Part shown: in pieces, positions 1-64,000 of the stretch | Layout of the letters: every line of letters begins with the position of its first letter | Position numbering within the stretch: the first letter of the stretch is position 1 | Assembly: GCA_043748725.1 (NCBI GenBank) | Contig: JAYVER010000226.1 | Coordinates: forward strand, 8,922 to 72,921 | Direction: 5' to 3' | DNA from: Chloracidobacterium sp. | GTDB lineage: Bacteria > Acidobacteriota > Blastocatellia > Pyrinomonadales > Pyrinomonadaceae | Length of the DNA stretch: 64,000 nt | The notes under the pieces: generated by a model | Seen by the model: only the letters and a program-made list of their open reading frames with translations | Told to the model about the DNA's origin: nothing | Database searches by the model: none | Made by a program: the position numbers and the translations under genes

Positions 1-1
1 G

Positions 2-619
2 CAACTTGCGCTTTTTGGTTTTGTCGGCATTCCGGTCGAAGACCGGCCAAAAAGCCGTCTCTTTGTAACGGAACAGCCGAAACAATCTGTTGACGCCAGA
101 CTCTCATCCCTCATCCCTCATCCCTCATCCCTCGCCTTGCTTCATCCCACAACCGCGTTCTTTACAAAGCAGTGGCCAACAGAAAACTTTGCCCGAACAG
201 CCGAATACCTGGCCGAAAAGGGCATTAAAAGCGTTGCCGTCGCCTCGCAAAGCGAAAGCAGAATATTGGACGAACTAAAACATCATTCAAACGTGCTGAT
301 CCGCACATTCGATGATCTGACGCTGCCGGAGATCACAGCCCTCGCATCCAAAGCCCAACTTTTTGTCGGTAACGACTCCGGCATTGCCCACATTGCAGCG
401 GCCGTTCAAACGCCATCGGTGGTTATTTTTGGCTCATCAAACCGAGCACATTGGCGGCCATGGACGGACGCGCCAAATGAGATCGTCTATGAGGAGTTAC
501 CCTGCCAACCATGTCCCGGCTATACCTGCGAAGTGTTTGGTGAACCGAATTGTATATTGAGCGTAAAGCCCGAAGCCGTTTTTGCCGCCATAGACCGCGT
601 ACTCAAGTCAGAACCGTGA
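2..619 (+). CDS. glycosyltransferase family 9 (LPS heptosyltransferase-like), 5'-truncated by the window edge
   Basis: Frame 2 is open from nt 2 to the TGA at 617-619. The C-terminal half carries GT9-type motifs (KQWP; FVGNDSGIAHIAAA...VVIFG). Confidence 0.8.
   Translation, partial: QLALFGFVGIPVEDRPKSRLFVTEQPKQSVDARLSSLIPHPSSLALLHPTTAFFTKQWPTENFARTAEYLAEKGIKSVAVASQSESRILDELKHHSNVLIRTFDDLTLPEITALASKAQLFVGNDSGIAHIAAAVQTPSVVIFGSSNRAHWRPWTDAPNEIVYEELPCQPCPGYTCEVFGEPNCILSVKPEAVFAAIDRVLKSEP
104..131 (+). repeat. tandem heptamer (TCATCCC)x4 inside the GT9 coding sequence, with one extra isolated copy at 142-148
   Basis: Read directly: tcatccc tcatccc tcatccc tcatccc. Confidence 0.95.
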
Positions 620-638
620 GTGGTAACGACCGGGTTCT
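607..638 (+). repeat. GTCAGAACC-headed short dispersed repeat (copy overlapping the GT9 stop codon)
   Basis: The sequence gtcagaaccgtgagtggtaacgaccgggttct has AGAACC/GGTTCT arms. The same head motif recurs at five other sites in the window. Confidence 0.6.
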
Positions 639-652
639 TTATTCCTTCGCCT

Positions 653-1046
653 TTATCCTTTCGAGGCTTCCGCTTTCCCGATCGTTATCGTTCCATTGAG
701 TTCCAGCTTCATCACACCGTCGCGGTCGATATCCACCTCGTTAAAGAGCACCGTCCGTCGGATGTTTATTCCAAAATGTCTGCAGAACGGGTTGGCATTG
801 ATCACGCGGTTATAATACTTGTCCTTTTGCTTTACCGGAAAGGCGTTCGCCCTCCTTACATCCTCGGGCATTAGCCCGATCACCCTGCGGTCCTCGTCAT
901 AGCAGTTTCACTGCCGCCGGCATTCCCAACGCATCATACGCCGTCCGATTGAGCAGCATCACCCCGCGGTTATTCAAAGTCACCCTCGGCTTATCCCGAT
1001 CTGTCCGGTTCGGCCCTCCCTGAAACTCTGTCCATTGCTCGATCAT
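653..1046 (-). pseudogene. small conserved hypothetical protein split by a frameshift
   Basis: An ATG at 1046 is preceded by AGGAG. The reading ...ALGMPAAVKLL stops at 897-899, and the sequence continues without a gap in another frame as YDEDRRVIGLMPED... down to 653. Confidence 0.55.
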
Positions 1047-1149
1047 ATTTCCTCTCCTTTGCAGCTGAAACAATATATCACGGATGCAACATAACAGCAA
1101 GCGCAGGTCAGAACCGGAGTAAGAATTAGTTGTCCACAGAGGTTTTTGT

Positions 1150-1383
1150 TTAGGCTCCCCCGCCTCCCGGGATACACCTTGAATCGACGTAACCACCCTT
1201 TATTTGTTCCCACAATAAATCAGGTTCAGGGCAGACGAAGATAATAATTGGCGTATCTGAAATCACTTGAGGCATTTCACAAAAAGGCTCGCTCCATTTT
1301 TCGTAGAAATCATTAAATACTGCAACACTGGTAATACCAATGAAGAAAGTCAAAAATGCCGTTCTAAGTCTGGAGCATCTCAT
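1150..1383 (-). CDS. hypothetical small protein with an N-terminal hydrophobic segment
   Basis: ORF only. It is AT-rich and has no clear RBS. Confidence 0.25.
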   Translation of the reverse strand: MRCSRLRTAFLTFFIGITSVAVFNDFYEKWSEPFCEMPQVISDTPIIIFVCPEPDLLWEQIKGGYVDSRCIPGGGGA

Positions 1384-1432
1384 GTCTAAAAGATGCAGTG
1401 AGAAGCAGATAGAGATGCTTTAATCCAATGCC

Positions 1433-1741
1433 CTACGCGATGAGCAAACTGATCCGTCGGCCGAGGCCGTCTTCAAAGATGCGGTAGAGCGTTGAAAGCT
1501 GGATGTCGCATTTACCGTTTTCGAGCCGTGAGATGTAGCTTTTTTTGGTTCCAACCTTGTCTGCGAGCTGTTGCTGCGTCATCTTAGCTTCACGCCGAGC
1601 ATCCTTGAGAGTTTCGCTGATGACGAAATACTGTGCCCTTTCTTCAAATTCGTCACGTTTTTTCTCACCGATCTTGCCGTATTGAATATCCAATATCTCG
1701 TCAAAGTTTTTTGCGTTTCTTATTGCTTCGTTCTTTTTCAT
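1433..1741 (-). CDS. XRE-family HTH antitoxin (HigA-like)
   Basis: MKKNEAIRN...MTQQQLADKVGTKKSYISRLENGKCDIQLSTLYRIFE is a typical HTH_XRE partner of Gp49/HigB toxins. The start was chosen at the MKKNEA ATG (1741). Confidence 0.8.
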   Translation of the reverse strand: MKKNEAIRNAKNFDEILDIQYGKIGEKKRDEFEERAQYFVISETLKDARREAKMTQQQLADKVGTKKSYISRLENGKCDIQLSTLYRIFEDGLGRRISLLIA

Positions 1742-2087
1742 TTTGTTTACCTTTTGAAGCGAAATACTCATCTTTGAGTTTTTCCGCAAGTTCAATCTCC
1801 TGTTTCGGTGTCCTTTGGGTTTTCTTTTGAAATCCGTTAAACAGCACTACCAAATTGCCCCTGTCAAAACAGCAGAAGATTCGATAGATGTTGGGGCCTG
1901 ATTCGATCCTGATCTCGTATAGTCCATCCGAACCTTCGATGTGCTTCAGAAACTTTTCCTAAACCTTGTCGACCGTCTCGATTACGCGAAATACATAACC
2001 TATTTTCTCCCTGACATTGTCATTAACTATCAGGTAAAACTCCTGAAAATATTGTCCGTGAAAAATGATCCGTCTCTCGCGTTTCAC
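1701..2087 (-). pseudogene. Gp49-like / HigB (RelE superfamily) toxin with an internal TAG
   Basis: My own translation gives VKRERRIIFHGQYFQEFY...VIETVDKV*EKFLKHIEGSDGLYEIRIESGPNIYRIFCCFDRGNLVVLFNGFQKKTQRTPKQEIELAEKLKDEY. There is an in-frame TAG near 1957-1959. Confidence 0.75.
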
Positions 2088-2192
2088 CGATTGATGATAA
2101 CTTTAAAGTGAACAAATGGCAAGATTTTAATCGAGCCTAGTCCGACGGAGCGTCTTGTCGGAACCCGAAGCGGTGGCGAGGGGCATTTAAAG

Positions 2193-2223
2193 CCCCCGGT
2201 CGCTACCGCTCCAGGTTCTGACC
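2193..2223 (-). repeat. GTCAGAACC-headed dispersed repeat copy
   Basis: The reverse complement reads ggtcagaacctggagcggtagcgaccggggg, nearly identical to the copy at 11921-11955. Confidence 0.7.
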
Positions 2224-2409
2224 TTTGGCATCTCGATGCAGCGGACGCGAGTTTTTGTTTTTGAGGTAATTTGCCGCCGTTGCGGTGATCGAATCGGGTG
2301 AAACAAAAAATTCGGGTGACGAGGTTAGCACCAGTCGAGGCGAGTATCTTAGTGAGGCCAGCGTAGCTTATTGAGGCGAGTCGGCAGCGAGATCTTACAA
2401 AAAATCTAC

Positions 2410-2480
2410 TTTCCAAGTGGTATTTTTGGTGTTTCCAAATGCCAAAAAAGGATTTCCAAACGGCGTTTTTATGTTTCCAA
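2410..2480. repeat. four TTTCCAA motifs phased at 21-22 bp (iteron- or operator-like array)
   Basis: TTTCCAA starts at 2410, 2432, 2453 and 2474. Flanking context is partly conserved (tttccaaa(c/t)g(g)c). Confidence 0.8.
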
Positions 2481-2535
2481 ACGGCCTCAAGCAGCGTTTC
2501 GGCATGTAAATGCCTGAGCCTCAATCGGTTAGTCG

Positions 2536-2754
2536 CTATTTTTGTCGTAAATCAGGTAGTAAACGGCGCTCCTGGATCGTAATTTCATTGAAATATTTTC
2601 TCGGATTGCCGCACATCGAGCAGGAACAATGGGCCTTCGAATGAGCAATTATCCCGATTCGGCGCGGGTCGCAGAATTCCGAAAGAATCACGTATTTTGC
2701 GACTCTCCGTTTTATTCGATTTTCGTTGTGTCGTCTAAACGCTCTTGATCTCAC
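2536..2754 (-). CDS. small basic Cys-rich hypothetical protein (CSCSMCGNPRK motif)
   Basis: ORF with a GTG start. It resembles small phage- or plasmid-associated proteins from memory; this was not verified. Confidence 0.45.
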   Translation of the reverse strand: MRSRAFRRHNENRIKRRVAKYVILSEFCDPRRIGIIAHSKAHCSCSMCGNPRKYFNEITIQERRLLPDLRQK

Positions 2755-2837
2755 GGTTTCACCATCCTTTTGTTGACAGTATACGCCTAAACACTTAGTA
2801 TTTATAGTTTCGACTCTAATAGCCGAAGTGTGCCTGT

Positions 2838-4337
2838 ATGTTCGAATCGTTATCCGATAAACTCAAGAAAACGCTGAAAAATCTGCGTGGCCAGGGGAAA
2901 TTGACCGCTGAGCACGTTGATGTTGCTCTTCGCGAGATACGGATGGCGCTGCTTGAGGCGGATGTTAACTACAAAGTCGCTAAAGATTTTGTCGAATCGG
3001 TCCGAGTCAAGGCTGAGGGCGAAGAGGTCTGGAACGGGCTGAAACCGCACGAACAGGTCGTTAAGATCGTCTATGACGAACTTGCCGAGTTAATGGGCGG
3101 CACGTCGTCGCGGCTCGTTTTTACCAAGCAAACGCCGAACGTCGTGATGATCGTCGGTTTACAGGGTTCGGGTAAGACGACTTCGACGGGCAAGATCTCG
3201 CGTTGGCTCGCAGATAATCAGGAGCGGAAACCATTGTTGGTTTCGGTTGACGTTTATCGGCCGGCAGCGCGCGAACAGTTAAAGGTTGTCGCAAATGCCG
3301 TCAACATTGCGGTTTACGAGGCGAAAGAGTCAAACGACCCGATGACGATCGTCCGTGGTGCGGTCAAGCACGCGGTCGAATTTGGCTTTGACACGCTGAT
3401 GATCGACACGGCCGGGCGTCTCCATATCGACGACGATCTAATGGTCGAGCTCGAGCAGATCAAGGCCGAGACAAAGCCTGTCGAGGTTTTGTTTGTCGCC
3501 GACGCGATGACCGGGCAAGATGCGGTTCGCTCGGCTGAAGTTTTTCACGAGCGTGTCGGCATCACCGGCGTTGTCCTTACCAAAATGGACGGCGATGCAC
3601 GCGGCGGTGCGGCGTTGTCGATCAAGCAGGTCATTGGCCAGCCGGTCAAGTTTGTCGGCGTCGGCGAAAAATACGACGCCATCGAGCCTTTTTATCCCGA
3701 TCGTATCGCCCAGCGAATTCTCGGAATGGGCGATGTCCTGAGCCTGATCGAGGAAGTTCAAGGCAAAATCAGCGAGGACGAAGCCCAGGCGCAATTGCTG
3801 AAAATGACGCGTAACCAGTTTACGCTTGAGGATTTTCGTAATCAGCTTGGCCAGTTCAAAAAACTCGGCTCAATGTCCAAATTGATGAAGATGCTGCCCG
3901 AGCAGATGACCGGCGGCATGCAGATCACGGACGAGCAATCGGCCGTCGTGGACCATCAGATGAAACGCACCGAGGCGATCATCGATTCGATGACGCGGCT
4001 CGAACGCAACGAATATAAGGTTATCGACGCCAGCCGCAAAACGCGTATCGCCGGCGGTTCGGGCTCGACGATAGCTGAGGTCAATCAACTGCTTCGCCAA
4101 TACGAGCAGATGCGCAAAATGATGGCGCAGATGAATCGCGGCGGCATGTTTGGCGGCATGGCCAGGAAAATGGCCGGTGGATTGGCAGGCGGCCTCGGCA
4201 ATATGTTAGGCGGCGGCAACGGAATTGGCGGTCTCGGCGGAATGCTTGGCAGCGGCGCGGATATGGACGACGACGATTCAAACGGATCGGCGACACGAAA
4301 CATTAGGAAGAAGAAGCGACATAAGAAAAAGAGATGA
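2838..4337 (+). CDS. ffh: signal recognition particle protein Ffh
   Basis: NG domain motifs are present (GLQGSGKTTS, DTAGR, TKMDGDARGG), followed by an M domain. The C-terminal tail is unusually long, Gly/Met-rich and polybasic. Confidence 0.97.
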   Translation: MFESLSDKLKKTLKNLRGQGKLTAEHVDVALREIRMALLEADVNYKVAKDFVESVRVKAEGEEVWNGLKPHEQVVKIVYDELAELMGGTSSRLVFTKQTPNVVMIVGLQGSGKTTSTGKISRWLADNQERKPLLVSVDVYRPAAREQLKVVANAVNIAVYEAKESNDPMTIVRGAVKHAVEFGFDTLMIDTAGRLHIDDDLMVELEQIKAETKPVEVLFVADAMTGQDAVRSAEVFHERVGITGVVLTKMDGDARGGAALSIKQVIGQPVKFVGVGEKYDAIEPFYPDRIAQRILGMGDVLSLIEEVQGKISEDEAQAQLLKMTRNQFTLEDFRNQLGQFKKLGSMSKLMKMLPEQMTGGMQITDEQSAVVDHQMKRTEAIIDSMTRLERNEYKVIDASRKTRIAGGSGSTIAEVNQLLRQYEQMRKMMAQMNRGGMFGGMARKMAGGLAGGLGNMLGGGNGIGGLGGMLGSGADMDDDDSNGSATRNIRKKKRHKKKR

Positions 4338-4398
4338 CCTTACCGCAAGGATTGGGAGTTCAATAATATTAAAATGAACTCTATTTAGAGGTATTCAA

Positions 4399-4938
4399 AT
4401 GAATAGCGATTTAGAAAAAGTAAAAGAGTCGTTGACTGATATATCTCGTCAGATCGACGAAAGTGATATTGGACTTCTTCGTGCTCGTAGGGAATGGGGT
4501 GGTGCGGATGTGGCAATCACCACACGTTTGAAAGAAAGCGTGTCGTCGGGGGTTTTTTATCCTGAACAACGCACTATCGTAACGCCGTTTTCGAGAGAGG
4601 TGAGCTGGTTATTTGAGCGTCTCCGGGATGTGTTTTCGGGAATGATTGACGGCACTTCGAAAATCGAATTTTATGGACGTTTAGAAATCGCTGCCCGTAA
4701 TTATCAGCAGCATGTTAATGGCGGCGAGAACGCGAAAGACCTTTTACGCGCCGTACTCTACGAGTCAGTAATAATACTTGAAGAGATGGAAGAAGGGACT
4801 TTTGAATATCTTTCAATCTCCACAGGCAACACGATTTTGGCTGATTTGGTAACTGAGGCGGAAAAGAGTGGTTATATCGGTGTAGAAGCAACGGAGGAAT
4901 TTTTTAAGAAGATGGAGGCGGCACATCGTGAATCTTGA
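4399..4938 (+). CDS. hypothetical acidic helical protein (in the antitoxin position)
   Basis: AT-rich ORF. Its stop (4936-4938) overlaps the GTG (4928) of the downstream RelE-like reading frame. Confidence 0.5.
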   Translation: MNSDLEKVKESLTDISRQIDESDIGLLRARREWGGADVAITTRLKESVSSGVFYPEQRTIVTPFSREVSWLFERLRDVFSGMIDGTSKIEFYGRLEIAARNYQQHVNGGENAKDLLRAVLYESVIILEEMEEGTFEYLSISTGNTILADLVTEAEKSGYIGVEATEEFFKKMEAAHRES

Positions 4939-5199
4939 GTTGACGAACGATGCCCGTTTTTTTTAGAAAACCTTCCCGCAAAACAATATAAACAAGTCGC
5001 CGGCAAGATTTTTGAATTGTTGCGAAATGCGTACCCGCAGGACGCCAAACACCTAACGGGTTACAAAGGATATCGACGGATAACGTCAGGCGAATTTCGA
5101 ATCGTTTATTCGGTTGTCGGAGAGACAATACGGATAGCTTTAGTTGGAAAACGGAACGACGACGAGATTTACAGGATATTAGAAAGAAAGAGATTGTAG
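4928..5199 (+). CDS. RelE/ParE-family toxin, interrupted at a T8 run (frameshifted pseudogene or -1 slippage required)
   Basis: VNLELTNDARFF stops at a TAG. One frame back the reading continues FFLENLPAKQYKQVAGKIFELLRNAYPQDAKHLTGYKGYRRITSGEFRIVYSVVGETIRIALVGKRNDDEIY, which is the RelE/ParE core. Confidence 0.6.
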
Positions 5200-5224
5200 A
5201 TAAGATGTTTGGAACGGAGAAATT

Positions 5225-5767
5225 ATGTTAGCAATCAGTTTAATGAGAATGGGCGCGAAGGGTAAACCTTTTTATCGCCTTGTGGTTAAGGAAAAAAGGT
5301 CGAAGCGAGATGGTAAGTACCTTGAAAACGTGGGTACATACGACCCGATGGCGAGCCCGGCGGATGTGAAATTAAATCACGAGCGTATCCAATACTGGAT
5401 CGGCGTCGGCGCAAAGCCGACCGAGACCGTTGCGAGCCTGATCAAGCACAACCCGGTCCAGACCGAGGAAGAGAAAGCAGCAGCGCTGCAGACGAGAGCG
5501 GAAGCGAAAGCTCAGGCTGAAAATGCAAAGGCTGAGGCCAAAAAAGCTGAGGCCGAAAAGCGTGAGACTGAGCGTGTTGCCGCCGAGCAGATGGCCGCTG
5601 AAAAGGCTGCCGCTGACGCAGCGGAGGCCGCTCCGGTTGAAGCTGAAGCCGTTGACACGACTGTGGAGCCGGTCGAAGCAGAGGCTTCCGCTCCGGAAAC
5701 CGCCGAAGCAGAACCGATCGCTGAAACGACTGAAGCAGCCCCCGAAGCTGAATCTGCGGAAGCGTAA
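5225..5767 (+). CDS. rpsP: 30S ribosomal protein S16 with a roughly 100-aa Ala/Glu/Lys-rich C-terminal extension
   Basis: MRMGAKGKPFYRLVV...YDP...ERIQYWIGVGAKPTETV is the S16 core, followed by low-complexity AEAKA repeats. Confidence 0.95.
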   Translation: MLAISLMRMGAKGKPFYRLVVKEKRSKRDGKYLENVGTYDPMASPADVKLNHERIQYWIGVGAKPTETVASLIKHNPVQTEEEKAAALQTRAEAKAQAENAKAEAKKAEAEKRETERVAAEQMAAEKAAADAAEAAPVEAEAVDTTVEPVEAEASAPETAEAEPIAETTEAAPEAESAEA

Positions 5768-5792
5768 ATTTCGGGCTCTGCGTTAGGAAAAG

Positions 5793-6026
5793 ATGAGAGA
5801 AGCGGTAGAAAGGATAGTCAAATCGCTGGTCGGCGAGCCTGATTTGGTTGAGGTGACCGAAAATTCGGATGGCAAAAACGTCCGTATCGAGATACGCGTC
5901 GCCGAGCATGATATGGGCCGCGTGATCGGCCGCGAAGGCCGCACGGTTAAGGCGATCCGCAGCATTCTGTTCGCCGCCGGGCAAAAGCATGGGCGCAGGT
6001 TTCATCTCGAGCTGGTCGAAGACTGA
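5793..6026 (+). CDS. KH-domain RNA-binding protein (YlqC/UPF0109 family)
   Basis: The VIGREGRTVKAIR KH motif is present, and the gene sits in the conserved position between rpsP and rimM. Confidence 0.9.
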   Translation: MREAVERIVKSLVGEPDLVEVTENSDGKNVRIEIRVAEHDMGRVIGREGRTVKAIRSILFAAGQKHGRRFHLELVED

Positions 6027-6092
6027 GTTCAGAGTGCGCGATTTATCGCGTAATTTATTTGAAAGAGACGCGATAAATCACGCACTCTGAAC
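6027..6092. repeat. 24-bp-arm inverted repeat (GTTCAGAGTGCGCGATTTATCGCG ... CGCGATAAATCACGCACTCTGAAC)
   Basis: Arms lie at 6027-6050 and 6069-6092, with one mismatch and an 18-nt loop. A related element occurs at 63315-63366. Confidence 0.9.
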
Positions 6093-6096
6093 ATTA

Positions 6097-6609
6097 ATGG
6101 AAGAGCTTGTTGCCATCGCCAGGATCGTAAAGCCGCGCGGGCTGCGTGGTGAGTTGTTCGCCGAGCTATTGACGGATTTTCCTAAGCGTTTTGAGGATTT
6201 GGAAACGGTAACTGCGGTTATGCCGGATGAGAGCCGCTTTGAGTTGAAAATTGAAGAGCATTGGTTTCAAAGCGGCCGAATAGTTTTGAAATTTGCAGGT
6301 TATGACTCGATAGAGTTAGGCGAAACGCTACGAAACGCGGAAATATGTATCCCGCAATCTGCAGCTGTTGAGCTTGACGCGGACGAGTATTTCGACTGGG
6401 AATTGGTCGGCTGCAAGGTCGAAACCATCGAGGGGAAAACTGTCGGCACGGTTCGGGAACTAATGCGGACGGGCGGAACGGAGATTTTGGTAATTGACGG
6501 CCAAGAGAAAGAAACTTTAATACCATTTGCCGCCGCGATCTGCCCCAAAGTGGATATTGAGAACAAGCTGATCCAGATTGATCCACCTAAAGGACTGTTA
6601 GACTTTTAG
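6097..6609 (+). CDS. rimM: 16S rRNA processing protein RimM
   Basis: The start is RimM-like ([14 protein letters not shown]), a PRC-barrel C-terminus is present, and synteny fits. Confidence 0.93.
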
Positions 6610-6672
6610 ATTTTGGATTTTGGATTTCGGATTTTGGATTAAAAGAATCGAAAATCCAAAATCGGCAATCCA
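6610..6672. repeat. heptamer array (ATTTTGG)x4 plus an inverted partner (CCAAAAT words)
   Basis: attttgg attttgg atttcgg attttgg ... tcgaaaatccaaaatcggcaatccaaaat. The right arm abuts the trmD ATG at 6675. Confidence 0.9.
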
Positions 6673-6674
6673 AA

Positions 6675-7388
6675 ATGCGAATAGATGTCTTAACAATTTT
6701 CCCGGAGTATTTCAGCGAGATCTTTGAATTTGGGATTATCCGCCGGGCAAAACTCGCTAGCGTAGTCGAGATCAACATTCACGACATTCGCAAATATGCG
6801 ACCGATAAGCACAAAATGGTCGATGACCGGCCATTTGGTGGTGGCGACGGGATGGTTTTGAAGCCCGAACCCTTATTCGCCGCAATTGAAAATTTAATAG
6901 GCACAAGCGAACGCGACGCATACCCGACAGGCACGCGGGTCGTTATGCTCACGCCGCAGGGAAAGCCTTTGAAACAGGCGGTTGCGGGAGAGTTGTCCCG
7001 TGAGACAAAGCATCTCGTCCTGATATGCGGCCGCTACGAGGGCGTTGACGAACGTGTCAACGAAGCTTTGGTCACCGACGAGATCTCGATCGGCGATTAT
7101 GTGCTTTCAGGCGGTGAACCCGCAGCGGTGGTCGTTGTAGATGCACTCGTCAGGCTTTTGCCGGGCGCATTGGGCAGCGATACGTCGGCTGATAACGATT
7201 CTTTTTCCGACGGCCTGCTCGACTGTCCGCATTACACGCGACCGGCCGAATTTAGAGGGATGAAAGTCCCGGGAGTTTTATTGAACGGCAATCATGCCGA
7301 GATTGAAAAATGGCGTAAAATGAAGGGGCTCGAAAAAACGAGAGCCTCGCGCGGAGATTTATTAACAGGAGAAAATGGTGATATGTGA
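6675..7388 (+). CDS. trmD: tRNA (guanine37-N1)-methyltransferase TrmD
   Basis: [13 protein letters not shown]...[15 protein letters not shown]...[11 protein letters not shown]...[11 protein letters not shown]. Confidence 0.97.
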
Positions 7389-7426
7389 GCGGCAAATTTG
7401 AGCCGTTGACCTCTGGCCGAAATAAA

Positions 7427-7795
7427 ATGAACAGACTAGACAGTGTTGAGAATACACAAATAAAAGAGAATATTCCGGCCTTTCAGCCGGGCGACACGCT
7501 CCGCGTACACGTCCGCATTAAGGAAGGCAACAAGGAACGCCTACAGGCGTTCGAAGGCATCTGCATCGCCCGCAAACATGGCGGCGTGCGTGAGACGGTG
7601 ACCGTCCGCAAGGTCAGCTTTGGCGTCGGCGTCGAGCGTATCTTCCCATTGCACGCGACGGTGATCGACCACATCGACGTGCTTCGCCGCGGTAAGGTCC
7701 GCCGTGCGAAGCTTTATTATCTACGCGATCTCCGTGGCAAGGCCGCCCGTATCAAGGAACGAGATACACGGGCCAAGAAAAAGCAGGCAAGCTAA
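7427..7795 (+). CDS. rplS: 50S ribosomal protein L19
   Basis: [38 protein letters not shown]. The start was moved to the internal ATG at 7427. Confidence 0.93.
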
Positions 7796-7820
7796 GCTAA
7801 AGACAAGGGAGACGCGGAGA

Positions 7821-8501
7821 ATGAGGGACGCGGAGAAGATCGATTCGTTTCAGCGAAACGCATCGGATCTCCGCGTTTCTTTGTTTCCGGATATGATGAT
7901 CACGGCGATCGGTCTGGATTTTGAGGAGCAGGCCCGTGCCGCCGGATTCCGATTCATCGCCGGTTTGGACGAGGTCGGCCGCGGGTGCCTTGCCGGACCG
8001 GTTGTAGCCGGGGCCTGTATACTCGATATCTCGCGGCCATTGCCGAAAGGATTGAACGATTCAAAAAAACTCACTGCGATCAAGCGTGAAGAGATCGCCG
8101 AAGAGCTAAAAGAGTTTGCCCTAGCGTACTCGGTCGGCCAGATCGAGGCCGATGAGATTGACCGGATCAATATCCTCGAAGCAACAAAAAAGGCGATGCT
8201 GGCGGCGATAGACAGCCTTGCATTCGCTGCCGATTTTCTCCTCATCGACGCGCTTCAATTAAAACAATCGCCGCTCCCGCAAAAGGCGATCATCAAAGGC
8301 GATTCGATCTCAGCGTCGATTGCCGCCGCCTCGATAATCGCAAAAACATACCGTGATAATTTAATGGTGGAATATGACCGCGAGTATCCCGAATACGGCT
8401 TCGCGGGCCACAAAGGCTACGGTGCGGCGACGCATTTCGAAGCGATTCGAAAATATGGCGCTTGTCCGCTGCACCGGAAAACCTTTCGCGGAGTTGTGTA
8501 A
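7821..8501 (+). CDS. rnhB: ribonuclease HII
   Basis: IAGLDEVGRGCLAGPVVAGACIL...DSKKL...HKGYG. The start was placed at ATG 7821, which follows GGAGA. Confidence 0.9.
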   Translation: MRDAEKIDSFQRNASDLRVSLFPDMMITAIGLDFEEQARAAGFRFIAGLDEVGRGCLAGPVVAGACILDISRPLPKGLNDSKKLTAIKREEIAEELKEFALAYSVGQIEADEIDRINILEATKKAMLAAIDSLAFAADFLLIDALQLKQSPLPQKAIIKGDSISASIAAASIIAKTYRDNLMVEYDREYPEYGFAGHKGYGAATHFEAIRKYGACPLHRKTFRGVV

Positions 8502-8529
8502 TCCAAGTCACGTAACAAGGAGAAAATTA

Positions 8530-9063
8530 ATGGCAGATGAAGAAACGGAAGGCACCGGTTCGGCCGGGACTGCATATTCGGGACCACGAGCATTTGAAAC
8601 TATTGTTCACGGCGGGTTGGCGATCGGCGTGTTGGATTTTCTTGACGCGAGCATCTTTTTCCCGCTTTATTACGGGATAACATTTCAGAGCGTCTGGTGG
8701 GGGCCCGCGTCAGGCTTGCTGGGTCGAGAAGCGGCGAGGGCAGGCGGGTGGAATACGGCGTTGCTCGGCATACTATTGCACTTTGTTGTGGCATTTTGCA
8801 TCGCAACGGTTTATTTCCTAGTTAGCCGATACTTAGCCGCAGTGAATCGGCCAGTGATATTCGGTTTGATCTACGGCATTGTCGCTAATCTCGTGATGCA
8901 GAATGTCGTTATACCTTTGTCGGCCATCGGCCCACGCACGACGGTGGAGCCATTCGGCTCGGTGCTCAACAGTTTCATCGGCCATGCGTTGCTTGTTGGG
9001 CTTCCGGTCGCGTTGATCGCAAACTGGTCGGCTAGGAAAAATGCGAGAACGGCTAGCGCCTAA
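8530..9063 (+). CDS. hypothetical integral membrane protein
   Basis: There are several hydrophobic segments. The start was set at the MADEET ATG after an AGGAGA-like RBS. Confidence 0.6.
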   Translation: MADEETEGTGSAGTAYSGPRAFETIVHGGLAIGVLDFLDASIFFPLYYGITFQSVWWGPASGLLGREAARAGGWNTALLGILLHFVVAFCIATVYFLVSRYLAAVNRPVIFGLIYGIVANLVMQNVVIPLSAIGPRTTVEPFGSVLNSFIGHALLVGLPVALIANWSARKNARTASA

Positions 9064-9884
9064 AATACGATCCACTCAGTCGGCTCTTTGTGATGCGAGA
9101 TCGAGATTTTTGTCTCGGCTTTGAATAGCGGAGCACGCATTTGGATAGCTGTTTCGGCCATTAGGCGGGCTAAGTGCGGCTCGTTTGCTCGTTGCGAGAG
9201 ATGGGCAAGTACGATGTAGCGGGCTGAACCGTCAAATTCGTTTTGGAGCCAATCGGAAAGGTCTTCGTTTGAGAGATGGCCGGTACGGGACATTATCCGC
9301 TGCTTTAGTTCCCAAGTGTAAACGGAGCACGCACGGAGCATATCGCGGCTGTGATTTGATTCGACAACGATCGCGTCACATCCCTTCAGTTTTCCCTTGA
9401 TAAGGTCGCTGATGTGGCCAAAGTCCATTAATGTTGCGACCTTGACGCCATCTTTTTTCGCGACAAAACCAAAATTATCCGCCGCATCGTGCGGCACGCT
9501 GAATGGCTCGAAATCGATATCGCCGATCCGAAATTCGCGGCTTGATTCGATCTCGATGGTTTTGTCTTTTAAGGCCGCCCGCCGTTTTGACGATTCGCTG
9601 TCGCCGTTTTGGCCGCCGGCACGCGTGTCGTAAAAGGCGTCTTCGGTGGGTCGCGACAAATAAACCGGACAATCAACCGCTCCCATCAACACGCGAAGGC
9701 CGCCGACGTGGTCGCTGTGCTCGTGCGTTATCAATACGCCATCGAGTCGATCGCAACCGACCTCGGCGAGACGGCGCAATATCTCACGAGCGCTCATTCC
9801 CGCATCAACGAGAACGTTGGTTTTCTCGCTGGAGATGAGCACGGCGTTGCCAGTCGAACCGCTGCCTAGAACAGTAAATCTCAT
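9060..9884 (-). CDS. MBL-fold metallo-hydrolase
   Basis: A HEHSDH motif is present, with a YycJ-like layout. Confidence 0.85.
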   Translation of the reverse strand: MRFTVLGSGSTGNAVLISSEKTNVLVDAGMSAREILRRLAEVGCDRLDGVLITHEHSDHVGGLRVLMGAVDCPVYLSRPTEDAFYDTRAGGQNGDSESSKRRAALKDKTIEIESSREFRIGDIDFEPFSVPHDAADNFGFVAKKDGVKVATLMDFGHISDLIKGKLKGCDAIVVESNHSRDMLRACSVYTWELKQRIMSRTGHLSNEDLSDWLQNEFDGSARYIVLAHLSQRANEPHLARLMAETAIQMRAPLFKAETKISISHHKEPTEWIVF

Positions 9885-10666
9885 CTATCTCCCTGGTACT
9901 TATCGCGAAGACCTTTGGCCATGACGCGGGTAATGAGCGCGTTCGGCACAAAGTTAACAATTCGAGAAACGAGGTCGTTTGTAAATCCTGAAACGACGCG
10001 TGTACGTCCGCTTTTGACGGCACTTAAGGCGGTTTCGACCACATCTTCGGCGGTTTGCTGGCCCTTGACCTGAATTATACGCTCCATATTCGCGGCGGCC
10101 TGAAAATTTGTTTTCGTCGAGCCGGGACATAAGGCAAGAACTTTGATGCCGTACGACTGGACCTCGGCGGCAAGAGCTTCGGAGAATGAATTCACAAACG
10201 CCTTGGTCGCGGCATAGGTCGTCATAAACGGTATCGGTTGAAAGCCTGCGGCAGATGAAACATTGATGATCTGGCCACCGCGGCGTTCACGCATTCCCTG
10301 TAAATACCGATGTGTCAGAGCTACAAGAGAGCGAATATTCAGGTCGATCATCCCCAATTCGTGATCGAGATCCAACCGTGAAAAATCACCGTATGACCCA
10401 AAACCGGCGTTGTTGATAAGCCAATCGACCTCGAAACCGTGTTTCTCAGTTTCCTCAAACAGCCGTGTATCGGCGTCCGCTTCGGTCAGATCAAGCCCCA
10501 CATAATGGGCCATGACCTCGTGCTTGAGCATCAGCTCGTCGCAAAGCTCGTGAAGCTTATTCTCGTTTCGCGCGACAAGCACAAGATTATGCTTCTCACC
10601 CGCCAGACGCCGGGCAAACGCTTCGCCAATGCCGCATGATGCACCCGTGATGAGGGTTACTTTCAT
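9881..10666 (-). CDS. SDR-family oxidoreductase
   Basis: TGASCGIGEAF cofactor motif and YAATK catalytic motif. Confidence 0.88.
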   Translation of the reverse strand: MKVTLITGASCGIGEAFARRLAGEKHNLVLVARNENKLHELCDELMLKHEVMAHYVGLDLTEADADTRLFEETEKHGFEVDWLINNAGFGSYGDFSRLDLDHELGMIDLNIRSLVALTHRYLQGMRERRGGQIINVSSAAGFQPIPFMTTYAATKAFVNSFSEALAAEVQSYGIKVLALCPGSTKTNFQAAANMERIIQVKGQQTAEDVVETALSAVKSGRTRVVSGFTNDLVSRIVNFVPNALITRVMAKGLRDKYQGDR

Positions 10667-11178
10667 AACTCTTCGTCAGACTTTTTGAACGAGAAATATA
10701 TGGACAAAACGCTCGATATAAGTATAGTGGATGTCCCAACCAAACGGATAATCCCGGCGACCGTCTTGGTTGAGCCGAGCAGCCCGAGGTGGTCGAGCAT
10801 ATAATTCCAATCGTGAAAACTGCCTTCGGCGCCCGTAAATCCGCTTGTCAAAACGAGCTGCATGACGACTGCATCCGCCGCGTAAACCCATACATTCAGG
10901 GTGCTCTGACCGACCCACAGCAAAACGATCGCGGCAGAATAAAACTGGCGCTGCCAGGCAAAATATCCGACAAATACAGCCGGAAATATCACCTGAAATA
11001 ACGATCCGCCGGCGATCATCATAAATTCGCCAAACGGCCGAAACAGCAGATGCCCCGTTTCATGAATAGGCAGATCGACATTATCAAGAAAGCTGCCCTG
11101 CATCGGATCGTACGCGATCCAGAGGAAATAAATGCTCAGTAGGATGGCAAAAATGAGTTTTGGAATGTTTGGTTTCAT
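10663..11178 (-). CDS. hypothetical membrane protein with an HETGH (HExxH-like) motif
   Basis: ORF with multiple TM-like segments and a 4-bp overlap with the downstream SDR gene. Confidence 0.55.
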   Translation of the reverse strand: MKPNIPKLIFAILLSIYFLWIAYDPMQGSFLDNVDLPIHETGHLLFRPFGEFMMIAGGSLFQVIFPAVFVGYFAWQRQFYSAAIVLLWVGQSTLNVWVYAADAVVMQLVLTSGFTGAEGSFHDWNYMLDHLGLLGSTKTVAGIIRLVGTSTILISSVLSIYFSFKKSDEEL

Positions 11179-11202
11179 TCGATCACCATAATTCGGATTT
11201 CA

Positions 11203-11384
11203 CGTCGCCAAAGGCGACGAACAATAAAGCCCAGGGTGAATTGAGCGAAGCGAATGGAACCCTGGGATAATGTTTGAATATGACATCGTCGCCGAAGGTG
11301 ACGAACAAGTCCTTGTTGCTCCCTTTCAGGGAGCGATTCCAATACCGTCTCATACCTGGGCTTTCGCTTCGCTTCACCCCAGGC
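11203..11384. repeat. composite structured repeat (five hairpins; MITE- or REP-like)
   Basis: Hairpins: CGTCGCC-aaa-GGCGACG (11203-11219), a near copy at 11287-11303, and GCTCCC-tttca-GGGAGC (11318-11334). Two CCCAGGG..GCGAAGCGAA..CCCTGGG units lie in inverted orientation (11229-11266 and 11355-11384). Confidence 0.8.
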
Positions 11385-11385
11385 T

Positions 11386-11913
11386 TTACTGTTTGTCGCC
11401 GTTGGCGATAAGGAATTCATCGCGCGCGACCGCATAAAAAACGCACTCAACGCCATAATGCTCCTCAGTTTTTTGATAGGTCATCCCGCATTTTTCCATT
11501 ATTTTCCAAGAGCCTATGTTTTCTGGGTAGGCAACCGCAACGATCCGCTCGAGGCCGCATGTTTCAAAGCCGTAAGTCAGCCACGCCATAGCACATTCAT
11601 AGCCGTAACCCTGCCGCCAGAACCTTTCGGATAAATTGTAACCGACCTCGATCTCGCCGGTGTCCTCGAGCGGCTGCAACCCGCTCGTACCTATCAACTC
11701 GCAGGTTTTTTTAAGCGCCATCGCGCAGTTTCCAAAACCGAACTTATCGTAGCAGTCAATATAAAATTTAAGCCTGACGGCGAGAGCTTCCGGGTTGTGC
11801 ATCTTGGTCCCACCGAGATAGCGGTTAACGGGCTCGGGAACACGCATCTCGATCAGCCACGGCAAATCGTCGGGCGTGAGTTTCCGGAAAATTAGTCTTT
11901 CGGATTCGAGCAT
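11386..11913 (-). CDS. GNAT-family N-acetyltransferase (RimJ/RimL-like)
   Basis: RFWRQGYGYECAMAWLTYGFE is a GNAT core. Confidence 0.85.
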   Translation of the reverse strand: MLESERLIFRKLTPDDLPWLIEMRVPEPVNRYLGGTKMHNPEALAVRLKFYIDCYDKFGFGNCAMALKKTCELIGTSGLQPLEDTGEIEVGYNLSERFWRQGYGYECAMAWLTYGFETCGLERIVAVAYPENIGSWKIMEKCGMTYQKTEEHYGVECVFYAVARDEFLIANGDKQ

Positions 11914-11920
11914 AAATCAG

Positions 11921-11955
11921 GTCAGAACCGGGAGCGGTAGCGACTGGGTTTTTTT
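11921..11955 (+). repeat. GTCAGAACC-headed dispersed repeat copy
   Basis: gtcagaaccgggagcggtagcgactgggttttttt. Confidence 0.7.
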
Positions 11956-12599
11956 CAAGGCGAAAGCCGCGAAATTGTCCATTCGCCGCCAATCAGATCA
12001 TAACAAATACGGTCGTGCAGGCGATTACGCCGGCCCTGCCAGAATTCAAAACGGTCTGGTTTCAGGCGAAACCCACCCCAAAATGGAGGTAAAGGAACGT
12101 TGCCGTCCGAGTATTTTCCCCGAAGCTCCTCGACCCGTTTTTCCAGATCATCCCGCGATTCGATCGTGCGGCTTTGCTTTGACGCCGAAGCGCCGATGCG
12201 GCTTTCGAAGGGCCGCGAGCGAAAATACTGTGCAGATTCTTCGCGTGAGGTGCGTGCGACGGCGCCGCGTATGTTTAGCTGCCGCTCAAGTTCCGGCCAG
12301 AAAAAATGTATAGCAGCATTAGGATTTGCAGCAAGTTCCCGCCCTTTTTGGCTCTCGTAATTTGTAAAAAAAACAAAACCGCTCGCGTCAAAACCCTTTA
12401 GCAAAACCACTCGCGAAGAGGGCCGGTTTTCTATGCCGACTGTCGACAAAGTCATTGCCGTCGGTTCGATCAGCTCAGCCTTGAGAGCATCGTTCATCCA
12501 GCGGTCAAATTGCGCGAAAGGGTCAGCCGAAACGCTGTCTTCGGAAAGCTCGCTGTGCGAATAGTCGCGCCGTATGTCTGCCAGGTGTTTGTTATCCAT
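11955..12599 (-). CDS. pdxH: pyridoxamine 5'-phosphate oxidase
   Basis: RVVLLKGFDASGFVFFTNYESQKG...WGGFRLKPDRFEFWQGRRNRLHDR. Confidence 0.95.
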   Translation of the reverse strand: MDNKHLADIRRDYSHSELSEDSVSADPFAQFDRWMNDALKAELIEPTAMTLSTVGIENRPSSRVVLLKGFDASGFVFFTNYESQKGRELAANPNAAIHFFWPELERQLNIRGAVARTSREESAQYFRSRPFESRIGASASKQSRTIESRDDLEKRVEELRGKYSDGNVPLPPFWGGFRLKPDRFEFWQGRRNRLHDRICYDLIGGEWTISRLSP

Positions 12600-12603
12600 G
12601 CGG

Positions 12604-13833
12604 TTAGATTATGTGAACGAGCAAACCGTCTTTCAGCTTTGGCTCAAACCACGTCGATTTTGGCGGCATGATCTCGCCCATGTCCGAGACGGCGAATAGA
12701 TCGTCCATCGTTGTCGCGAACATCGAGAACGCGACCTTTGCCTCGCCCTCATTGACCATTCGTTCCAGCTCCACCGTTCCACGCGCCCCGCCGACAAAGG
12801 CGATGCGCGGGTCGGTCCGCACGTCTTTGATGCCTAAAACAGGTTCGAGAATGAAATGCTGAAGGATACTTACATCCAAACTCTCGATCGGGTCCGGCTT
12901 GCGGTTATACTGCACATTAAACCTCAGTTTCCGCCACAATCCGTCCACGTACAGGCACATTTCACCCGGATTTTGTGGCACAGTTTCGAGGGTTTCGTCG
13001 CTCAAAATAAAGTTTTCCCTAATTTTATCGAAAAAAACCTCTTCGGTCAGACCGTTGAGATCCTTGACAACGCGATTATACGGCAAAATTCGTAGGTCTT
13101 CGGCGGGAAACATTCCGGCTACTACGTAATTATATTCTTCCTTGCCGGTGTGTTCGGGATTGGCCGCCGCCCTGGTGTCGCGTGCCAACTTAGCGCTTTC
13201 CGCGCGGTGATGGCCGTCCGCGATATAGATCGCGGGCAAATCACCAAACGCCGCGACCCACGGTTCAGTATCGGTGATGCGCCACACCTTTTGCCTAACG
13301 CATTCCGGGCAGTCAAAGTCATATATTGGCTCTTCCTCTATCGCGTCGGCGATCAGTTCCTCGATCGTGTCCGTGTTGCGAAACGCCAGAAATATAAGCC
13401 CCGTCTGAGCTTCGACGGCGAGCATATGACCGGTTCGGTCGGCAACCTTATCCGGCCTCACCTTTTCATGTTTTTTTATAAGGCCCGCGTCATAATCGTC
13501 GATCGAGCAGCAAGCAACGAGTCCAGTCTGGGTATGGTCGGCGGCGGCGAGCTGATAGACGTAAACAGCCGGCTCAACATCCTGTATCAAAATGCCGTCT
13601 CTGATAAACTGCTCCAGATTTTGCCGCGCTCGCTCAAAAACAAGTGTCGCCTCCGTGTGTGTCCCTTCCGGAAATTCGGCCTCTGAACGCGTTACACGCA
13701 AAAAGCTGTCCGGGTTATGCGCAATGGTCGATCTCACCTCCGAGTCGTAGGGCACGTCGTAAGGCACGCACGATACGTGCTTCGCCTTATCCGGCGCGGG
13801 CAGCAAAGCTCTGAACGGTTTTATAATTGCCAA
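12604..13833 (-). CDS. DUF1015-family protein
   Basis: IKPFRALLP start and ADGHHR motif. The start was reassigned to the TTG at 13833, 7 nt after AGGAG. Confidence 0.8.
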   Translation of the reverse strand: MAIIKPFRALLPAPDKAKHVSCVPYDVPYDSEVRSTIAHNPDSFLRVTRSEAEFPEGTHTEATLVFERARQNLEQFIRDGILIQDVEPAVYVYQLAAADHTQTGLVACCSIDDYDAGLIKKHEKVRPDKVADRTGHMLAVEAQTGLIFLAFRNTDTIEELIADAIEEEPIYDFDCPECVRQKVWRITDTEPWVAAFGDLPAIYIADGHHRAESAKLARDTRAAANPEHTGKEEYNYVVAGMFPAEDLRILPYNRVVKDLNGLTEEVFFDKIRENFILSDETLETVPQNPGEMCLYVDGLWRKLRFNVQYNRKPDPIESLDVSILQHFILEPVLGIKDVRTDPRIAFVGGARGTVELERMVNEGEAKVAFSMFATTMDDLFAVSDMGEIMPPKSTWFEPKLKDGLLVHII

Positions 13834-13852
13834 TTTTTTGCTCCTGAGACAG

Positions 13853-14320
13853 CTATTGCGGTGTAGGCGAACTGTCGCCCGTCTCACCAAACGCTCGATT
13901 TTGTTGATCCTGGATATCCTTCATCATCTTGTCGGCATAGCCCTGTTTGTCTATCTTCCACACACCGTCCTCGCGGACAAACGGCACGGTTTCCCACGCC
14001 AGACGGGAATTTTTTACCAACAGGGTCGCCTTGTCGCCATCGATCTTTTCGTCGCGGTACTCGACCGATTTTTGACCTTCGCTGAATAATGTTTCGCGTT
14101 TAATAATATCGTCAACCGTCACACCCTGTGCCTTTGCCTCTTTCTCGTGCATCTTGATCGTTGCGTTCGAGAGCAGCAGCTTCATCGTCGTATAGTCTTT
14201 CTGCTTGAGAGCTTTGGTGTATGTCTTAAAAGTTTGAAGCGGCGTCGAAGGCTCGCTCGCGGCGCAGGCTGCGATAAGCGAAATAAGTGAAAATATCAGA
14301 ATTCTTGACCAAATACGCAT
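13853..14320 (-). CDS. hypothetical lipoprotein
   Basis: Signal peptide with a lipobox (LIAAC). Confidence 0.65.
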   Translation of the reverse strand: MRIWSRILIFSLISLIAACAASEPSTPLQTFKTYTKALKQKDYTTMKLLLSNATIKMHEKEAKAQGVTVDDIIKRETLFSEGQKSVEYRDEKIDGDKATLLVKNSRLAWETVPFVREDGVWKIDKQGYADKMMKDIQDQQNRAFGETGDSSPTPQ

Positions 14321-14387
14321 TTTACGGATACCTTTAATAGTTACTCAAAACCTTAAGTATAGCGTAAAAACAAGGAGCCAAAAACGA

Positions 14388-14672
14388 ATGGAACGCAAAA
14401 TTCTCGATAGCTGCGAATTAGCCGACGCGGTCAAAGCCCTCGACGGTTGGTCGGCTGAGGCCAAGATATTAAAAAAACGATTCACTTTCGCAAACTTTGC
14501 CGAAAGTCTCGAATTTGTTAACCGTGTCGGCGCGCTTGCCGAGGCAGCAGACCACCACCCCGACATCACATTTGGCTGGGGCTATGCTGAACTCGCCCTA
14601 AAGACCCACGACCGCGGCGGAATAACGGATGTGGATATTGCTCTAGCTGGTAAGATCGATAAATTGCGCTAA
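14388..14672 (+). CDS. 4a-hydroxytetrahydrobiopterin (pterin-4-alpha-carbinolamine) dehydratase
   Basis: FANFAESLEFVNRVGALAEAADHHPD motif. Confidence 0.92.
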   Translation: MERKILDSCELADAVKALDGWSAEAKILKKRFTFANFAESLEFVNRVGALAEAADHHPDITFGWGYAELALKTHDRGGITDVDIALAGKIDKLR

Positions 14673-15178
14673 CTGTGACTCGATACCAAGCCGGAGTGTT
14701 TTAGGGTCTCTATTGGCAAATATAGGTGATTTTTATCATCGTTTAGCGGCACGAAAGCATATTTCAGATAAAATTGTCGGGCACTCTCAGTAAGGGCATA
14801 AAGTTCGACGGCGTAAATCCCAAGTTGTCCCGAAAGCTCGACTATTCGTTCCAAAGCGTCGATCAGCAGGAGCTCTCCCAAACGTTGGCCTTGCATTATT
14901 TTGTCAACCCCCAGCCTTCCGATATGAACGGTCGGAACTGGGTATCGAGGCAGCTTTTTCGGAATAATTTCAAACGATATGCTTCCGGATGACAAAGTGT
15001 AATATCCGCAAACATTTGTTTGTTCGGGCAAAACTGCGACAAAGGTTTTTCCTAAACCTATATCCATGTTTTGTCTCGCATACTGCTTGAGAAACTGATT
15101 CAGCGAGTATTCGCCGCAGTCAAAGGCTTCACGCTTATGCCTTTTTTCGAGCGGTTCGATGCGAAAATCGAGTTTCAT
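14669..15178 (-). CDS. GNAT-type toxin (TacT/AtaT-like) of a type II TA pair
   Basis: FDCGEYSLNQFL...IGRLGVDKIMQGQRLGELLL...FYLKYAFVP. It overlaps the upstream DUF1778 gene by 4 bp. Confidence 0.85.
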   Translation of the reverse strand: MKLDFRIEPLEKRHKREAFDCGEYSLNQFLKQYARQNMDIGLGKTFVAVLPEQTNVCGYYTLSSGSISFEIIPKKLPRYPVPTVHIGRLGVDKIMQGQRLGELLLIDALERIVELSGQLGIYAVELYALTESARQFYLKYAFVPLNDDKNHLYLPIETLKHSGLVSSHS

Positions 15179-15465
15179 TTAATTACGCGTTTACGATACT
15201 CCTTAACGGCGGCAAGCAGTGCCTCATTTGGTTCGGGTGGATTTTCCAGCATATCTAGAAAAATATCGCGGTCACGATCGGACAGGATGCGATTGTGATG
15301 CTTTTCCAAAACCTCATCGGCGGTATTGGCAAGAGCATTTATCGCAAAATCCGTGACTGTCAAACCAGACACAATAGCGGCCTTTTCGATCCGCTCCTTT
15401 ATGTCAGCCGGAAGCCGGAAATTAAACCGGGCAACTCCGTTTAATGTATTTTCGGCAACACTCAT
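15175..15465 (-). CDS. DUF1778 (TacA-like, RHH) antitoxin
   Basis: FNFRLPADIKERIEKAAIVSGLTVTDFAINAL... Confidence 0.85.
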   Translation of the reverse strand: MSVAENTLNGVARFNFRLPADIKERIEKAAIVSGLTVTDFAINALANTADEVLEKHHNRILSDRDRDIFLDMLENPPEPNEALLAAVKEYRKRVIK

Positions 15466-15498
15466 AATTCACCTCAAATCGGATCATAACACGAATTA

Positions 15499-15513
15499 GT
15501 GGCAAATTGCCAC
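15499..15513. promoter_or_regulatory. perfect palindrome GTGGCAA-A-TTGCCAC upstream of the TacA-like gene (candidate operator)
   Basis: Read directly. It lies 34 bp upstream of the start codon at 15465. Confidence 0.45.
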
Positions 15514-15621
15514 CGCAAGATTAACGACTGTATCTAATCTTTGCTTACCGTCCATGTTTCCGTTAAAATCGACCATTTAGTTATACAGTCTAATTTTCAC
15601 AGAGGATATTAAGAAAAAGTT

Positions 15622-17091
15622 ATGTCGAATGTACCTATTACGGTCGCCCATGGCGACGGCATCGGGCCGGAGATCATGGAGGCGACGCTGCATATTTTGA
15701 AGGCTGCCGGAGCGCGGATCGATATCGAGACGATTGAGATCGGCGAAAAGGTCTATTTATCGGGTAATTCCGCCGGGATCGCACCCGAATCATGGGACTG
15801 CCTCAGGCGGACGAAAGTCTTCCTCAAGGCACCGATCACGACTCCTCAAGGTGGCGGTTTCAAGTCGCTGAATGTTACCGTCCGCAAGACGCTCGGAATG
15901 TATGCAAATATCCGCCCGTGCGTATCGTATCACCCGTTTGTTGAGACGAAACACCCGGTGATGGATCTCGTCATCGTCCGCGAAAACGAAGAAGATACTT
16001 ACGCCGGCATCGAATATCGCCAAACCGATATGGTCGAGCAGTGCCTTAAGATCATTACGCGTCCCGGCTCGGAAAAGATCGTCCGATACGCCTTTGAATA
16101 CGCAACCCTAAACAATCGCAAAAAGATCACCTGCTTTATAAAAGACAACATCATGAAGCAGACTGACGGCCTGTTTCACCGTGTTTTTGATGAGATCGCG
16201 GCTGAATATCCGGCGATCGAGGCTGACCATTGGATCGTTGATATTGGGGCGGCCAAGATGGCCGACACTCCAGAGAATTTTGATGTGATCGTGATGCCAA
16301 ACCTATATGGTGACATCCTGTCGGACGTTGCGGCACAGATCGCCGGTTCGGTCGGGTTGGCCGGTTCGGCAAATATAGGCGAAAATATTTCGATGTTCGA
16401 GGCGATACACGGTTCGGCTCCGCGTCGTGCCGGACAAAACCTCGCCAATCCGTCTGGGCTGTTTTTGGGGGCGATCATGATGCTCGTGCATATCAATCAG
16501 CCCGACGTGGCGGAGCTCGCTCATAACGCATGGCTGCGGGCCATTGAGGACGGCGTCCACACTTACGATATTTTTAAGGAAGGCGTTTCCAAAGAAAAGG
16601 TCGGCACTAAGGAATTTGCCCAGGCCGTAGTCGATCGCATCGGACAAAAGCCTGAGACGCTCAAAGCGGTCAAGTATAAAAACGTCGAAGAGATCGCGGC
16701 CGCTGACAGAAAGCCGATCTATTCGATCCGCGAACCGCAAAAGAAAGACCTCGTCGGCGTAGATGTGTTTATCAATTGGTGGAACGGTAATTTTTACGGT
16801 GCCGGCAACGTGATCGGCGCCGAGATCGAAAAGCTCAGTTGCGAAGGCCTAAAGCTCATAATGGTTTCAAATCGCGGAACAAAAGTTTACCCGAAAGGAA
16901 ATGCCGATACTTTCTGTGTTGATCACTGGCGATGCCGCTTTATTGCCGAAAACCAGGGCGAAACTATCTCGCATCAGCAGGTGATCGATCTGCTCGGCAG
17001 ATTTGATGCTGCCGGATTCGATTTCATCAAAACAGAGCATCTCTATAATTTTGATGGCCAGCCCGGTTATTCGCTCGGACAGGGTCAATAA
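15622..17091 (+). CDS. icd: isocitrate dehydrogenase (NADP-type, long form)
   Basis: ITVAHGDGIGPEIM...NIRPC...NLYGDILSD family motifs. Confidence 0.9.
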   Translation: MSNVPITVAHGDGIGPEIMEATLHILKAAGARIDIETIEIGEKVYLSGNSAGIAPESWDCLRRTKVFLKAPITTPQGGGFKSLNVTVRKTLGMYANIRPCVSYHPFVETKHPVMDLVIVRENEEDTYAGIEYRQTDMVEQCLKIITRPGSEKIVRYAFEYATLNNRKKITCFIKDNIMKQTDGLFHRVFDEIAAEYPAIEADHWIVDIGAAKMADTPENFDVIVMPNLYGDILSDVAAQIAGSVGLAGSANIGENISMFEAIHGSAPRRAGQNLANPSGLFLGAIMMLVHINQPDVAELAHNAWLRAIEDGVHTYDIFKEGVSKEKVGTKEFAQAVVDRIGQKPETLKAVKYKNVEEIAAADRKPIYSIREPQKKDLVGVDVFINWWNGNFYGAGNVIGAEIEKLSCEGLKLIMVSNRGTKVYPKGNADTFCVDHWRCRFIAENQGETISHQQVIDLLGRFDAAGFDFIKTEHLYNFDGQPGYSLGQGQ

Positions 17092-17100
17092 GTAATTATT

Positions 17101-17937
17101 GTGTTTGGCGAAAGAAAACTTGTGATCGCTACAAAACACGAAAAGGAACGCGTGATCGCGCCCATACTCGAGTCAGAGTTGGGCGTGATCTGCTTTGTAC
17201 CCGACAATTTTGACTCCGATGCTTTCGGAACGTTTTCGGGCGAAGTTGAGCGAAAATTGGATCCAGTAGAAACAGCGAAAAGAAAATGCCGTCTCGCGAT
17301 GGAGTTGAACAGCTGCGATTTGGGCGTTGCAAGCGAAGGCTCGTTTGGCCCGCACCCGTCAAACTTTTTTGCTAGTGCCGACGACGAAATCTTGGTCTTT
17401 ATCGATACCGCGAATGATTTGGAAATTATTGCAAGAGAATTGACCTTTGAGACAAACTTTGACGGTAGGGCGGTCGCCAATATGAGTGAGTTACTGGAAT
17501 TTGCCGAAGCTGCAAAGTTCCCATCGCACGGTTTGATCTTGCGCCCTGCGAAAGGCGTCAACGAACAGATAATTAAGAGCATCATTGATCGGGCGGAATT
17601 AGAAGCAGGCTATACCAAGCTGTTCGAAACCTACGGCTCGGCATATGTCGAAACGGATATGAGGGCAATGTTTAACCCGACGCGACTGAAAGTGATCGGT
17701 GATGCGGCTGTAAAATTGGCGGCTAGGGTTAAGTCATTGTGCCCGAAATGTGCCACGCATGGGTTTGGAGTAGTTGAAATGCGGCCGGGCCTGCGTTGCA
17801 GTATGTGCGGTGCCCCAACAGACTCAGCTTTGAGCCTCGTCTCTCGGTGTAAACGGTGTGGCTTTGAAGCGGACGAAATGTATCCGAACGGAAACACGCT
17901 CGAAGACCCGAGATTCTGCGGCATCTGCAATCCGTAG
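17101..17937 (+). CDS. uncharacterised protein with C-terminal Cys4 zinc-ribbon pairs (possibly the DUF6671 family; not verified)
   Basis: IATKHEKERVIAP...ASEGSFGPHP in the N-terminal domain. The C-terminus carries CPKC..CSMCG..CKRCG..CGIC. The gene starts 9 nt after the icd stop. Confidence 0.6.
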   Translation: MFGERKLVIATKHEKERVIAPILESELGVICFVPDNFDSDAFGTFSGEVERKLDPVETAKRKCRLAMELNSCDLGVASEGSFGPHPSNFFASADDEILVFIDTANDLEIIARELTFETNFDGRAVANMSELLEFAEAAKFPSHGLILRPAKGVNEQIIKSIIDRAELEAGYTKLFETYGSAYVETDMRAMFNPTRLKVIGDAAVKLAARVKSLCPKCATHGFGVVEMRPGLRCSMCGAPTDSALSLVSRCKRCGFEADEMYPNGNTLEDPRFCGICNP

Positions 17938-18062
17938 GTGGGCAGTGTTTTTAGACATATATTGCTCAGTCCGAGCTGAAAAATAATTAGTTTCAAAATC
18001 GAGATAACGGTCTGCAACGGCGTCCGCAAGAAATTTGCCAACTGGTAGAGATAAAGCGAAGG

Positions 18063-18090
18063 ATGAAGTTTCGGCTTCATCTTTTTTAAT
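18063..18090 (+). terminator. intrinsic terminator-like hairpin GATGAAG-tttcgg-CTTCATC followed by a T-run
   Basis: Read directly. A degenerate copy of the same 21-mer lies at 18656-18676. Confidence 0.6.
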
Positions 18091-18174
18091 TTTACAGGCC
18101 GATAATTGTGATACCTTATTTCCAACCTGTTTCGCGCAACCGTGAATTTCGCAATTGATTAAAAATAACCCGTT

Positions 18175-18453
18175 ATGAATAAAACAGAAACCGTAAATCT
18201 GATTAAAGGAACTTTCGAGCCGGAGGACGCTAAAGAACTTCTTCTCCAATTATTAAATAGCAAAATAGACTTTCATAGTCGGAGAAACTGGAGTTCCCAA
18301 GAACGATTTGGAAAACCAGATTTGGTTTCCAAACAAAAACTGGAATATCTCGAGGAAGCCCGAAAAAATATACAGACGTTTCTGACAGAGGCGATTAATC
18401 AAAAAAAATCCGTAACTATAAATTCATTAATAGAATTGAAAATCGAAGAATGA
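18175..18453 (+). CDS. hypothetical protein (92 aa)
   Basis: ORF in an AT-rich segment; no family was recognised. Confidence 0.4.
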   Translation: MNKTETVNLIKGTFEPEDAKELLLQLLNSKIDFHSRRNWSSQERFGKPDLVSKQKLEYLEEARKNIQTFLTEAINQKKSVTINSLIELKIEE

Positions 18454-18492
18454 GATTACAGTAAACCGCGCGAAAAGAAGTACGCTGGCAAA

Positions 18493-18615
18493 TGAACCGA
18501 TGTCACTCACAAACGGATAATCTCGCTGTTCGAACGCCTCTACAACGGAGGCCTCGATGTAATCAAGACCGAAAACCTCTACAACTTCGACAACGTTAAG
18601 GGCTACTCTACGTAA
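18493..18615 (+). pseudogene. displaced 3'-terminal fragment of an isocitrate dehydrogenase gene
   Basis: TDVTHKRIISLFERLYNGGLDVIKTENLYNFDNVKGYST* aligns with the intact icd C-terminus ETISHQQVIDLLGRFDAAGFDFIKTEHLYNFDGQPGYSLGQGQ*. Confidence 0.75.
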
Positions 18616-18648
18616 GTCAGAACCGCCAGCATGAGTGGGCGGGTAATC
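18616..18648 (+). repeat. GTCAGAACC-headed dispersed repeat copy
   Basis: gtcagaaccgccagcatgagtgggcgggtaatc lies immediately after the remnant's stop codon. Confidence 0.6.
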
Positions 18649-18912
18649 TCAATAAGAAGGATGAAGTTTCGGCTTCGGTTTTTTACTAAAATGTAATATT
18701 TTAGTGTACACATCAAAAGTACTCATGTCTGTGAGTTATGTACAACTTACTTGGCGGCAATCGAAAACAATGAACTATCAAATAAGAAAATTAGAGGTTG
18801 TTACGGAAGACTCTTTTTAGCTTCTATCCATACGTTGACCGTTGTCAATAAAATTCGGTTGAACTCTTTGTTAGTTTTTTTTCGTGGGGGACTGGCGGAT
18901 CGATGAGATAGG

Positions 18913-20346
18913 TTACGTAGATCGATGTCTTTGTCGCGAGGGTTCGGCGTCATCGCTGGTTTTGATCGCAACGGTTGCGATCGCCGCGAGAAGTAGAAAG
19001 AAAAATGCGTTTGACGGCGTCCGCAGCGGGAAATCGAAAAAGCTGTGGATAAGAATGCCGAAACAACCCGCCAAAGCTCCAATCGCCGCATTTCGCCTAA
19101 AGCTGCTGCCTACCGATGTTAATACGCCCAAGCCTTTCTTAAATAAAAGATAAATAAACGCTGCGATACATACGAACCCGACCAGACCCGCGTCGGCGAG
19201 CGTCTGCAGATAGTCGTTGTGAGCCTGCTCAACCCGCAGAAAGCCGTTCCATGTGTCGTATTTGGGAAACGCAACGCCGAATGCGTCGAAACCGGCCCCG
19301 AGGATCGGATGTTCGAGAAATATTTTGATCGCGATCGGCCAGTAATGGGCGCGGCCGCTTGAGATATCTGCGTCGGCATTGCTAACGCCGATCCCGCGAA
19401 AAAGTGACTCGTTGCCGCCGAGAAATAAAACAACGCCGAAGATAACGAGGATCAGGGTGATCCCCGCAACGGCGAGTACAACTTTTCTTTGACCGCCGCC
19501 CGACTCGTCTTTCAACCGGTTTTCACCCGAGCGTTCACGGGAGAAAAAATTTACCAGCAAAACAAATGCGAGCACCGACACAAAGCCGAGCAGCCCGCCA
19601 CGCGAGCTCGTCAAAACGGTCGCGACGCCCATTATGATCACAGGGATGACAAGCAGCAGTTTTTTGTCCCGGCCGGTCGTTTTTCCGAACAGCAGGGCGA
19701 GCGCGAGGCCGGTCGTCATTTGCATAAACGCCGCGAAATGATGCTGGTTGACGAACGGTCCAAAAGGAATTGACTGCGGCGTTTTGCGGAGCCCATAGAT
19801 GCCGTCTGGGTTGCCCAAACGCTGCAAGATCCCGACAAACGCCATCACCGCCCCAAAAATTATCACGAGCAAAACGACCTTTTTCAACCGCCGCTCATTG
19901 TTAATAAAAGTCAGGCAGGCCGCGAAAAAAACCAGGTATACGACGAGCCGGGTAACAAAGAATTGGGTCGCGTACGGGTCGAGCGACAGCGAGCGAGAAA
20001 CGGGAACGCTCAACAGTTCGCCGGACACGCCGCCACCAAGCGGTAAAAGCTGAACGAGGCCGATCATCAAAAGGCCAATGACCGGGATCTGCAGCGAGCT
20101 CGGACTAAACAGCAATCCTTTGGCCTTCGACGATTCGGCGAGCCACAGCAAAACTATCACCGCCCAGAATATTGAAATAAATATCCACGTCGTATTATCA
20201 ACGCCCCCGAAGAGAATCGTCGAAAAAACCGGCACGACACACAGCAAAAAAAAGATGGCGGCACTCACGCGCGAAGACACTTCGCCGGTTTCAACATTTT
20301 CAAGGCGGCTCGTCTGCTGCTGTGCTGTATCGGGCGTGTTATCCAT
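18913..20346 (-). CDS. O-antigen ligase / Wzy_C-family membrane protein
   Basis: Polytopic protein with the EQAHNDYLQTLADAGLVGF motif. Confidence 0.85.
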   Translation of the reverse strand: MDNTPDTAQQQTSRLENVETGEVSSRVSAAIFFLLCVVPVFSTILFGGVDNTTWIFISIFWAVIVLLWLAESSKAKGLLFSPSSLQIPVIGLLMIGLVQLLPLGGGVSGELLSVPVSRSLSLDPYATQFFVTRLVVYLVFFAACLTFINNERRLKKVVLLVIIFGAVMAFVGILQRLGNPDGIYGLRKTPQSIPFGPFVNQHHFAAFMQMTTGLALALLFGKTTGRDKKLLLVIPVIIMGVATVLTSSRGGLLGFVSVLAFVLLVNFFSRERSGENRLKDESGGGQRKVVLAVAGITLILVIFGVVLFLGGNESLFRGIGVSNADADISSGRAHYWPIAIKIFLEHPILGAGFDAFGVAFPKYDTWNGFLRVEQAHNDYLQTLADAGLVGFVCIAAFIYLLFKKGLGVLTSVGSSFRRNAAIGALAGCFGILIHSFFDFPLRTPSNAFFFLLLAAIATVAIKTSDDAEPSRQRHRST

Positions 20347-20351
20347 TTTTT

Positions 20352-21638
20352 CTAAAGCCGGCTTATCGAAAGATCGTCAAACGAGAGCTTGCCATTGACC
20401 GAACATGTACCGGCGCAACCCTCACGGACGAAGCGGATAATAATAGCGTCGGTGACGGCCGGCACGGTAAATTTTGCTTTCATCGGCACCCAATCGACGA
20501 CCGGCATCATTGGCGCAGTAGTCGTAATGGCCGTACCGGTTGAGGCGTCGGCGATCTCCCATTTGAATGCGGCAGTCGACTTGAGATCCGACTTGTAAAA
20601 CACCTCAAACTCATACGAGGCACCCGGAACCACCGGCACGGTTTGCGAAACGGGGCGAAATGCGACCGTGTTAAATGTATTGAACGCCATTAAAAGGCTG
20701 TATTTTCCTGAATGCGGCTGCCCTTCGCTGAGGCCGATCTGCGGTTCGGCACCTTCGGCGATCTGCCATTCGAAAATGCCGGCGTTTCTGAGCTTAACGC
20801 CGTTCTCAAAACCGCCGTTGCTGATCTGTCCAAGTACCGTCTTTTCGCTGTCATCGGACAGAAGATCGCCGGTGACGCGTGACGCCAGTTGAAATTTTTT
20901 GGCCGTGATGAGTTGCTCGACGAGTTTTCCGCCGATCTGCTTGAATTTCGTTCTTTTATCATCCGCGGCGAGCTGCGACCATGCATCGAAAGCATCGTCG
21001 AACCTGTTTCCGGCGGCCAGAACACTCGCCAGTGCCGCATTTGCCTCCGCCGAATCGCCCAGGACGCTCCGCACCTGTCCTACATTGCCGTCGAATAACT
21101 GCAAAGCGATAGCCACCGCCGGGTTTGAATACTGCGGGTCCGACGCGGCAGCCTTTGCGATGAGTGCAAAGCCATGGTCGCTATTACCTTGTCTAATTAG
21201 CGAATTGCCATATGCCCATTGGACGGCTGAGTAATTTGGGGCAAGCTCCAATGCACGATGAAACGCGGCTCCGGCACTTGGCCGGTCGCCGCCGCTGTCG
21301 CGAGCTTTGCCCAACTCGAGCCAAAGAAGGTAATTATTCGGCGAAAGGGCGGTCGCGGTCTCATATTCGGTCAAGGATTTGGCAAGGTCGGCGTCGTCGA
21401 AGGTTTTTTCAAAAAGACGAGCCGCTATAAAATGGGTCTGCGGATCGTCCGGCGCCATTTCGACGAGCGACTCGACGACTATCTTTGACTCAGGACGTTC
21501 CGTGTCGAGAGCCGAGGCGACCACATTCGCAAAATTCCATTTAACAAAAAACCACGCGGAGGCGATGCACACAATAGCGACTGCCGCCAGATAGATATGC
21601 GTTATTCCACGATCGAATTTGAGTATCTTTACAGACAA
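20352..21638 (-). CDS. membrane-anchored TPR-repeat protein with a C-terminal carbohydrate-binding-like beta domain
   Basis: N-terminal TM segment, TPR-like repeats (ALELAPNY...), and a C-terminal GGFENG...KYSLLM jelly-roll-like region. Confidence 0.6.
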   Translation of the reverse strand: MSVKILKFDRGITHIYLAAVAIVCIASAWFFVKWNFANVVASALDTERPESKIVVESLVEMAPDDPQTHFIAARLFEKTFDDADLAKSLTEYETATALSPNNYLLWLELGKARDSGGDRPSAGAAFHRALELAPNYSAVQWAYGNSLIRQGNSDHGFALIAKAAASDPQYSNPAVAIALQLFDGNVGQVRSVLGDSAEANAALASVLAAGNRFDDAFDAWSQLAADDKRTKFKQIGGKLVEQLITAKKFQLASRVTGDLLSDDSEKTVLGQISNGGFENGVKLRNAGIFEWQIAEGAEPQIGLSEGQPHSGKYSLLMAFNTFNTVAFRPVSQTVPVVPGASYEFEVFYKSDLKSTAAFKWEIADASTGTAITTTAPMMPVVDWVPMKAKFTVPAVTDAIIIRFVREGCAGTCSVNGKLSFDDLSISRL

Positions 21639-21660
21639 TATTTTAAGTCGTCGTTTTGCC

Positions 21661-23487
21661 CTAGATCAGATCGACCGGCTCGATCTTGATCTGGGCGCGT
21701 TTTAGCGTGACGTTTGATTCCCTACAGAACTCGCGAACGCTTTTGAGCTTATCGGGCGGCATATTGCGCACCGATACTAGAATTTCGGCAATATCTTTTT
21801 GACGGCAGATGTCGGCGAGCGAGCCGTTTCCGTCAAAAACCTTGAGGCCGTGAATAAGTTTATCCTTTTTCAACGGATCGTCGTCGATAAAACCGACCGC
21901 CGTGTAGTTCCACTCTGGATTATTGTTCAGTTCCCTTAAAACCATCTCGCCGCCGTCGCCGGCACCGTAAATAAGCACTTTTTGCCCGTCACCCGAAACC
22001 GGGAGAGGCAGTATTTGTCTGATCACGCGAAACGCCATGCGGCTCCCGACGACGGCTAACAGCAAAAGAATGCCGTCAAGAATGAACACCGTCCTTGAAA
22101 AGCCCTCGAACCGATATATGAGCAGAACCGCCATTACGCTCAGAATCGAGCCGAGCAGCACGCCTTTTGTAAACGTAATAAAGTCGCCGATACTCGTATA
22201 TCGCCACAAACCGCGATACACGCCGACGGCCAGAAACGAGCCGATCTTGATCAGTATCAGCAGCGGCAGGGTCTTGAGGAAAAGATCCCAGTTCGTCGAG
22301 CTCTCGAACGAAGCAAACAGCAAAGCAAACGCCGAGTAATACGCAAGCGTCACCAGAAAAGCGTCGAGAAATACCTCGAAGATGCGGCGTTTGTGTGACA
22401 CATTGACCAGAAACGCGAACACGGCATTTTCGGCAGCCGCCTGATCTTCATCCGTGCCTTCATAAACCTTGACTTTAGAAAGATAAACGCCAAGTATCAC
22501 CAGCAAAAGCGTAAAAAACCCTATGAGCGCGAAGCTCTTATAGACGCCGATCTGGCCGACAGAAAGTGCGAGAGCACCGGCGATAATGGCAAAGGCGTAG
22601 AGCATCAAGACGGCGTTTCGTTCCGAGAGGCCGAGCGCAACGAGCCGGTGCGATGTATGGTCGAGGCCGCCCTGTGACGCTTTTCTGCCCCAAAGTTTTC
22701 GTAGAACCGTCACAAATGTCGTGTCGAAAATGGGAACGAAAAGCACTAGGACGGGAACAGCCAGAATGGCCACAATGCCGCGCGAGCGCCCGCCGACCTG
22801 ATTTAGCAAGACCGAACCCGAAAGCAAAAATCCGACAAACATTGAGCCGCAGTCGCCCATAAAGATCGACGCCGGATTGAAATTAAAGACCAAAAATCCA
22901 AGCAACGCCCCGATCAATGCTGCGGATAAAAGCAGCTCGTTTGTCAGCCCGTTCGCGGCAAAATTGAGCGCCAGCGAAACGGACGCGATGGCTGAAATGC
23001 CGACCGCGAGACCGTCCATATTGTCGAGCAGGTTTATAGCGTTCGTAATGCCGATGACCCAAAACACGGTCAGCCAGATATCAATGATCTCGAAGCCGGT
23101 CAACGGCAGCTTGAGTCCTGAAAGCACAAGAATGCCGGCACCGATGAGCTGGCCGATCAGCTTTTGATAGGGCCGGATCGTTAAGATGTCGTCAAGTAGC
23201 CCGACCAAAAACAGGAATGCGCTGCCGCCAAACACGACCATTGAGCTGCGTGTCGGCGGCACAAGGAGAAAGTAGGCAACGGCCGTGGAAAGAAATATCG
23301 CGACACCGCCGAGCATCGCCGTCGGACGTTTATGCCAGCGGTCGGATTTCGGCTTGGCGACAAAACCGCGCCGCACAGCAAATGTCCTGACGGATAGCGT
23401 CAGGATTACCGACAAAATTGCGGCCACACTTCCGACAAAGATTGGGTTTGAGATCAAACCTTGCATAATTAAGAAAGAATGGAACAC
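21661..23487 (-). CDS. MraY/WecA-family polyprenyl-phosphate sugar-1-P transferase fused to an extra 4-TM and Rossmann-like (CapD/WbaP N-terminal type) module
   Basis: NAINLLDNMDGLA and FMGDCGSMFVGF motifs occur in the N-terminal half. VLIYGAGDGGEMVLREL...VGFIDDDP occurs near the C-terminus. The start could be GTG 23487 or ATG 23466. Confidence 0.8.
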   Translation of the reverse strand: MFHSFLIMQGLISNPIFVGSVAAILSVILTLSVRTFAVRRGFVAKPKSDRWHKRPTAMLGGVAIFLSTAVAYFLLVPPTRSSMVVFGGSAFLFLVGLLDDILTIRPYQKLIGQLIGAGILVLSGLKLPLTGFEIIDIWLTVFWVIGITNAINLLDNMDGLAVGISAIASVSLALNFAANGLTNELLLSAALIGALLGFLVFNFNPASIFMGDCGSMFVGFLLSGSVLLNQVGGRSRGIVAILAVPVLVLFVPIFDTTFVTVLRKLWGRKASQGGLDHTSHRLVALGLSERNAVLMLYAFAIIAGALALSVGQIGVYKSFALIGFFTLLLVILGVYLSKVKVYEGTDEDQAAAENAVFAFLVNVSHKRRIFEVFLDAFLVTLAYYSAFALLFASFESSTNWDLFLKTLPLLILIKIGSFLAVGVYRGLWRYTSIGDFITFTKGVLLGSILSVMAVLLIYRFEGFSRTVFILDGILLLLAVVGSRMAFRVIRQILPLPVSGDGQKVLIYGAGDGGEMVLRELNNNPEWNYTAVGFIDDDPLKKDKLIHGLKVFDGNGSLADICRQKDIAEILVSVRNMPPDKLKSVREFCRESNVTLKRAQIKIEPVDLI

Positions 23488-23583
23488 GGATGGCCACGGA
23501 TCGAAACGGATTTACACGGATATGATTTTTTATTTTAATCCTCTGACCCGTGTTTATCCGTGCTTTTTCAGTGCAGATCCGTG
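23483..23583. repeat. inverted pair of 10-bp-phased word arrays (CACGGAT x4 / ATCCGTG-type x4-5)
   Basis: CGGAT starts at 23487, 23497, 23507 and 23517. An AT-rich spacer follows, then CCGTG/CAGTG words near 23547, 23557, 23568 and 23578. Confidence 0.9.
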
Positions 23584-23642
23584 TTCTATTTATTGTTAAG
23601 CGTTATTACAAGCCAATTATCGCAGAAAATCAACCGTCAAAG

Positions 23643-24884
23643 CTATTGTACATTTTTACGGTCAAAGGCTTTTATGCGATCGGAATACTGCACGAGCAGC
23701 ATTTGATAGACCTCGGAAATATCGGCGACCATCTTTTCGGTGCGAAAATTTGGATCAACGTGCCGTCTGCCATTTTCGCCGAGTTTGCGTCTTAACTCGT
23801 CATCCTCAAGCAACTGCGCGACGCGCATTGCCAGTCCCTCGGAATCGAATGCCTTAACGAGATAACCCGTGTAGTCGTCGATCACCACCTCAGGCGCACC
23901 ATCGATGTCGAACGATACGCAAGGCTTGCCCATCGCCAGCGACTGTGGCAGAACGCGTGCCAAACCCTCCCGCAAGGACGTGTGGACAACAACGTCCATC
24001 GCCGAGATCATCTCCGGTATGCGCTCGCGGTCGATGAGTCCGGCAAAAACAAAATTGTCGAGAATGCCATATTTCCCGGCTCTTTCCTGCAAATGTTCGA
24101 GCAGTATGCCGTCGCCGATGAGAAAAAACCGGACGTTTGGAACGCGTTTTACGATCTCGGGCGCGGCGTCCATCAGTTGGTCGTGTCCCTTGAGCGGAAA
24201 AAGCCGGGCGATCTTGCCAACGACCGGCGCATCGAGCGGAATGCCGAATTCCCGTTTTACCTCATCGGCGTCGAATTTTGCATTAAGAAACCAGTCGAGC
24301 TCCATACCGCTGTAAACGGTGCGAAACCGCGCGGGCTCGGCAATTCCGGCGGCGATCGCCTTTTGCGAGATGATGTCCGAGACGCTGATGTAAAAATCCG
24401 TGACCGGCGCGCAGATCTTCTTGGCGAGCCACCATGCGCGATTTACGATCCACGGCTGGTAATCATGAAAAACGAGGCTGTGGAGCGTGTGGACGATGAT
24501 CGGCGCACCCGCGAGCCACGCCGCGAGGCGGCCGAGCACACCGGCCTTTGACGAATGCGTGTGGACAATATGGTAGCGTCCGGCCTTGATCAATCCGTAA
24601 AGTTTCCAGAACACCACGAGATCGGAGAACGGATTGATGCTGCGGCCCATTTCGGGCAGCACGATCAGATTTGTCGTCTCGCGGGCCTGAGAGAGCATCT
24701 CGCCCTCTTTGCCCTTGTCGATGCCGCTGACAAGCGTGACGTCGTACTCAGGCATCGCGTTGAGGCCAACGACCGAGAGCAGCGTATTCTCCTGCGCGCC
24801 GCCGACGATCATCCGCGTGATTATGTGGAGCACGCGGATCGTCCGACTTTGCGCCCTGTTTGTGGCGTCCTGCTGTATTGTCAT
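23643..24884 (-). CDS. glycosyltransferase family 4
   Basis: The C-terminal GT1/GT4 motif is present (EGLARVLPQSLAMGKPCVSFDIDGAPEVV). Confidence 0.85.
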   Translation of the reverse strand: MTIQQDATNRAQSRTIRVLHIITRMIVGGAQENTLLSVVGLNAMPEYDVTLVSGIDKGKEGEMLSQARETTNLIVLPEMGRSINPFSDLVVFWKLYGLIKAGRYHIVHTHSSKAGVLGRLAAWLAGAPIIVHTLHSLVFHDYQPWIVNRAWWLAKKICAPVTDFYISVSDIISQKAIAAGIAEPARFRTVYSGMELDWFLNAKFDADEVKREFGIPLDAPVVGKIARLFPLKGHDQLMDAAPEIVKRVPNVRFFLIGDGILLEHLQERAGKYGILDNFVFAGLIDRERIPEMISAMDVVVHTSLREGLARVLPQSLAMGKPCVSFDIDGAPEVVIDDYTGYLVKAFDSEGLAMRVAQLLEDDELRRKLGENGRRHVDPNFRTEKMVADISEVYQMLLVQYSDRIKAFDRKNVQ

Positions 24885-25552
24885 ACATCGGCAACGACAA
24901 TGTAGTCGCGGTCGAGGTAAACGATCTCAAACGTTGTTACGCCGGCCTTCGCCATTATGTCGCGTACCCGAGCCTCCGTGTAAAGAAATAGCGGCGTGCC
25001 TTTTAGCCAAAACCGCACCCTTCTCAGCGGTATCCGCCATTCGAATTTTTTCGGGAAACTCATCACCATTCGGCCCTTTGTGAGTTTGCGCATGCTTGTA
25101 ATAACGGAGACCGGATCCTCAATGTAATCAAAGAAGCCATTTCCCGTGCAGGCGTCAAATGGCCCGTCAGATTCGGCGATGACGTCCGGAAAACGCCCGA
25201 CCCTGTACTCGCAAATTTCTGACAATCCTTGTTCAGCCGCGAGTTGATCGGCGATTTCGATCATGGCCGGAGCAAAATCGACCCCGATCACTTTTGCTGC
25301 ACCGCCACGAGCGAATGCCAGACAAAACCGCCCCGATCCGCAGCCCACATCGAGTATCTTTTTGCCCGCAAAAGGCGCTAGTTTCTCGACATTCAGCTTA
25401 AGGCGTTTTTGGACAACACCGCGCCAGTAATTGTCGATGAATCGGGCGAAAACACCTTTCTTATCGTCATAGATCGCGTCGAACCGCTCGGCGTCATCGT
25501 GAAAATGATCGCGGATCTTTTCTTCGACGGTGTTGGAAACGTTGTCAGTCAT
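24881..25552 (-). CDS. class I SAM-dependent methyltransferase
   Basis: ILDVGCGSGRF motif I. Confidence 0.85.
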   Translation of the reverse strand: MTDNVSNTVEEKIRDHFHDDAERFDAIYDDKKGVFARFIDNYWRGVVQKRLKLNVEKLAPFAGKKILDVGCGSGRFCLAFARGGAAKVIGVDFAPAMIEIADQLAAEQGLSEICEYRVGRFPDVIAESDGPFDACTGNGFFDYIEDPVSVITSMRKLTKGRMVMSFPKKFEWRIPLRRVRFWLKGTPLFLYTEARVRDIMAKAGVTTFEIVYLDRDYIVVADV

Positions 25553-25565
25553 AAAACAATCTTAA

Positions 25566-25631
25566 CGCAGAGTACGCTGAGAACGAAGAGGAAGCCGAAG
25601 TAAATTCTCTGCGTACTCTGCGGCCTCTGCG
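25566..25631. repeat. inverted pair of 9-bp-phased arrays (CGNAGAG x3 / CTCTGCG x3)
   Basis: cgcagag at 25566, cgctgag at 25575, cgaagag at 25584; ctctgcg at 25607, 25616 and 25625. Confidence 0.92.
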
Positions 25632-25644
25632 TTTAAAATCCTGC

Positions 25645-26475
25645 TTAGACTATACCCAGAACTTCCTTCATCGGCGCCATTTTGAAATCGCGTATCAATT
25701 TCTTAAGCCGCCGCTCGGTCGCCCCGAGGTTGAAATAATGCGTCAGCGCGATCCGTCGCGGTACGTCGATCCGTGGGTGTCCGGGGTCGATCTCCCACGG
25801 GTGCAGATAAAACGTGACCGGCTGGCCGCCGCGATTCACCGAGCGTATCGCCTGTTTTGTAAGCTGATACGGGTAAATGCGAAAGTAAGCTCCGCCCGAT
25901 ATCGGCATCGTAAAACCCGGCAGTTTGAGCGTCGATATAGGAAACTCAATAAACTCATGTTTTTCCCGCTTTATTGTGTACGGAAAACGCGGTGCATCCG
26001 CGATGCCGTAACGGTAATTAAGCACCGGAAAGATGCTCGAGTCGTACTTAATGCCGAGCTCGCCCAAAATATCGAGCGCCCACAGCGAATCTTTTGTAAT
26101 CGAAAAGAAAGGCGCTCGGTGGCCGAGCACCTTTTTCCCGGTCAGGTCTTCGAGGTAGTTGATCGCACGGGTCAATTCTTCCTTAAAAAGCTCGGGCGAC
26201 TGTGTGTAGATCAGCGTATGCGAAAATCCGTGCGTGCCTATTTCGTGCCCTGCAGCCTCGATGCGTTTGACGATCTCCGGGTGCTTTTCCGCAACGTAAC
26301 CGAGCATGAAAAACGTCGCCTTCGTCCCGCCGTCGTCGAGTATCTGGAGCAGCTTATCACCCGCCGCCTCGATCCGGTCCTCGAAGCGGTCCCATTCGGC
26401 ATACGGAATTTCAAGCCCCTGATACCAATCTTCAAAGTCGATCGTCAGAGCGTTTGTAACCGGTGTATCAGTCAT
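25645..26475 (-). CDS. polysaccharide deacetylase (DUF3473-containing, EPS-locus type)
   Basis: The start is LTIDFEDWYQ and an NodB-type core is present. The start was set at ATG 26475. Confidence 0.85.
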   Translation of the reverse strand: MTDTPVTNALTIDFEDWYQGLEIPYAEWDRFEDRIEAAGDKLLQILDDGGTKATFFMLGYVAEKHPEIVKRIEAAGHEIGTHGFSHTLIYTQSPELFKEELTRAINYLEDLTGKKVLGHRAPFFSITKDSLWALDILGELGIKYDSSIFPVLNYRYGIADAPRFPYTIKREKHEFIEFPISTLKLPGFTMPISGGAYFRIYPYQLTKQAIRSVNRGGQPVTFYLHPWEIDPGHPRIDVPRRIALTHYFNLGATERRLKKLIRDFKMAPMKEVLGIV

Positions 26476-26660
26476 AAAATAAAATGGTGACCGGCAAACC
26501 GACCGCGCCCCGACTTTTACACCGGGCGGCGGCCGATCATACGATCGTGCGGGAAGATCGCTGCCGATCACCAAACCGTTTTCGATATTTTACCACCAAT
26601 CAGAGAAACTTGCCGATCAAGTCATAGCTGTCAGCAGTAATATCCAGATACGGGACGCTC

Positions 26661-27455
26661 TCAATCATTTTTCTCTTTCAACAACAGTTCGTCGAGCGTC
26701 GAGAGAATAGGTGGAATCTCTTTGAACGAGCCACTCAACCCAGACATCAAATTAAATCGAAAAATATACCAAATAGCCGCAAAACCGTCTTTCATTCCTA
26801 TCTTCTTGCCTTCATCGTATGTCCGGCCGTAATAACTTATCGGCACTTCGTAAACTGCGCAGCCTAATTTTGCCACTTTCGCCGTGACTTCGACTTCAAA
26901 TCCGAAGCCTTTCGACGTGATCAGGAGATTTCTGATAATGTCGCCGCGAAACGCCTTATAACCCGTTTCGATGTCGGACATATTGAGGTTTGTGAACATA
27001 TTGGATAAAAACGTCAACGCCTTATTGGCTAAATAGTGCGAGAAATACAGCACGCGGGCCGCCTTTTTGACCATAAAACGCGAGCCATAGACGACATCCG
27101 CCCGGTTTTCGACGATCGGCCCGATAACATCGGCGATCTCCCGTGGATCGTATTCGAGATCGGCGTCCTGGACTATTACAATATCGCCGATCGTCAACGC
27201 AAAGCCTGTTTTAAGGGCTTCCGTTTTTCCTAAATTCTTTTCTTGCCGCACATATCGAATCCGCGGATCGGACGCGGCGAGACTGTTGATAATATTCGGT
27301 GTTTCGTCGCCGGAGCAATCGTCCACGATTATCAGCTCAAGCAGGAACGGGATCGCCAAAACCTGCCCGACCACGGTTGAAATGGTCACCGCCTCGTTAT
27401 AAGCCGGCATCACGACCGACAGGAAGGGCTTAATTGTCTCGATCTCTGTCGTCAT
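26661..27455 (-). CDS. glycosyltransferase family 2 (polyprenyl-phosphate sugar synthase-like)
   Basis: LSVVMPAYNE...IIVDDCSGDET...QDADLEYDP. Confidence 0.85.
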   Translation of the reverse strand: MTTEIETIKPFLSVVMPAYNEAVTISTVVGQVLAIPFLLELIIVDDCSGDETPNIINSLAASDPRIRYVRQEKNLGKTEALKTGFALTIGDIVIVQDADLEYDPREIADVIGPIVENRADVVYGSRFMVKKAARVLYFSHYLANKALTFLSNMFTNLNMSDIETGYKAFRGDIIRNLLITSKGFGFEVEVTAKVAKLGCAVYEVPISYYGRTYDEGKKIGMKDGFAAIWYIFRFNLMSGLSGSFKEIPPILSTLDELLLKEKND

Positions 27456-28330
27456 TTTTTATAACCGACGGCCGTCCAAAATGATGTCGTGCTGAAAGTA
27501 ATATCGCTGAGTCCTAACCGCTCCATCATCGCTTGAATTTCTTTTTTTGAGAACCGCTGTTCGAGACGCGTCCCAAACCGGTCTAGCGCGTCGTTGCGCA
27601 TCACGTAAAAGCTGTTATTTCGATACTGCGACAGCGGAAAATGAGCAACATTCAGGCCTAACTTCTCCAAAACCAAAGCCGTTCTAGCGAGCGGAAAATA
27701 GATCAGAGCCGCCAGTATCTGGCTGATCGCGAACCGCAAAAAATTTGGCAGGCGGCAAACGATCTTGCGAATTGCGTTGCTTGTTTTCCAGATCAAGCGA
27801 AACCACACCGGGCGGTTATCAAAATTGTAATAAAGATAGACCATGAAAGGCGCTTTCGGCTTTAATTTGGCGACACACGCCCTCATTGCGGCCTCGGTGT
27901 CCGGAATGTGATGCAGCACACCGAGCGAATAACCGAAATCGCAGCTCGCATCGACAAGCGGAATATCTTCGGCTCCGGCGATCTTGAAATGACAATTATC
28001 CGCACCGCTTAAATTGCGTTTTGCGACAGCGAGCGCGTCCGGACTCGGATCAAACAGGTAAAGTTGACCGACGCGCGGCGCGACGAGTTTTGCCCAGCGT
28101 CCGCTGCCGCAGCCGAGGTCGAAACCGACGGCGTCAGGTTTAAGTTTTTCCCATGGAAAAATGTTGAAATAGTTGTCAAACATCCGCTGCAGCTCTTCGT
28201 GCGTGAGAGCAGACTGATCGAAGCGCGACCATTCGTCGCCGAAACCGGTCACAACCTTTGTGTCGATATTGGGCGTCATTGTTTGTCGATAAAGCGCTGA
28301 AACCAAAGTTCGAGCATGAGCAGCGTCCAA
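27452..28330 (-). CDS. class I SAM-dependent methyltransferase with a hydrophobic C-terminal region
   Basis: GFDLGCGSGRW motif I. Confidence 0.8.
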   Translation of the reverse strand: MDAAHARTLVSALYRQTMTPNIDTKVVTGFGDEWSRFDQSALTHEELQRMFDNYFNIFPWEKLKPDAVGFDLGCGSGRWAKLVAPRVGQLYLFDPSPDALAVAKRNLSGADNCHFKIAGAEDIPLVDASCDFGYSLGVLHHIPDTEAAMRACVAKLKPKAPFMVYLYYNFDNRPVWFRLIWKTSNAIRKIVCRLPNFLRFAISQILAALIYFPLARTALVLEKLGLNVAHFPLSQYRNNSFYVMRNDALDRFGTRLEQRFSKKEIQAMMERLGLSDITFSTTSFWTAVGYKK

Positions 28331-30165
28331 AGCTGAAACGCATGATCGCGCTTGGCCGACGTGTGTTCCTCGACATACTTTTCGATCATGCCGGGGCGGA
28401 CGATACCGCGTTTCAACGATTTTTCCGACAGCAAAATGCTACGGACAAAATCCTGCATCTCGCCGCGAAACCATTTCCCAACCGGAACGCCAAAACCCAT
28501 TTTCTTTCGATAAACAACCTCACGCGGCACAAGCCGCGCCGCAACCTTTTTGAGCAGAGATTTCGTCTCAAACTGTCTCATTTTCATGCTTTCCGGCAAG
28601 CTCGCGGCAAACTCGATCAGGTTGTGATCGAGAAACGGCGAACGCGCTTCGAGCGAGTTGGCCATCGAGGCGATATCGACCTTGACCAGCAGATCGTTTG
28701 GCAGATAGGTCATTTGGTCGGTAAGCAGCGTCGCATCGAGCGTGCCGGTGCCGTTCGCCTTGGCAAACCAATCGTCAAGAAAATGCGAGGCATTCTGCCC
28801 GTTGAGCGACGAGGCAAACTCCTCGGTGTAAAGATCGTGTTTCGCGTCGCGGTTGAACGTGGACATCCAACGAAAATACCGCTCGGTTCGCGGTAAATTA
28901 GCAGCCTGGAGAAAGCGTTTTGCATCGCGAAAACGGCTGCGTTTTAATTCGGATGTCGGCAACAGATTGACCGGAGCTTCGACAAATACTCGTCGCAACG
29001 CTTTCGGTACGCGGTGGTATGCTTCGGCGATACGCATAGCCGCATACCGTTCGTATCCCGCAAAACTCTCGTCACCGCCATCGCCGTTGAGAGCTACGGT
29101 CACGTGCTTGCGAGTTTCCCGGGAAACATAGTAAGTCGGGATCGCGGATGAATCGGCATACGGCTCACCGTAATGCTCGACCAGCGTCGGCAGTACGTCA
29201 AGAGCATTCGGGCGGACGATAAATTCGTGATATTCGGCGCCGACGTGTTCGGCGACGCGTTTTGCGTATTTCAGCTCGCTGAAATCCTCTTCTTCGAACC
29301 CGATCGAAAATGTTTTTACCGGTGACGTACTTTCCTGGGCCATCAGCGCCACGACCGTCGATGAATCGACACCGCCCGAAAGAAATGCACCCAACGGCAC
29401 CTCGGAGATCATCCGCAGCCTTGTAGATTCGCGTAATATTCGCGTCGTTTCCTCGATCGCCTCTGCCTCGGTTATTTTTATTTTCTTTGAAAAATCCGGC
29501 TGCCAATAGCGTTTTGTCTCGATGCGGCCATCTTTCCATTTGAGCCAATGCCCCGGTTCGAGTTTTCGTATTTGCTTAAATGCGGTCTGCGGCGCCGGGA
29601 CGCATAGATACGAAAAATAGCTGTCTATTGCCTGCATATCGACCTCGCGTGAAACGGACGGATGCTGAAGAAGAGCCTGAAACTCGGAGCCGAAGATGAG
29701 ATCGCCGTTAGATTGGTGAGAGTAGAGAATAGGTTTTTTGCCGACCCGGTCGCGTGCCAGAAAGAGCGTTTTGTCTCGCTCGTCCCAGATCGCCAGGGCA
29801 AACATCCCGCGCAAATGCTGCAAGCAATCGACGCCGTATTCGTCATAGAGATGAATTACGGCCTCGGTGTCGGATTTTGTATAGAATTGATGGCCGCGTT
29901 TCTCCAGGTCTTCGCGCAAGGCCTGATAATTATAGATCTCGCCGTTGAAGACGATCCATTTTGACTTGTCAGCGTTGTGGATCGGCTGCTGGCCGCCGGC
30001 GACATCTATTATGGAAAGCCGGCGCATGGCAAGACCCGCGTTTTCACGGATGTAGAATCCGGCATCGTCCGGCCCGCGATGGGCGATGGCCTGATTCATC
30101 CGCTCCAAAACGGCGCGCTCTATCGCGGCATCGTTCGCGTTTATGTAACCTGTAATTCCACACAT
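28276..30165 (-). CDS. asparagine synthase (glutamine-hydrolysing) family amidotransferase
   Basis: The N-terminus is MCGITG (Ntn) and the SGGVDSS PP-loop is present. Confidence 0.92.
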   Translation of the reverse strand: MCGITGYINANDAAIERAVLERMNQAIAHRGPDDAGFYIRENAGLAMRRLSIIDVAGGQQPIHNADKSKWIVFNGEIYNYQALREDLEKRGHQFYTKSDTEAVIHLYDEYGVDCLQHLRGMFALAIWDERDKTLFLARDRVGKKPILYSHQSNGDLIFGSEFQALLQHPSVSREVDMQAIDSYFSYLCVPAPQTAFKQIRKLEPGHWLKWKDGRIETKRYWQPDFSKKIKITEAEAIEETTRILRESTRLRMISEVPLGAFLSGGVDSSTVVALMAQESTSPVKTFSIGFEEEDFSELKYAKRVAEHVGAEYHEFIVRPNALDVLPTLVEHYGEPYADSSAIPTYYVSRETRKHVTVALNGDGGDESFAGYERYAAMRIAEAYHRVPKALRRVFVEAPVNLLPTSELKRSRFRDAKRFLQAANLPRTERYFRWMSTFNRDAKHDLYTEEFASSLNGQNASHFLDDWFAKANGTGTLDATLLTDQMTYLPNDLLVKVDIASMANSLEARSPFLDHNLIEFAASLPESMKMRQFETKSLLKKVAARLVPREVVYRKKMGFGVPVGKWFRGEMQDFVRSILLSEKSLKRGIVRPGMIEKYVEEHTSAKRDHAFQLWTLLMLELWFQRFIDKQ

Positions 30166-30183
30166 TCGATTAAATTACAACGC

Positions 30184-31539
30184 TCAGGCTCCGGCCCGAA
30201 GCCGATTATCGACTCTCCGTTGAGCCGCGGCCCGCAATAACTTCGTGTTTTCGCGCCGCTCCTGAAATATCGTCCAGCCTACGCCGACCAAAATAAATAA
30301 AAATACCTGTATCTGAGTTCGCTGGCGATATGCCGTGCCAACATTTCCGAGAAAGATCGAATAAGCGATCGTCAACATCAAGCTAAAGATCAATATCGGA
30401 AAAGCATTTCTTAGCCTTTTTTTGATGGCATAGATCAGGCCGGAAATTAGCAGCGGCATCATCGCCCACCATAAAAGCACCTCTGGAATAGTTATCGCCT
30501 GCCGCAAATTTGCCGCCTGCCACGGAAACGGTGCGAACATAAGATAGGAAAATCCGAGCGGCAGAGCTGAAATTGCGCCCTCAGTCGTCGAAACATCTAC
30601 ATCCTCACCGTATCCTGAATTTGCGGCCCTCGCCAGATCCGAGCGGCTGCTCTGAATGCGGTCTAGATTGCCAAAAACCTTTAACTCGACGCTCGCGTTT
30701 CGGCCAACTCCGAAATATATAGCCGAAAAACCGAGAAGGATGAGAACGAATGTTCGACGCAGAATCGACTTGTTTGTAGTGTTTACCCCGACTATAAAAC
30801 TGCCGACGATTGCCACCAAAACCATATATAAAATATAAAATCGGAGCGACATGATGCCGAAAAGCGCAACTACCAATAGGCCGATCGCCACGTAATTTAC
30901 CCTTTCCTGCAATTGCAAAACCATTGTCATGATCAGGACAAGCAAAAAGATGATCAATCCATCCTTAAGCAATTGACCGGACCAAATTACAAATGACGGA
31001 AAGATCGCGATGGCGATCGCCGAGAACTTAGCAACCTTGATATTGCTAAAGATCTTATTTGCACAGAAGTACACCATCGGTGCGGTCGCCGCCCCGATAA
31101 CCGCACAGAACGACTGCGCGGCAAAAATATTTCGACCCAAGAGCGTATAAATAAATCCCGTCAGGTAATACATGCCCCATCCGGCACCGCTGCGGGGATC
31201 GATCTGATATGTGAGGCCATCTCCCATCTGGGCATGGCCCAGCCAGGTATCCATCAAAACCGCGCCGTAAATGTCGTAGGCCCTGGCGTCGCCGCCGAAG
31301 AATTCACGCAGATCGAATACGTGAATAAATATCCCGAATGCCATTCTCGCGGCCAAAGCGACAAGAAAGACTGTGGTGATAAATTCTTTCTCTTCGGTAT
31401 ATCTGCGGAAAATAATGATCGCGATCGCCGATAATATGGCTACAACCAAAACCGCTATCGCCCCGTCGGGAAACGGGACGGCGATGGATCCCATGGCGAT
31501 CACAAGCACGCAGGCAAGCAGCAAGAACCTGTTTCCCAT
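30184..31539 (-). CDS. polytopic membrane protein (putative GT-C-type glycosyltransferase or polymerase)
   Basis: There are ten or more hydrophobic segments and an acidic first loop (GGDARAYD). The family was not securely recognised. Confidence 0.5.
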   Translation of the reverse strand: MGNRFLLLACVLVIAMGSIAVPFPDGAIAVLVVAILSAIAIIIFRRYTEEKEFITTVFLVALAARMAFGIFIHVFDLREFFGGDARAYDIYGAVLMDTWLGHAQMGDGLTYQIDPRSGAGWGMYYLTGFIYTLLGRNIFAAQSFCAVIGAATAPMVYFCANKIFSNIKVAKFSAIAIAIFPSFVIWSGQLLKDGLIIFLLVLIMTMVLQLQERVNYVAIGLLVVALFGIMSLRFYILYMVLVAIVGSFIVGVNTTNKSILRRTFVLILLGFSAIYFGVGRNASVELKVFGNLDRIQSSRSDLARAANSGYGEDVDVSTTEGAISALPLGFSYLMFAPFPWQAANLRQAITIPEVLLWWAMMPLLISGLIYAIKKRLRNAFPILIFSLMLTIAYSIFLGNVGTAYRQRTQIQVFLFILVGVGWTIFQERRENTKLLRAAAQRRVDNRLRAGA

Positions 31540-33254
31540 CAGGAATTGCCCTCCCGAAGCACGAGATTGTTTTCGAGCACGAGCGCGTCAAAATCTGCGT
31601 TTCCATACGTATTGATCGCATCCTGCGGCGTGCAGACGATCGGTTCCTGGACGTTGAAAGACGTGTTGAGCAGCATCGGAATGCCGGTGATCTTTTTGAA
31701 TTCGTTTATCAGATTCCAGTATCGCGGATTAACCTCACGCCCGACCATCTGCGGCCGGGCAGTGCCGTCAACGTGAACAACGGCGGGAATTTTCGACTTG
31801 TATTCCGCGGCAACTTTGATAACCGTGATCATAAACGGGTCGTGATGCTCGACGCCGAAAACCTCGCGGGCGTCTTCCTCAAGCATCGACGGTGCAAGCG
31901 GTCGAAACCATTCGCGTAGCTTAACTTTGTGGTTCAAGATCTCGCGCATATCGGCACGACGCGGATCGGCGAGAAAGCTGCGTGCTCCGAGGGCCCGAGG
32001 GCCCAGTTCCATTCGACCGTTGAACCAGCCGATGATCGCGCCGTCGGCGATCATTTTTGCGAGTCGGGGCAAAAGCACTTCATCGGAAAGCGTTTCGTAT
32101 TTCAGCCCCGCCGCATCCAGGGCGTCTTGGCATTCTTCATTTGAAAAACCAGGACCCCAAAAGGCGTGTTTCATCACAAATTTGCGGGGATGGCCGAGCG
32201 TCTGATGCCAAACATACATCGCCGCCCCGAGCGAGCAGCCCGCGTCACCGGCGGCCGGTTGGACATAGAAATTTTTGAACGGCGTTTCGTGAAATATTCG
32301 CCCGTTCATTACCGAGTTGAACGCGACGCCGCCGGCCATGCAGAGGTTTTCCTCGCCGGTCATTTCCTTTATCTTTTTGACCAGATAAATAGCCGTGTCT
32401 TCGAGCGCTTTCTGTGCCGAACACGCAATGTCCCAATGATGCTCGATCAATTCCTCGCCCTTTTTCCGGCTCGGCCCAAGCTCTCTAATGATCGCGTCGG
32501 GAAATTGATAATGTTTGGCTAGGTGATGATCGAGAACCTTGATATTGAACTTAAAATCGCCGCCGCCGTTGGTTGTCAGCACTTTTTCGCGAAAAAAATC
32601 GACGTATTTCGGCTTGCCGTATGCGGCCAGTCCCATCACCTTCCACTCGTCGCCGGTGAACATGTCAAAGCCGATATAGTTGGTCACCGCTGAGTAGAAT
32701 TGCCCTAAGCTGTGCGGCAGTTTGATACGTTTTAGAACCTCGATCTTGTTGCATTCGCCCCGGCAAAAGAGCGTCGTCGTATCTTCGCCCGTGCCGTCCC
32801 ATGTAAGGATCGCCGCTGAATCGAACGGAGATACAAAAAATGCCGACGCAGCGTGTGTTTGGTGATGCTCGAGATAATGAAATTTGAAATCACTCGCACC
32901 AAAATGCTCGCGAAGGCGTTTCGGATGCCTGAACATACCCAAATAGCTTTCGCTGACCTGCGCAAGTCCGCGGTCGGCACGCGCCTTGAACATATCCCTA
33001 GATATAAACGCCGCTCTCGCCGCCTGGACGGCTTTATGACGCAATATCCACGGCTTCCAGTAATGACCGACATGCTCAACGTCTTTTAGCGTGATACTGG
33101 CGTGATCGAGGCAAAACTGGATAGCTCGGTACGGGAAACCACTATGGTGCTTGACACGCGAAAAGCGCTCCTCTTCGACGGCCGCAATAAGCTCACCGTC
33201 CTTGATAAGCGCCGCCGCCGAATCACCTAATGTGGTCAAGCCAAGAATATACAT
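31539..33254 (-). CDS. carbamoyltransferase (NodU/CmcH family)
   Basis: MYILGL...DSAAALIKDGELIAAVEEERFSRVKH. Confidence 0.92.
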   Translation of the reverse strand: MYILGLTTLGDSAAALIKDGELIAAVEEERFSRVKHHSGFPYRAIQFCLDHASITLKDVEHVGHYWKPWILRHKAVQAARAAFISRDMFKARADRGLAQVSESYLGMFRHPKRLREHFGASDFKFHYLEHHQTHAASAFFVSPFDSAAILTWDGTGEDTTTLFCRGECNKIEVLKRIKLPHSLGQFYSAVTNYIGFDMFTGDEWKVMGLAAYGKPKYVDFFREKVLTTNGGGDFKFNIKVLDHHLAKHYQFPDAIIRELGPSRKKGEELIEHHWDIACSAQKALEDTAIYLVKKIKEMTGEENLCMAGGVAFNSVMNGRIFHETPFKNFYVQPAAGDAGCSLGAAMYVWHQTLGHPRKFVMKHAFWGPGFSNEECQDALDAAGLKYETLSDEVLLPRLAKMIADGAIIGWFNGRMELGPRALGARSFLADPRRADMREILNHKVKLREWFRPLAPSMLEEDAREVFGVEHHDPFMITVIKVAAEYKSKIPAVVHVDGTARPQMVGREVNPRYWNLINEFKKITGIPMLLNTSFNVQEPIVCTPQDAINTYGNADFDALVLENNLVLREGNS

Positions 33255-33261
33255 ATAAAAC

Positions 33262-33361
33262 TAACAACTGATTATCGCAGATTTACACGGATTATTTTTA
33301 TTAGGTCAGATCCGCAGCAATCGAGTTAGGTAAATTTATCCGCGCCAATCCGCGCCAATCC
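33262..33361. repeat. 10-bp-phased word arrays downstream of the GxxExxY gene (GATT x3, then ATCC x3)
   Basis: GATT starts at 33270, 33280 and 33290. ATCC starts at 33338, 33348 and 33358; the last units encode the C-terminal residues of the ORF. Confidence 0.9.
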
Positions 33362-33767
33362 GTTGTTCAAATTCTTCCGCTGGCTTTCCTAACCGGTTGA
33401 TTAAACGATGATGTTCGAAACTTTGTGCTCCGAAATTCAAAATCAGTGCGAGTTCCAGCCCGGTTGCTTTTAGATAGTTCAATGTCTGGGCTTTGTGAAC
33501 ATTTGTAATTCTTTCCGCAACCTTTAATTCGAGAATTAGCCGCTGCTCGACAAGAATATCTGCACAATAATCCCCGACAATTTCACCTTCGAATCTAACC
33601 TTGATAGGCACCTGCTGTTCGGCAAACATCCCCTCTCTCCGAAACAGAACCATCAACGAATTTTCATAAACCTTTTCCAAATACCCGTGACCAAGCGTTC
33701 GATGACCCTGCATTCCAAGTCCAATGACCTTATAAGTCAGGTCACCATATAGCAGTTCTTCGCTCAT
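33336..33767 (-). CDS. GxxExxY protein (PD-(D/E)XK-like orphan cassette family)
   Basis: GHGYLEKVYENSL (GxxExxY) ...DILVEQRLILELKV... matches the TIGR04256-type pattern as I recall it. Confidence 0.8.
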   Translation of the reverse strand: MSEELLYGDLTYKVIGLGMQGHRTLGHGYLEKVYENSLMVLFRREGMFAEQQVPIKVRFEGEIVGDYCADILVEQRLILELKVAERITNVHKAQTLNYLKATGLELALILNFGAQSFEHHRLINRLGKPAEEFEQRIGADWRG

Positions 33768-33775
33768 AAAATATT

Positions 33776-33840
33776 CAACAACGGATTAACGCAGATTGAC
33801 ACGGATTACTCTTTATTTTTGATTGAGAAATATCCGCCGT
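33776..33840. repeat. 10-bp-phased GATT word array upstream of the GxxExxY gene
   Basis: aacaacggattaacgcagattgacacggatta, with GATT starting at 33784, 33794 and 33804. The words match those at 33262-33293 and 53488-53520. Confidence 0.88.
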
Positions 33841-33850
33841 TTCAAACTCC

Positions 33851-34975
33851 CTATTTCACCAGACTTCGGCTGGCGAGTTCGGCGGTCGCGCTTTCGACGC
33901 GGTCTTCGGCGTTTTGGCCGCCCAGCCAGTCAAGAAGCTCAGCAAGTCCCGCTTCCAGCGAGACTTTCGACTCATAGCTGAGCAGTTTCCTTGCCTTAGA
34001 AATATCCGCGACACAATGGCGTATGTCGCCCTCGCGATAAAGGCCTACGATCTCCGGCTCAATGTCTTTGCCGAGACCGTTTGCCAGTAGTTGGGCGATC
34101 TGCTTAACCGATGTCGCTCTTCCCGTACCGATGTTCATCGCCTGATAATCGCCTCCGTCGGTACGAAGCGCGAGCAAATTCGCCTGCACGATATCGCTCA
34201 CGTGAACGAAATCGCGCGACTGCTCGCCGTCCTCAAAAATCGTCGGAGCCTGGTCATTCAGCAGACGCGACGAAAATATCGCACACACTCCGGTGTACGG
34301 ATTCGATAAAGCCTGACGCGTCCCGTAAACGTTAAAATAACGAAACGCGACCGTCGGGATCTTGTACGCACGGCCGACCGCGAGACAGTATTGTTCCTGA
34401 TCCTGCTTGGTCACGGCGTAAACCGAGGTTGGAAACAGCGGCTTTTCTTCCGGGGTGCCGATCGCAGCCAGCAGGCCGCCGCATTTTTCACATTTGAATT
34501 CCCAATCGTGCGCGGCAAGCTGTTCATTAGATCTGAGAAACGGATAAACGACTATGTCGCATGTTTGACAGCGGTAAGCTCCCTCGCCGTAGATCGACAT
34601 CGACGACGCAACAACCAGCTTGCGAAACTGCGCGGGCCGCTTGATCATTTCCTCAAGCAGGACCGCGGTACCGAGATCGTTTGCCTTTACATACCGGACG
34701 ATCTCGTACATCGATTGCCCGACGCCGACCTCGGCGGCCTGGTGATAAACAACGTCAATGCCATCGAGCGCACGAGAGACGACTTCGGCGTCGCAAACAT
34801 CGCCCCGAATAAATTCAGCTTGCTGGTTTAAATGCGCGGGAATGGTCGAGCCGTGAACCTGTTTGACCAGCGAATCAAGGATACGGACACGATGCCCTTT
34901 CGTCACCAAAGCATCAACTAAATGCGAGCCGATAAATCCGGCCCCGCCTGTTACTAAAATATTCAATTTTTCCAT
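33851..34975 (-). CDS. NAD-dependent epimerase/dehydratase (SDR) with an inserted Cys4 zinc-ribbon
   Basis: VTGGAGFIGSHL and YAVTK motifs. The insert is CQTC...x22...CEKC. Confidence 0.88.
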   Translation of the reverse strand: MEKLNILVTGGAGFIGSHLVDALVTKGHRVRILDSLVKQVHGSTIPAHLNQQAEFIRGDVCDAEVVSRALDGIDVVYHQAAEVGVGQSMYEIVRYVKANDLGTAVLLEEMIKRPAQFRKLVVASSMSIYGEGAYRCQTCDIVVYPFLRSNEQLAAHDWEFKCEKCGGLLAAIGTPEEKPLFPTSVYAVTKQDQEQYCLAVGRAYKIPTVAFRYFNVYGTRQALSNPYTGVCAIFSSRLLNDQAPTIFEDGEQSRDFVHVSDIVQANLLALRTDGGDYQAMNIGTGRATSVKQIAQLLANGLGKDIEPEIVGLYREGDIRHCVADISKARKLLSYESKVSLEAGLAELLDWLGGQNAEDRVESATAELASRSLVK

Positions 34976-34976
34976 T

Positions 34977-36065
34977 CTAAATTCGCGTGGCTTTCTTCGC
35001 CGCCGAGCGAAAAACGTCTAAGACACGCGGTGCAACGACCTTTGCGGAGTATTCATTTTCGACCGTTTCGCGACCCGCGATACCGATCCTCCGCCTAAGA
35101 GCGGCGTTATGGATCATTAACTTTATCTTTTCGACCCATTCGTCCGTGCCCGCGGCCAAAAATCCGTTCACTCCGTCCGTAATGATTGTAGAATTTACAC
35201 CGACCGGCGAGCAAATGGTCGGTATGCCGAGCGCCATATATTGCAGCGCTTTGAGGCCGCATTTGCCTCGGCTCCAATTCTCATCAGGCAGCGGCATCAG
35301 ACCGATGTCGATCTTGGCAAGGTCGCCGAGCTCGGTGTCGGAGCGCCACCCGATCGCTTCCGTTTCGACGCCATTGATCTTGTACGCAGGCGTCCCGATG
35401 ACCCGAAGAAGAAACTTTTCGGTTTTTGCGAGATCCTGCAAAACGTCGCGGATCGTGTCGAGATGTTGGATCGTGCTAAAGCTGCCGCTCCAACCGACCG
35501 TCACCGTTTCAGGCTCTCCCGAATCATCGCGGAGTTTGTATTTATCAGTATCGATAGTCGTCGGAATGATCGTGACATTTGGGTTGTTTGCCCGGGCATA
35601 ATCCGCAAGATACTCGTTTCCGGCCATTATATGCGCCGAAAGCCGACAAATTTCAGCCGTTTTTCCCGGAAATTTCAGATAACTGAGGTAACCGTTTGAC
35701 GGACTTTTATAGGAATGAAAAATTGCGTCGTCAAAATCGAAAACAACCGGTACGCCGGAGCGCGCCATTTTTCGCTCAAACCACGGCGGCCCTAGCAACG
35801 CGGCTTCGCGAAAGAGATAGATAAGATCAAAATCTTTGACTGCCGCCAGTTCGTCCCGTCGGCGCTGGAAATTTCGTGCCACCGCCCCGATCTTGGCCAA
35901 AACATTGCCGCTTTGGTGGAGCACCGCCCTAAGCTCGTCGGTCTCAAACGGGGCGTACGTTATCTCAACGCCCTGTCCGCGCACGATCGGCTCCCACTGT
36001 TCGATTCGAAACCGCTGCCCGGGTGAAGTGTCGTAAATGGAGGGAACTACGGCTAAAACTCGCAT
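34977..36065 (-). CDS. glycosyltransferase family 4
   Basis: GLKALQYMALGIPTICSPVGVNSTIITDGVNGFL. Confidence 0.82.
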   Translation of the reverse strand: MRVLAVVPSIYDTSPGQRFRIEQWEPIVRGQGVEITYAPFETDELRAVLHQSGNVLAKIGAVARNFQRRRDELAAVKDFDLIYLFREAALLGPPWFERKMARSGVPVVFDFDDAIFHSYKSPSNGYLSYLKFPGKTAEICRLSAHIMAGNEYLADYARANNPNVTIIPTTIDTDKYKLRDDSGEPETVTVGWSGSFSTIQHLDTIRDVLQDLAKTEKFLLRVIGTPAYKINGVETEAIGWRSDTELGDLAKIDIGLMPLPDENWSRGKCGLKALQYMALGIPTICSPVGVNSTIITDGVNGFLAAGTDEWVEKIKLMIHNAALRRRIGIAGRETVENEYSAKVVAPRVLDVFRSAAKKATRI

Positions 36066-36094
36066 ACTCGAAAGGTAGAGATATTAGCAACTAA

Positions 36095-37381
36095 CTACCG
36101 GCTTTGCAAAAGCCTTTCGTATATCCGGCGGTAGCGCAACCCGCCAACCGTTTCGAGATCAAAACGGTGTTTGGCCGTCCGGCGGCATCGTTCGCCAATG
36201 TCGCCGAGGGCGGCAAGCTGCTCTATCGCGGCAAGATAACTTACCCGGTCAAAGCGGTCGATCAGGACGCCGACCGCTTCGTCCCGGATCAGGCTGTCAA
36301 CATCGCCAACGCCCGAATTGGCAATTATCGGCAGACCGGCGGCTAAATATTCGGCGTTTTTCGTTGGCGACGACGCTTGTTTTGAATAACAGCGTTTGAT
36401 AAACGAGATCGCGGCATCGGCGGCGTTAAGATAAGCCGGAATTTCGTCAGGAGTGACGCTTTTGACGAGATAATCGGCTTCCCCAAAGCCTTTTTCTCTG
36501 ATCCTTGCTATGGCCAACTCGGGCTGCCGCTGGGTGAGAATGATTACAAAAATATTTGGGTCTGCTTCACGTGCCGCCGCAAAGAAATCAAACATCTCGT
36601 CAGTCAAATACCAGCCGCCAAACGAGCCGACATACGCTAAAACCCTGCGATTTCCCACTCCCAACCGCCGCCGCATTTCCGTGCGTGAATCTTCAGTCGC
36701 CTCATCAAATCGCGTCAGATCCACGCAGCACGGAATGACCTCAATAGGACGACCGTCCAATTTTGGATTTTGGATTTTGGATTTTGGATTTTCGGAATCC
36801 GCGTTCCCAAATAAAATATCTCTTGCTTTTTCCGTCAAAACAACAAATCCGTCGGCTTCTTTCAGCAGCCATTTCTCGACTCGTTTGGCAGCGCGGTAGA
36901 GCCAGCCGCCTTCCGGCCAGATGCCGGCGTCGGTGTATTCTTCTGGAAAAAAACCGCGAATATCGAATAACAGCTTTGGCTTACGTCGCGAAAATTTACG
37001 GGCCAAAGCACCCATCAGCGTCGGAATATGCACCCGCCCGTGCAGAATGTCTATCTTTTCGCGTGCAATAAAACGCCGGACAAACAATGTTCCGCGAAAG
37101 ATGTCATACGCCGTCGCAATGGCCGATGGCCGTTTATGATACCGCAGCCAATGCCAGTCAATGCCATTTTCAGCCAACTTCGCCCTCAGTCTTTTTTCTT
37201 CCCCTTCTCCAACCGCCTGTGGCTCGAAAGTAAGCAATGCAACTTGTACCGCCAAATCGCCGCGTCCCCGCGTCCCCGCGTTCCCGTGTCCAATTAACTC
37301 TTTCAAATACGGAATCACCTGCGTCTGAACCAGCGGCTCGCGTAAACCGAAATAACAAATATAAAGGGTTTTGGAAGGCAT
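36095..37381 (-). CDS. glycosyltransferase family 4 carrying an intragenic heptamer-repeat insert
   Basis: PTKNAEYLAAGLPIIANSGVGDV motif. The segment [15 protein letters not shown] is encoded by the TTTTGGA repeats. Confidence 0.82.
   Translation of the reverse strand: MPSKTLYICYFGLREPLVQTQVIPYLKELIGHGNAGTRGRGDLAVQVALLTFEPQAVGEGEEKRLRAKLAENGIDWHWLRYHKRPSAIATAYDIFRGTLFVRRFIAREKIDILHGRVHIPTLMGALARKFSRRKPKLLFDIRGFFPEEYTDAGIWPEGGWLYRAAKRVEKWLLKEADGFVVLTEKARDILFGNADSENPKSKIQNPKLDGRPIEVIPCCVDLTRFDEATEDSRTEMRRRLGVGNRRVLAYVGSFGGWYLTDEMFDFFAAAREADPNIFVIILTQRQPELAIARIREKGFGEADYLVKSVTPDEIPAYLNAADAAISFIKRCYSKQASSPTKNAEYLAAGLPIIANSGVGDVDSLIRDEAVGVLIDRFDRVSYLAAIEQLAALGDIGERCRRTAKHRFDLETVGGLRYRRIYERLLQSR
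36761..36796. repeat. tandem heptamer (TTTTGGA)x4 plus a degenerate unit inside the GT4 coding sequence
   Basis: ttttgga x4 (36761-36788), then ttttcgga. It is the same word as the intergenic array at 6610-6672. Confidence 0.95.
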
Positions 37382-38253
37382 TATTTATTTCGCATACGGC
37401 GAAGGGGAAATTGCAGGAAATAACCAATATTAAAAGGCCGGTTCCAAATGCTCTGAATTGCGTGTCGCCCAAAATCCGCATATTTTCCGGCTTGAAAATA
37501 CGAGGCGCTGAGCGTTTTGTGCAGGTTACCGTAAAATGCGCGCCGGTTCGGCGTGCGATCAGCCGCAAAAGCTTTCTCAAATCCGAGCATCATATCGTGT
37601 TCCATTGCACCGATGTTTCCATGCATATTTAACGCGTGAACGCGGTACTTTAACAAAACCTGCGGTATAAAACCAACACGATAACTACGGCTGATCCGGT
37701 AAAAAAGGTCCCAGTCGGCCGACGTTGACATCCGCAAGTCGAATCCGCCAACCGCATCAAAGGCCTCCCGCCGCACCATTATCCCGCTGCCGCCGCCAAG
37801 AATGACGGACCGCTCAAATCGCAAAAGTTCTTCCGCCACCCGGCCTTCGAGTCCGTTTGTTCGCTCGAGTAGCTCCCGTCCAGCATCGTCGATCTCGACA
37901 AAGCCGACATGGACCATTCCGAGTTCCGGGTCGGCGGCAAAAATTTCACTTTGCTTTTCGAGCTTTGCCGGCAGCCACGAATCATCGGCGTCCAGGAAAG
38001 CTATAAATTCACCGCGGCTGATTCCGGCGCCATTATTTCGTGCGGCGGAAACACCCTGATTCTTCTGAAACACTGTCTGGATACGCTCGCCGTAGCTTCC
38101 CAAAACCTCGCCTGATGCGTCCGACGATCCGTCGTCGACGACGACTATCTCAATATCCGAATAGGTCTGCGCCAAGACGCTATCGATCGCCTCGCGCAAA
38201 TAATGGGCGTAGTTGTAGTTTGGAATTACAACACTAACAAGGCCTCTTTGCAT
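37381..38253 (-). CDS. glycosyltransferase family 2
   Basis: VSVVIPNYNYAHYL...VVVDDGSSD...LDADD. Confidence 0.88.
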   Translation of the reverse strand: MQRGLVSVVIPNYNYAHYLREAIDSVLAQTYSDIEIVVVDDGSSDASGEVLGSYGERIQTVFQKNQGVSAARNNGAGISRGEFIAFLDADDSWLPAKLEKQSEIFAADPELGMVHVGFVEIDDAGRELLERTNGLEGRVAEELLRFERSVILGGGSGIMVRREAFDAVGGFDLRMSTSADWDLFYRISRSYRVGFIPQVLLKYRVHALNMHGNIGAMEHDMMLGFEKAFAADRTPNRRAFYGNLHKTLSASYFQAGKYADFGRHAIQSIWNRPFNIGYFLQFPLRRMRNK

Positions 38254-38254
38254 T

Positions 38255-39037
38255 TCAATCCTTGCGGCATACCACGAGCAGCGTCGGTGCCGTCTCTACG
38301 GTATCCTCATCAAAATTGTAATCCATTTCGGTCGGATAGAACGGCGCGCCCCATATCTTCTCGCTTAAACGCTCGCGAATCGCGAACGGAATTTTATTAA
38401 AAACCTTCCAACCGAACAGCTTTACCTGCGTCGCAATATCTTTCGGCAGACGGCGCTGCGCCTCGTAAAACGGCGGTATAGTGATCGACTCATCCAGCGA
38501 CTGGCCTAAAAACTTGTCGATGAAAAACCAGGATTCAAGTTCGCTGCGCAGATCGTCCGGCGTGTATTCAAAAATATGAAACGGATTCGACGGCTTACCG
38601 TTAACGGGCATTGAATAATTAGCATTAGGCGTCGATAAGATCAAAATACCGCCGGGCCTCAAAACGCAGTGCAATTCGGCCAAAAACTTTCGTCTTTCAT
38701 GAAGATGCTCAAGCGTTTCAAACGACGTGATGACGTCAAAGCTGCCATCGGCAAAAGGCAACCCTAAACCATTGCCAAGCAGAACCGAGCCATTATCGCC
38801 ACACTCGGCTTTCGCCTCATTTGCGGCTCCGGCATCCACGTCCACACCGGTAATATATTTTGCTTTTGTTTTTAGGATCGCGAGCCCATAACCGGTGCCG
38901 CACGCGATGTCTAAAACCGTTTTGTTCTCAACAAAAGGCAGGACAAAAACATACCGTGCCGAGTGCTCGCCCCAGTACGGCGAAAGGCGTCCCGCGTCGA
39001 TCACATTCGCACCCTGAAACCGCTCAGATACCGCCAT
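38255..39037 (-). CDS. class I SAM-dependent methyltransferase
   Basis: VLDIACGTGYG motif I. Confidence 0.85.
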   Translation of the reverse strand: MAVSERFQGANVIDAGRLSPYWGEHSARYVFVLPFVENKTVLDIACGTGYGLAILKTKAKYITGVDVDAGAANEAKAECGDNGSVLLGNGLGLPFADGSFDVITSFETLEHLHERRKFLAELHCVLRPGGILILSTPNANYSMPVNGKPSNPFHIFEYTPDDLRSELESWFFIDKFLGQSLDESITIPPFYEAQRRLPKDIATQVKLFGWKVFNKIPFAIRERLSEKIWGAPFYPTEMDYNFDEDTVETAPTLLVVCRKD

Positions 39038-40151
39038 TCGTCCGTTGTTCCATCCAGTTTTCGTATAAAGCCAATTGACGAGCGATCATTTGCTCGGCTG
39101 TAAAACGTTCTCGGACACTATCCATACCTGCTCCGGCCATAGCCTTTCTAAATGGCTCGTCGCGAAAAAGCCGCATGACTTCTCGATGGATCGAGTACGT
39201 ATCATTCGCGTCGATCAGAATGCCGTTCACGCCGTTGTCAACGACCTCGCTTGCTCCTCCAACATCCGTCGCGATCACCGGCAAACCAACGCCCATCGCC
39301 TCGATCAAAACCTGACTGAACGCCTCTGACTGCGACGGTTGGACAAAAACGTCCATCGCGTTGAGACAAGCCGAAATGTCATTTCGCCAACCGGCAAAAA
39401 CTACTTTTCCCACAGGAAATTTTGCGGCCGCCATCTCGACCTCAGGCAGCATTCCCCGACCCGCGAAAAACAGTCTGGCTTTGGGTATCTCAGCAATAAT
39501 TTTGGCAAACGCCTGGATGATCTGAACATGTCCTTTGCCGGGGGCAAAATTTCCTACATAGCCGACTACAAAATCGTCCGCTTCAAACCCGAATTCGCGC
39601 CTTACACGCTTTCTATCTTCCGCGTTCGGCGACATTTTTTCAAAATCGAACCCGAGATAAACAACCTCGATGTCGTCGCGTTTTATTCCGTCCACGCCGA
39701 GCATATACGCCCTCGCCGCCTGCGATACCGTCATTACGCGATCGGCTTTTTCAGCCATCCACCTATCCGCTGCGACGTGAAGCCGGGTGCCCAACATCCG
39801 CACAACGCCGGTGTGATGCCGCATCAACGCGACAATCGTTTTACGATGCAGACGCTGTGCCAGGATGCCGATCAACCCGGAATTGAATAAATGAGTGTGA
39901 AGAATGTCGACGCTTTCACCTTTCAACAGCCGTGCTAACCGCCAGACAGCAAGGGGAAGGCTCAATTTGTTGCCAGCGCGAAGAGAAAAATATTTGGCAT
40001 TCGGAATCTCGGACAGCCACGTCGGCGGCGAACCGGAGCCAATCTCGACGAGTGTGACGCACACACCGTTTCGGGTCAGGCCGGCCGTGATATTTCTAAA
40101 ATAATCGCCTTCGACGGAACTGTCGCAAAGATGGCAGACGTGCATACTCAC
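39024..40151 (-). CDS. glycosyltransferase family 4
   Basis: PSQSEAFSQVLIEAMGVGLPVIATDVGGASEVV. Confidence 0.88.
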   Translation of the reverse strand: MSMHVCHLCDSSVEGDYFRNITAGLTRNGVCVTLVEIGSGSPPTWLSEIPNAKYFSLRAGNKLSLPLAVWRLARLLKGESVDILHTHLFNSGLIGILAQRLHRKTIVALMRHHTGVVRMLGTRLHVAADRWMAEKADRVMTVSQAARAYMLGVDGIKRDDIEVVYLGFDFEKMSPNAEDRKRVRREFGFEADDFVVGYVGNFAPGKGHVQIIQAFAKIIAEIPKARLFFAGRGMLPEVEMAAAKFPVGKVVFAGWRNDISACLNAMDVFVQPSQSEAFSQVLIEAMGVGLPVIATDVGGASEVVDNGVNGILIDANDTYSIHREVMRLFRDEPFRKAMAGAGMDSVRERFTAEQMIARQLALYENWMEQRTNGGI

Positions 40152-40930
40152 GAAGGTATCAGATTAACGTCAAAAAGGTCAGGTTGTGAGCAAAACCAAT
40201 CTTTTTCAGCTGGTTCGCCGTCAAAAACGACGTTCAATTTATAGTCCTTTAGAATCTGCCAGATCTCCTCAAGCGACTGGCCGTTTTGTTTAATAAATGA
40301 AGGGTGTAGCCCGAGCCGCGCGACCGGCCGCTGCGCGAGAAAGGTGTCCCGTGCTCCGATCAAAACGTCGAGTTCTGCGCCCTCAACGTCTATCTTCAGG
40401 CAATTGACCCTCAGGTTTCTTTCCTTCGCAAATTCATCGACGCTTATAAGTGACACCGGTATTTCAGTTTTGCTGCGTTCGGTTCTTACCAGCGAATTTG
40501 CATTTGAAACAGCCTCGCCGGTGTCGAAAAAGACCGTTTCGCCTCGTCGTGACGAAACCGCCTCACCACGAACCTCGACGATTCTCGCGCAACCATTGAG
40601 AACGACCACCTCATCGAGCACGCTGCGGGTGAACGGCGTCGGCTCAAAGCTAAAAACCTTCCCCTCAGACCCAACGATCTTTCCCGTTACAACAGCGAAA
40701 AGACCAATGTGACCGCCAATGTCGAGAACCGTGTCGCCGGTCTTTAGATACTGGTGGAAAAATCTGAAAGTTTCAGGTTCATATTCAGCCTCGTAATACC
40801 GGCTCCACCGCGCCGGGAAACGGATGCTGTCGCCGCCGATCGTGCGGTTGATACCGGCACCATGCGTTACAACATCGAGCGTTTTGTATGCGAGGTCTTT
40901 GACGAGACTCATTTCACCATTATTTACCAA
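40148..40930 (-). CDS. FkbM-family methyltransferase
   Basis: VLDIGGHIGLF...FSFEP...IDVEGAELDVL. Confidence 0.85.
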   Translation of the reverse strand: MVNNGEMSLVKDLAYKTLDVVTHGAGINRTIGGDSIRFPARWSRYYEAEYEPETFRFFHQYLKTGDTVLDIGGHIGLFAVVTGKIVGSEGKVFSFEPTPFTRSVLDEVVVLNGCARIVEVRGEAVSSRRGETVFFDTGEAVSNANSLVRTERSKTEIPVSLISVDEFAKERNLRVNCLKIDVEGAELDVLIGARDTFLAQRPVARLGLHPSFIKQNGQSLEEIWQILKDYKLNVVFDGEPAEKDWFCSQPDLFDVNLIPS

Positions 40931-41750
40931 CAGTCAAGTCCGCAGCCGGACACTTTCTTGCCACAGTTAAATGACTAAACGACAAGAGTTTATCTGGAAG
41001 TATCAGTTCAAACAAACCGCCGATCATATTAATTATAAAACACAAAAACCATAACAGCGGCCTCAGCACCAGGCCGATCGGATAAAGCCATTTGTTCCAC
41101 AGGAAATGGCAGTCGTACCAATACAGATTGATCATCGCCGCGAGCGTGACGGCCGTACCCGATGTCGGTACAACCCTCTCAACCGTTAGGCCGTGGCGCC
41201 GCATGATCACCGCCAATCCGTCCGGGGGATATCGAAAGTAATCGTTCCGGTCGTGAACAGGGTGAACGAACGCCGCAGTTGTAATAAGCGTACCATTAGG
41301 GGCGAGAACGCGTTCAAATTCAGCGATCGTCCGCTCCGGATCAGGAAGATCAACCATTACCTCACTACAGAGTATGGTGTCGAAACACCCATCGGCAAAT
41401 GGCAATGCTGCGGCATCGCCGCAAACATCCGCGCAATTTCCGCGATATCCGCTGACCGGTGAATAGTCGAGGCCGACGTGTTTGTCTATGTATGGTGCGA
41501 AGACGCGCGCGTGCGGCTTTAATCCGCATCCGACATCGAGCATCGCGCCATGAGCATATTTGGCGTTCTCGCGGATCACACGCTTAAGGCGACGAACTAT
41601 CCAGAACAATGAGTAGAATGGCGTCTTCGAAACATACTTTTCAGCCCACAGGACATCCGTGTGATGTATCTTTCTTACAAGCTCCGCGATCCCGCTGTGC
41701 TGTTTCCGTTTTTCGAGAGTTGTAAACTCGGGCAGCTTAATTGGATCCAT
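40920..41750 (-). CDS. class I SAM-dependent methyltransferase with C-terminal TM segments
   Basis: MLDVGCGLKP motif I. The start was set at ATG 41750 (MDPIKL). Confidence 0.8.
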   Translation of the reverse strand: MDPIKLPEFTTLEKRKQHSGIAELVRKIHHTDVLWAEKYVSKTPFYSLFWIVRRLKRVIRENAKYAHGAMLDVGCGLKPHARVFAPYIDKHVGLDYSPVSGYRGNCADVCGDAAALPFADGCFDTILCSEVMVDLPDPERTIAEFERVLAPNGTLITTAAFVHPVHDRNDYFRYPPDGLAVIMRRHGLTVERVVPTSGTAVTLAAMINLYWYDCHFLWNKWLYPIGLVLRPLLWFLCFIINMIGGLFELILPDKLLSFSHLTVARKCPAADLTVGK

Positions 41751-43254
41751 CAGCGGTTCTCCAAAACCCGGAAACAAACAGATACAATTCACCTAGCGAG
41801 CGTTTCCTATAAATGGCAATGATCAAGCTTGCCGCCGCGCATCCGGCAAGAGCCAACAACGGCAACTCAAAGTACGAGATCACGATTGCCCCAACAACGC
41901 TCGGAACAAACGCGAGGAAACTCCACGAATACGGTACTTTGGACGCACGTTTCAGGAGTACCGCAAATGTTGCGACGCTCGCCAGATACGCGGCAAAGGT
42001 CGCCCACGCGCTGCCGGCCATTCCGTATCTCGGTATCAGGTATAAGTCCAAGCCGATGTTCACGACGGCCGAAAATGCAGCAGCAACGAGCGAAATATAA
42101 GTGGCAGAGATTGCATTCGCGAGGGCCGCATAACCGACCGCAACTGGTATCCAAAACACAGAACCGGCGAGCAATATCCACAACGGCAAAGTTGCGCCGC
42201 TAAACGACGGGCCAAAAATGAGCGGTATCAGCAAATAACCTGCAAAACCAAGAAACGCGCACCCGAGACCCCACATGAGAACGACGCTCGGTAAAATAAA
42301 GCGAAAGAAAAAGAATGATCGCTCGCTACTAGACTCGGCCCGCTGAGTGATAAAAAGCGGGAAAAGGATAGTGTTTGCGAGCGTCGGTATCTGCAAGGCT
42401 ATACCGTTGACCTGCGTTGCGATCGCATAAACGCCGAGGTCGGCCGTCGATAGGAACTTTGAGATAAATGCGGCATCGACGTAGTTTCCCGATAAGTAGC
42501 CGACCAGCCAATAGGGTAACAGCGGAAGCGAGTAAACCAGAGTTTTTCGGATTATGCCGCCATCGATCGAAAACCGCTTAAAGATCACCGACCGCAGCAA
42601 TACGACACCCCCAACGATCATCGCCGCCGGGGCCGCGATATAAAAGATCACCGCCGATCGCAGTTCAAGCGACTGTGCCGCAGCAAGCGCGCCAACACCA
42701 CCGAGGATGATCAGCCGTTCGATCATCTGTAGAAATCCTTGTTCGCGGAGCATTTTTGCCGCCTGCAAGCCCATCTGGATATGCAGCCACAGCGCCGTGA
42801 TAACAATGTGAGCGATCACCAGCCAAAACACGCCGGGCGAGAGGCGGAGCCAATCGGCAAGCGGCGGAAACCAGAGCGACACGATTGCGAGCAGCAACGC
42901 CAGATTAACGACGAGAATGACCAGACGGCTCCAGAATGTACGGGCGATCGAAGCAGTCTCGACAAATTCATCGACCCCAAAACGCACAACGGCAACCGTC
43001 GTCCAGTTCGTAAAGATCTGCGCGATTTGAGACGTGGCGATAACAGCGAAGATCGCGCCGTAGCCTTCCCTGCCAAGACTCCGCGTAATAAGCCACACGG
43101 CTCCAAAGGCGAAGATCGAGCTGCCGCCCTGAAACAATATCAGCCAAACATAATTTTTCGGAGCGTTGGAGATGTCCCAGCCCGAGCTTTGACGCTCGGA
43201 AACGGGATTTACAATTTGAACGGGGATCGTTGTATCCGCTGGATCAGGATTCAC
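41737..43254 (-). CDS. Wzx-like polysaccharide flippase (MOP superfamily)
   Basis: About 12-14 TM segments, with typical size and locus context. Confidence 0.8.
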   Translation of the reverse strand: MNPDPADTTIPVQIVNPVSERQSSGWDISNAPKNYVWLILFQGGSSIFAFGAVWLITRSLGREGYGAIFAVIATSQIAQIFTNWTTVAVVRFGVDEFVETASIARTFWSRLVILVVNLALLLAIVSLWFPPLADWLRLSPGVFWLVIAHIVITALWLHIQMGLQAAKMLREQGFLQMIERLIILGGVGALAAAQSLELRSAVIFYIAAPAAMIVGGVVLLRSVIFKRFSIDGGIIRKTLVYSLPLLPYWLVGYLSGNYVDAAFISKFLSTADLGVYAIATQVNGIALQIPTLANTILFPLFITQRAESSSERSFFFFRFILPSVVLMWGLGCAFLGFAGYLLIPLIFGPSFSGATLPLWILLAGSVFWIPVAVGYAALANAISATYISLVAAAFSAVVNIGLDLYLIPRYGMAGSAWATFAAYLASVATFAVLLKRASKVPYSWSFLAFVPSVVGAIVISYFELPLLALAGCAAASLIIAIYRKRSLGELYLFVSGFWRTADGSN

Positions 43255-43346
43255 TTGACAAGTGTATTTTTCCGGCTAGGAAAGTGTCAAACAGTAAAGA
43301 TTTTTCTACAATCCGGCCTGCGCCGGTGTTGGGCTGATTTGACGCA

Positions 43347-44237
43347 TCAAAAAACATCTTTGACGCCGCCAAAAAAGTTAAAGCGCAGATCGCCGGTCGT
43401 ATTGAGTTTCAGATCAAAAACTATCAGGTCATTTGTCTGTGCGGGTTTAAGATTATTAAAGAATTGGTTGTAAGAGCTCCCGACCGACGTCGTCAGTTGA
43501 ATATAGCTGACCTTTTCCATCTTTTTACAAAGATCTTCAAACAAAGGTCTTATATCGATCGGGTCATCAATGAACATGCCGCCAATTTCAAAATACTGCA
43601 TATTCAAGCCAAGCTTTTTGCGGCTCCGTCTCACGCCCCATATAAAACTTTGGCCGGATTCTAACAGTAAAAGCTCGCCGTTATAGATGTTTCTTTTTAG
43701 CTCGATCAACTGCCGTCCATTTTGGAAAATTGCGTTCCTGGTTAAGGTCGCGGCCCCGTTTTTTGGTTTGTTAAGATACAAATCGCGGACGACCGGAATG
43801 TTAGGAACCTGCCATTTTAACGACGGAACCTCGCGAAAGCCGAGTTTCTGAGTAAATATCGGTCGCGAATTTTCGTTGGGAAAGCAAAAAATAAACGCGG
43901 CGTCGCGTTTAGACAGTATTTCTTTGGCTGTGTTCGACAGATTTTGAAAGATCTTCTGGCCGCGATGGGCCTCGGCTGTAACGATCCAACAGCTTTGGTA
44001 ACAGTTGATCAGCGAACCATTAAGAATAAGATCATGTGATATGAAGGCGTTAAATCCAATTATCTCATCATCCTTAATAGCCGCAAGATACAGGCTGTCC
44101 TGACTGCCGTTCGTTTTGGTGGTCTTGGCAAGTTTGTCGTCCGCAATGTCGTCGCCGAAAGTTTCCCTCAAAAGGAAGTTAACCTTTCGAAGTTCGTCTT
44201 TTTTTGATATATCAATTGGTTTAATTTGATAATCCAC
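43347..44237 (-). CDS. hypothetical protein with a GNAT/FemAB-like acyltransferase fold (tentative)
   Basis: The IIGFNAF...VTAEAHRGQKIFQNL segment is GNAT-like. The gene is AT-rich. Confidence 0.4.
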   Translation of the reverse strand: MDYQIKPIDISKKDELRKVNFLLRETFGDDIADDKLAKTTKTNGSQDSLYLAAIKDDEIIGFNAFISHDLILNGSLINCYQSCWIVTAEAHRGQKIFQNLSNTAKEILSKRDAAFIFCFPNENSRPIFTQKLGFREVPSLKWQVPNIPVVRDLYLNKPKNGAATLTRNAIFQNGRQLIELKRNIYNGELLLLESGQSFIWGVRRSRKKLGLNMQYFEIGGMFIDDPIDIRPLFEDLCKKMEKVSYIQLTTSVGSSYNQFFNNLKPAQTNDLIVFDLKLNTTGDLRFNFFGGVKDVF

Positions 44238-44247
44238 GATTCACACG

Positions 44248-45213
44248 TTAGTACAAGAGAGACAAAAACTTATTAACGAAAAAATCATTCTGCTTTCCAT
44301 CGACAGCAATAACTTTTTTGTCCTTAAAGTCAGCCAGGCTAAAATGATGTCCCCCACATGAATTCCAGGTTTCATCAAGTGCGAAATAATCATCAACTAT
44401 TATCTCTTCGTCGTATTCTGTCTCGGATAGTTTATTTATCCTCAGGGCGCTGATATTTTTACCGTATTCGGCAGAACTGTCCTGAGAAATGCGGTACATC
44501 TCGCCGTTAACCATGATCGGGCCGCCGCCGCACCTGCTGTATTTCGGGCTCGTTGTGATCGGATTCATTGGATGTGCTGTCAACTTGCCGTGTCTGATAT
44601 TGTCAGTGAAAAAGACCTCAAACCCCCGTTCGGACGAAGTGAACAAAAACCATTTTCCGTTATGTTTTATCAATGAGGAATCTTTATATTGGCCCTCTAG
44701 CAGCACCCTGACTTTTTTGGGTTTATGGGGGAATGCTTCAAATTCATACAGAGATATTTCATTCTTCTCAAGCGATTCGGGTATTAGAAAAATTGACGAG
44801 TCCGATTCGAACACGAAAGGATATGACAGATGCCAAGCTTCTTTAAGAATTTCACCGACATATTCAAAATTAACAAGGTCTGAGGTTTTAACGGCCTCGA
44901 TCTTGCCTTTTTCGAAAGCAGTCTGCGACTCGAAAAACAAAAATAATTCGCTGTTTTGCGAAAACAGAAACGGGTCGGCATAAGTGTGCAGATGCTTCCG
45001 ACCCTTTCTTAATTTTTTTGAGTTAAAGACAGTAACCGGGGAATGAATCTTGTTCTGAAATGAAAAATCCAGCTTTTCGACGTAAACAGCGACGTTCCAA
45101 ATTCGATTTCGCTTGAACTTTTGGAGAATATTGAACATTGTCTTGAGCTTAATACTTAATTCCCCGTAGATGTTTTTTATTCCCCACGGACGTTTTTTCT
45201 TCCCGAAAATCAC
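44248..45213 (-). CDS. hypothetical protein (possible beta-propeller, GINT1/GH43-like; tentative)
   Basis: YADPFLF ... HLSYPFVF ... LIPES motifs are recalled from that family. The gene is AT-rich. Confidence 0.35.
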   Translation of the reverse strand: MIFGKKKRPWGIKNIYGELSIKLKTMFNILQKFKRNRIWNVAVYVEKLDFSFQNKIHSPVTVFNSKKLRKGRKHLHTYADPFLFSQNSELFLFFESQTAFEKGKIEAVKTSDLVNFEYVGEILKEAWHLSYPFVFESDSSIFLIPESLEKNEISLYEFEAFPHKPKKVRVLLEGQYKDSSLIKHNGKWFLFTSSERGFEVFFTDNIRHGKLTAHPMNPITTSPKYSRCGGGPIMVNGEMYRISQDSSAEYGKNISALRINKLSETEYDEEIIVDDYFALDETWNSCGGHHFSLADFKDKKVIAVDGKQNDFFVNKFLSLLY

Positions 45214-45340
45214 AAATGACGGAACTGATAGCCCGTTCGCCGAACCAAAAAAATTAACAATATGAGGTTTTGCAAGTGTAATGGGGTTTGGCCCGCTATG
45301 TCAAACAATTATGGGAGTAAAACATTATTAACCTTAGAGG

Positions 45341-45373
45341 TGTTCCAGTGTTCCGGAACGGAACATTGGAACA
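45341..45373. repeat. 15-bp-arm hairpin (TGTTCCAGTGTTCCG-gaa-CGGAACATTGGAACA) built from GTTCC/GGAAC words
   Basis: Read directly. It lies 9 nt downstream of the thiC stop and has one mismatch. Confidence 0.85.
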
Positions 45374-45381
45374 AAGGTTGG

Positions 45382-47510
<2,129 letters not shown>

Positions 47511-47676
47511 TATTGCTCCTAAATTGTAAGACAAAATTAACTAATCTACGAATATGCTGCCGGTTTAAGGATATTTTTATTTTTTTGTCAGCATTCTATG
47601 CAACTCTTTAATAAAGGCGCTATACTAACAATAAAGTATGTTTACCATTAATTAAAGATTTATAACAAGGTTTAAT

Positions 47677-48246
47677 ATGCGGAATTTAATTATCGGAATA
47701 ATAGCGGTTATCGTGCTGGATATTGGGTTTGTGACGTACGTGAAAAACGACAATGCGGCTGATACAACGTCAGCGGTAGTTAATACCGATGAGAATGAAA
47801 CCAACCTGGCCTTCGATTCAGCTAGTGATTTGACCGAAACGCCGGAGCTTGCGGAGCCCGAATCGCTTCCCGAAAGTACCAAAGCCATATCAAAACGTCC
47901 GGAGATCGCTGCATTGAACTTTCCGGAAAGGCGAAAAGGGAGAGCGGAATATGGCCTGCGCACGGTCAAGAAAGATCGGAGGCTGCCGGCTCGGGGCGGT
48001 TTGCACCAATCGCCCGATATCTATGCTCTGCTAAAGCCAATCAAGATAGAAATTCCAAAGGCAGACAGCGGCGTAAAAGTCAAAAAAGAACCCGCCGAAA
48101 CGCTCGTCGAGCGTCCGGCTGACATTTCGGAGTATCCGGCGAAAGATACACCAAAACCCGACAACAAGTCGTTCGTTGCCAGCGTCCTGCCGGTAATCAA
48201 AAAACCATGGGATTGGATAAGGGCGATAGGGTCTAAGCTCAAATAG
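47677..48246 (+). CDS. hypothetical membrane-anchored, low-complexity protein
   Basis: ORF with an N-terminal TM segment; no family was recognised. Confidence 0.4.
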   Translation: MRNLIIGIIAVIVLDIGFVTYVKNDNAADTTSAVVNTDENETNLAFDSASDLTETPELAEPESLPESTKAISKRPEIAALNFPERRKGRAEYGLRTVKKDRRLPARGGLHQSPDIYALLKPIKIEIPKADSGVKVKKEPAETLVERPADISEYPAKDTPKPDNKSFVASVLPVIKKPWDWIRAIGSKLK

Positions 48247-48348
48247 GACTTCACCGACCCGGATCTCAAAGCGTTTGCGGCTAAGACCCTGCCGATTTTG
48301 AAAAAACATCTCGACGCAATCAAGGCCATCCAGGCGAAAATGAAATAA
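48247..48348 (+). pseudogene. relic C-terminal fragment of a DUF4142-like gene
   Basis: DFTDPDLKAFAAKTLPILKKHLDAIKAIQAKMK* follows the TAG of the preceding ORF in the same frame. Confidence 0.45.
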
Positions 48349-48420
48349 TTGGGAATAACATGGATCACGGGGCAATCGGCGAGCCGAAACATTGGCATAC
48401 AGACCGCATATTAGAATAAT

Positions 48421-49590
48421 ATGCCGTATATGATAAATCGGCTTGTACTTTTATTCGCGATACTCGCTGCACTCGCCGCCGGCGGATGCGGCCAGCAGAA
48501 AACTGTTGCCGACAACGCTGTTTTCTCAACCGGCAAAGGCGATGTAAAGTTTCGCGTCGAGACCGTCGCCACGGGCCTCGAAGTGCCGTGGGGCTTCGCT
48601 TGGCTGCCGAATAAGAATCTGCTCGTTACCGAACGGCCCGGCCGCGTGCGGATCATCGAGAACGGCAAATTGCGGGCAGAGCCAGTTTTCACCGTGCCGG
48701 ACGTCGAGCCAACGGGCGAGAGCGGGCTGATGGACATATCGCTCCATCCTGATTTTGCCAAAAACGGCTTTATTTATCTTGCGTATTCCTACAACAAGGA
48801 CGGCAAACACGTTAAGGTCGTCCGGTACAAATACGCCGACGGCAAATTCACTGAACCGACAACTATCGTTGACAACATTCCGGGAACAGCGCTTCATTCC
48901 GGCATGAGGTGCCGTTTCGGACCGGACGGCAAGCTGTATGTCACAACCGGCGATTCGACCGATTGGAATCTTGCACAAAAAACGGACTCGCTCGCGGGCA
49001 AAACTCTTCGTTTAAATGACGACGGCACTATCCCGGCGGATAATCCGTTTGTCGGCAAGCCTGGCTACCGGCCGGAGATCTGGACGTATGGCAACCGCAA
49101 TTCGCAGGGCATCGCGTGGCAGCCGGGGACGAACACGCAGTTTGAGACAGAGCACGGACCGAGCTTTTTTGAGGGACGCGGCGGCGGCGGCGACGAAGTC
49201 AACATCCTCGAAGCCGGCAACAATTATGGTTGGCCGGAGATACACCACACACAGACCCGTGAGGGGATGGTCTCGCCGCTGCTCGAATATACCCCTGCCT
49301 GCGCACCCGGAAGCGCGATGTTTTACAACGGCTCGGTGTTCCCGGCATTCAAAGGCAATTTCTTTTTCGGCTGTCTGGTCGGTAAGCGGATAATCCGCGT
49401 CGTACTTGACGGACGTAAAGTAGTCAGTCAGGAGAATTTACTCGAAGGCACCTATGGCCGCATACGCGAGATGGAACAGGGTCCGGACGGCTACATCTAT
49501 TTCGCAACCTCAAACCGCGACGGACGCGGTTCACCGACTAAAGACGACGACCGAATTTTGCGGCTGATACCCGACACGCAGAAACTCTAA
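48421..49590 (+). CDS. PQQ-dependent sugar dehydrogenase (soluble aldose/sorbosone dehydrogenase family) lipoprotein
   Basis: Lipobox LAAGGC. GSDH-type motifs are present (LHSGMRCRFGPDGKLYVTTGD, GNRNSQG). Confidence 0.88.
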   Translation: MPYMINRLVLLFAILAALAAGGCGQQKTVADNAVFSTGKGDVKFRVETVATGLEVPWGFAWLPNKNLLVTERPGRVRIIENGKLRAEPVFTVPDVEPTGESGLMDISLHPDFAKNGFIYLAYSYNKDGKHVKVVRYKYADGKFTEPTTIVDNIPGTALHSGMRCRFGPDGKLYVTTGDSTDWNLAQKTDSLAGKTLRLNDDGTIPADNPFVGKPGYRPEIWTYGNRNSQGIAWQPGTNTQFETEHGPSFFEGRGGGGDEVNILEAGNNYGWPEIHHTQTREGMVSPLLEYTPACAPGSAMFYNGSVFPAFKGNFFFGCLVGKRIIRVVLDGRKVVSQENLLEGTYGRIREMEQGPDGYIYFATSNRDGRGSPTKDDDRILRLIPDTQKL

Positions 49591-49611
49591 CGGGAGTAAG
49601 TGTCTTTTTCG

Positions 49612-49704
49612 CTCAGCGCTCTCAGCGTCCACCTCCATGTCCTCCGCGTTAAAAAAAATTTTAAACGCAGAGCCCGCTAGAGACTACCGCAGAGTTTCGC
49701 GGAG
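49612..49704. repeat. inverted pair of 9-11-bp-phased arrays (CTCAGCG/CTCCGCG words, then CGCAGAG/CGCGGAG words)
   Basis: The left array starts at 49612, 49621, 49632 and 49642. The right array starts at 49666, 49675, 49688 and 49698. It lies between convergent genes. Confidence 0.85.
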
Positions 49705-49716
49705 AAAGCCAAAACA

Positions 49717-50586
49717 TTATTTTTCGCTCTCAAGTATCTTCTTCGCTTCCAACAGCTCCGTCTTGTGAGCGTCGGTCACGGTCGGGTATTTGAGCTTGAG
49801 CGATTCCATTTTCTGAACGATGATCTCGGAAACCGCGAGACGCGTGAACCATTTCTTGTCGGCGGGGATGATAAACCATGGCGATCGGTCGGTTGAGGTT
49901 CCTTCCATTGCGTCTTCATAGGCCTTCATGTAATCGGGCCAGAGAGCACGTTCCTTTGAGTCGCCGGTGTTGAACTTCCAGTTCTTGGCAGGCTGCTCGA
50001 TGCGGTCTAGGAAACGTTTTTTCTGCTCATCGAGCGAGACGTTGAAAAAAAATTTCAGGACGTGCGTGCCGTTATAATCGAGCATGTCTTCCCAATCGCG
50101 TATCTGCTTATACCGCTTTTTCCAGATATTTTTATCATTTTTTACACTGTCGGGAAGCGGCTGGCTCTGCAAAATGTTTGGATGCACGCGGACGATGAGC
50201 ACCTCTTCGTAATGCGAGCGGTTAAAAATGCCGATGCGTCCGCGTTCCGGCAGAGCCTTTTGCGAACGCCATAGAAAATCATGCTCAAGCTCCTCGGCCG
50301 ACGGCTGCTTGAACGAAGTGACCTGGCACCCTTGGGGATTTATACCGCTCATGACGTGTTTTATCACGCTGTCCTTGCCGGCGGCGTCCATCGCTTGAAA
50401 AATTAGCAGAAGTGAGTGAACATTCTCTGCGTACAGCACGTCCTGGAGCTCGGCGAGACGCAGAACGTTTTTTTCGAGGTCATTGACCGCTTCTTTCTTA
50501 TCGTTAAATCCGTCGGTAAAATCCGTCGGATAATTTTTGAGGTTTACTTTGGAGCCCTCGGCTACGCGAAATTTGTCGATCTTCAT
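49717..50586 (-). CDS. ppk2: polyphosphate kinase 2 family protein
   Basis: IFQAMDAAGKDS (Walker A-like) and the PPK2 layout. Confidence 0.92.
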   Translation of the reverse strand: MKIDKFRVAEGSKVNLKNYPTDFTDGFNDKKEAVNDLEKNVLRLAELQDVLYAENVHSLLLIFQAMDAAGKDSVIKHVMSGINPQGCQVTSFKQPSAEELEHDFLWRSQKALPERGRIGIFNRSHYEEVLIVRVHPNILQSQPLPDSVKNDKNIWKKRYKQIRDWEDMLDYNGTHVLKFFFNVSLDEQKKRFLDRIEQPAKNWKFNTGDSKERALWPDYMKAYEDAMEGTSTDRSPWFIIPADKKWFTRLAVSEIIVQKMESLKLKYPTVTDAHKTELLEAKKILESEK

Positions 50587-50597
50587 AATATTTTTGC

Positions 50598-50622
50598 CAC
50601 GAATTACACGAATAACACGAAT
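50598..50622. repeat. CACGAAT x3 at a 9-bp period
   Basis: Starts at 50598, 50607 and 50616, within the 39-bp spacer between divergent start codons. Confidence 0.9.
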
Positions 50623-50625
50623 TAT

Positions 50626-51807
50626 ATGAAAAGGCTATTGTTTTTAACGATTATTCTGCTTCCGGTTTTTGTGTTCGCGCAGCCAAAACTTGTGCCGAAC
50701 AAGATCAGGTTAAAGAGCGGCAAAACATTTAACCTCAATCTGCCGTCTGAATTTGAGATCATGCCGGCGGTCGAAGGGCTGAAACGGGTGCGGTTTTTTG
50801 CCAAATCGCCGGACGGCCGTGTCTTTGTTACGGATATGTATAACCTGACGGACAATAAACGCGGGGTCGTGTACATTCTCGACGGTTTTGATGCAGTTAC
50901 GGGCAAGTTTGCCAAGATCATTCCGTACATGACCAATCTCAAAAATCCGAACAGCGTCCAATTTTACCGCGACGCAAACGGCCAGGATTGGTTCTATCTC
51001 GCGGAAACGGACAAGCTGACGCGGCGAAAATTTACCCTCGGCGAGACCAAGCCGACCGACCACGCTCCGCAGACGCTAGCAACTTTTCCGGATTACGGCC
51101 TGAGCTACAAATACGGCGGCTGGCACCTCACGCGGACGATTGCCTTTGCCCCGAACGGCAAACTTTACGTCTCGGTCGGGTCGAGCTGTAACGCCTGCGT
51201 CGAAAAAGAAAAAGTGCGGGCAAGCGTGATCGAAATGAACCCGGACGGCAGCGGCCAACACGAATTTGCGAGAGGATTGCGTAATGCCGTCGGGCTGAAA
51301 TGGATCGGTAACTTCCTGTGGGCTTCGGGTCAGGGTGCCGATCATTTGGGTCTGCAAAAGCCGGACGAGACGTTTTACGCGTTGAAGGATGGGATCGATT
51401 ACGGCTGGCCGTATTGCTATTCTGCGTTGGGCAAGATCATCGCCGACCCCGCATATCGCCGACCCGAAGGCTGTAAAAATGTAGCCGCTCCATACGCCTT
51501 CTTCCCCGCCCATGCTTCGGCACTCGGCTTTGATTATTTTGACGACGCTGACTCATCCGGCACGATCAAAGACGCATTCCTCGTCGCGCTCCACGGCTCG
51601 ACCAACAAAGCGATAGGCCACGGCTACAAGATCGTCATTATGCGAAAAGGCGAGAGGCTCCAAGATTTTATAAGCGGCTTTTTGCAAGGCTCAACGGTCG
51701 TCGGCAGGCCGTGCGACATCATGAAACTCGACGCTAATTCATTCATGTTTACGGATGATTATTCGGGCATTGTCTATCTCGTCCGGAGACGAGTCGGGAG
51801 AGTCTAG
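50626..51807 (+). CDS. sorbosone/glucose dehydrogenase-like beta-propeller protein (secreted)
   Basis: Signal peptide MKRLLFLTIILLPVFVFAQ and FAPNGKLYVSVGSSCNAC. The start was set at ATG 50626. Confidence 0.78.
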   Translation: MKRLLFLTIILLPVFVFAQPKLVPNKIRLKSGKTFNLNLPSEFEIMPAVEGLKRVRFFAKSPDGRVFVTDMYNLTDNKRGVVYILDGFDAVTGKFAKIIPYMTNLKNPNSVQFYRDANGQDWFYLAETDKLTRRKFTLGETKPTDHAPQTLATFPDYGLSYKYGGWHLTRTIAFAPNGKLYVSVGSSCNACVEKEKVRASVIEMNPDGSGQHEFARGLRNAVGLKWIGNFLWASGQGADHLGLQKPDETFYALKDGIDYGWPYCYSALGKIIADPAYRRPEGCKNVAAPYAFFPAHASALGFDYFDDADSSGTIKDAFLVALHGSTNKAIGHGYKIVIMRKGERLQDFISGFLQGSTVVGRPCDIMKLDANSFMFTDDYSGIVYLVRRRVGRV

Positions 51808-51831
51808 AGCGTCTAGTGAGTCTTGAGAGTC
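51791..51831. repeat. GAGTC-word array, five units at an exact 9-bp period
   Basis: GAGTC starts at 51791, 51800, 51818 and 51827, with GCGTC at 51809. The first two units lie inside the last codons of the upstream gene. Confidence 0.92.
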
Positions 51832-51868
51832 AAAAAAAGACTTACTCACGAAAATTGAGGGAAACTTA

Positions 51869-52231
51869 ATGGCAACGTTCAAAAAATTCGAAGACATTTT
51901 GGGATGGAAAAAAGCTCATGAAACCACGAATTATGTCTATATAGTTACTGGCGAAGGATCATTTTCGAAAGATTTCGGCCTTCGCGATCAATTACGGCGT
52001 GCAAGTGTTTCCATAATGGCCAACATCGCCGAAGGTTTTGGTCGTCGGTCGGACAAGGAGTTTGCTAATTTTCTAAATATGGCCCACGGATCTGCGGCTG
52101 AATGCCAGTCACATTTATATATTGCTCTTGACTTTCATTATTTAACCCAACCACAATTCGACCAACTTTATGCGGCGTTCGGCGAATGTTCAAAAATGGT
52201 TATTGGTCTCAGCCATCATTTGCGTAAATAA
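51869..52231 (+). CDS. four-helix-bundle protein (23S rRNA intervening-sequence protein family, TIGR02436-like)
   Basis: QLRRASVSIMANIAEGFGRRSDKEFANFLNMAHGSAAECQSHL is the hallmark motif. Confidence 0.88.
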   Translation: MATFKKFEDILGWKKAHETTNYVYIVTGEGSFSKDFGLRDQLRRASVSIMANIAEGFGRRSDKEFANFLNMAHGSAAECQSHLYIALDFHYLTQPQFDQLYAAFGECSKMVIGLSHHLRK

Positions 52232-52251
52232 ACCCACCCAATATGCTCTTT

Positions 52252-52328
52252 GACTCTTCTGACTCACAAGACTTTCGAGACTTACATGACTCTCTGGACT
52301 TGCCAGACTCTCAAGACTCGCTAGACTA
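52252..52328. repeat. GACT(C)-word array, nine units at an exact 9-bp period (inverse of the 51791-51831 array)
   Basis: GACT starts at 52252, 52261, 52270, 52279, 52288, 52297, 52306, 52315 and 52324. The array ends 8 nt before the bshA ATG. Confidence 0.95.
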
Positions 52329-52335
52329 GAAACTA

Positions 52336-53478
52336 ATGAATATTGGCATCACTGTTTATCCGACATACGGCGGCAGCGGAATTGTTGGCTCCGAGCTGGG
52401 CCGGGACTTGGCTGAACGTGGCCACAACGTCCATTTTATCTCGTCATTTTTGCCGACGCGGCTTACGGAGTTGAACGAGCGGATACATTTTCACGAGGTG
52501 GAAATGATGTCGTATCCGCTGTTTGAGCATCAGCCGTATGATCTCGCTCTGGCGACAAAAATGGCGACCGTCGCCCGGGCCGAAAAGCTCGATCTTTTTC
52601 ACGTCCATTACGCGATCCCGCATTCGATCAGCGCGATCCTGGCGCGGGAATCTATCAAGCAAAAACGATATGTGCCGGTAATTACGACGCTTCACGGCAC
52701 CGATATCACGCTGGTCGGCGCCGACCGCTCGTATTTGCCGATCACTCGTTACGGTCTGCAGCAATCGGATGGCGTGACGGCCGTGTCGAAGTTTTTAAAG
52801 CAGGCGACGATCGAGACGTTTGATTTCGACGAGATCGAAGTGATTCCCAATTTTATTTGTCCGACTCACTATAAACGTCTTCCTGACTCGCCTTTGCGGG
52901 CCGAATTAGCTCCGAATGGAGAACGGCTTTTAACCCACGTTTCCAATTTCCGCCCGGTAAAACGCCCCGCCGATTGCGTTGAGATCCTCGCAAAGGTTAG
53001 GGCTGGCGGCGAAAACGCACGGCTGGTGATGGTCGGTGACGGGCCGGAATTATCCGCAGTCCGCTACCGTGCCGAACAGATCGGCGTGATCGACGATTGC
53101 ATTTTTGTCGGCAAACAGGCGAATATTGCCGACTATCTTGGCGTTGCCGATGTTTTTTTGCTGCCGTCCGAACTGGAATCGTTCGGCCTTGCCGCTTTAG
53201 AGGCACAAGCGTGCGAAGTGCCGGTCATAGCGACTCGTATAGGCGGCATCCCTGAAGTTGTTAATGAAGGCGAGAGCGGCTTTTTAAGCGACGTTGGCGA
53301 TATTGAAAAAATGAGTATTGATACACTGCGGTTGCTTGGCGACGAGCAACTGCGGCGTGCCTTTGGCGAACGAGGCCGTGAACTTGCCATCCAGCGATAT
53401 TCGACCGGACAGATCATCCCGCAATACATCGCTTTTTACGAAAAGGTAGTGCAAAAGGCCAAATCCGCAACCGCGTGA
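52336..53478 (+). CDS. bshA: N-acetyl-alpha-D-glucosaminyl L-malate synthase BshA (bacillithiol biosynthesis GT4)
   Basis: The start MNIGITVYPTYGGSGIVGSELGRDLAERGHNVHFI is characteristic of BshA. Confidence 0.88.
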   Translation: MNIGITVYPTYGGSGIVGSELGRDLAERGHNVHFISSFLPTRLTELNERIHFHEVEMMSYPLFEHQPYDLALATKMATVARAEKLDLFHVHYAIPHSISAILARESIKQKRYVPVITTLHGTDITLVGADRSYLPITRYGLQQSDGVTAVSKFLKQATIETFDFDEIEVIPNFICPTHYKRLPDSPLRAELAPNGERLLTHVSNFRPVKRPADCVEILAKVRAGGENARLVMVGDGPELSAVRYRAEQIGVIDDCIFVGKQANIADYLGVADVFLLPSELESFGLAALEAQACEVPVIATRIGGIPEVVNEGESGFLSDVGDIEKMSIDTLRLLGDEQLRRAFGERGRELAIQRYSTGQIIPQYIAFYEKVVQKAKSATA

Positions 53479-53487
53479 GAGGAGAGA

Positions 53488-53564
53488 AACAACGGATTAA
53501 CCCGGATTTACGCCGATTAAATTCCTATTTCTTAATCCGTGTAAATCCGCGTCAATCCGTTGTT
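53488..53564. repeat. 33-nt-arm imperfect palindrome made of 10-bp-phased GGATT / AATCC words
   Basis: aacaacggattaacccggatttacgccgattaa ... ttaatccgtgtaaatccgcgtcaatccgttgtt. Confidence 0.92.
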
Positions 53565-53579
53565 AACCTATATTGAATT

Positions 53580-54599
53580 ATGCTCAAACGCTACATGCAC
53601 AACCGTGAACGGCATTTTGCGATGCTTAACGACAACCGCGTAGTGCATCCGTTTGACTGGGGCACTGAATTTATCAGCGATCACGCGAATGGCGACGATC
53701 CGCGAAAGGTCTTTAGCGATTATTCGAAGTGGGCGGTTAAGCACAGCGATGAATTTTTCTTTTCGCCGGAGATTTCAGATTTTAAATTAGAACTTGACCG
53801 GTTAACCTGGACAAGCGCAATCGCCACACCCTCTGTCGAAAACAACACTGTTTACGCCAAATATTTCCCAAACGGAAAAAACTGCAAATCCGCCGTGCTG
53901 GTCCTGCCGCACTGGAACGCTAAGGCCGGAACGTATTTCGATCTCTGCAAAATATTCAACCGCATCGGTATTTCGGCATTGAGGCTGACGCTGCCATATC
54001 ACGAAGAACGCATGCCGCCGGAACTTGAGCGTGCCGACTATATGGTGGCCCCAAATGTCGGTCTCACTCTGCAATCGCTGCGCCAGGCAACTGTTGACAC
54101 ACGCTCAGCCGTCCGATGGCTCAAACAGCAGGGTTATGAAAAGATCGGGATCGTCGGCACGAGCATCGGTTCGTGTATCGGATTTTTCGCCTTTGTCCAC
54201 GATATGCAGATCAACGCAGCGGTTTTCAACCATGTTTCCGGCTACCCGGCCGACATCGTTTGGCACGGCCTCTCGACCTATCACGTAAAACAGGGCATCG
54301 GCGACAATCTCAACCTCGATGAGCTTCGCGAATACTGGCTGCCGATCTCGCCTATGTCGTATATCGAGCGGCTCTCAAATCTCCCGCCGCGTCCGCAGCG
54401 TTATATTTATACACTCTATGACCTCAGCTTCCCACTCAATTTATCGCTTGACACAATGGCAGCGCTAAAAAAGCACAAGATAAAACACAGCCGATCCGCC
54501 ATCCCTTGCGGCCACTACACCCTCGGCGAAATACCCTGGGTCTATCTCGATGGCTATAAGATCGTGTCGTTTTTGCGGAAACATCTTCGCGCTCGTTAG
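53580..54599 (+). CDS. alpha/beta-hydrolase fold protein
   Basis: GTSIGS nucleophile elbow. Confidence 0.7.
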   Translation: MLKRYMHNRERHFAMLNDNRVVHPFDWGTEFISDHANGDDPRKVFSDYSKWAVKHSDEFFFSPEISDFKLELDRLTWTSAIATPSVENNTVYAKYFPNGKNCKSAVLVLPHWNAKAGTYFDLCKIFNRIGISALRLTLPYHEERMPPELERADYMVAPNVGLTLQSLRQATVDTRSAVRWLKQQGYEKIGIVGTSIGSCIGFFAFVHDMQINAAVFNHVSGYPADIVWHGLSTYHVKQGIGDNLNLDELREYWLPISPMSYIERLSNLPPRPQRYIYTLYDLSFPLNLSLDTMAALKKHKIKHSRSAIPCGHYTLGEIPWVYLDGYKIVSFLRKHLRAR

Positions 54600-54632
54600 C
54601 AAGGGTGGATTTGATTTTGGTCAGTCAAGATG

Positions 54633-54660
54633 CACCCTCCCTTACGGTCGGGTTTCTGAC
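54633..54660 (-). repeat. GTCAGAA-headed dispersed repeat copy (degenerate)
   Basis: The reverse complement reads gtcagaaacccgaccgtaagggagggtg. Confidence 0.45.
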
Positions 54661-54723
54661 GACGAACAACTCTATCCATTCCAGATTACATCCAATCAAT
54701 GCTAAAATCTTGTCAACTTTTGC

Positions 54724-55674
54724 ATGAGTCCGATTGCCGAGAAGCACAAAAATACGGTTAAAGAAGCGATAGAGCATCTGATCTCTCGCGCTGAAAATGC
54801 GCGAGGGCTGCACGGCTCGAATTTATCAACGCGTGTCGCGGCGACGCTCGAAAAATATCTCTTTTGTAATAACACCGACGCGGCAAATGCTGAGATCAAA
54901 GAGTTTATCGATGAGATCAGAGCAGACGACCTGTGTCTGATCGTCGCCTGCGAACGCGGCGACGAAAAGGCTTGGGAAGACCTCGTCGCAAATTTTGACT
55001 CTACTGTAAAGTCAGCCGCTCGAAAAATCTCGTCCAATCAGGAAGACGCCGAGGATCTTGCCGGTTCGATCTGGGCCGAGCTTTACGGTCTACGGACAGA
55101 TGCCGACGGCAATAAAAAGAGCAAGCTCGCGTATTATTCCGGCCGAGGGAGCCTGGCCGGTTGGCTGCGGGCGGTTGTCTCGCAGCTTGCGGTCGATCAA
55201 TTTCGCAAGCAGTCTAAATTTGTCCAAATCGAAGAGGATCGCGAGTTCGAAAATCTCGCAAACGAGGCCGCCGGCAGCGACCACAATCATTTTGCCTCGC
55301 ACGGCGAAAATCCCGAGGAGCTTTTCGCGCTCGACGAGGCCGAATCGGACGTGTCCGATGCACTACAAGCCTCGATCGCCGATCTTGAGGCCGAAGACCG
55401 GCTGATATTAAAGCTATATTATTTTGACGACCTGAAATTAAAGGACATCGCGGCGACGTTTGGCTATCACGAGGCGACCGCCAGCCGCAAGCTGACGCGT
55501 GTCCAGGCAGAGATTAGAAAAGGCGTCGAAAAAAACCTTCGCACACGTCACGGCTGGAGCGAAAGCGAGGTAAAACGGCATTTGTCCGACACGGCGGCGA
55601 GTCTGGGATTGAATATCGAAACGATGTTCGCTGTGCTGACGCTTGCCGTATTTTTGCAAGATTTTTGGACATGA
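54724..55674 (+). CDS. sigma-70 family (ECF-like) RNA polymerase sigma factor with an N-terminal extension
   Basis: Region 2-like segment (EDAEDLAGSIWAELY) and region 4 HTH (LKDIAATFGYHEATASRKLTRVQ). Confidence 0.8.
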   Translation: MSPIAEKHKNTVKEAIEHLISRAENARGLHGSNLSTRVAATLEKYLFCNNTDAANAEIKEFIDEIRADDLCLIVACERGDEKAWEDLVANFDSTVKSAARKISSNQEDAEDLAGSIWAELYGLRTDADGNKKSKLAYYSGRGSLAGWLRAVVSQLAVDQFRKQSKFVQIEEDREFENLANEAAGSDHNHFASHGENPEELFALDEAESDVSDALQASIADLEAEDRLILKLYYFDDLKLKDIAATFGYHEATASRKLTRVQAEIRKGVEKNLRTRHGWSESEVKRHLSDTAASLGLNIETMFAVLTLAVFLQDFWT

Positions 55675-55707
55675 GGCGTTCAGTTAGTGGGTTACGAAAA
55701 CCTGTAA

Positions 55708-55815
55708 CCACAGAGATATTTGAAATTAACAGGGATAAAAAGGATAAAGGAGATTTTTTTGGTTTTTCCTAATATCCCGCTTTATCCCCTCAATCCCTGT
55801 TAATTTTCTCTGTGG
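55708..55815. repeat. long imperfect inverted repeat with GGGATA / ATCCC words between the sigma and anti-sigma genes
   Basis: ccacagagatatttgaaattaacagggataaaaaggataaagg ... atcccgctttatcccctcaatccctgttaattttctctgtgg. Confidence 0.88.
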
Positions 55816-55822
55816 CTAATAA

Positions 55823-56992
55823 ATGATGGAATTGGAATTCGACAAAGAAATTGATGCGATCCTGCGGAAAGCGCGGGCTCCGGTAGGTGCGGCTGGATCG
55901 GCTGTCACTTCCGGTCACCTCGATGCCGACACGGTCGCCGCATTCGCGGAAAACGCTTTGCCTATAAAGGCACTGCAACTCTATACCGAGCATTTCGCTG
56001 ATTGTGACCGGTGTCGAAAACTGCTCTTGCAAGCAATTCTGACAAACACCGAGGCTGTGGCGACGACAGCTTCGGCTGTTTCGGCACCCGCCGTCGAAGC
56101 GGTGATGCCGTGGTACGGCAAACTTTTCCGGACGCCAAATCTCGCCCTAGCAATAGGAGCGTTGGTGCTCGCGTTCAGCTGCGTTCTTGGCTATCTCGCT
56201 TTGCAAAACCGGAACAGCTCGAAAAATGCAGACGTTGCGCTAGTTACGGAGCCGGCGCAATCTAAGGGTGGGCCGTATTACAGCGGCGAGTCCTCGGCGA
56301 ATGCCTCTAATTCTAATGCCGCCGGCGCTACAAATTCGATGGCGAATGCTGCGAATATCCCGACGACAAATGCACCGGCCATTCCATCCGCGATGTCAAA
56401 TCCTGCTTCGAACACGACTGCAAACGCGATGGGACGCGCCGATTCGACCACGGGCGCAGGACAGCCTGAAAAAGAACGGGGCTTTGCGTTGGACGGTGTG
56501 ACCGCCGAGGCTCCAAAACCCGCAACCGCGGCTCCGCCTAAACCGGTAGATCAGCCCCTCGCGGATCGCGATGAGAGAAAGGCTGGCGACGACAAGACGA
56601 AAGACAACAAGATGAAAGAAGAGATCAACGATCTCGCGCTCTCGAAACAATCGACCGAATCGAGAATGGCCCGCGAAGCTGTGCCGCCCTCAGCCAAAAA
56701 AACCGGCCCAAATCGAGCGTCCGGCCCGCGTCAAAATCAAAATACGCAGAACGAGATGTCCAATCAAATTGCCGCAGGCATGCTTTCCGCCGGGAAAACT
56801 GTCGGCGGAAAGACGTTCGAAAACCGCAATGGCGCCTGGTACGACCGGGCTTATCACGGCCAGGCCACAACTGACGTCCGGCGAGCTACTGACGCCTACA
56901 AAAAGCTCGACAGGGGCCTTCGCGTCATTGCCGAAGCCGTCGGGGGAACGGTCGTTGTCGTTTGGAAAAACAAGGCTTACCGCATTCAGTAA
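55823..56992 (+). CDS. anti-sigma factor (zf-HC2-like N-terminus, one TM segment, low-complexity periplasmic region)
   Basis: The HFADCDRCRKLL motif and a TM segment are present, and the gene sits directly after the sigma factor gene. Confidence 0.7.
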   Translation: MMELEFDKEIDAILRKARAPVGAAGSAVTSGHLDADTVAAFAENALPIKALQLYTEHFADCDRCRKLLLQAILTNTEAVATTASAVSAPAVEAVMPWYGKLFRTPNLALAIGALVLAFSCVLGYLALQNRNSSKNADVALVTEPAQSKGGPYYSGESSANASNSNAAGATNSMANAANIPTTNAPAIPSAMSNPASNTTANAMGRADSTTGAGQPEKERGFALDGVTAEAPKPATAAPPKPVDQPLADRDERKAGDDKTKDNKMKEEINDLALSKQSTESRMAREAVPPSAKKTGPNRASGPRQNQNTQNEMSNQIAAGMLSAGKTVGGKTFENRNGAWYDRAYHGQATTDVRRATDAYKKLDRGLRVIAEAVGGTVVVVWKNKAYRIQ

Positions 56993-57031
56993 ATATTCCC
57001 TTTTCCCTACCAATCGGGTTAGTATTAAATA

Positions 57032-58900
57032 ATGAAATCAGCCGTTTTGCTTTTGTGCTGTCTGTGCTTTATCGCGATTAACATCGTTGCTCAGCCTGCC
57101 TGGCAGACAAATCTTGATTCGCGTGTCAGGTTTTATCAGACAACAGATTTCGGCGTCGTTTTGGCCGGCACCGAAAAGAGCCTTTATGCTATCGACGGCC
57201 AGACCGGCGAGCGGATATGGCGCCGTGCGACTGGAAAGATCGAGGAAACGGCGGTCACACCTATTCCCGATACCGATCTCATTTTGTTTTCGCACGACCT
57301 CGGCAAAAAATCGCGGATCGAGGCCGTTGACCTGCTCTCAGGCGCGACAATCTGGCAAAGTGAGAAGGTCAAGGGCGATGTTATGCAGCTCGCCGTCGAT
57401 CCGGAAAACGATCTTATTGCCGTTGTTCTGGTCAAAGACCCACGTGGAAAATCGGGCAAAGAATTCAAGAAAAAGCCGATCATTCACGTGCTTCAGCTTT
57501 CGACGGGCGAAGAGTTGTGGAAACGCGATTTCGACGGCGACATCGAGATGATGCCTTCGCGGTTTGGCGACGACCTAGGCGACGTCAATTACGCGCTGGA
57601 TAATTACCGGGCGCCTCTATTCCTCGATGGCCGCCTGTTTCTCTTTTACGAGGGAGCGGCCAGCTACGACGCCCGAACCGGCAAAGAAAAAGTGCGGGAT
57701 AAGTTCAAGATCAACGAAAATGGCCTCGCTCTCACTGAGGCCGATCCTGTTTTTGACGACAGGTATATTTATGTTTCAGGCCAGGGCAAAATTCGGGCCG
57801 TTGACAGGCGAACGGGAAAGGTAGATTGGACGGCAAAGGACCTCGGCATTTGCGCCGAGATGGCTCAAATCGGAACCACGCTGTACGTTCGCACCGGCGG
57901 ACAATTTACCCGGCTCAAGGACGGCGAGACGGTCGCCAAAGGCCCGTTTGGCGTTTCGGCGATCGACACCTCAAACGGCAAAACATTGTGGCGTTTCAAA
58001 GGGGCGGATAAGGGACTGACGAACTTTATCTTTGCCGACGCGAATAACATCCTGATCGCCGACAAGGACGATCTGATCACGATCGACGCGCGCAGCGGAA
58101 AGCGTGTCCAAAAGCGCAGCCACCGGATCACAGAAGCCCAGTTCGTTATCTTAAACGAGAGCGGCCAGGCCGTCGTTGGCGGGCGAAACGAGATCGCGGC
58201 GTTTGCCCCGGGAGATGCTAAACGGCCGGAGATCTGGCGAGTGCGGCACACCGCACCGGCCCGGGGAGTTTTGCGTGTTGTCGCCGGAATCGCGCTTCGG
58301 GCGACAGCGATTTATTTTCGATACGGCGGGCTTGCAACATCCGCTCTCGGCGTCGCACGCGGCGGACTCAACCTCGCCGGAGCAATTAATTCGTTTCGGT
58401 GGTCGGGCTTGAGATCGCGTTTCGGCTCGCTCGATCTGACAACGCTTGCGAGCAACGCGGCAAAGAACTGCGTTTCGCGGCGAATTTACGCTTATGGATC
58501 AATTGCCCGGACCCCAGGCGTCTTAAATCGTTTTAACGGTCTCCAGATTCAGCGGCCACAGGTCGATCTGCCTGGCCGCGTCACGCCGTCAAAAGCGGAT
58601 GTGCAGGACAGCCTGCTTGACCGGCTCGATCCGACGCATCAAGCCGAGAAGCTTTCCGGCTATCTGCTTCGACGCGAGCGGCTCGCCGAGCTTCGGGGAA
58701 ATTTTATGTATTATTACACCGATCTGAAAAAACCGTTCGACAGAAAGGGGTTGGTCGGCGTCAATGTCACGACGGGCGAGGACGCAAGGTTTTTTTTAGT
58801 CTCACAACCGGATTCGGATTTCATCATTGATGAAACGGCCGGATTGCTTTATTCGTCAGACGGCAGCCACCTGCAGGCTTTTGATGCGATTCAACAATAA
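57032..58900 (+). CDS. secreted PQQ-like (BamB-type) beta-propeller repeat protein with a large insert
   Basis: Repeated YAIDGQTGERIWR / AVDLLSGATIWQ / AVDRRTGKVDWT / AIDTSNGKTLWRF motifs. Confidence 0.75.
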   Translation: MKSAVLLLCCLCFIAINIVAQPAWQTNLDSRVRFYQTTDFGVVLAGTEKSLYAIDGQTGERIWRRATGKIEETAVTPIPDTDLILFSHDLGKKSRIEAVDLLSGATIWQSEKVKGDVMQLAVDPENDLIAVVLVKDPRGKSGKEFKKKPIIHVLQLSTGEELWKRDFDGDIEMMPSRFGDDLGDVNYALDNYRAPLFLDGRLFLFYEGAASYDARTGKEKVRDKFKINENGLALTEADPVFDDRYIYVSGQGKIRAVDRRTGKVDWTAKDLGICAEMAQIGTTLYVRTGGQFTRLKDGETVAKGPFGVSAIDTSNGKTLWRFKGADKGLTNFIFADANNILIADKDDLITIDARSGKRVQKRSHRITEAQFVILNESGQAVVGGRNEIAAFAPGDAKRPEIWRVRHTAPARGVLRVVAGIALRATAIYFRYGGLATSALGVARGGLNLAGAINSFRWSGLRSRFGSLDLTTLASNAAKNCVSRRIYAYGSIARTPGVLNRFNGLQIQRPQVDLPGRVTPSKADVQDSLLDRLDPTHQAEKLSGYLLRRERLAELRGNFMYYYTDLKKPFDRKGLVGVNVTTGEDARFFLVSQPDSDFIIDETAGLLYSSDGSHLQAFDAIQQ

Positions 58901-58928
58901 AAAAGGGGCAGCCAAATGACCGCCCTTT
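58900..58928. terminator. hairpin between convergent genes (AAAGGGGC ... GCCCTTT)
   Basis: Read directly. The stem is imperfect. Confidence 0.4.
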
Positions 58929-58949
58929 ACATCTTTAATTTAACCAATA

Positions 58950-59315
58950 TCACCAATCGCGCCGCAACCGGTCACGGGCGTTGTCCAATTTACGGCGATC
59001 CTCGGCCAGTTTTTCCTGTTCTTTAGGCGTCAGATAGCCGTCCGAATTAAATTTGTACTCGTCCTTTTGGAGCCTTTTCTGTGAGCTTTCAACCGACTCA
59101 CGATCATAATACCGCTCGGCACGCTCACTGCGGTAAGGATTGTACCCGTAATTCCAAAACGGATCTCCGTAGTAGCGTCGAACGATCGGCGGACGATAAT
59201 ATCCGCGTCCGAAATGCACCCCGACGCGAACCTGTGCGGACGTGCTGACGGCCATTATTCCAAAGTACAAAACAGCCATCGAAGCTAGTAAACCAATTTT
59301 TTTAACATATCGCAT
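58950..59315 (-). CDS. hypothetical secreted Arg/Tyr-rich small protein
   Basis: ORF with a signal-peptide-like N-terminus. Confidence 0.5.
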   Translation of the reverse strand: MRYVKKIGLLASMAVLYFGIMAVSTSAQVRVGVHFGRGYYRPPIVRRYYGDPFWNYGYNPYRSERAERYYDRESVESSQKRLQKDEYKFNSDGYLTPKEQEKLAEDRRKLDNARDRLRRDW

Positions 59316-59490
59316 AATATCTCCTCGCTCGTTTATGAACTTGCCAAAACAAAGTTTGCGGTTGTTTCCGCGTTTTTTGTGGCCAATAATAAGACGTTTT
59401 GCCTTGAAACAAAGTTGAAAAATCTTGCACGTTTTTGAATGCCGATTTTTATGTTAAATTTCATATATTCGCGGGATACTCAAACCAATT

Positions 59491-60849
59491 ATGAAAATCC
59501 ATTGCATTCTTGTTGTTTCATTCGTTATGTTTGGTTCAGTTTCGTCTTTTCCTCAACGACCAAAAGAAAAACCCAATGCAGAGATCGTAAAAATGGTCAG
59601 GGAAGTATCGGCGAAAAATATCGAGGCGACAATTCGCAGGCTTGTCACATTTGGCACGCGTAACACTTTATCCGAACAGGACAATCCGACGCGCGGCATT
59701 GGAGCGGCCCGCGATTGGTTGTACGGCGAGTTTCAAAAGATCAGCGCGACGTGCGGCGGCTGCCTCGACGTACAAAAACAGACGTTTTTGCAGCCGATGG
59801 CGGCTCGCGTTCCTGAACCGACCAGCCTGACCAACATATTCGCCGTCCTTAAAGGCACAACCGACCCCGATCGCGTCTATATAGTCTCCGGCCATTACGA
59901 TTCGATGTGCAATCTGGACGCGAGAGACGCGAAATGCGATGCGCCGGGTGCAAACGACGACGCTTCGGGGACTGCGACGTCTTTGGAACTTGCCCGCGTT
60001 ATGTCAAAACGAAAATTTGACGCGACGATCATTTTTATGACCGTGCCGGGCGAGGAGCAGGGACTGCTCGGTGCAACATATTTTGCTGAACAGGCAAAGC
60101 TCGCAAAGATGAATATCGAGGCGATGTTTACCAACGACATTATCGGCGGCGTTACAAGTTATAAAAACGCGCCTGACCGGCAAACTGTCCGCGTTTTTGC
60201 CGAGGGCGTCCCGTCAAACGAAACCGAAGCGGAAGCAGCGTCACGCCGAAGCGTCGGCGGCGAAAACGATTCGGCCTCGCGGCAACTTGGGCGATATATC
60301 AAAGAACAAGCCGACATATATTCGCCGAAATTTCGTGTGACGCTCGTTTATCGACGCGACCGCTACGGGCGCGGCGGCGACCATATTCCGTTTCTCGAAC
60401 GCGGATTCGCGGCCGTCCGCTTTACCGAACCGCACGAAGATTATATCCACCAGCACCAGAGCGTAAAGATCGTGGACGGCAAACAATACGGCGATCTGCC
60501 CGAGTTTGTCGATTTCGAATACACGGCAAACGTCGCCCGCATCAACCTGATCGCCCTGGCCAGCCTTGCACTCGCGCCTGCCAAGCCAAAAAATGTTGTC
60601 GTCGATACTAAACGCTTAACAAACGACACCGACCTCAAATGGGATGCAAACACCGACACCGACATTGCGGGATACGATGTTGTCTGGCGCGACACCACTT
60701 CCGCGTTCTGGACAAACTCGCTGTTTGTAGGGAATGTAACAACCTACACCGCAAAGGAAATGTCAAAGGACAATTATTTCTTCGGCGTCCGAGCGATCGA
60801 TAGAAGCGGCAACCGGAGCCCGGTCGTTTATCCACGCTCCGGTCGTTAA
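59491..60849 (+). CDS. M28-family metallopeptidase with a C-terminal FN3-like domain
   Basis: SGHYDS...GANDDASGTA...PGEEQGLLG...GGDHIPF metal ligand motifs. Confidence 0.88.
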   Translation: MKIHCILVVSFVMFGSVSSFPQRPKEKPNAEIVKMVREVSAKNIEATIRRLVTFGTRNTLSEQDNPTRGIGAARDWLYGEFQKISATCGGCLDVQKQTFLQPMAARVPEPTSLTNIFAVLKGTTDPDRVYIVSGHYDSMCNLDARDAKCDAPGANDDASGTATSLELARVMSKRKFDATIIFMTVPGEEQGLLGATYFAEQAKLAKMNIEAMFTNDIIGGVTSYKNAPDRQTVRVFAEGVPSNETEAEAASRRSVGGENDSASRQLGRYIKEQADIYSPKFRVTLVYRRDRYGRGGDHIPFLERGFAAVRFTEPHEDYIHQHQSVKIVDGKQYGDLPEFVDFEYTANVARINLIALASLALAPAKPKNVVVDTKRLTNDTDLKWDANTDTDIAGYDVVWRDTTSAFWTNSLFVGNVTTYTAKEMSKDNYFFGVRAIDRSGNRSPVVYPRSGR

Positions 60850-60867
60850 ATCTGCGTTAAACGAGCA

Positions 60868-61248
60868 TCAATTCTTTTCCAAAATGACTTCCGCGAGGGC
60901 ATGATCCGTCGTGTGTGAGATCGAAAGATGTACTCGGTCGGCTCCGCGTTTTTTAAGTATCTTATTTGCTTCGCCGTGTATTTTTAGTGATGGAGCGCCT
61001 TGGCTGTCCGAAACGACCTCGATATCCTGCCACGTTATCTTGCCGCGCCAGCCGGTCTTTAAGGCTTTCAGAAAGGCTTCTTTGGCGGCAAATCTCCCGG
61101 CGTAGGATTGAGCCGCCGTGACGCCTTTGGCCTCGCAAAACGCGCGCTCATCCGGCGTAAACACACGCTCGGCAAAACGCGGAGTTCTGGCGATGGCCTG
61201 GCGTATGCGATAAACTTCCGTTATGTCGATGCCGATGGAAAGTATCAT
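60868..61248 (-). CDS. acpS: holo-[acyl-carrier-protein] synthase
   Basis: MILSIGIDITEVYRI...AAKEAFLKA. The start was set at ATG 61248. Confidence 0.92.
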   Translation of the reverse strand: MILSIGIDITEVYRIRQAIARTPRFAERVFTPDERAFCEAKGVTAAQSYAGRFAAKEAFLKALKTGWRGKITWQDIEVVSDSQGAPSLKIHGEANKILKKRGADRVHLSISHTTDHALAEVILEKN

Positions 61249-62110
61249 AAAACAGCAGTCAGCAGTCAGCAATCAGCAGTCAGACGCCGAACGTCAAATT
61301 CTAACCGAAACAGGCTTCTTTTGGCGAGAACGCGATGGCGTTAGAGTGTTGGTATGCCGCGATCTGGAAGATGCGGGTTTTGTAAATGGGTTTTCGACGC
61401 GAATCGGCGGCGTTTCGCCGTTTCCCAATGACGACCTGAATCTCGCCGGTTTTGACGAAGACCCAGCCGCGAATATTGCCGAAAACCGGCGGCGTTTTCT
61501 CGCGGTTTTCGGCGGTGAAATGCAGCTGGCAACCGTCTGGCAGGTTCATGGGCACGCGATCAAAACCATCAAAGACATGGCGGAAATTGGTAGTTCCGAC
61601 GAGCGGGCGGACGCGATTGTTTCTGATCTAAGCGGCTTTTTCGTCGGTGTAAAAACTGCGGATTGTGTGCCGATACTGATCGGTGATCCGAGAAGCGGAG
61701 CATTTGCAGCTGTCCACGCGGGTTGGCGTGGCACGGCGCAATCAATTGTGAAAAAGGCGGTTACGAGAATGAGCGATATTTACGGCACGGACCAGAAAAA
61801 CCTGATCTGTGCAATCGGCCCGGCGGCAAGCGGCTGCAACTATGAGATAGGCGGGGATGTGATCAACGCATTCGCTGAAAATTTTGCAAACAGCGAAAAG
61901 TATCTCAGCCCGACCCGCGACGGACACGCTCTGGTCGATCTTCACCTCGCCAATCGCGATCAATTGATCGACCTTGGCGTGCGGGATGAAAACATCTTTA
62001 CAGCCCCGTTCTGCACGATTGAGCGACCTGATCTTTTCTTTTCTTACCGCTTGGAAAAAAGGAAATACGGCAAAACCGGCCGTCTTTTATCCGTCATCGG
62101 CCGTCGTTAG
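61223..62110 (+). CDS. pgeF: peptidoglycan editing factor PgeF (YfiH / laccase-domain, DUF152)
   Basis: GFSTRIGGVS...VHGH...VKTADCVPIL...VHAGWRGT. The start codon is uncertain. Confidence 0.88.
   Translation: MSMPMESIIKQQSAVSNQQSDAERQILTETGFFWRERDGVRVLVCRDLEDAGFVNGFSTRIGGVSPFPNDDLNLAGFDEDPAANIAENRRRFLAVFGGEMQLATVWQVHGHAIKTIKDMAEIGSSDERADAIVSDLSGFFVGVKTADCVPILIGDPRSGAFAAVHAGWRGTAQSIVKKAVTRMSDIYGTDQKNLICAIGPAASGCNYEIGGDVINAFAENFANSEKYLSPTRDGHALVDLHLANRDQLIDLGVRDENIFTAPFCTIERPDLFFSYRLEKRKYGKTGRLLSVIGRR
61253..61280. repeat. tandem heptamer (CAGCAGT)x4, third unit CAGCAAT
   Basis: Read directly at the acpS/pgeF divergent junction. Confidence 0.95.
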
Positions 62111-62145
62111 CTACTATCTAAAGGCCCGTGCATCACCCACCAAAT

Positions 62146-62240
62146 CTCTGCGATACTTTGCGTAAAACTCGGCGAGCTCTCTCGTTTAATCAGATTTTTA
62201 ACGCTGAGACCGCTGAGTCGGACGCAGAGATCACGGAGAC
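62146..62240. repeat. inverted pair of phased arrays (CTCTGCG-type words, then CGCTGAG/CGCAGAG words)
   Basis: Left words start at 62146, 62156, 62168 and 62177. Right words start at 62202, 62211, 62223 and 62234. It lies between convergent genes. Confidence 0.85.
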
Positions 62241-62269
62241 GAATATGCGTGGCACGATCAACGCTGCTG

Positions 62270-62743
62270 CTATCTCACCCTGGTCGTCAGCGTAACTTCT
62301 TTTGATTTGGGCGGATAACATACTTGATTGGTGCAAGCCTGATATTTGACCACGACGCGAACCGGCACCGAATTTCCCTTAAAACCCGCCGGGACGGTCA
62401 CATTAAATCCAAACGACACGCGGCCTTCGTACACGTTTAGCGCCTGTTCGGAAAACTCGAATTTGCGGTTATGCCCGCGCGGATAGCTGACCGATCCTAT
62501 CCTCGCTCCGTTTGAGGTTGCACGAACCGTGGTGGCGATGGCATATTCGCCGCTTGGCCGATTCGAATTCACATGCAGGCCGCCGGGAATGTTCAAAACG
62601 ACCATCGCCCGCGCCGGTGTGCCGCGGGTAACTGTTCCGTTTCCGATGGAGCCGCTGACGCTCTGGGCGTCAATATTTGTGAAATAGCCCGCTATCGCGA
62701 TCACGCCCGCCAAAATGCCAACTTTCATTATCTGTTTCATCAT
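62270..62743 (-). CDS. secreted DsbD N-terminal-domain-like protein
   Basis: Signal peptide, and a C-terminal YQACTNQVCYPP motif typical of DsbD_N-like domains. Confidence 0.6.
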   Translation of the reverse strand: MMKQIMKVGILAGVIAIAGYFTNIDAQSVSGSIGNGTVTRGTPARAMVVLNIPGGLHVNSNRPSGEYAIATTVRATSNGARIGSVSYPRGHNRKFEFSEQALNVYEGRVSFGFNVTVPAGFKGNSVPVRVVVKYQACTNQVCYPPKSKEVTLTTRVR

Positions 62744-62786
62744 AAAATTTCCTAATAAACTAATGCCTTGTAAGATGAGTTTTATT

Positions 62787-63305
62787 CTATTTTAGTTCAA
62801 AGCCAGCGACCATTACTTCGATTTTACGCACAAATTCGTCAGGGGTTTCGGCAAGACGTAGTGCCTCAAGCCTGTAAATTTTGCCGTCTTTCTTGGCGAT
62901 CTTATAGTAACCGCAAAGACTTACGCCCTTTTCAACCCGTTTCGTTTCGATCACGCGATAACGCCTGGAACCTATTACTTCGCTGATGTCAGCAACGATC
63001 TCATCGCCGGGTTTCGTTAGTTTTTCTGTACTGTCATCGAGGGTTTGTCCGTCGAGAACGGTTAAATTAACACGCCCCTGCCTGATATCACCGGCGCCAT
63101 CCCCGCCAAAATCCTTCGAGTAAGATTCAAATACATATTTCGGATCGCCATTGATGATATTCAAAAAACCGTTCGGCTTTTGGATGACAAAATCTTGTGT
63201 TTCGATGGTCTCAGCCTCAAACGCCGCCGCAGCCGTCTTTTTTATCCGCGTCGAGGCATACACCATCAATCCAACGAGAATGAGTCCCAGAATGAGTATT
63301 TCCAT
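62787..63305 (-). CDS. hypothetical membrane-anchored protein
   Basis: The start was set at MEILILGLILVGL (ATG 63305). The upstream part of the long ORF is made of repeat sequence. Confidence 0.5.
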   Translation of the reverse strand: MEILILGLILVGLMVYASTRIKKTAAAAFEAETIETQDFVIQKPNGFLNIINGDPKYVFESYSKDFGGDGAGDIRQGRVNLTVLDGQTLDDSTEKLTKPGDEIVADISEVIGSRRYRVIETKRVEKGVSLCGYYKIAKKDGKIYRLEALRLAETPDEFVRKIEVMVAGFELK

Positions 63306-63314
63306 AATCGTATG

Positions 63315-63366
63315 TTCAGAGTGGGGCTTCAGCCCGTATTTACGCGATAAATCGCGCACTCTAAAC
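63315..63366. repeat. second copy of the GTTCAGAGTG...CGCGATAAATCGCGCACTCT element
   Basis: gttcagagtggggcttcagcccgtatttacgcgataaatcgcgcactctaaac. Compare 6027-6092. Confidence 0.8.
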
Positions 63367-64000
63367 GATAGCAGCTAGTTGACCGCAGGCGGCGTAAATA
63401 TCGCTGCCGCGCGGGCTGCGGACATAGGCCGAAACACCCCGCGATTCGAGTATCCATTTGAACCTGGCGACCCGCTCCGTCGTCGAAGCGGTGTAATCGA
63501 GTTGCTCCGCCCCGTTGTGCGGGATCAGGTTGACCTTTACACGTTTGAGCTGAAAGCGTTCTAACAGATCGGCGAGCGCGTTCGCATCGGCGTCGGAATC
63601 ATTCACGCCGCCGAGCATTACATATTCAAAGGTGAACCGCTCGCCACGCCGCAGGCTTCCCTCAAATTCCTTTGCCGACGTCATCAGATCATTCAGATCC
63701 CAACGGCCATTGATCGGCATCAGGCGGGTGCGCAGATCGTCCGACGCCGACGAGAGCGAGATCGCCAGATGCGGCCGATTTTCGAGCTTTGCAAATTCGT
63801 AAATTTTGGGCACGATACCGGCGGTTGAGATCGTAACGCGGTTCGGCACGATGAAGAGGCCGTCTTCGTCCGCCATAATCTCAAGCGCGGCGATCAGATT
63901 TTCAAAATTCAAAAATGGCTCGCCCGCACCCATGCCGACCAGATTGGTCCCGTGCGGAGTTTCGGCTCCGACGCCGTAAACGTCATTTAATACAATGATT
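63361..64000 (-). CDS. rlmN: 23S rRNA (adenine2503-C2)-methyltransferase RlmN (radical SAM), 5' end outside the window
   Basis: GMGAGEPFLN...ISTAGIVP...LAISL...FEYVMLGGVNDS...NLIP...ACGQLA. Confidence 0.92.
   Translation of the reverse strand, partial: IIVLNDVYGVGAETPHGTNLVGMGAGEPFLNFENLIAALEIMADEDGLFIVPNRVTISTAGIVPKIYEFAKLENRPHLAISLSSASDDLRTRLMPINGRWDLNDLMTSAKEFEGSLRRGERFTFEYVMLGGVNDSDADANALADLLERFQLKRVKVNLIPHNGAEQLDYTASTTERVARFKWILESRGVSAYVRSPRGSDIYAACGQLAAIV

Follow-up and report, generated by a model that had tools for sequence, protein, structure and literature searches.

The PF05635 family (S23p, or 23S rRNA IVS protein) and the GxxExxY family are among the most widespread small bacterial protein families of unknown function, and the origin and movement of the rRNA intervening sequences (IVSs) that carry PF05635 genes have been a puzzle since the 1990s. 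The STRR repeats of cyanobacteria add to a list of short tandem repeats in bacterial genomes that are themselves unexplained. In Coxiella burnetii, the 23S rRNA IVS consists of a PF05635 ORF and a 28-bp terminal inverted-repeat stem; upstream of the ORF lie tandem GACAGAT heptamers, in numbers that differ from strain to strain, and RNase III was shown to cut in the stem, where the first repeat begins (PMC4990558). The authors of that analysis considered the protein unlikely to be produced, and rRNA IVSs, which also occur in Leptospira, are regarded as selfish elements of unknown mobility (PMC4990558). Heptamer arrays have been described in Xanthomonas, where GGGAATC arrays form 70-75 convergent pairs, in Nostoc (GGGGA(C/T)T; PMC4692102) and in the Beggiatoaceae (TAACTGA; PMC4679880). 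In addition, PF05635 has been reported to resemble Avd (PMC10053308), a protein of diversity-generating retroelements (DGRs) that has the same fold and forms a pentameric ring that binds nucleic acid.

The window analysed here is a stretch of 64,000 nucleotides from Chloracidobacterium sp., a member of the Pyrinomonadaceae, in which a PF05635 gene that lies between two protein-coding genes is bracketed by inverted arrays of a 9-nt repeat. The features of this locus, and of related elements elsewhere in the window, are:

50626-51807, + strand: upstream host gene, encoding a GSDH/TrAA12-like dehydrogenase (ORF and profile search)
51791-51831, + strand: left arm, five GAGTC-type words, one of them GCGTC (sequence, TRF and pattern count)
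51832-51868, + strand: short 5' leader of the cassette gene, read from the sequence and not conserved among orthologous cassettes
51869-52231, + strand: gene for a 120-aa four-helix-bundle protein, PF05635/TIGR02436 (profiles and predicted structure)
52252-52328, + strand: right arm, nine GACT(C/T/A) words (sequence, TRF and pattern count)
52300-52327, + strand: promoter-like match TTGCCA-16-TAGACT within the right arm; its end lies 8 nt upstream of the bshA start codon
52336-53478, + strand: downstream host gene bshA (TIGR03999 equivalog)
53489-53562, no strand assigned: gene-less hairpin of the CGGATT 10-nt array family, directly after bshA
33270-33846, - strand: second cassette, GxxExxY (PF13366/TIGR04256), with its gene at 33336-33767 and inverted arrays of 10-nt period
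23484-23590, no strand assigned: two CACGGAT 10-nt arrays in inverted orientation, without a gene and akin to the CGGATT family (TRF and repeat comparison)

The left-arm words begin at 51791, 51800, 51809, 51818 and 51827 (GAGTC, GAGTC, GCGTC, GAGTC and GAGTC, respectively) and those of the right arm at 52252, 52261, 52270, 52279, 52288, 52297, 52306, 52315 and 52324 (GACTC, GACTC, GACTT, GACTT, GACTC, GACTT, GACTC, GACTC and GACTA). Both series keep an exact 9-bp period, and the arms are inverted, the right-arm word being the reverse complement of the left-arm word. The initial annotation had reported the same left arm and, downstream, nine GACT(C/T) words at 9-bp spacing; the number, spacing and end point of the latter are as it described, but the ninth word is GACTA. 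The dehydrogenase ORF ends with a stop codon at 51805-51807, so the first two left-arm words lie inside this ORF, as had been noted, and the array supplies its C-terminal codons and stop codon. At the other end, the right array stops 8 nt before the ATG of bshA at 52336, where no Shine-Dalgarno sequence is visible, in agreement with the earlier description; the leader of the cassette gene contains a Shine-Dalgarno-like GAGGG at 51857-51861, 7 nt before its ATG. The identity of bshA is secure (TIGR03999, 490 bits versus a cut-off of 274), and the dehydrogenase gene, the cassette and bshA are all on one strand, which gives the cassette ORF the sense orientation of an IVS ORF. Both arrays are detected by TRF, and their identity across 10 independent metagenome assemblies excludes an artefact of assembly. 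A search of Rfam, over the whole window at the gathering threshold and over the cassette region at E up to 10, found no family for the arms. The sole Rfam match in the window is a TPP riboswitch.

The phased words far exceed what shuffled sequence yields. When 5-mers of any kind were chained at periods of 6-12, the longest phased chain in the window had 9 copies, versus a mean of 4.0 and a maximum of 5 in 60 dinucleotide-preserving shuffles of the whole window, which answers the question of a composition-matched null that had been set beforehand. The window also contains 13 matches to GAGTCNNNNGAGTC at no more than one mismatch (expectation 2.67), 11 of them within the two arrays, and this number was reached in 0 of 100 shuffles. 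The inverted phased arrays around the PF05635 gene are real, and shuffled sequence never yields them.

The protein encoded between the arms is a clear member of the family to which it had been assigned initially. It matches PF05635 (E 4e-35, 120.6 bits, cut-off 33.8) and TIGR02436 (E 2e-33, 114.9 bits, cut-off 24), and a phmmer search of the PDB pairs it with 2GSC (XCC0516) at E 2e-12. Its AlphaFold model has four long helices (pLDDT 95.6) and superposes on 2GSC in Foldseek with a TM score of 0.88-0.92; the closest structures, 2GSC and 2RLD, are pentameric rings of five chains each. The model also resembles Avd (4DWL and 8UB7; TM 0.75-0.84), although sequence identity is just 12-15% and, unlike at an Avd locus, no reverse transcriptase and no template or variable repeats appear in the gene list with Pfam assignments for 6 kb on either side. 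The protein is under purifying selection, and synonymous sites are saturated among its orthologs. The gene was first described as an orphan, a label that does not hold for a family with 4335 homolog matches. Neither this protein nor that of the GxxExxY cassette has a match in PADLOC or PHROGs.

Phased arrays are a feature of the family and not just of this locus. In a set of 76 PF05635 loci that spans many phyla, 72% have an upstream array and 53% a downstream array with 4 or more copies, versus 3% and 4%, respectively, in displaced control windows and 13% (5/38) in other intergenic regions of the PF05635-bearing loci, an enrichment of ~20-fold over the displaced windows and ~5-fold over the other intergenic regions. 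The upstream flank and the reverse-complemented downstream flank have a median of 14 6-mers in common (5 in controls, p 3e-18), and the period is the same in both arms at 30 of 33 loci, the commonest being 7 nt (43/55 arrays). Neighbouring genes are mostly co-directional with the cassette (55/72 upstream, 57/69 downstream), and roughly two-thirds of 13 PF05635 loci in a separate collection of viral contigs have the inverted-array layout. The repeat word goes with the clade of the protein and not with the host. Of the 15 loci with a protein that shares 55% or more identity with that of the window, 14 have at least 4 inward RAGTY words, versus 4 of 59 distant relatives, and the RAGTY-bearing close relatives include MAGs labelled Kuenenia, Heliobacteriaceae and Nitrospirota. 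The words of close relatives are GAGTT or AAGTC, and those of distant relatives are unrelated heptamers. A search for rRNA-embedded examples among 20 PF05635 loci, including those of candidate-phyla-radiation bacteria, found two tRNAs and no rRNA.

The arrays and the gene that they enclose thus behave as one unit, as had been proposed from the window alone: arrays flank most PF05635 genes across phyla, the word follows the clade, the same junction exists in relatives with and without the cassette, and the GxxExxY cassette is built alike. The accompanying proposal that such a unit was undescribed is correct in one respect, as none of the literature searched describes phased arrays as a family-wide feature outside rRNA, but not in another, as the literature does contain one account of an array-flanked PF05635 gene, that of the Coxiella 23S rRNA IVS (PMC4990558); no other was found for PF05635 or GxxExxY genes. 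The arrays share several properties with the heptamer arrays, being short in period, intergenic, frequently arranged as convergent inverted pairs whose G-rich strand reads inward, and variable in copy number between relatives. They differ in that the pair here encloses a gene and has a period of 9 instead of 7, and the heptamer studies drew no link to PF05635 or GxxExxY.

A comparison of the dehydrogenase-bshA junction in relatives, which had been suggested as a check, shows that it can be filled by the cassette (the window, L012, L176, L177 and L178), empty (L094, L158 and L160, among others) or occupied by the right arm alone (L105, without a partner arm), with right-arm remnants in L125, L130 and L132. 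In the five filled junctions the word and the 9-bp phase are kept although the gene is saturated at its synonymous sites; drift is seen in the 4-nt spacers, with the 5-nt word and its phasing conserved. The last right-arm unit, GACTCGCTAGACT, is kept in all filled, right-arm-only and remnant junctions. Filled and empty junctions reveal no evident target-site duplication; the array takes the place of C-terminal codons in the upstream gene, which leaves the insertion without sharp boundaries. Filled, right-arm-only and empty states are interspersed on a neighbour-joining tree of bshA that is too weak for counting gains and losses; the five filled junctions look vertically inherited and their synonymous divergence is saturated, so movement is rare. 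Array hairpins unrelated to the cassette occupy the same junction in L100, L119, L130, L132, L137 and L144. The promoter-like match inside the right arm may have been co-opted for bshA, with the terminal unit GCTAGACT as a candidate -10 element; empty junctions have a TGnTACGAT-type motif in its place. The existence of a right arm without a partner, and of remnants, suggests that the array may serve some purpose independent of pairing, such as that of the bshA promoter.

Other elements in the window have a similar build with different words. The arrays of the GxxExxY cassette, at 33338-33367 and 33777-33810, are of the CGGATT type and have partner arms beyond them, and the hairpin that follows bshA consists of 3 units, a 13-nt loop and 3 inverted units. 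A 31-nt consensus, AACAACGGATTAACGCGGATTTACACGGATTA, is common to the gene-less hairpins, the arms of the GxxExxY cassette in the window and arms in another organism. GAGTC 9-mers are found at the four-helix-bundle gene, and CGGATT 10-mers or GATTTTG heptamers in the other hairpins. The flanks of GxxExxY genes were sampled through four homologs by contig look-up, and a scan of viral contigs with a GxxExxY alignment found no relatives. Like MITEs and REPINs, these elements have inverted ends, gene-less copies with the end consensus of gene-carrying copies (in the CGGATT family), intergenic locations and presence/absence polymorphism. Unlike them, their ends are variable-copy tandem arrays of 7-10 nt, their cargo is neither a transposase nor a RAYT, and no target-site duplication is seen.

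Several known classes of element were considered and rejected for the PF05635 cassette. It is not inserted in a 23S rRNA helix (9, 25 or 45), as Rfam finds no rRNA in the window and the flanks are the dehydrogenase gene and bshA. An integron gene cassette is discounted by arrays on both sides of the ORF and by the lack of an integrase within 6 kb on either side, a CRISPR by its anatomy (9-bp period, arrays on both sides of an ORF), and a DGR by the lack of a reverse transcriptase within 6 kb on either side in the gene list with Pfam assignments. An autonomous TIR transposon would have the terminal inverted repeats that are present here, but the 120-aa PF05635 gene is the only ORF between the arms and there is no transposase.

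The closest parallel is the IVS of Coxiella, in which a PF05635 ORF, heptamers and a stem cut by RNase III occur together, and it leads us to propose that the element is an IVS-type single-gene cassette outside rRNA whose array stem is processed as RNA, by RNase III. This is the reading that we favour, and we put its chance at about even. As in rRNA IVSs, a gene of the same family lies in the loop with its ORF sense to the host transcript, complementary termini are predicted to close a stem around it (here with arms of 41-44 nt), and short tandem direct repeats occupy the 5' part, with a unit of 9 nt here versus 7 in Coxiella. Unlike rRNA IVSs, the cassette lies between two protein-coding genes, its arms have 5 and 9 units of 9 nt versus about 4 heptamers, and RNase III cleavage, which was mapped in Coxiella, would be expected here by analogy. 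The Coxiella ORF is decaying and probably untranslated, whereas the protein here is clearly under purifying selection, which counts against the parallel.

Computed folds are consistent with such a stem. The complementarity of the arms is 74-76% in each of three registers and reaches 95% in a 21-nt core, and their RNA duplex is predicted to have a free energy of -62 kcal/mol; the cofold of the arms (-63.7) compares with -44.4 +/- 4.0 for dinucleotide shuffles (z -4.8). In the predicted minimum-energy fold of the 575-nt transcript, the arms pair around the ORF, which is enclosed in the loop, and the predicted arm duplexes of all five orthologous cassettes range from -44 to -91 kcal/mol. When spacers were shuffled to detect complementarity beyond the words themselves, z was -3.0 to -4.9 for the window, L012 and L178 and not significant for L176 and L177, in a test that is confounded by shared unit ancestry and phase irregularities and so does not separate out selection for pairing. 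Mismatches between the arms in the sense RNA, a possible sign of selection at the RNA level, show only a non-significant trend towards G.U-compatible over A.C (64 versus 45, p 0.08). Counting against an RNA stem are a complementarity of only about 75% and the unequal number of copies (5 versus 9).

In the proposed mechanism, the cassette, being co-directional with the dehydrogenase gene and bshA, would be part of their transcript, in which the 5' GAGUC array and the 3' GACUC array would pair into a long imperfect double-stranded stem with the ORF in its loop. The stem would be a substrate of RNase III, as in rRNA IVSs that bear PF05635 genes, and cleavage would excise the cassette from the host transcript, so that host and cassette expression would be mutually insulated. 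With a tandem array of the same period on either side, the stem could form in several registers; a multi-register stem would tolerate replication slippage and be renewed by it, which would explain why the word and phase persist as copy number and spacers drift. For Chloracidobacterium sp., we infer co-transcription, stem formation in vivo and cleavage.

That the word tracks the protein clade across host phyla is fitted at least as well by a DNA-level mobile unit, or by recognition of the repeat by the protein, as by an RNA stem. The arrays could be the DNA-level ends of a mobile cassette, either as terminal inverted repeats for a recombinase in trans or for the cargo protein, or as homology arms through which the cargo could recombine into gene-less hairpins of its repeat family, with RNA pairing as a by-product; this we consider possible but rather doubtful. 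Such an origin would accommodate the contrast between close and distant loci (14/15 versus 4/59), the filled, empty and right-arm-only states of the orthologous junction, the gene-less hairpins that share AACAACGGATTAACGCGGATTTACACGGATTA with the GxxExxY cassette arms as a MITE does with its parent element, and the reported wedging of PF05635 genes in cas operons (PMC3936711). It is harder to reconcile with a cassette that has no transposase or recombinase of its own or within 6 kb on either side, with the lack of an evident target-site duplication between filled and empty junctions, with apparently vertical inheritance and rare movement, and with arrays that are identical in 10 assemblies; variable-copy tandem arrays would also be unusual as transposon ends. 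We regard it as improbable that the arrays are phased binding sites, whether for a pentameric four-helix-bundle protein (in autoregulation, or in Avd-like scaffolding of RNA or DNA) or for a host factor, even though conservation of the 5-nt word and phase over drifting spacers, co-variation of the word with the protein clade, the pentameric rings of 2GSC and 2RLD, and the place of the structurally similar Avd in an RNA-bound DGR ribonucleoprotein (8UB7) all suit this function, and a binding partner has been postulated in studies of the Nostoc heptamers (bioRxiv 10.1101/2022.06.06.494920). A 7-nt period, that of most arrays, does not keep to one face of B-DNA; a single-strand binder would meet a different word downstream, since that array is the reverse complement; and GxxExxY cassettes and gene-less hairpins have arrays without a four-helix-bundle gene. 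A variant of this explanation, dense GANTC methylation, had been raised initially and is rejected as a unifying principle: 9 of the 14 words are GANTC, but the other five (GCGTC, GACTA and three copies of GACTT) are not, and the words found in relatives are GAGTT, AAGTC or unrelated heptamers.

It is also quite improbable that the arrays are slippage-prone intergenic hairpins or terminators, ubiquitous in the lineage and without a gene-tied function, in which the cassette landed or which it prefers. Short-period arrays are indeed common in Pyrinomonadaceae DNA (70 in 397 kb, counting those of 3 or more exact copies), they occur in 13% of the other intergenic regions of PF05635-bearing loci, and unrelated array hairpins are found at the junction itself in six relatives. 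This explanation, however, predicts a word that tracks the host, whereas the observed word tracks the protein clade across phyla; the GAGTC 9-mers of the four-helix-bundle gene differ from the other hairpin families of the window; and PF05635 flanks are enriched over both kinds of control region.

A broader possibility, which we put forward tentatively and think unlikely as a whole, is that inverted phased arrays of 7-10 nt define the ends of single-gene cassettes without a transposase, which would form a very large and so far unrecognised class, with PF05635 or the nuclease-fold GxxExxY protein (PF13366) as cargo and MITE-like gene-less derivatives. In that case the rRNA IVSs would represent cassettes that happened to insert into rRNA, many of the heptamer arrays known from cyanobacteria, Xanthomonas and others would mark the remains of such cassettes or their vacant sites, and an Avd-like pentameric cargo would recognise its own word and drive maintenance, processing or spread of the array.

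The statistically strong link between gene and array across phyla joins three puzzles, namely the role of PF05635 and GxxExxY proteins, the origin of IVSs, and the heptamer arrays, and it makes them testable. In addition, host stop codons can lie within the arrays and host promoters may be displaced by them, which matters for gene calling and operon prediction in such genomes.

The dehydrogenase-bshA junction of the window carries a cassette in which a gene of the PF05635 family (S23p, proteins of 23S rRNA intervening sequences, IVS) lies between two arrays of short words.

Components of the cassette and its flanks
51791, 51800, 51809, 51818 and 51827: left array, five GAGTC-type words by sequence reading, the third being GCGTC
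51869-52231: enclosed ORF, 120 aa, matching PF05635 (E 4e-35) and TIGR02436
52252 to 52324: right array, nine GACT-type words by sequence reading (five GACTC, three GACTT, the last GACTA)
Flanking genes: a GSDH/TrAA12-like dehydrogenase gene and bshA (TIGR03999, 490 bits)

Sequence reading and TRF, which detects both arrays, confirm the proposal of the initial annotation that the gene is bracketed by phased arrays in inverted mutual orientation, with five and nine words at an exact 9-bp period; its description of the downstream words as GACT(C/T) holds for eight of them and fails for the ninth. The first two words of the left array lie inside the final codons of the upstream ORF (stop codon 51805-51807), and the right array terminates 8 nt 5' of the bshA ATG, at which, as had been noted, no Shine-Dalgarno sequence is visible by reading. 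Allowing one mismatch, GAGTCNNNNGAGTC has 13 matches in the window, 11 of them in the two arrays (2.67 expected; 0 of 100 shuffles reached 13). The claimed periodicity also exceeds its null, since the longest phased 5-mer chain at periods 6-12 has nine units versus a mean of 4 and a maximum of 5 when the window was shuffled 60 times with dinucleotides preserved. The sequence of the cassette region is identical across 10 independent metagenome assemblies. Going by the names that homologues carry, the organism belongs to Acidobacteriota, family Pyrinomonadaceae.

The assignment of the product as a four-helix-bundle protein of the 23S-IVS type was also borne out by the profile matches and by structure: among solved structures it matches 2GSC and 2RLD (five chains deposited in each), and its AlphaFold model is a four-helix bundle (pLDDT 95.6) with TM scores of 0.88-0.92 against 2GSC and 0.75-0.84 against Avd of diversity-generating retroelements, a protein that PF05635 is reported to resemble (PMC10053308). 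Within 6 kb on either side of the cassette there is no reverse transcriptase, integrase or transposase.

Phased flanks had been anticipated for other family members, and across genomes they are common. A one-genome-per-species scan yielded 80 PF05635 loci from many phyla (76 usable for counts), at which inspection by eye found tandem arrays of short period upstream, mirrored downstream by the reverse complement, with lineage-specific words.

Array words at PF05635 loci
Relatives of the window protein: GAGTC or GAGTT
Cyanobacteria: GGGAACA / TGTTCCC
Bacteroidetes MAG: AGGGGCT / CCCCTAG
Planctomycete: GTACTGC

With a detector built by the authors for this survey of 76 + 13 loci (5-mer, ≤1 mismatch, ≥4 copies, period 6-12), phased arrays of at least four copies were found within 130 nt of the ORF at 72% (upstream) and 53% (downstream) of the 76 loci, versus 3% and 4% in control windows displaced by 1-1.5 kb (n = 279); elsewhere at these loci, 5 of 38 intergenic regions had such arrays, and about two-thirds of 13 PF05635 loci in a separate viral-contig collection show the same pattern. 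A median of 14 6-mers is common to the upstream flank and the reverse-complemented downstream flank (controls: 5; p 3e-18). The periods of the two arms agree at 30 of 33 loci, period 7 occurs in 43 of 55 upstream arrays, and the G-rich strand faces inward (G>C in 42/54 upstream arrays, C>G in 31/39 downstream arrays). Median distances are 40 nt from upstream array to ORF and 9.5 nt from ORF to downstream array, and neighbours are co-directional with the cassette in 55/72 cases upstream and 57/69 downstream.

At least four inward RAGTY words are present at 14 of 15 loci whose protein is ≥55% identical to that of the window, and at 4 of 59 distant relatives. Among the former 14 are MAGs with the labels Ca. 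Kuenenia, Heliobacteriaceae and Nitrospirota; such labels, which serve as host assignments, can be wrong, and four independent cases agree. As judged from these sequences, the array word tracks the protein, not the host. From one insertion site to another the same word is found with a period of 7, 8, 9 or 10, and the two periods within a site nearly always match. GANTC methylation is not the common principle of these lineage-specific words, which include GAGTT, GGGAACA, AGGGGCT and GTACTGC; in the window itself, 5 of 14 words (GCGTC, three GACTT, GACTA) are not GANTC.

Three pairs of cassettes (L013/L014, L016/L018, L017/L023; L-numbers denote comparison loci from other genomes or metagenomes) occupy orthologous sites in different Acidobacteriota genomes. 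Those of L013 and L014 separate an ABC ATPase gene from its permease gene, and in L014 a 9-nt array lengthens the upstream ORF by an in-frame (ESR)n tail.

Filled dehydrogenase-bshA junctions are found in the three closest long-contig homologues (77-79% identity) and in L012 (a GTDB Pyrinomonadaceae MAG, 74%). All five, window included, have GAGTC/GACTC arrays at 9 bp, with 3 to about 10 units per arm and differing spacers, and all five keep the final right-arm unit GACTCGCTAGACT about 10 nt 5' of the bshA start; in L176, six near-perfect GAGTCTTGA units indicate recent slippage. Because the cassette protein has a dN of 0.15-0.23 with saturated synonymous sites in this comparison, the gene is under purifying selection and the arrays have long retained their word and phase.

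Comparison of the junction among relatives, as had been suggested, revealed both filled and empty states, the latter in many bshA orthologues, where the dehydrogenase gene lies directly 5' of bshA across a 4-70-nt gap without an array (L094, L158, L160, L117, L126, L135, L157). L105 has only a right arm, with irregular units in common with that of L012, L130 keeps a right-arm GACTC array next to a heptamer hairpin of another kind, and remnants of the right arm persist in L132 and L125. None of 80 metagenome bshA orthologues (73-92% identity) has a PF05635 gene upstream. Unrelated array hairpins occupy this short junction in several relatives (L100, L119, L130, L132, L137, L144), with words that differ among them (GTTCA heptamers, CCATTTA x4, CGGAT 10-mers, TTACGAT heptamers), and the junction is a hot spot for array elements. 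Junction states are interspersed in a bshA tree that is too weak for counting events.

An extended -10-like motif, TGnTAC(G/C)AT, lies 5' of bshA (some 11-26 nt away in those checked) in several junctions lacking a GACTC array (L094, L097, L100, L135, L147, L165) and is absent in filled and right-arm-only junctions; a promoter-like TTGCCA-16-TAGACT lies inside the right arm. The right arm may have been co-opted as a bshA promoter, which would explain the lone survival of right arms.

A second cassette and several gene-less arrays occur in the window.

Other arrays and hairpins
33336-33767, minus strand: GxxExxY gene (PF13366 and TIGR04256 profile matches), within 33270-33846
53489-53562: gene-less hairpin, CGGATTnnnn x3 and complement
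23484-23590: gene-less hairpin, CACGGAT 10-mers
6600-6680: gene-less hairpin, GATTTTG x5 with CAAAATC
103-133: perfect heptamer array, CTCATCC x4.4
36760-36792: perfect heptamer array, ATTTTGG x4.7
61253-61283: perfect heptamer array, CAGCAGT x4.4

The view of the GxxExxY gene as a second such unit is upheld by inverted 10-nt-period flanks, of the CGGATT family in the window and with CGGAT or CACGAAT words at four homologues elsewhere. Its ORF has 143 aa versus 127 aa in most relatives because of read-through into the downstream array. A 31-nt three-unit consensus is common to hairpins 53489-53562 and 23484-23590, the GxxExxY arms and four arms of another organism. The gene lies between two complete hairpins, not in one large loop, in the window and L171, and within the loop in L173 and L174; in either arrangement it is bracketed by arrays predicted to form double-stranded RNA.

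A solo array, CACGAATTA x3 (50598-50624), ends 1 nt before the dehydrogenase gene ATG and occupies most of the 39-nt gap to a divergent ppk2 gene; its CACGAAT word is the GxxExxY arm word of L173 and L174. Both TAACTGA arrays and heptamer arrays that stop 1 nt short of a start codon have been reported in Beggiatoaceae (PMC4679880). One of the three perfect heptamer arrays is apparently inside a long opposite-strand ORF and another is located where two overlapping ORFs meet. Upstream of thiC, at 47407-47512 on the minus strand, there is a TPP riboswitch (RF00059, 70 bits).

The arms of the PF05635 cassette (41-44 nt) are 74-76% complementary in three registers, rising to 95% in a 21-nt core, with a predicted RNA duplex of -62 kcal/mol. 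Cofolding gave -63.7, compared with -44.4 ± 4.0 in shuffled sequence (z -4.8), the arms are paired with each other and enclose the ORF in the minimum-energy structure of a 575-nt transcript, and duplexes of -44 to -91 kcal/mol are predicted in 5/5 orthologues; the case for selection specifically on RNA pairing is only suggestive. The closest precedent is the Coxiella burnetii 23S rRNA IVS, which has an S23p (PF05635) ORF, a 28-bp terminal inverted-repeat stem, tandem GACAGAT heptamers of strain-variable copy number 5' of the ORF, and RNase III cleavage mapped to the point in the stem where the first repeat begins (PMC4990558). PF05635 genes have also been found wedged within cas operons (PMC3936711).

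It is about an even call that the window element represents an IVS-type cassette sited outside rRNA. Such a cassette would share a transcript with its neighbouring genes, its arrays would pair into a long imperfect RNA stem, and cleavage of this stem by RNase III would part the cassette message from that of the host; its tandem arms would make the stem register-tolerant and self-renewing through slippage. The main rival, possible yet rather unlikely, is that the arrays act chiefly at the DNA level, as the ends or homology arms of a mobile unit; the link between array word and protein clade, the presence/absence polymorphism at the junction and the MITE-like gene-less copies favour it, and it is compatible with the IVS reading. 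That the arrays are protein-binding sites is improbable, and that they are incidental host hairpins is more doubtful still.

Heptamer arrays of unknown function have been reported in Nostoc and, as convergent GGGAATC pairs, in Xanthomonas, without a link to PF05635 or GxxExxY genes (PMC4692102), and no published description of array-flanked genes of either family was found except the C. burnetii IVS. The initial annotation regarded the unit as undescribed, which must be tempered by that precedent: the window element would be a variant of the known IVS kind, sited outside rRNA. The general architecture, with phased arrays of one period in both arms, the G-rich strand facing inward, words specific to the clade and cargo from two unrelated families, appears to be new to the literature.
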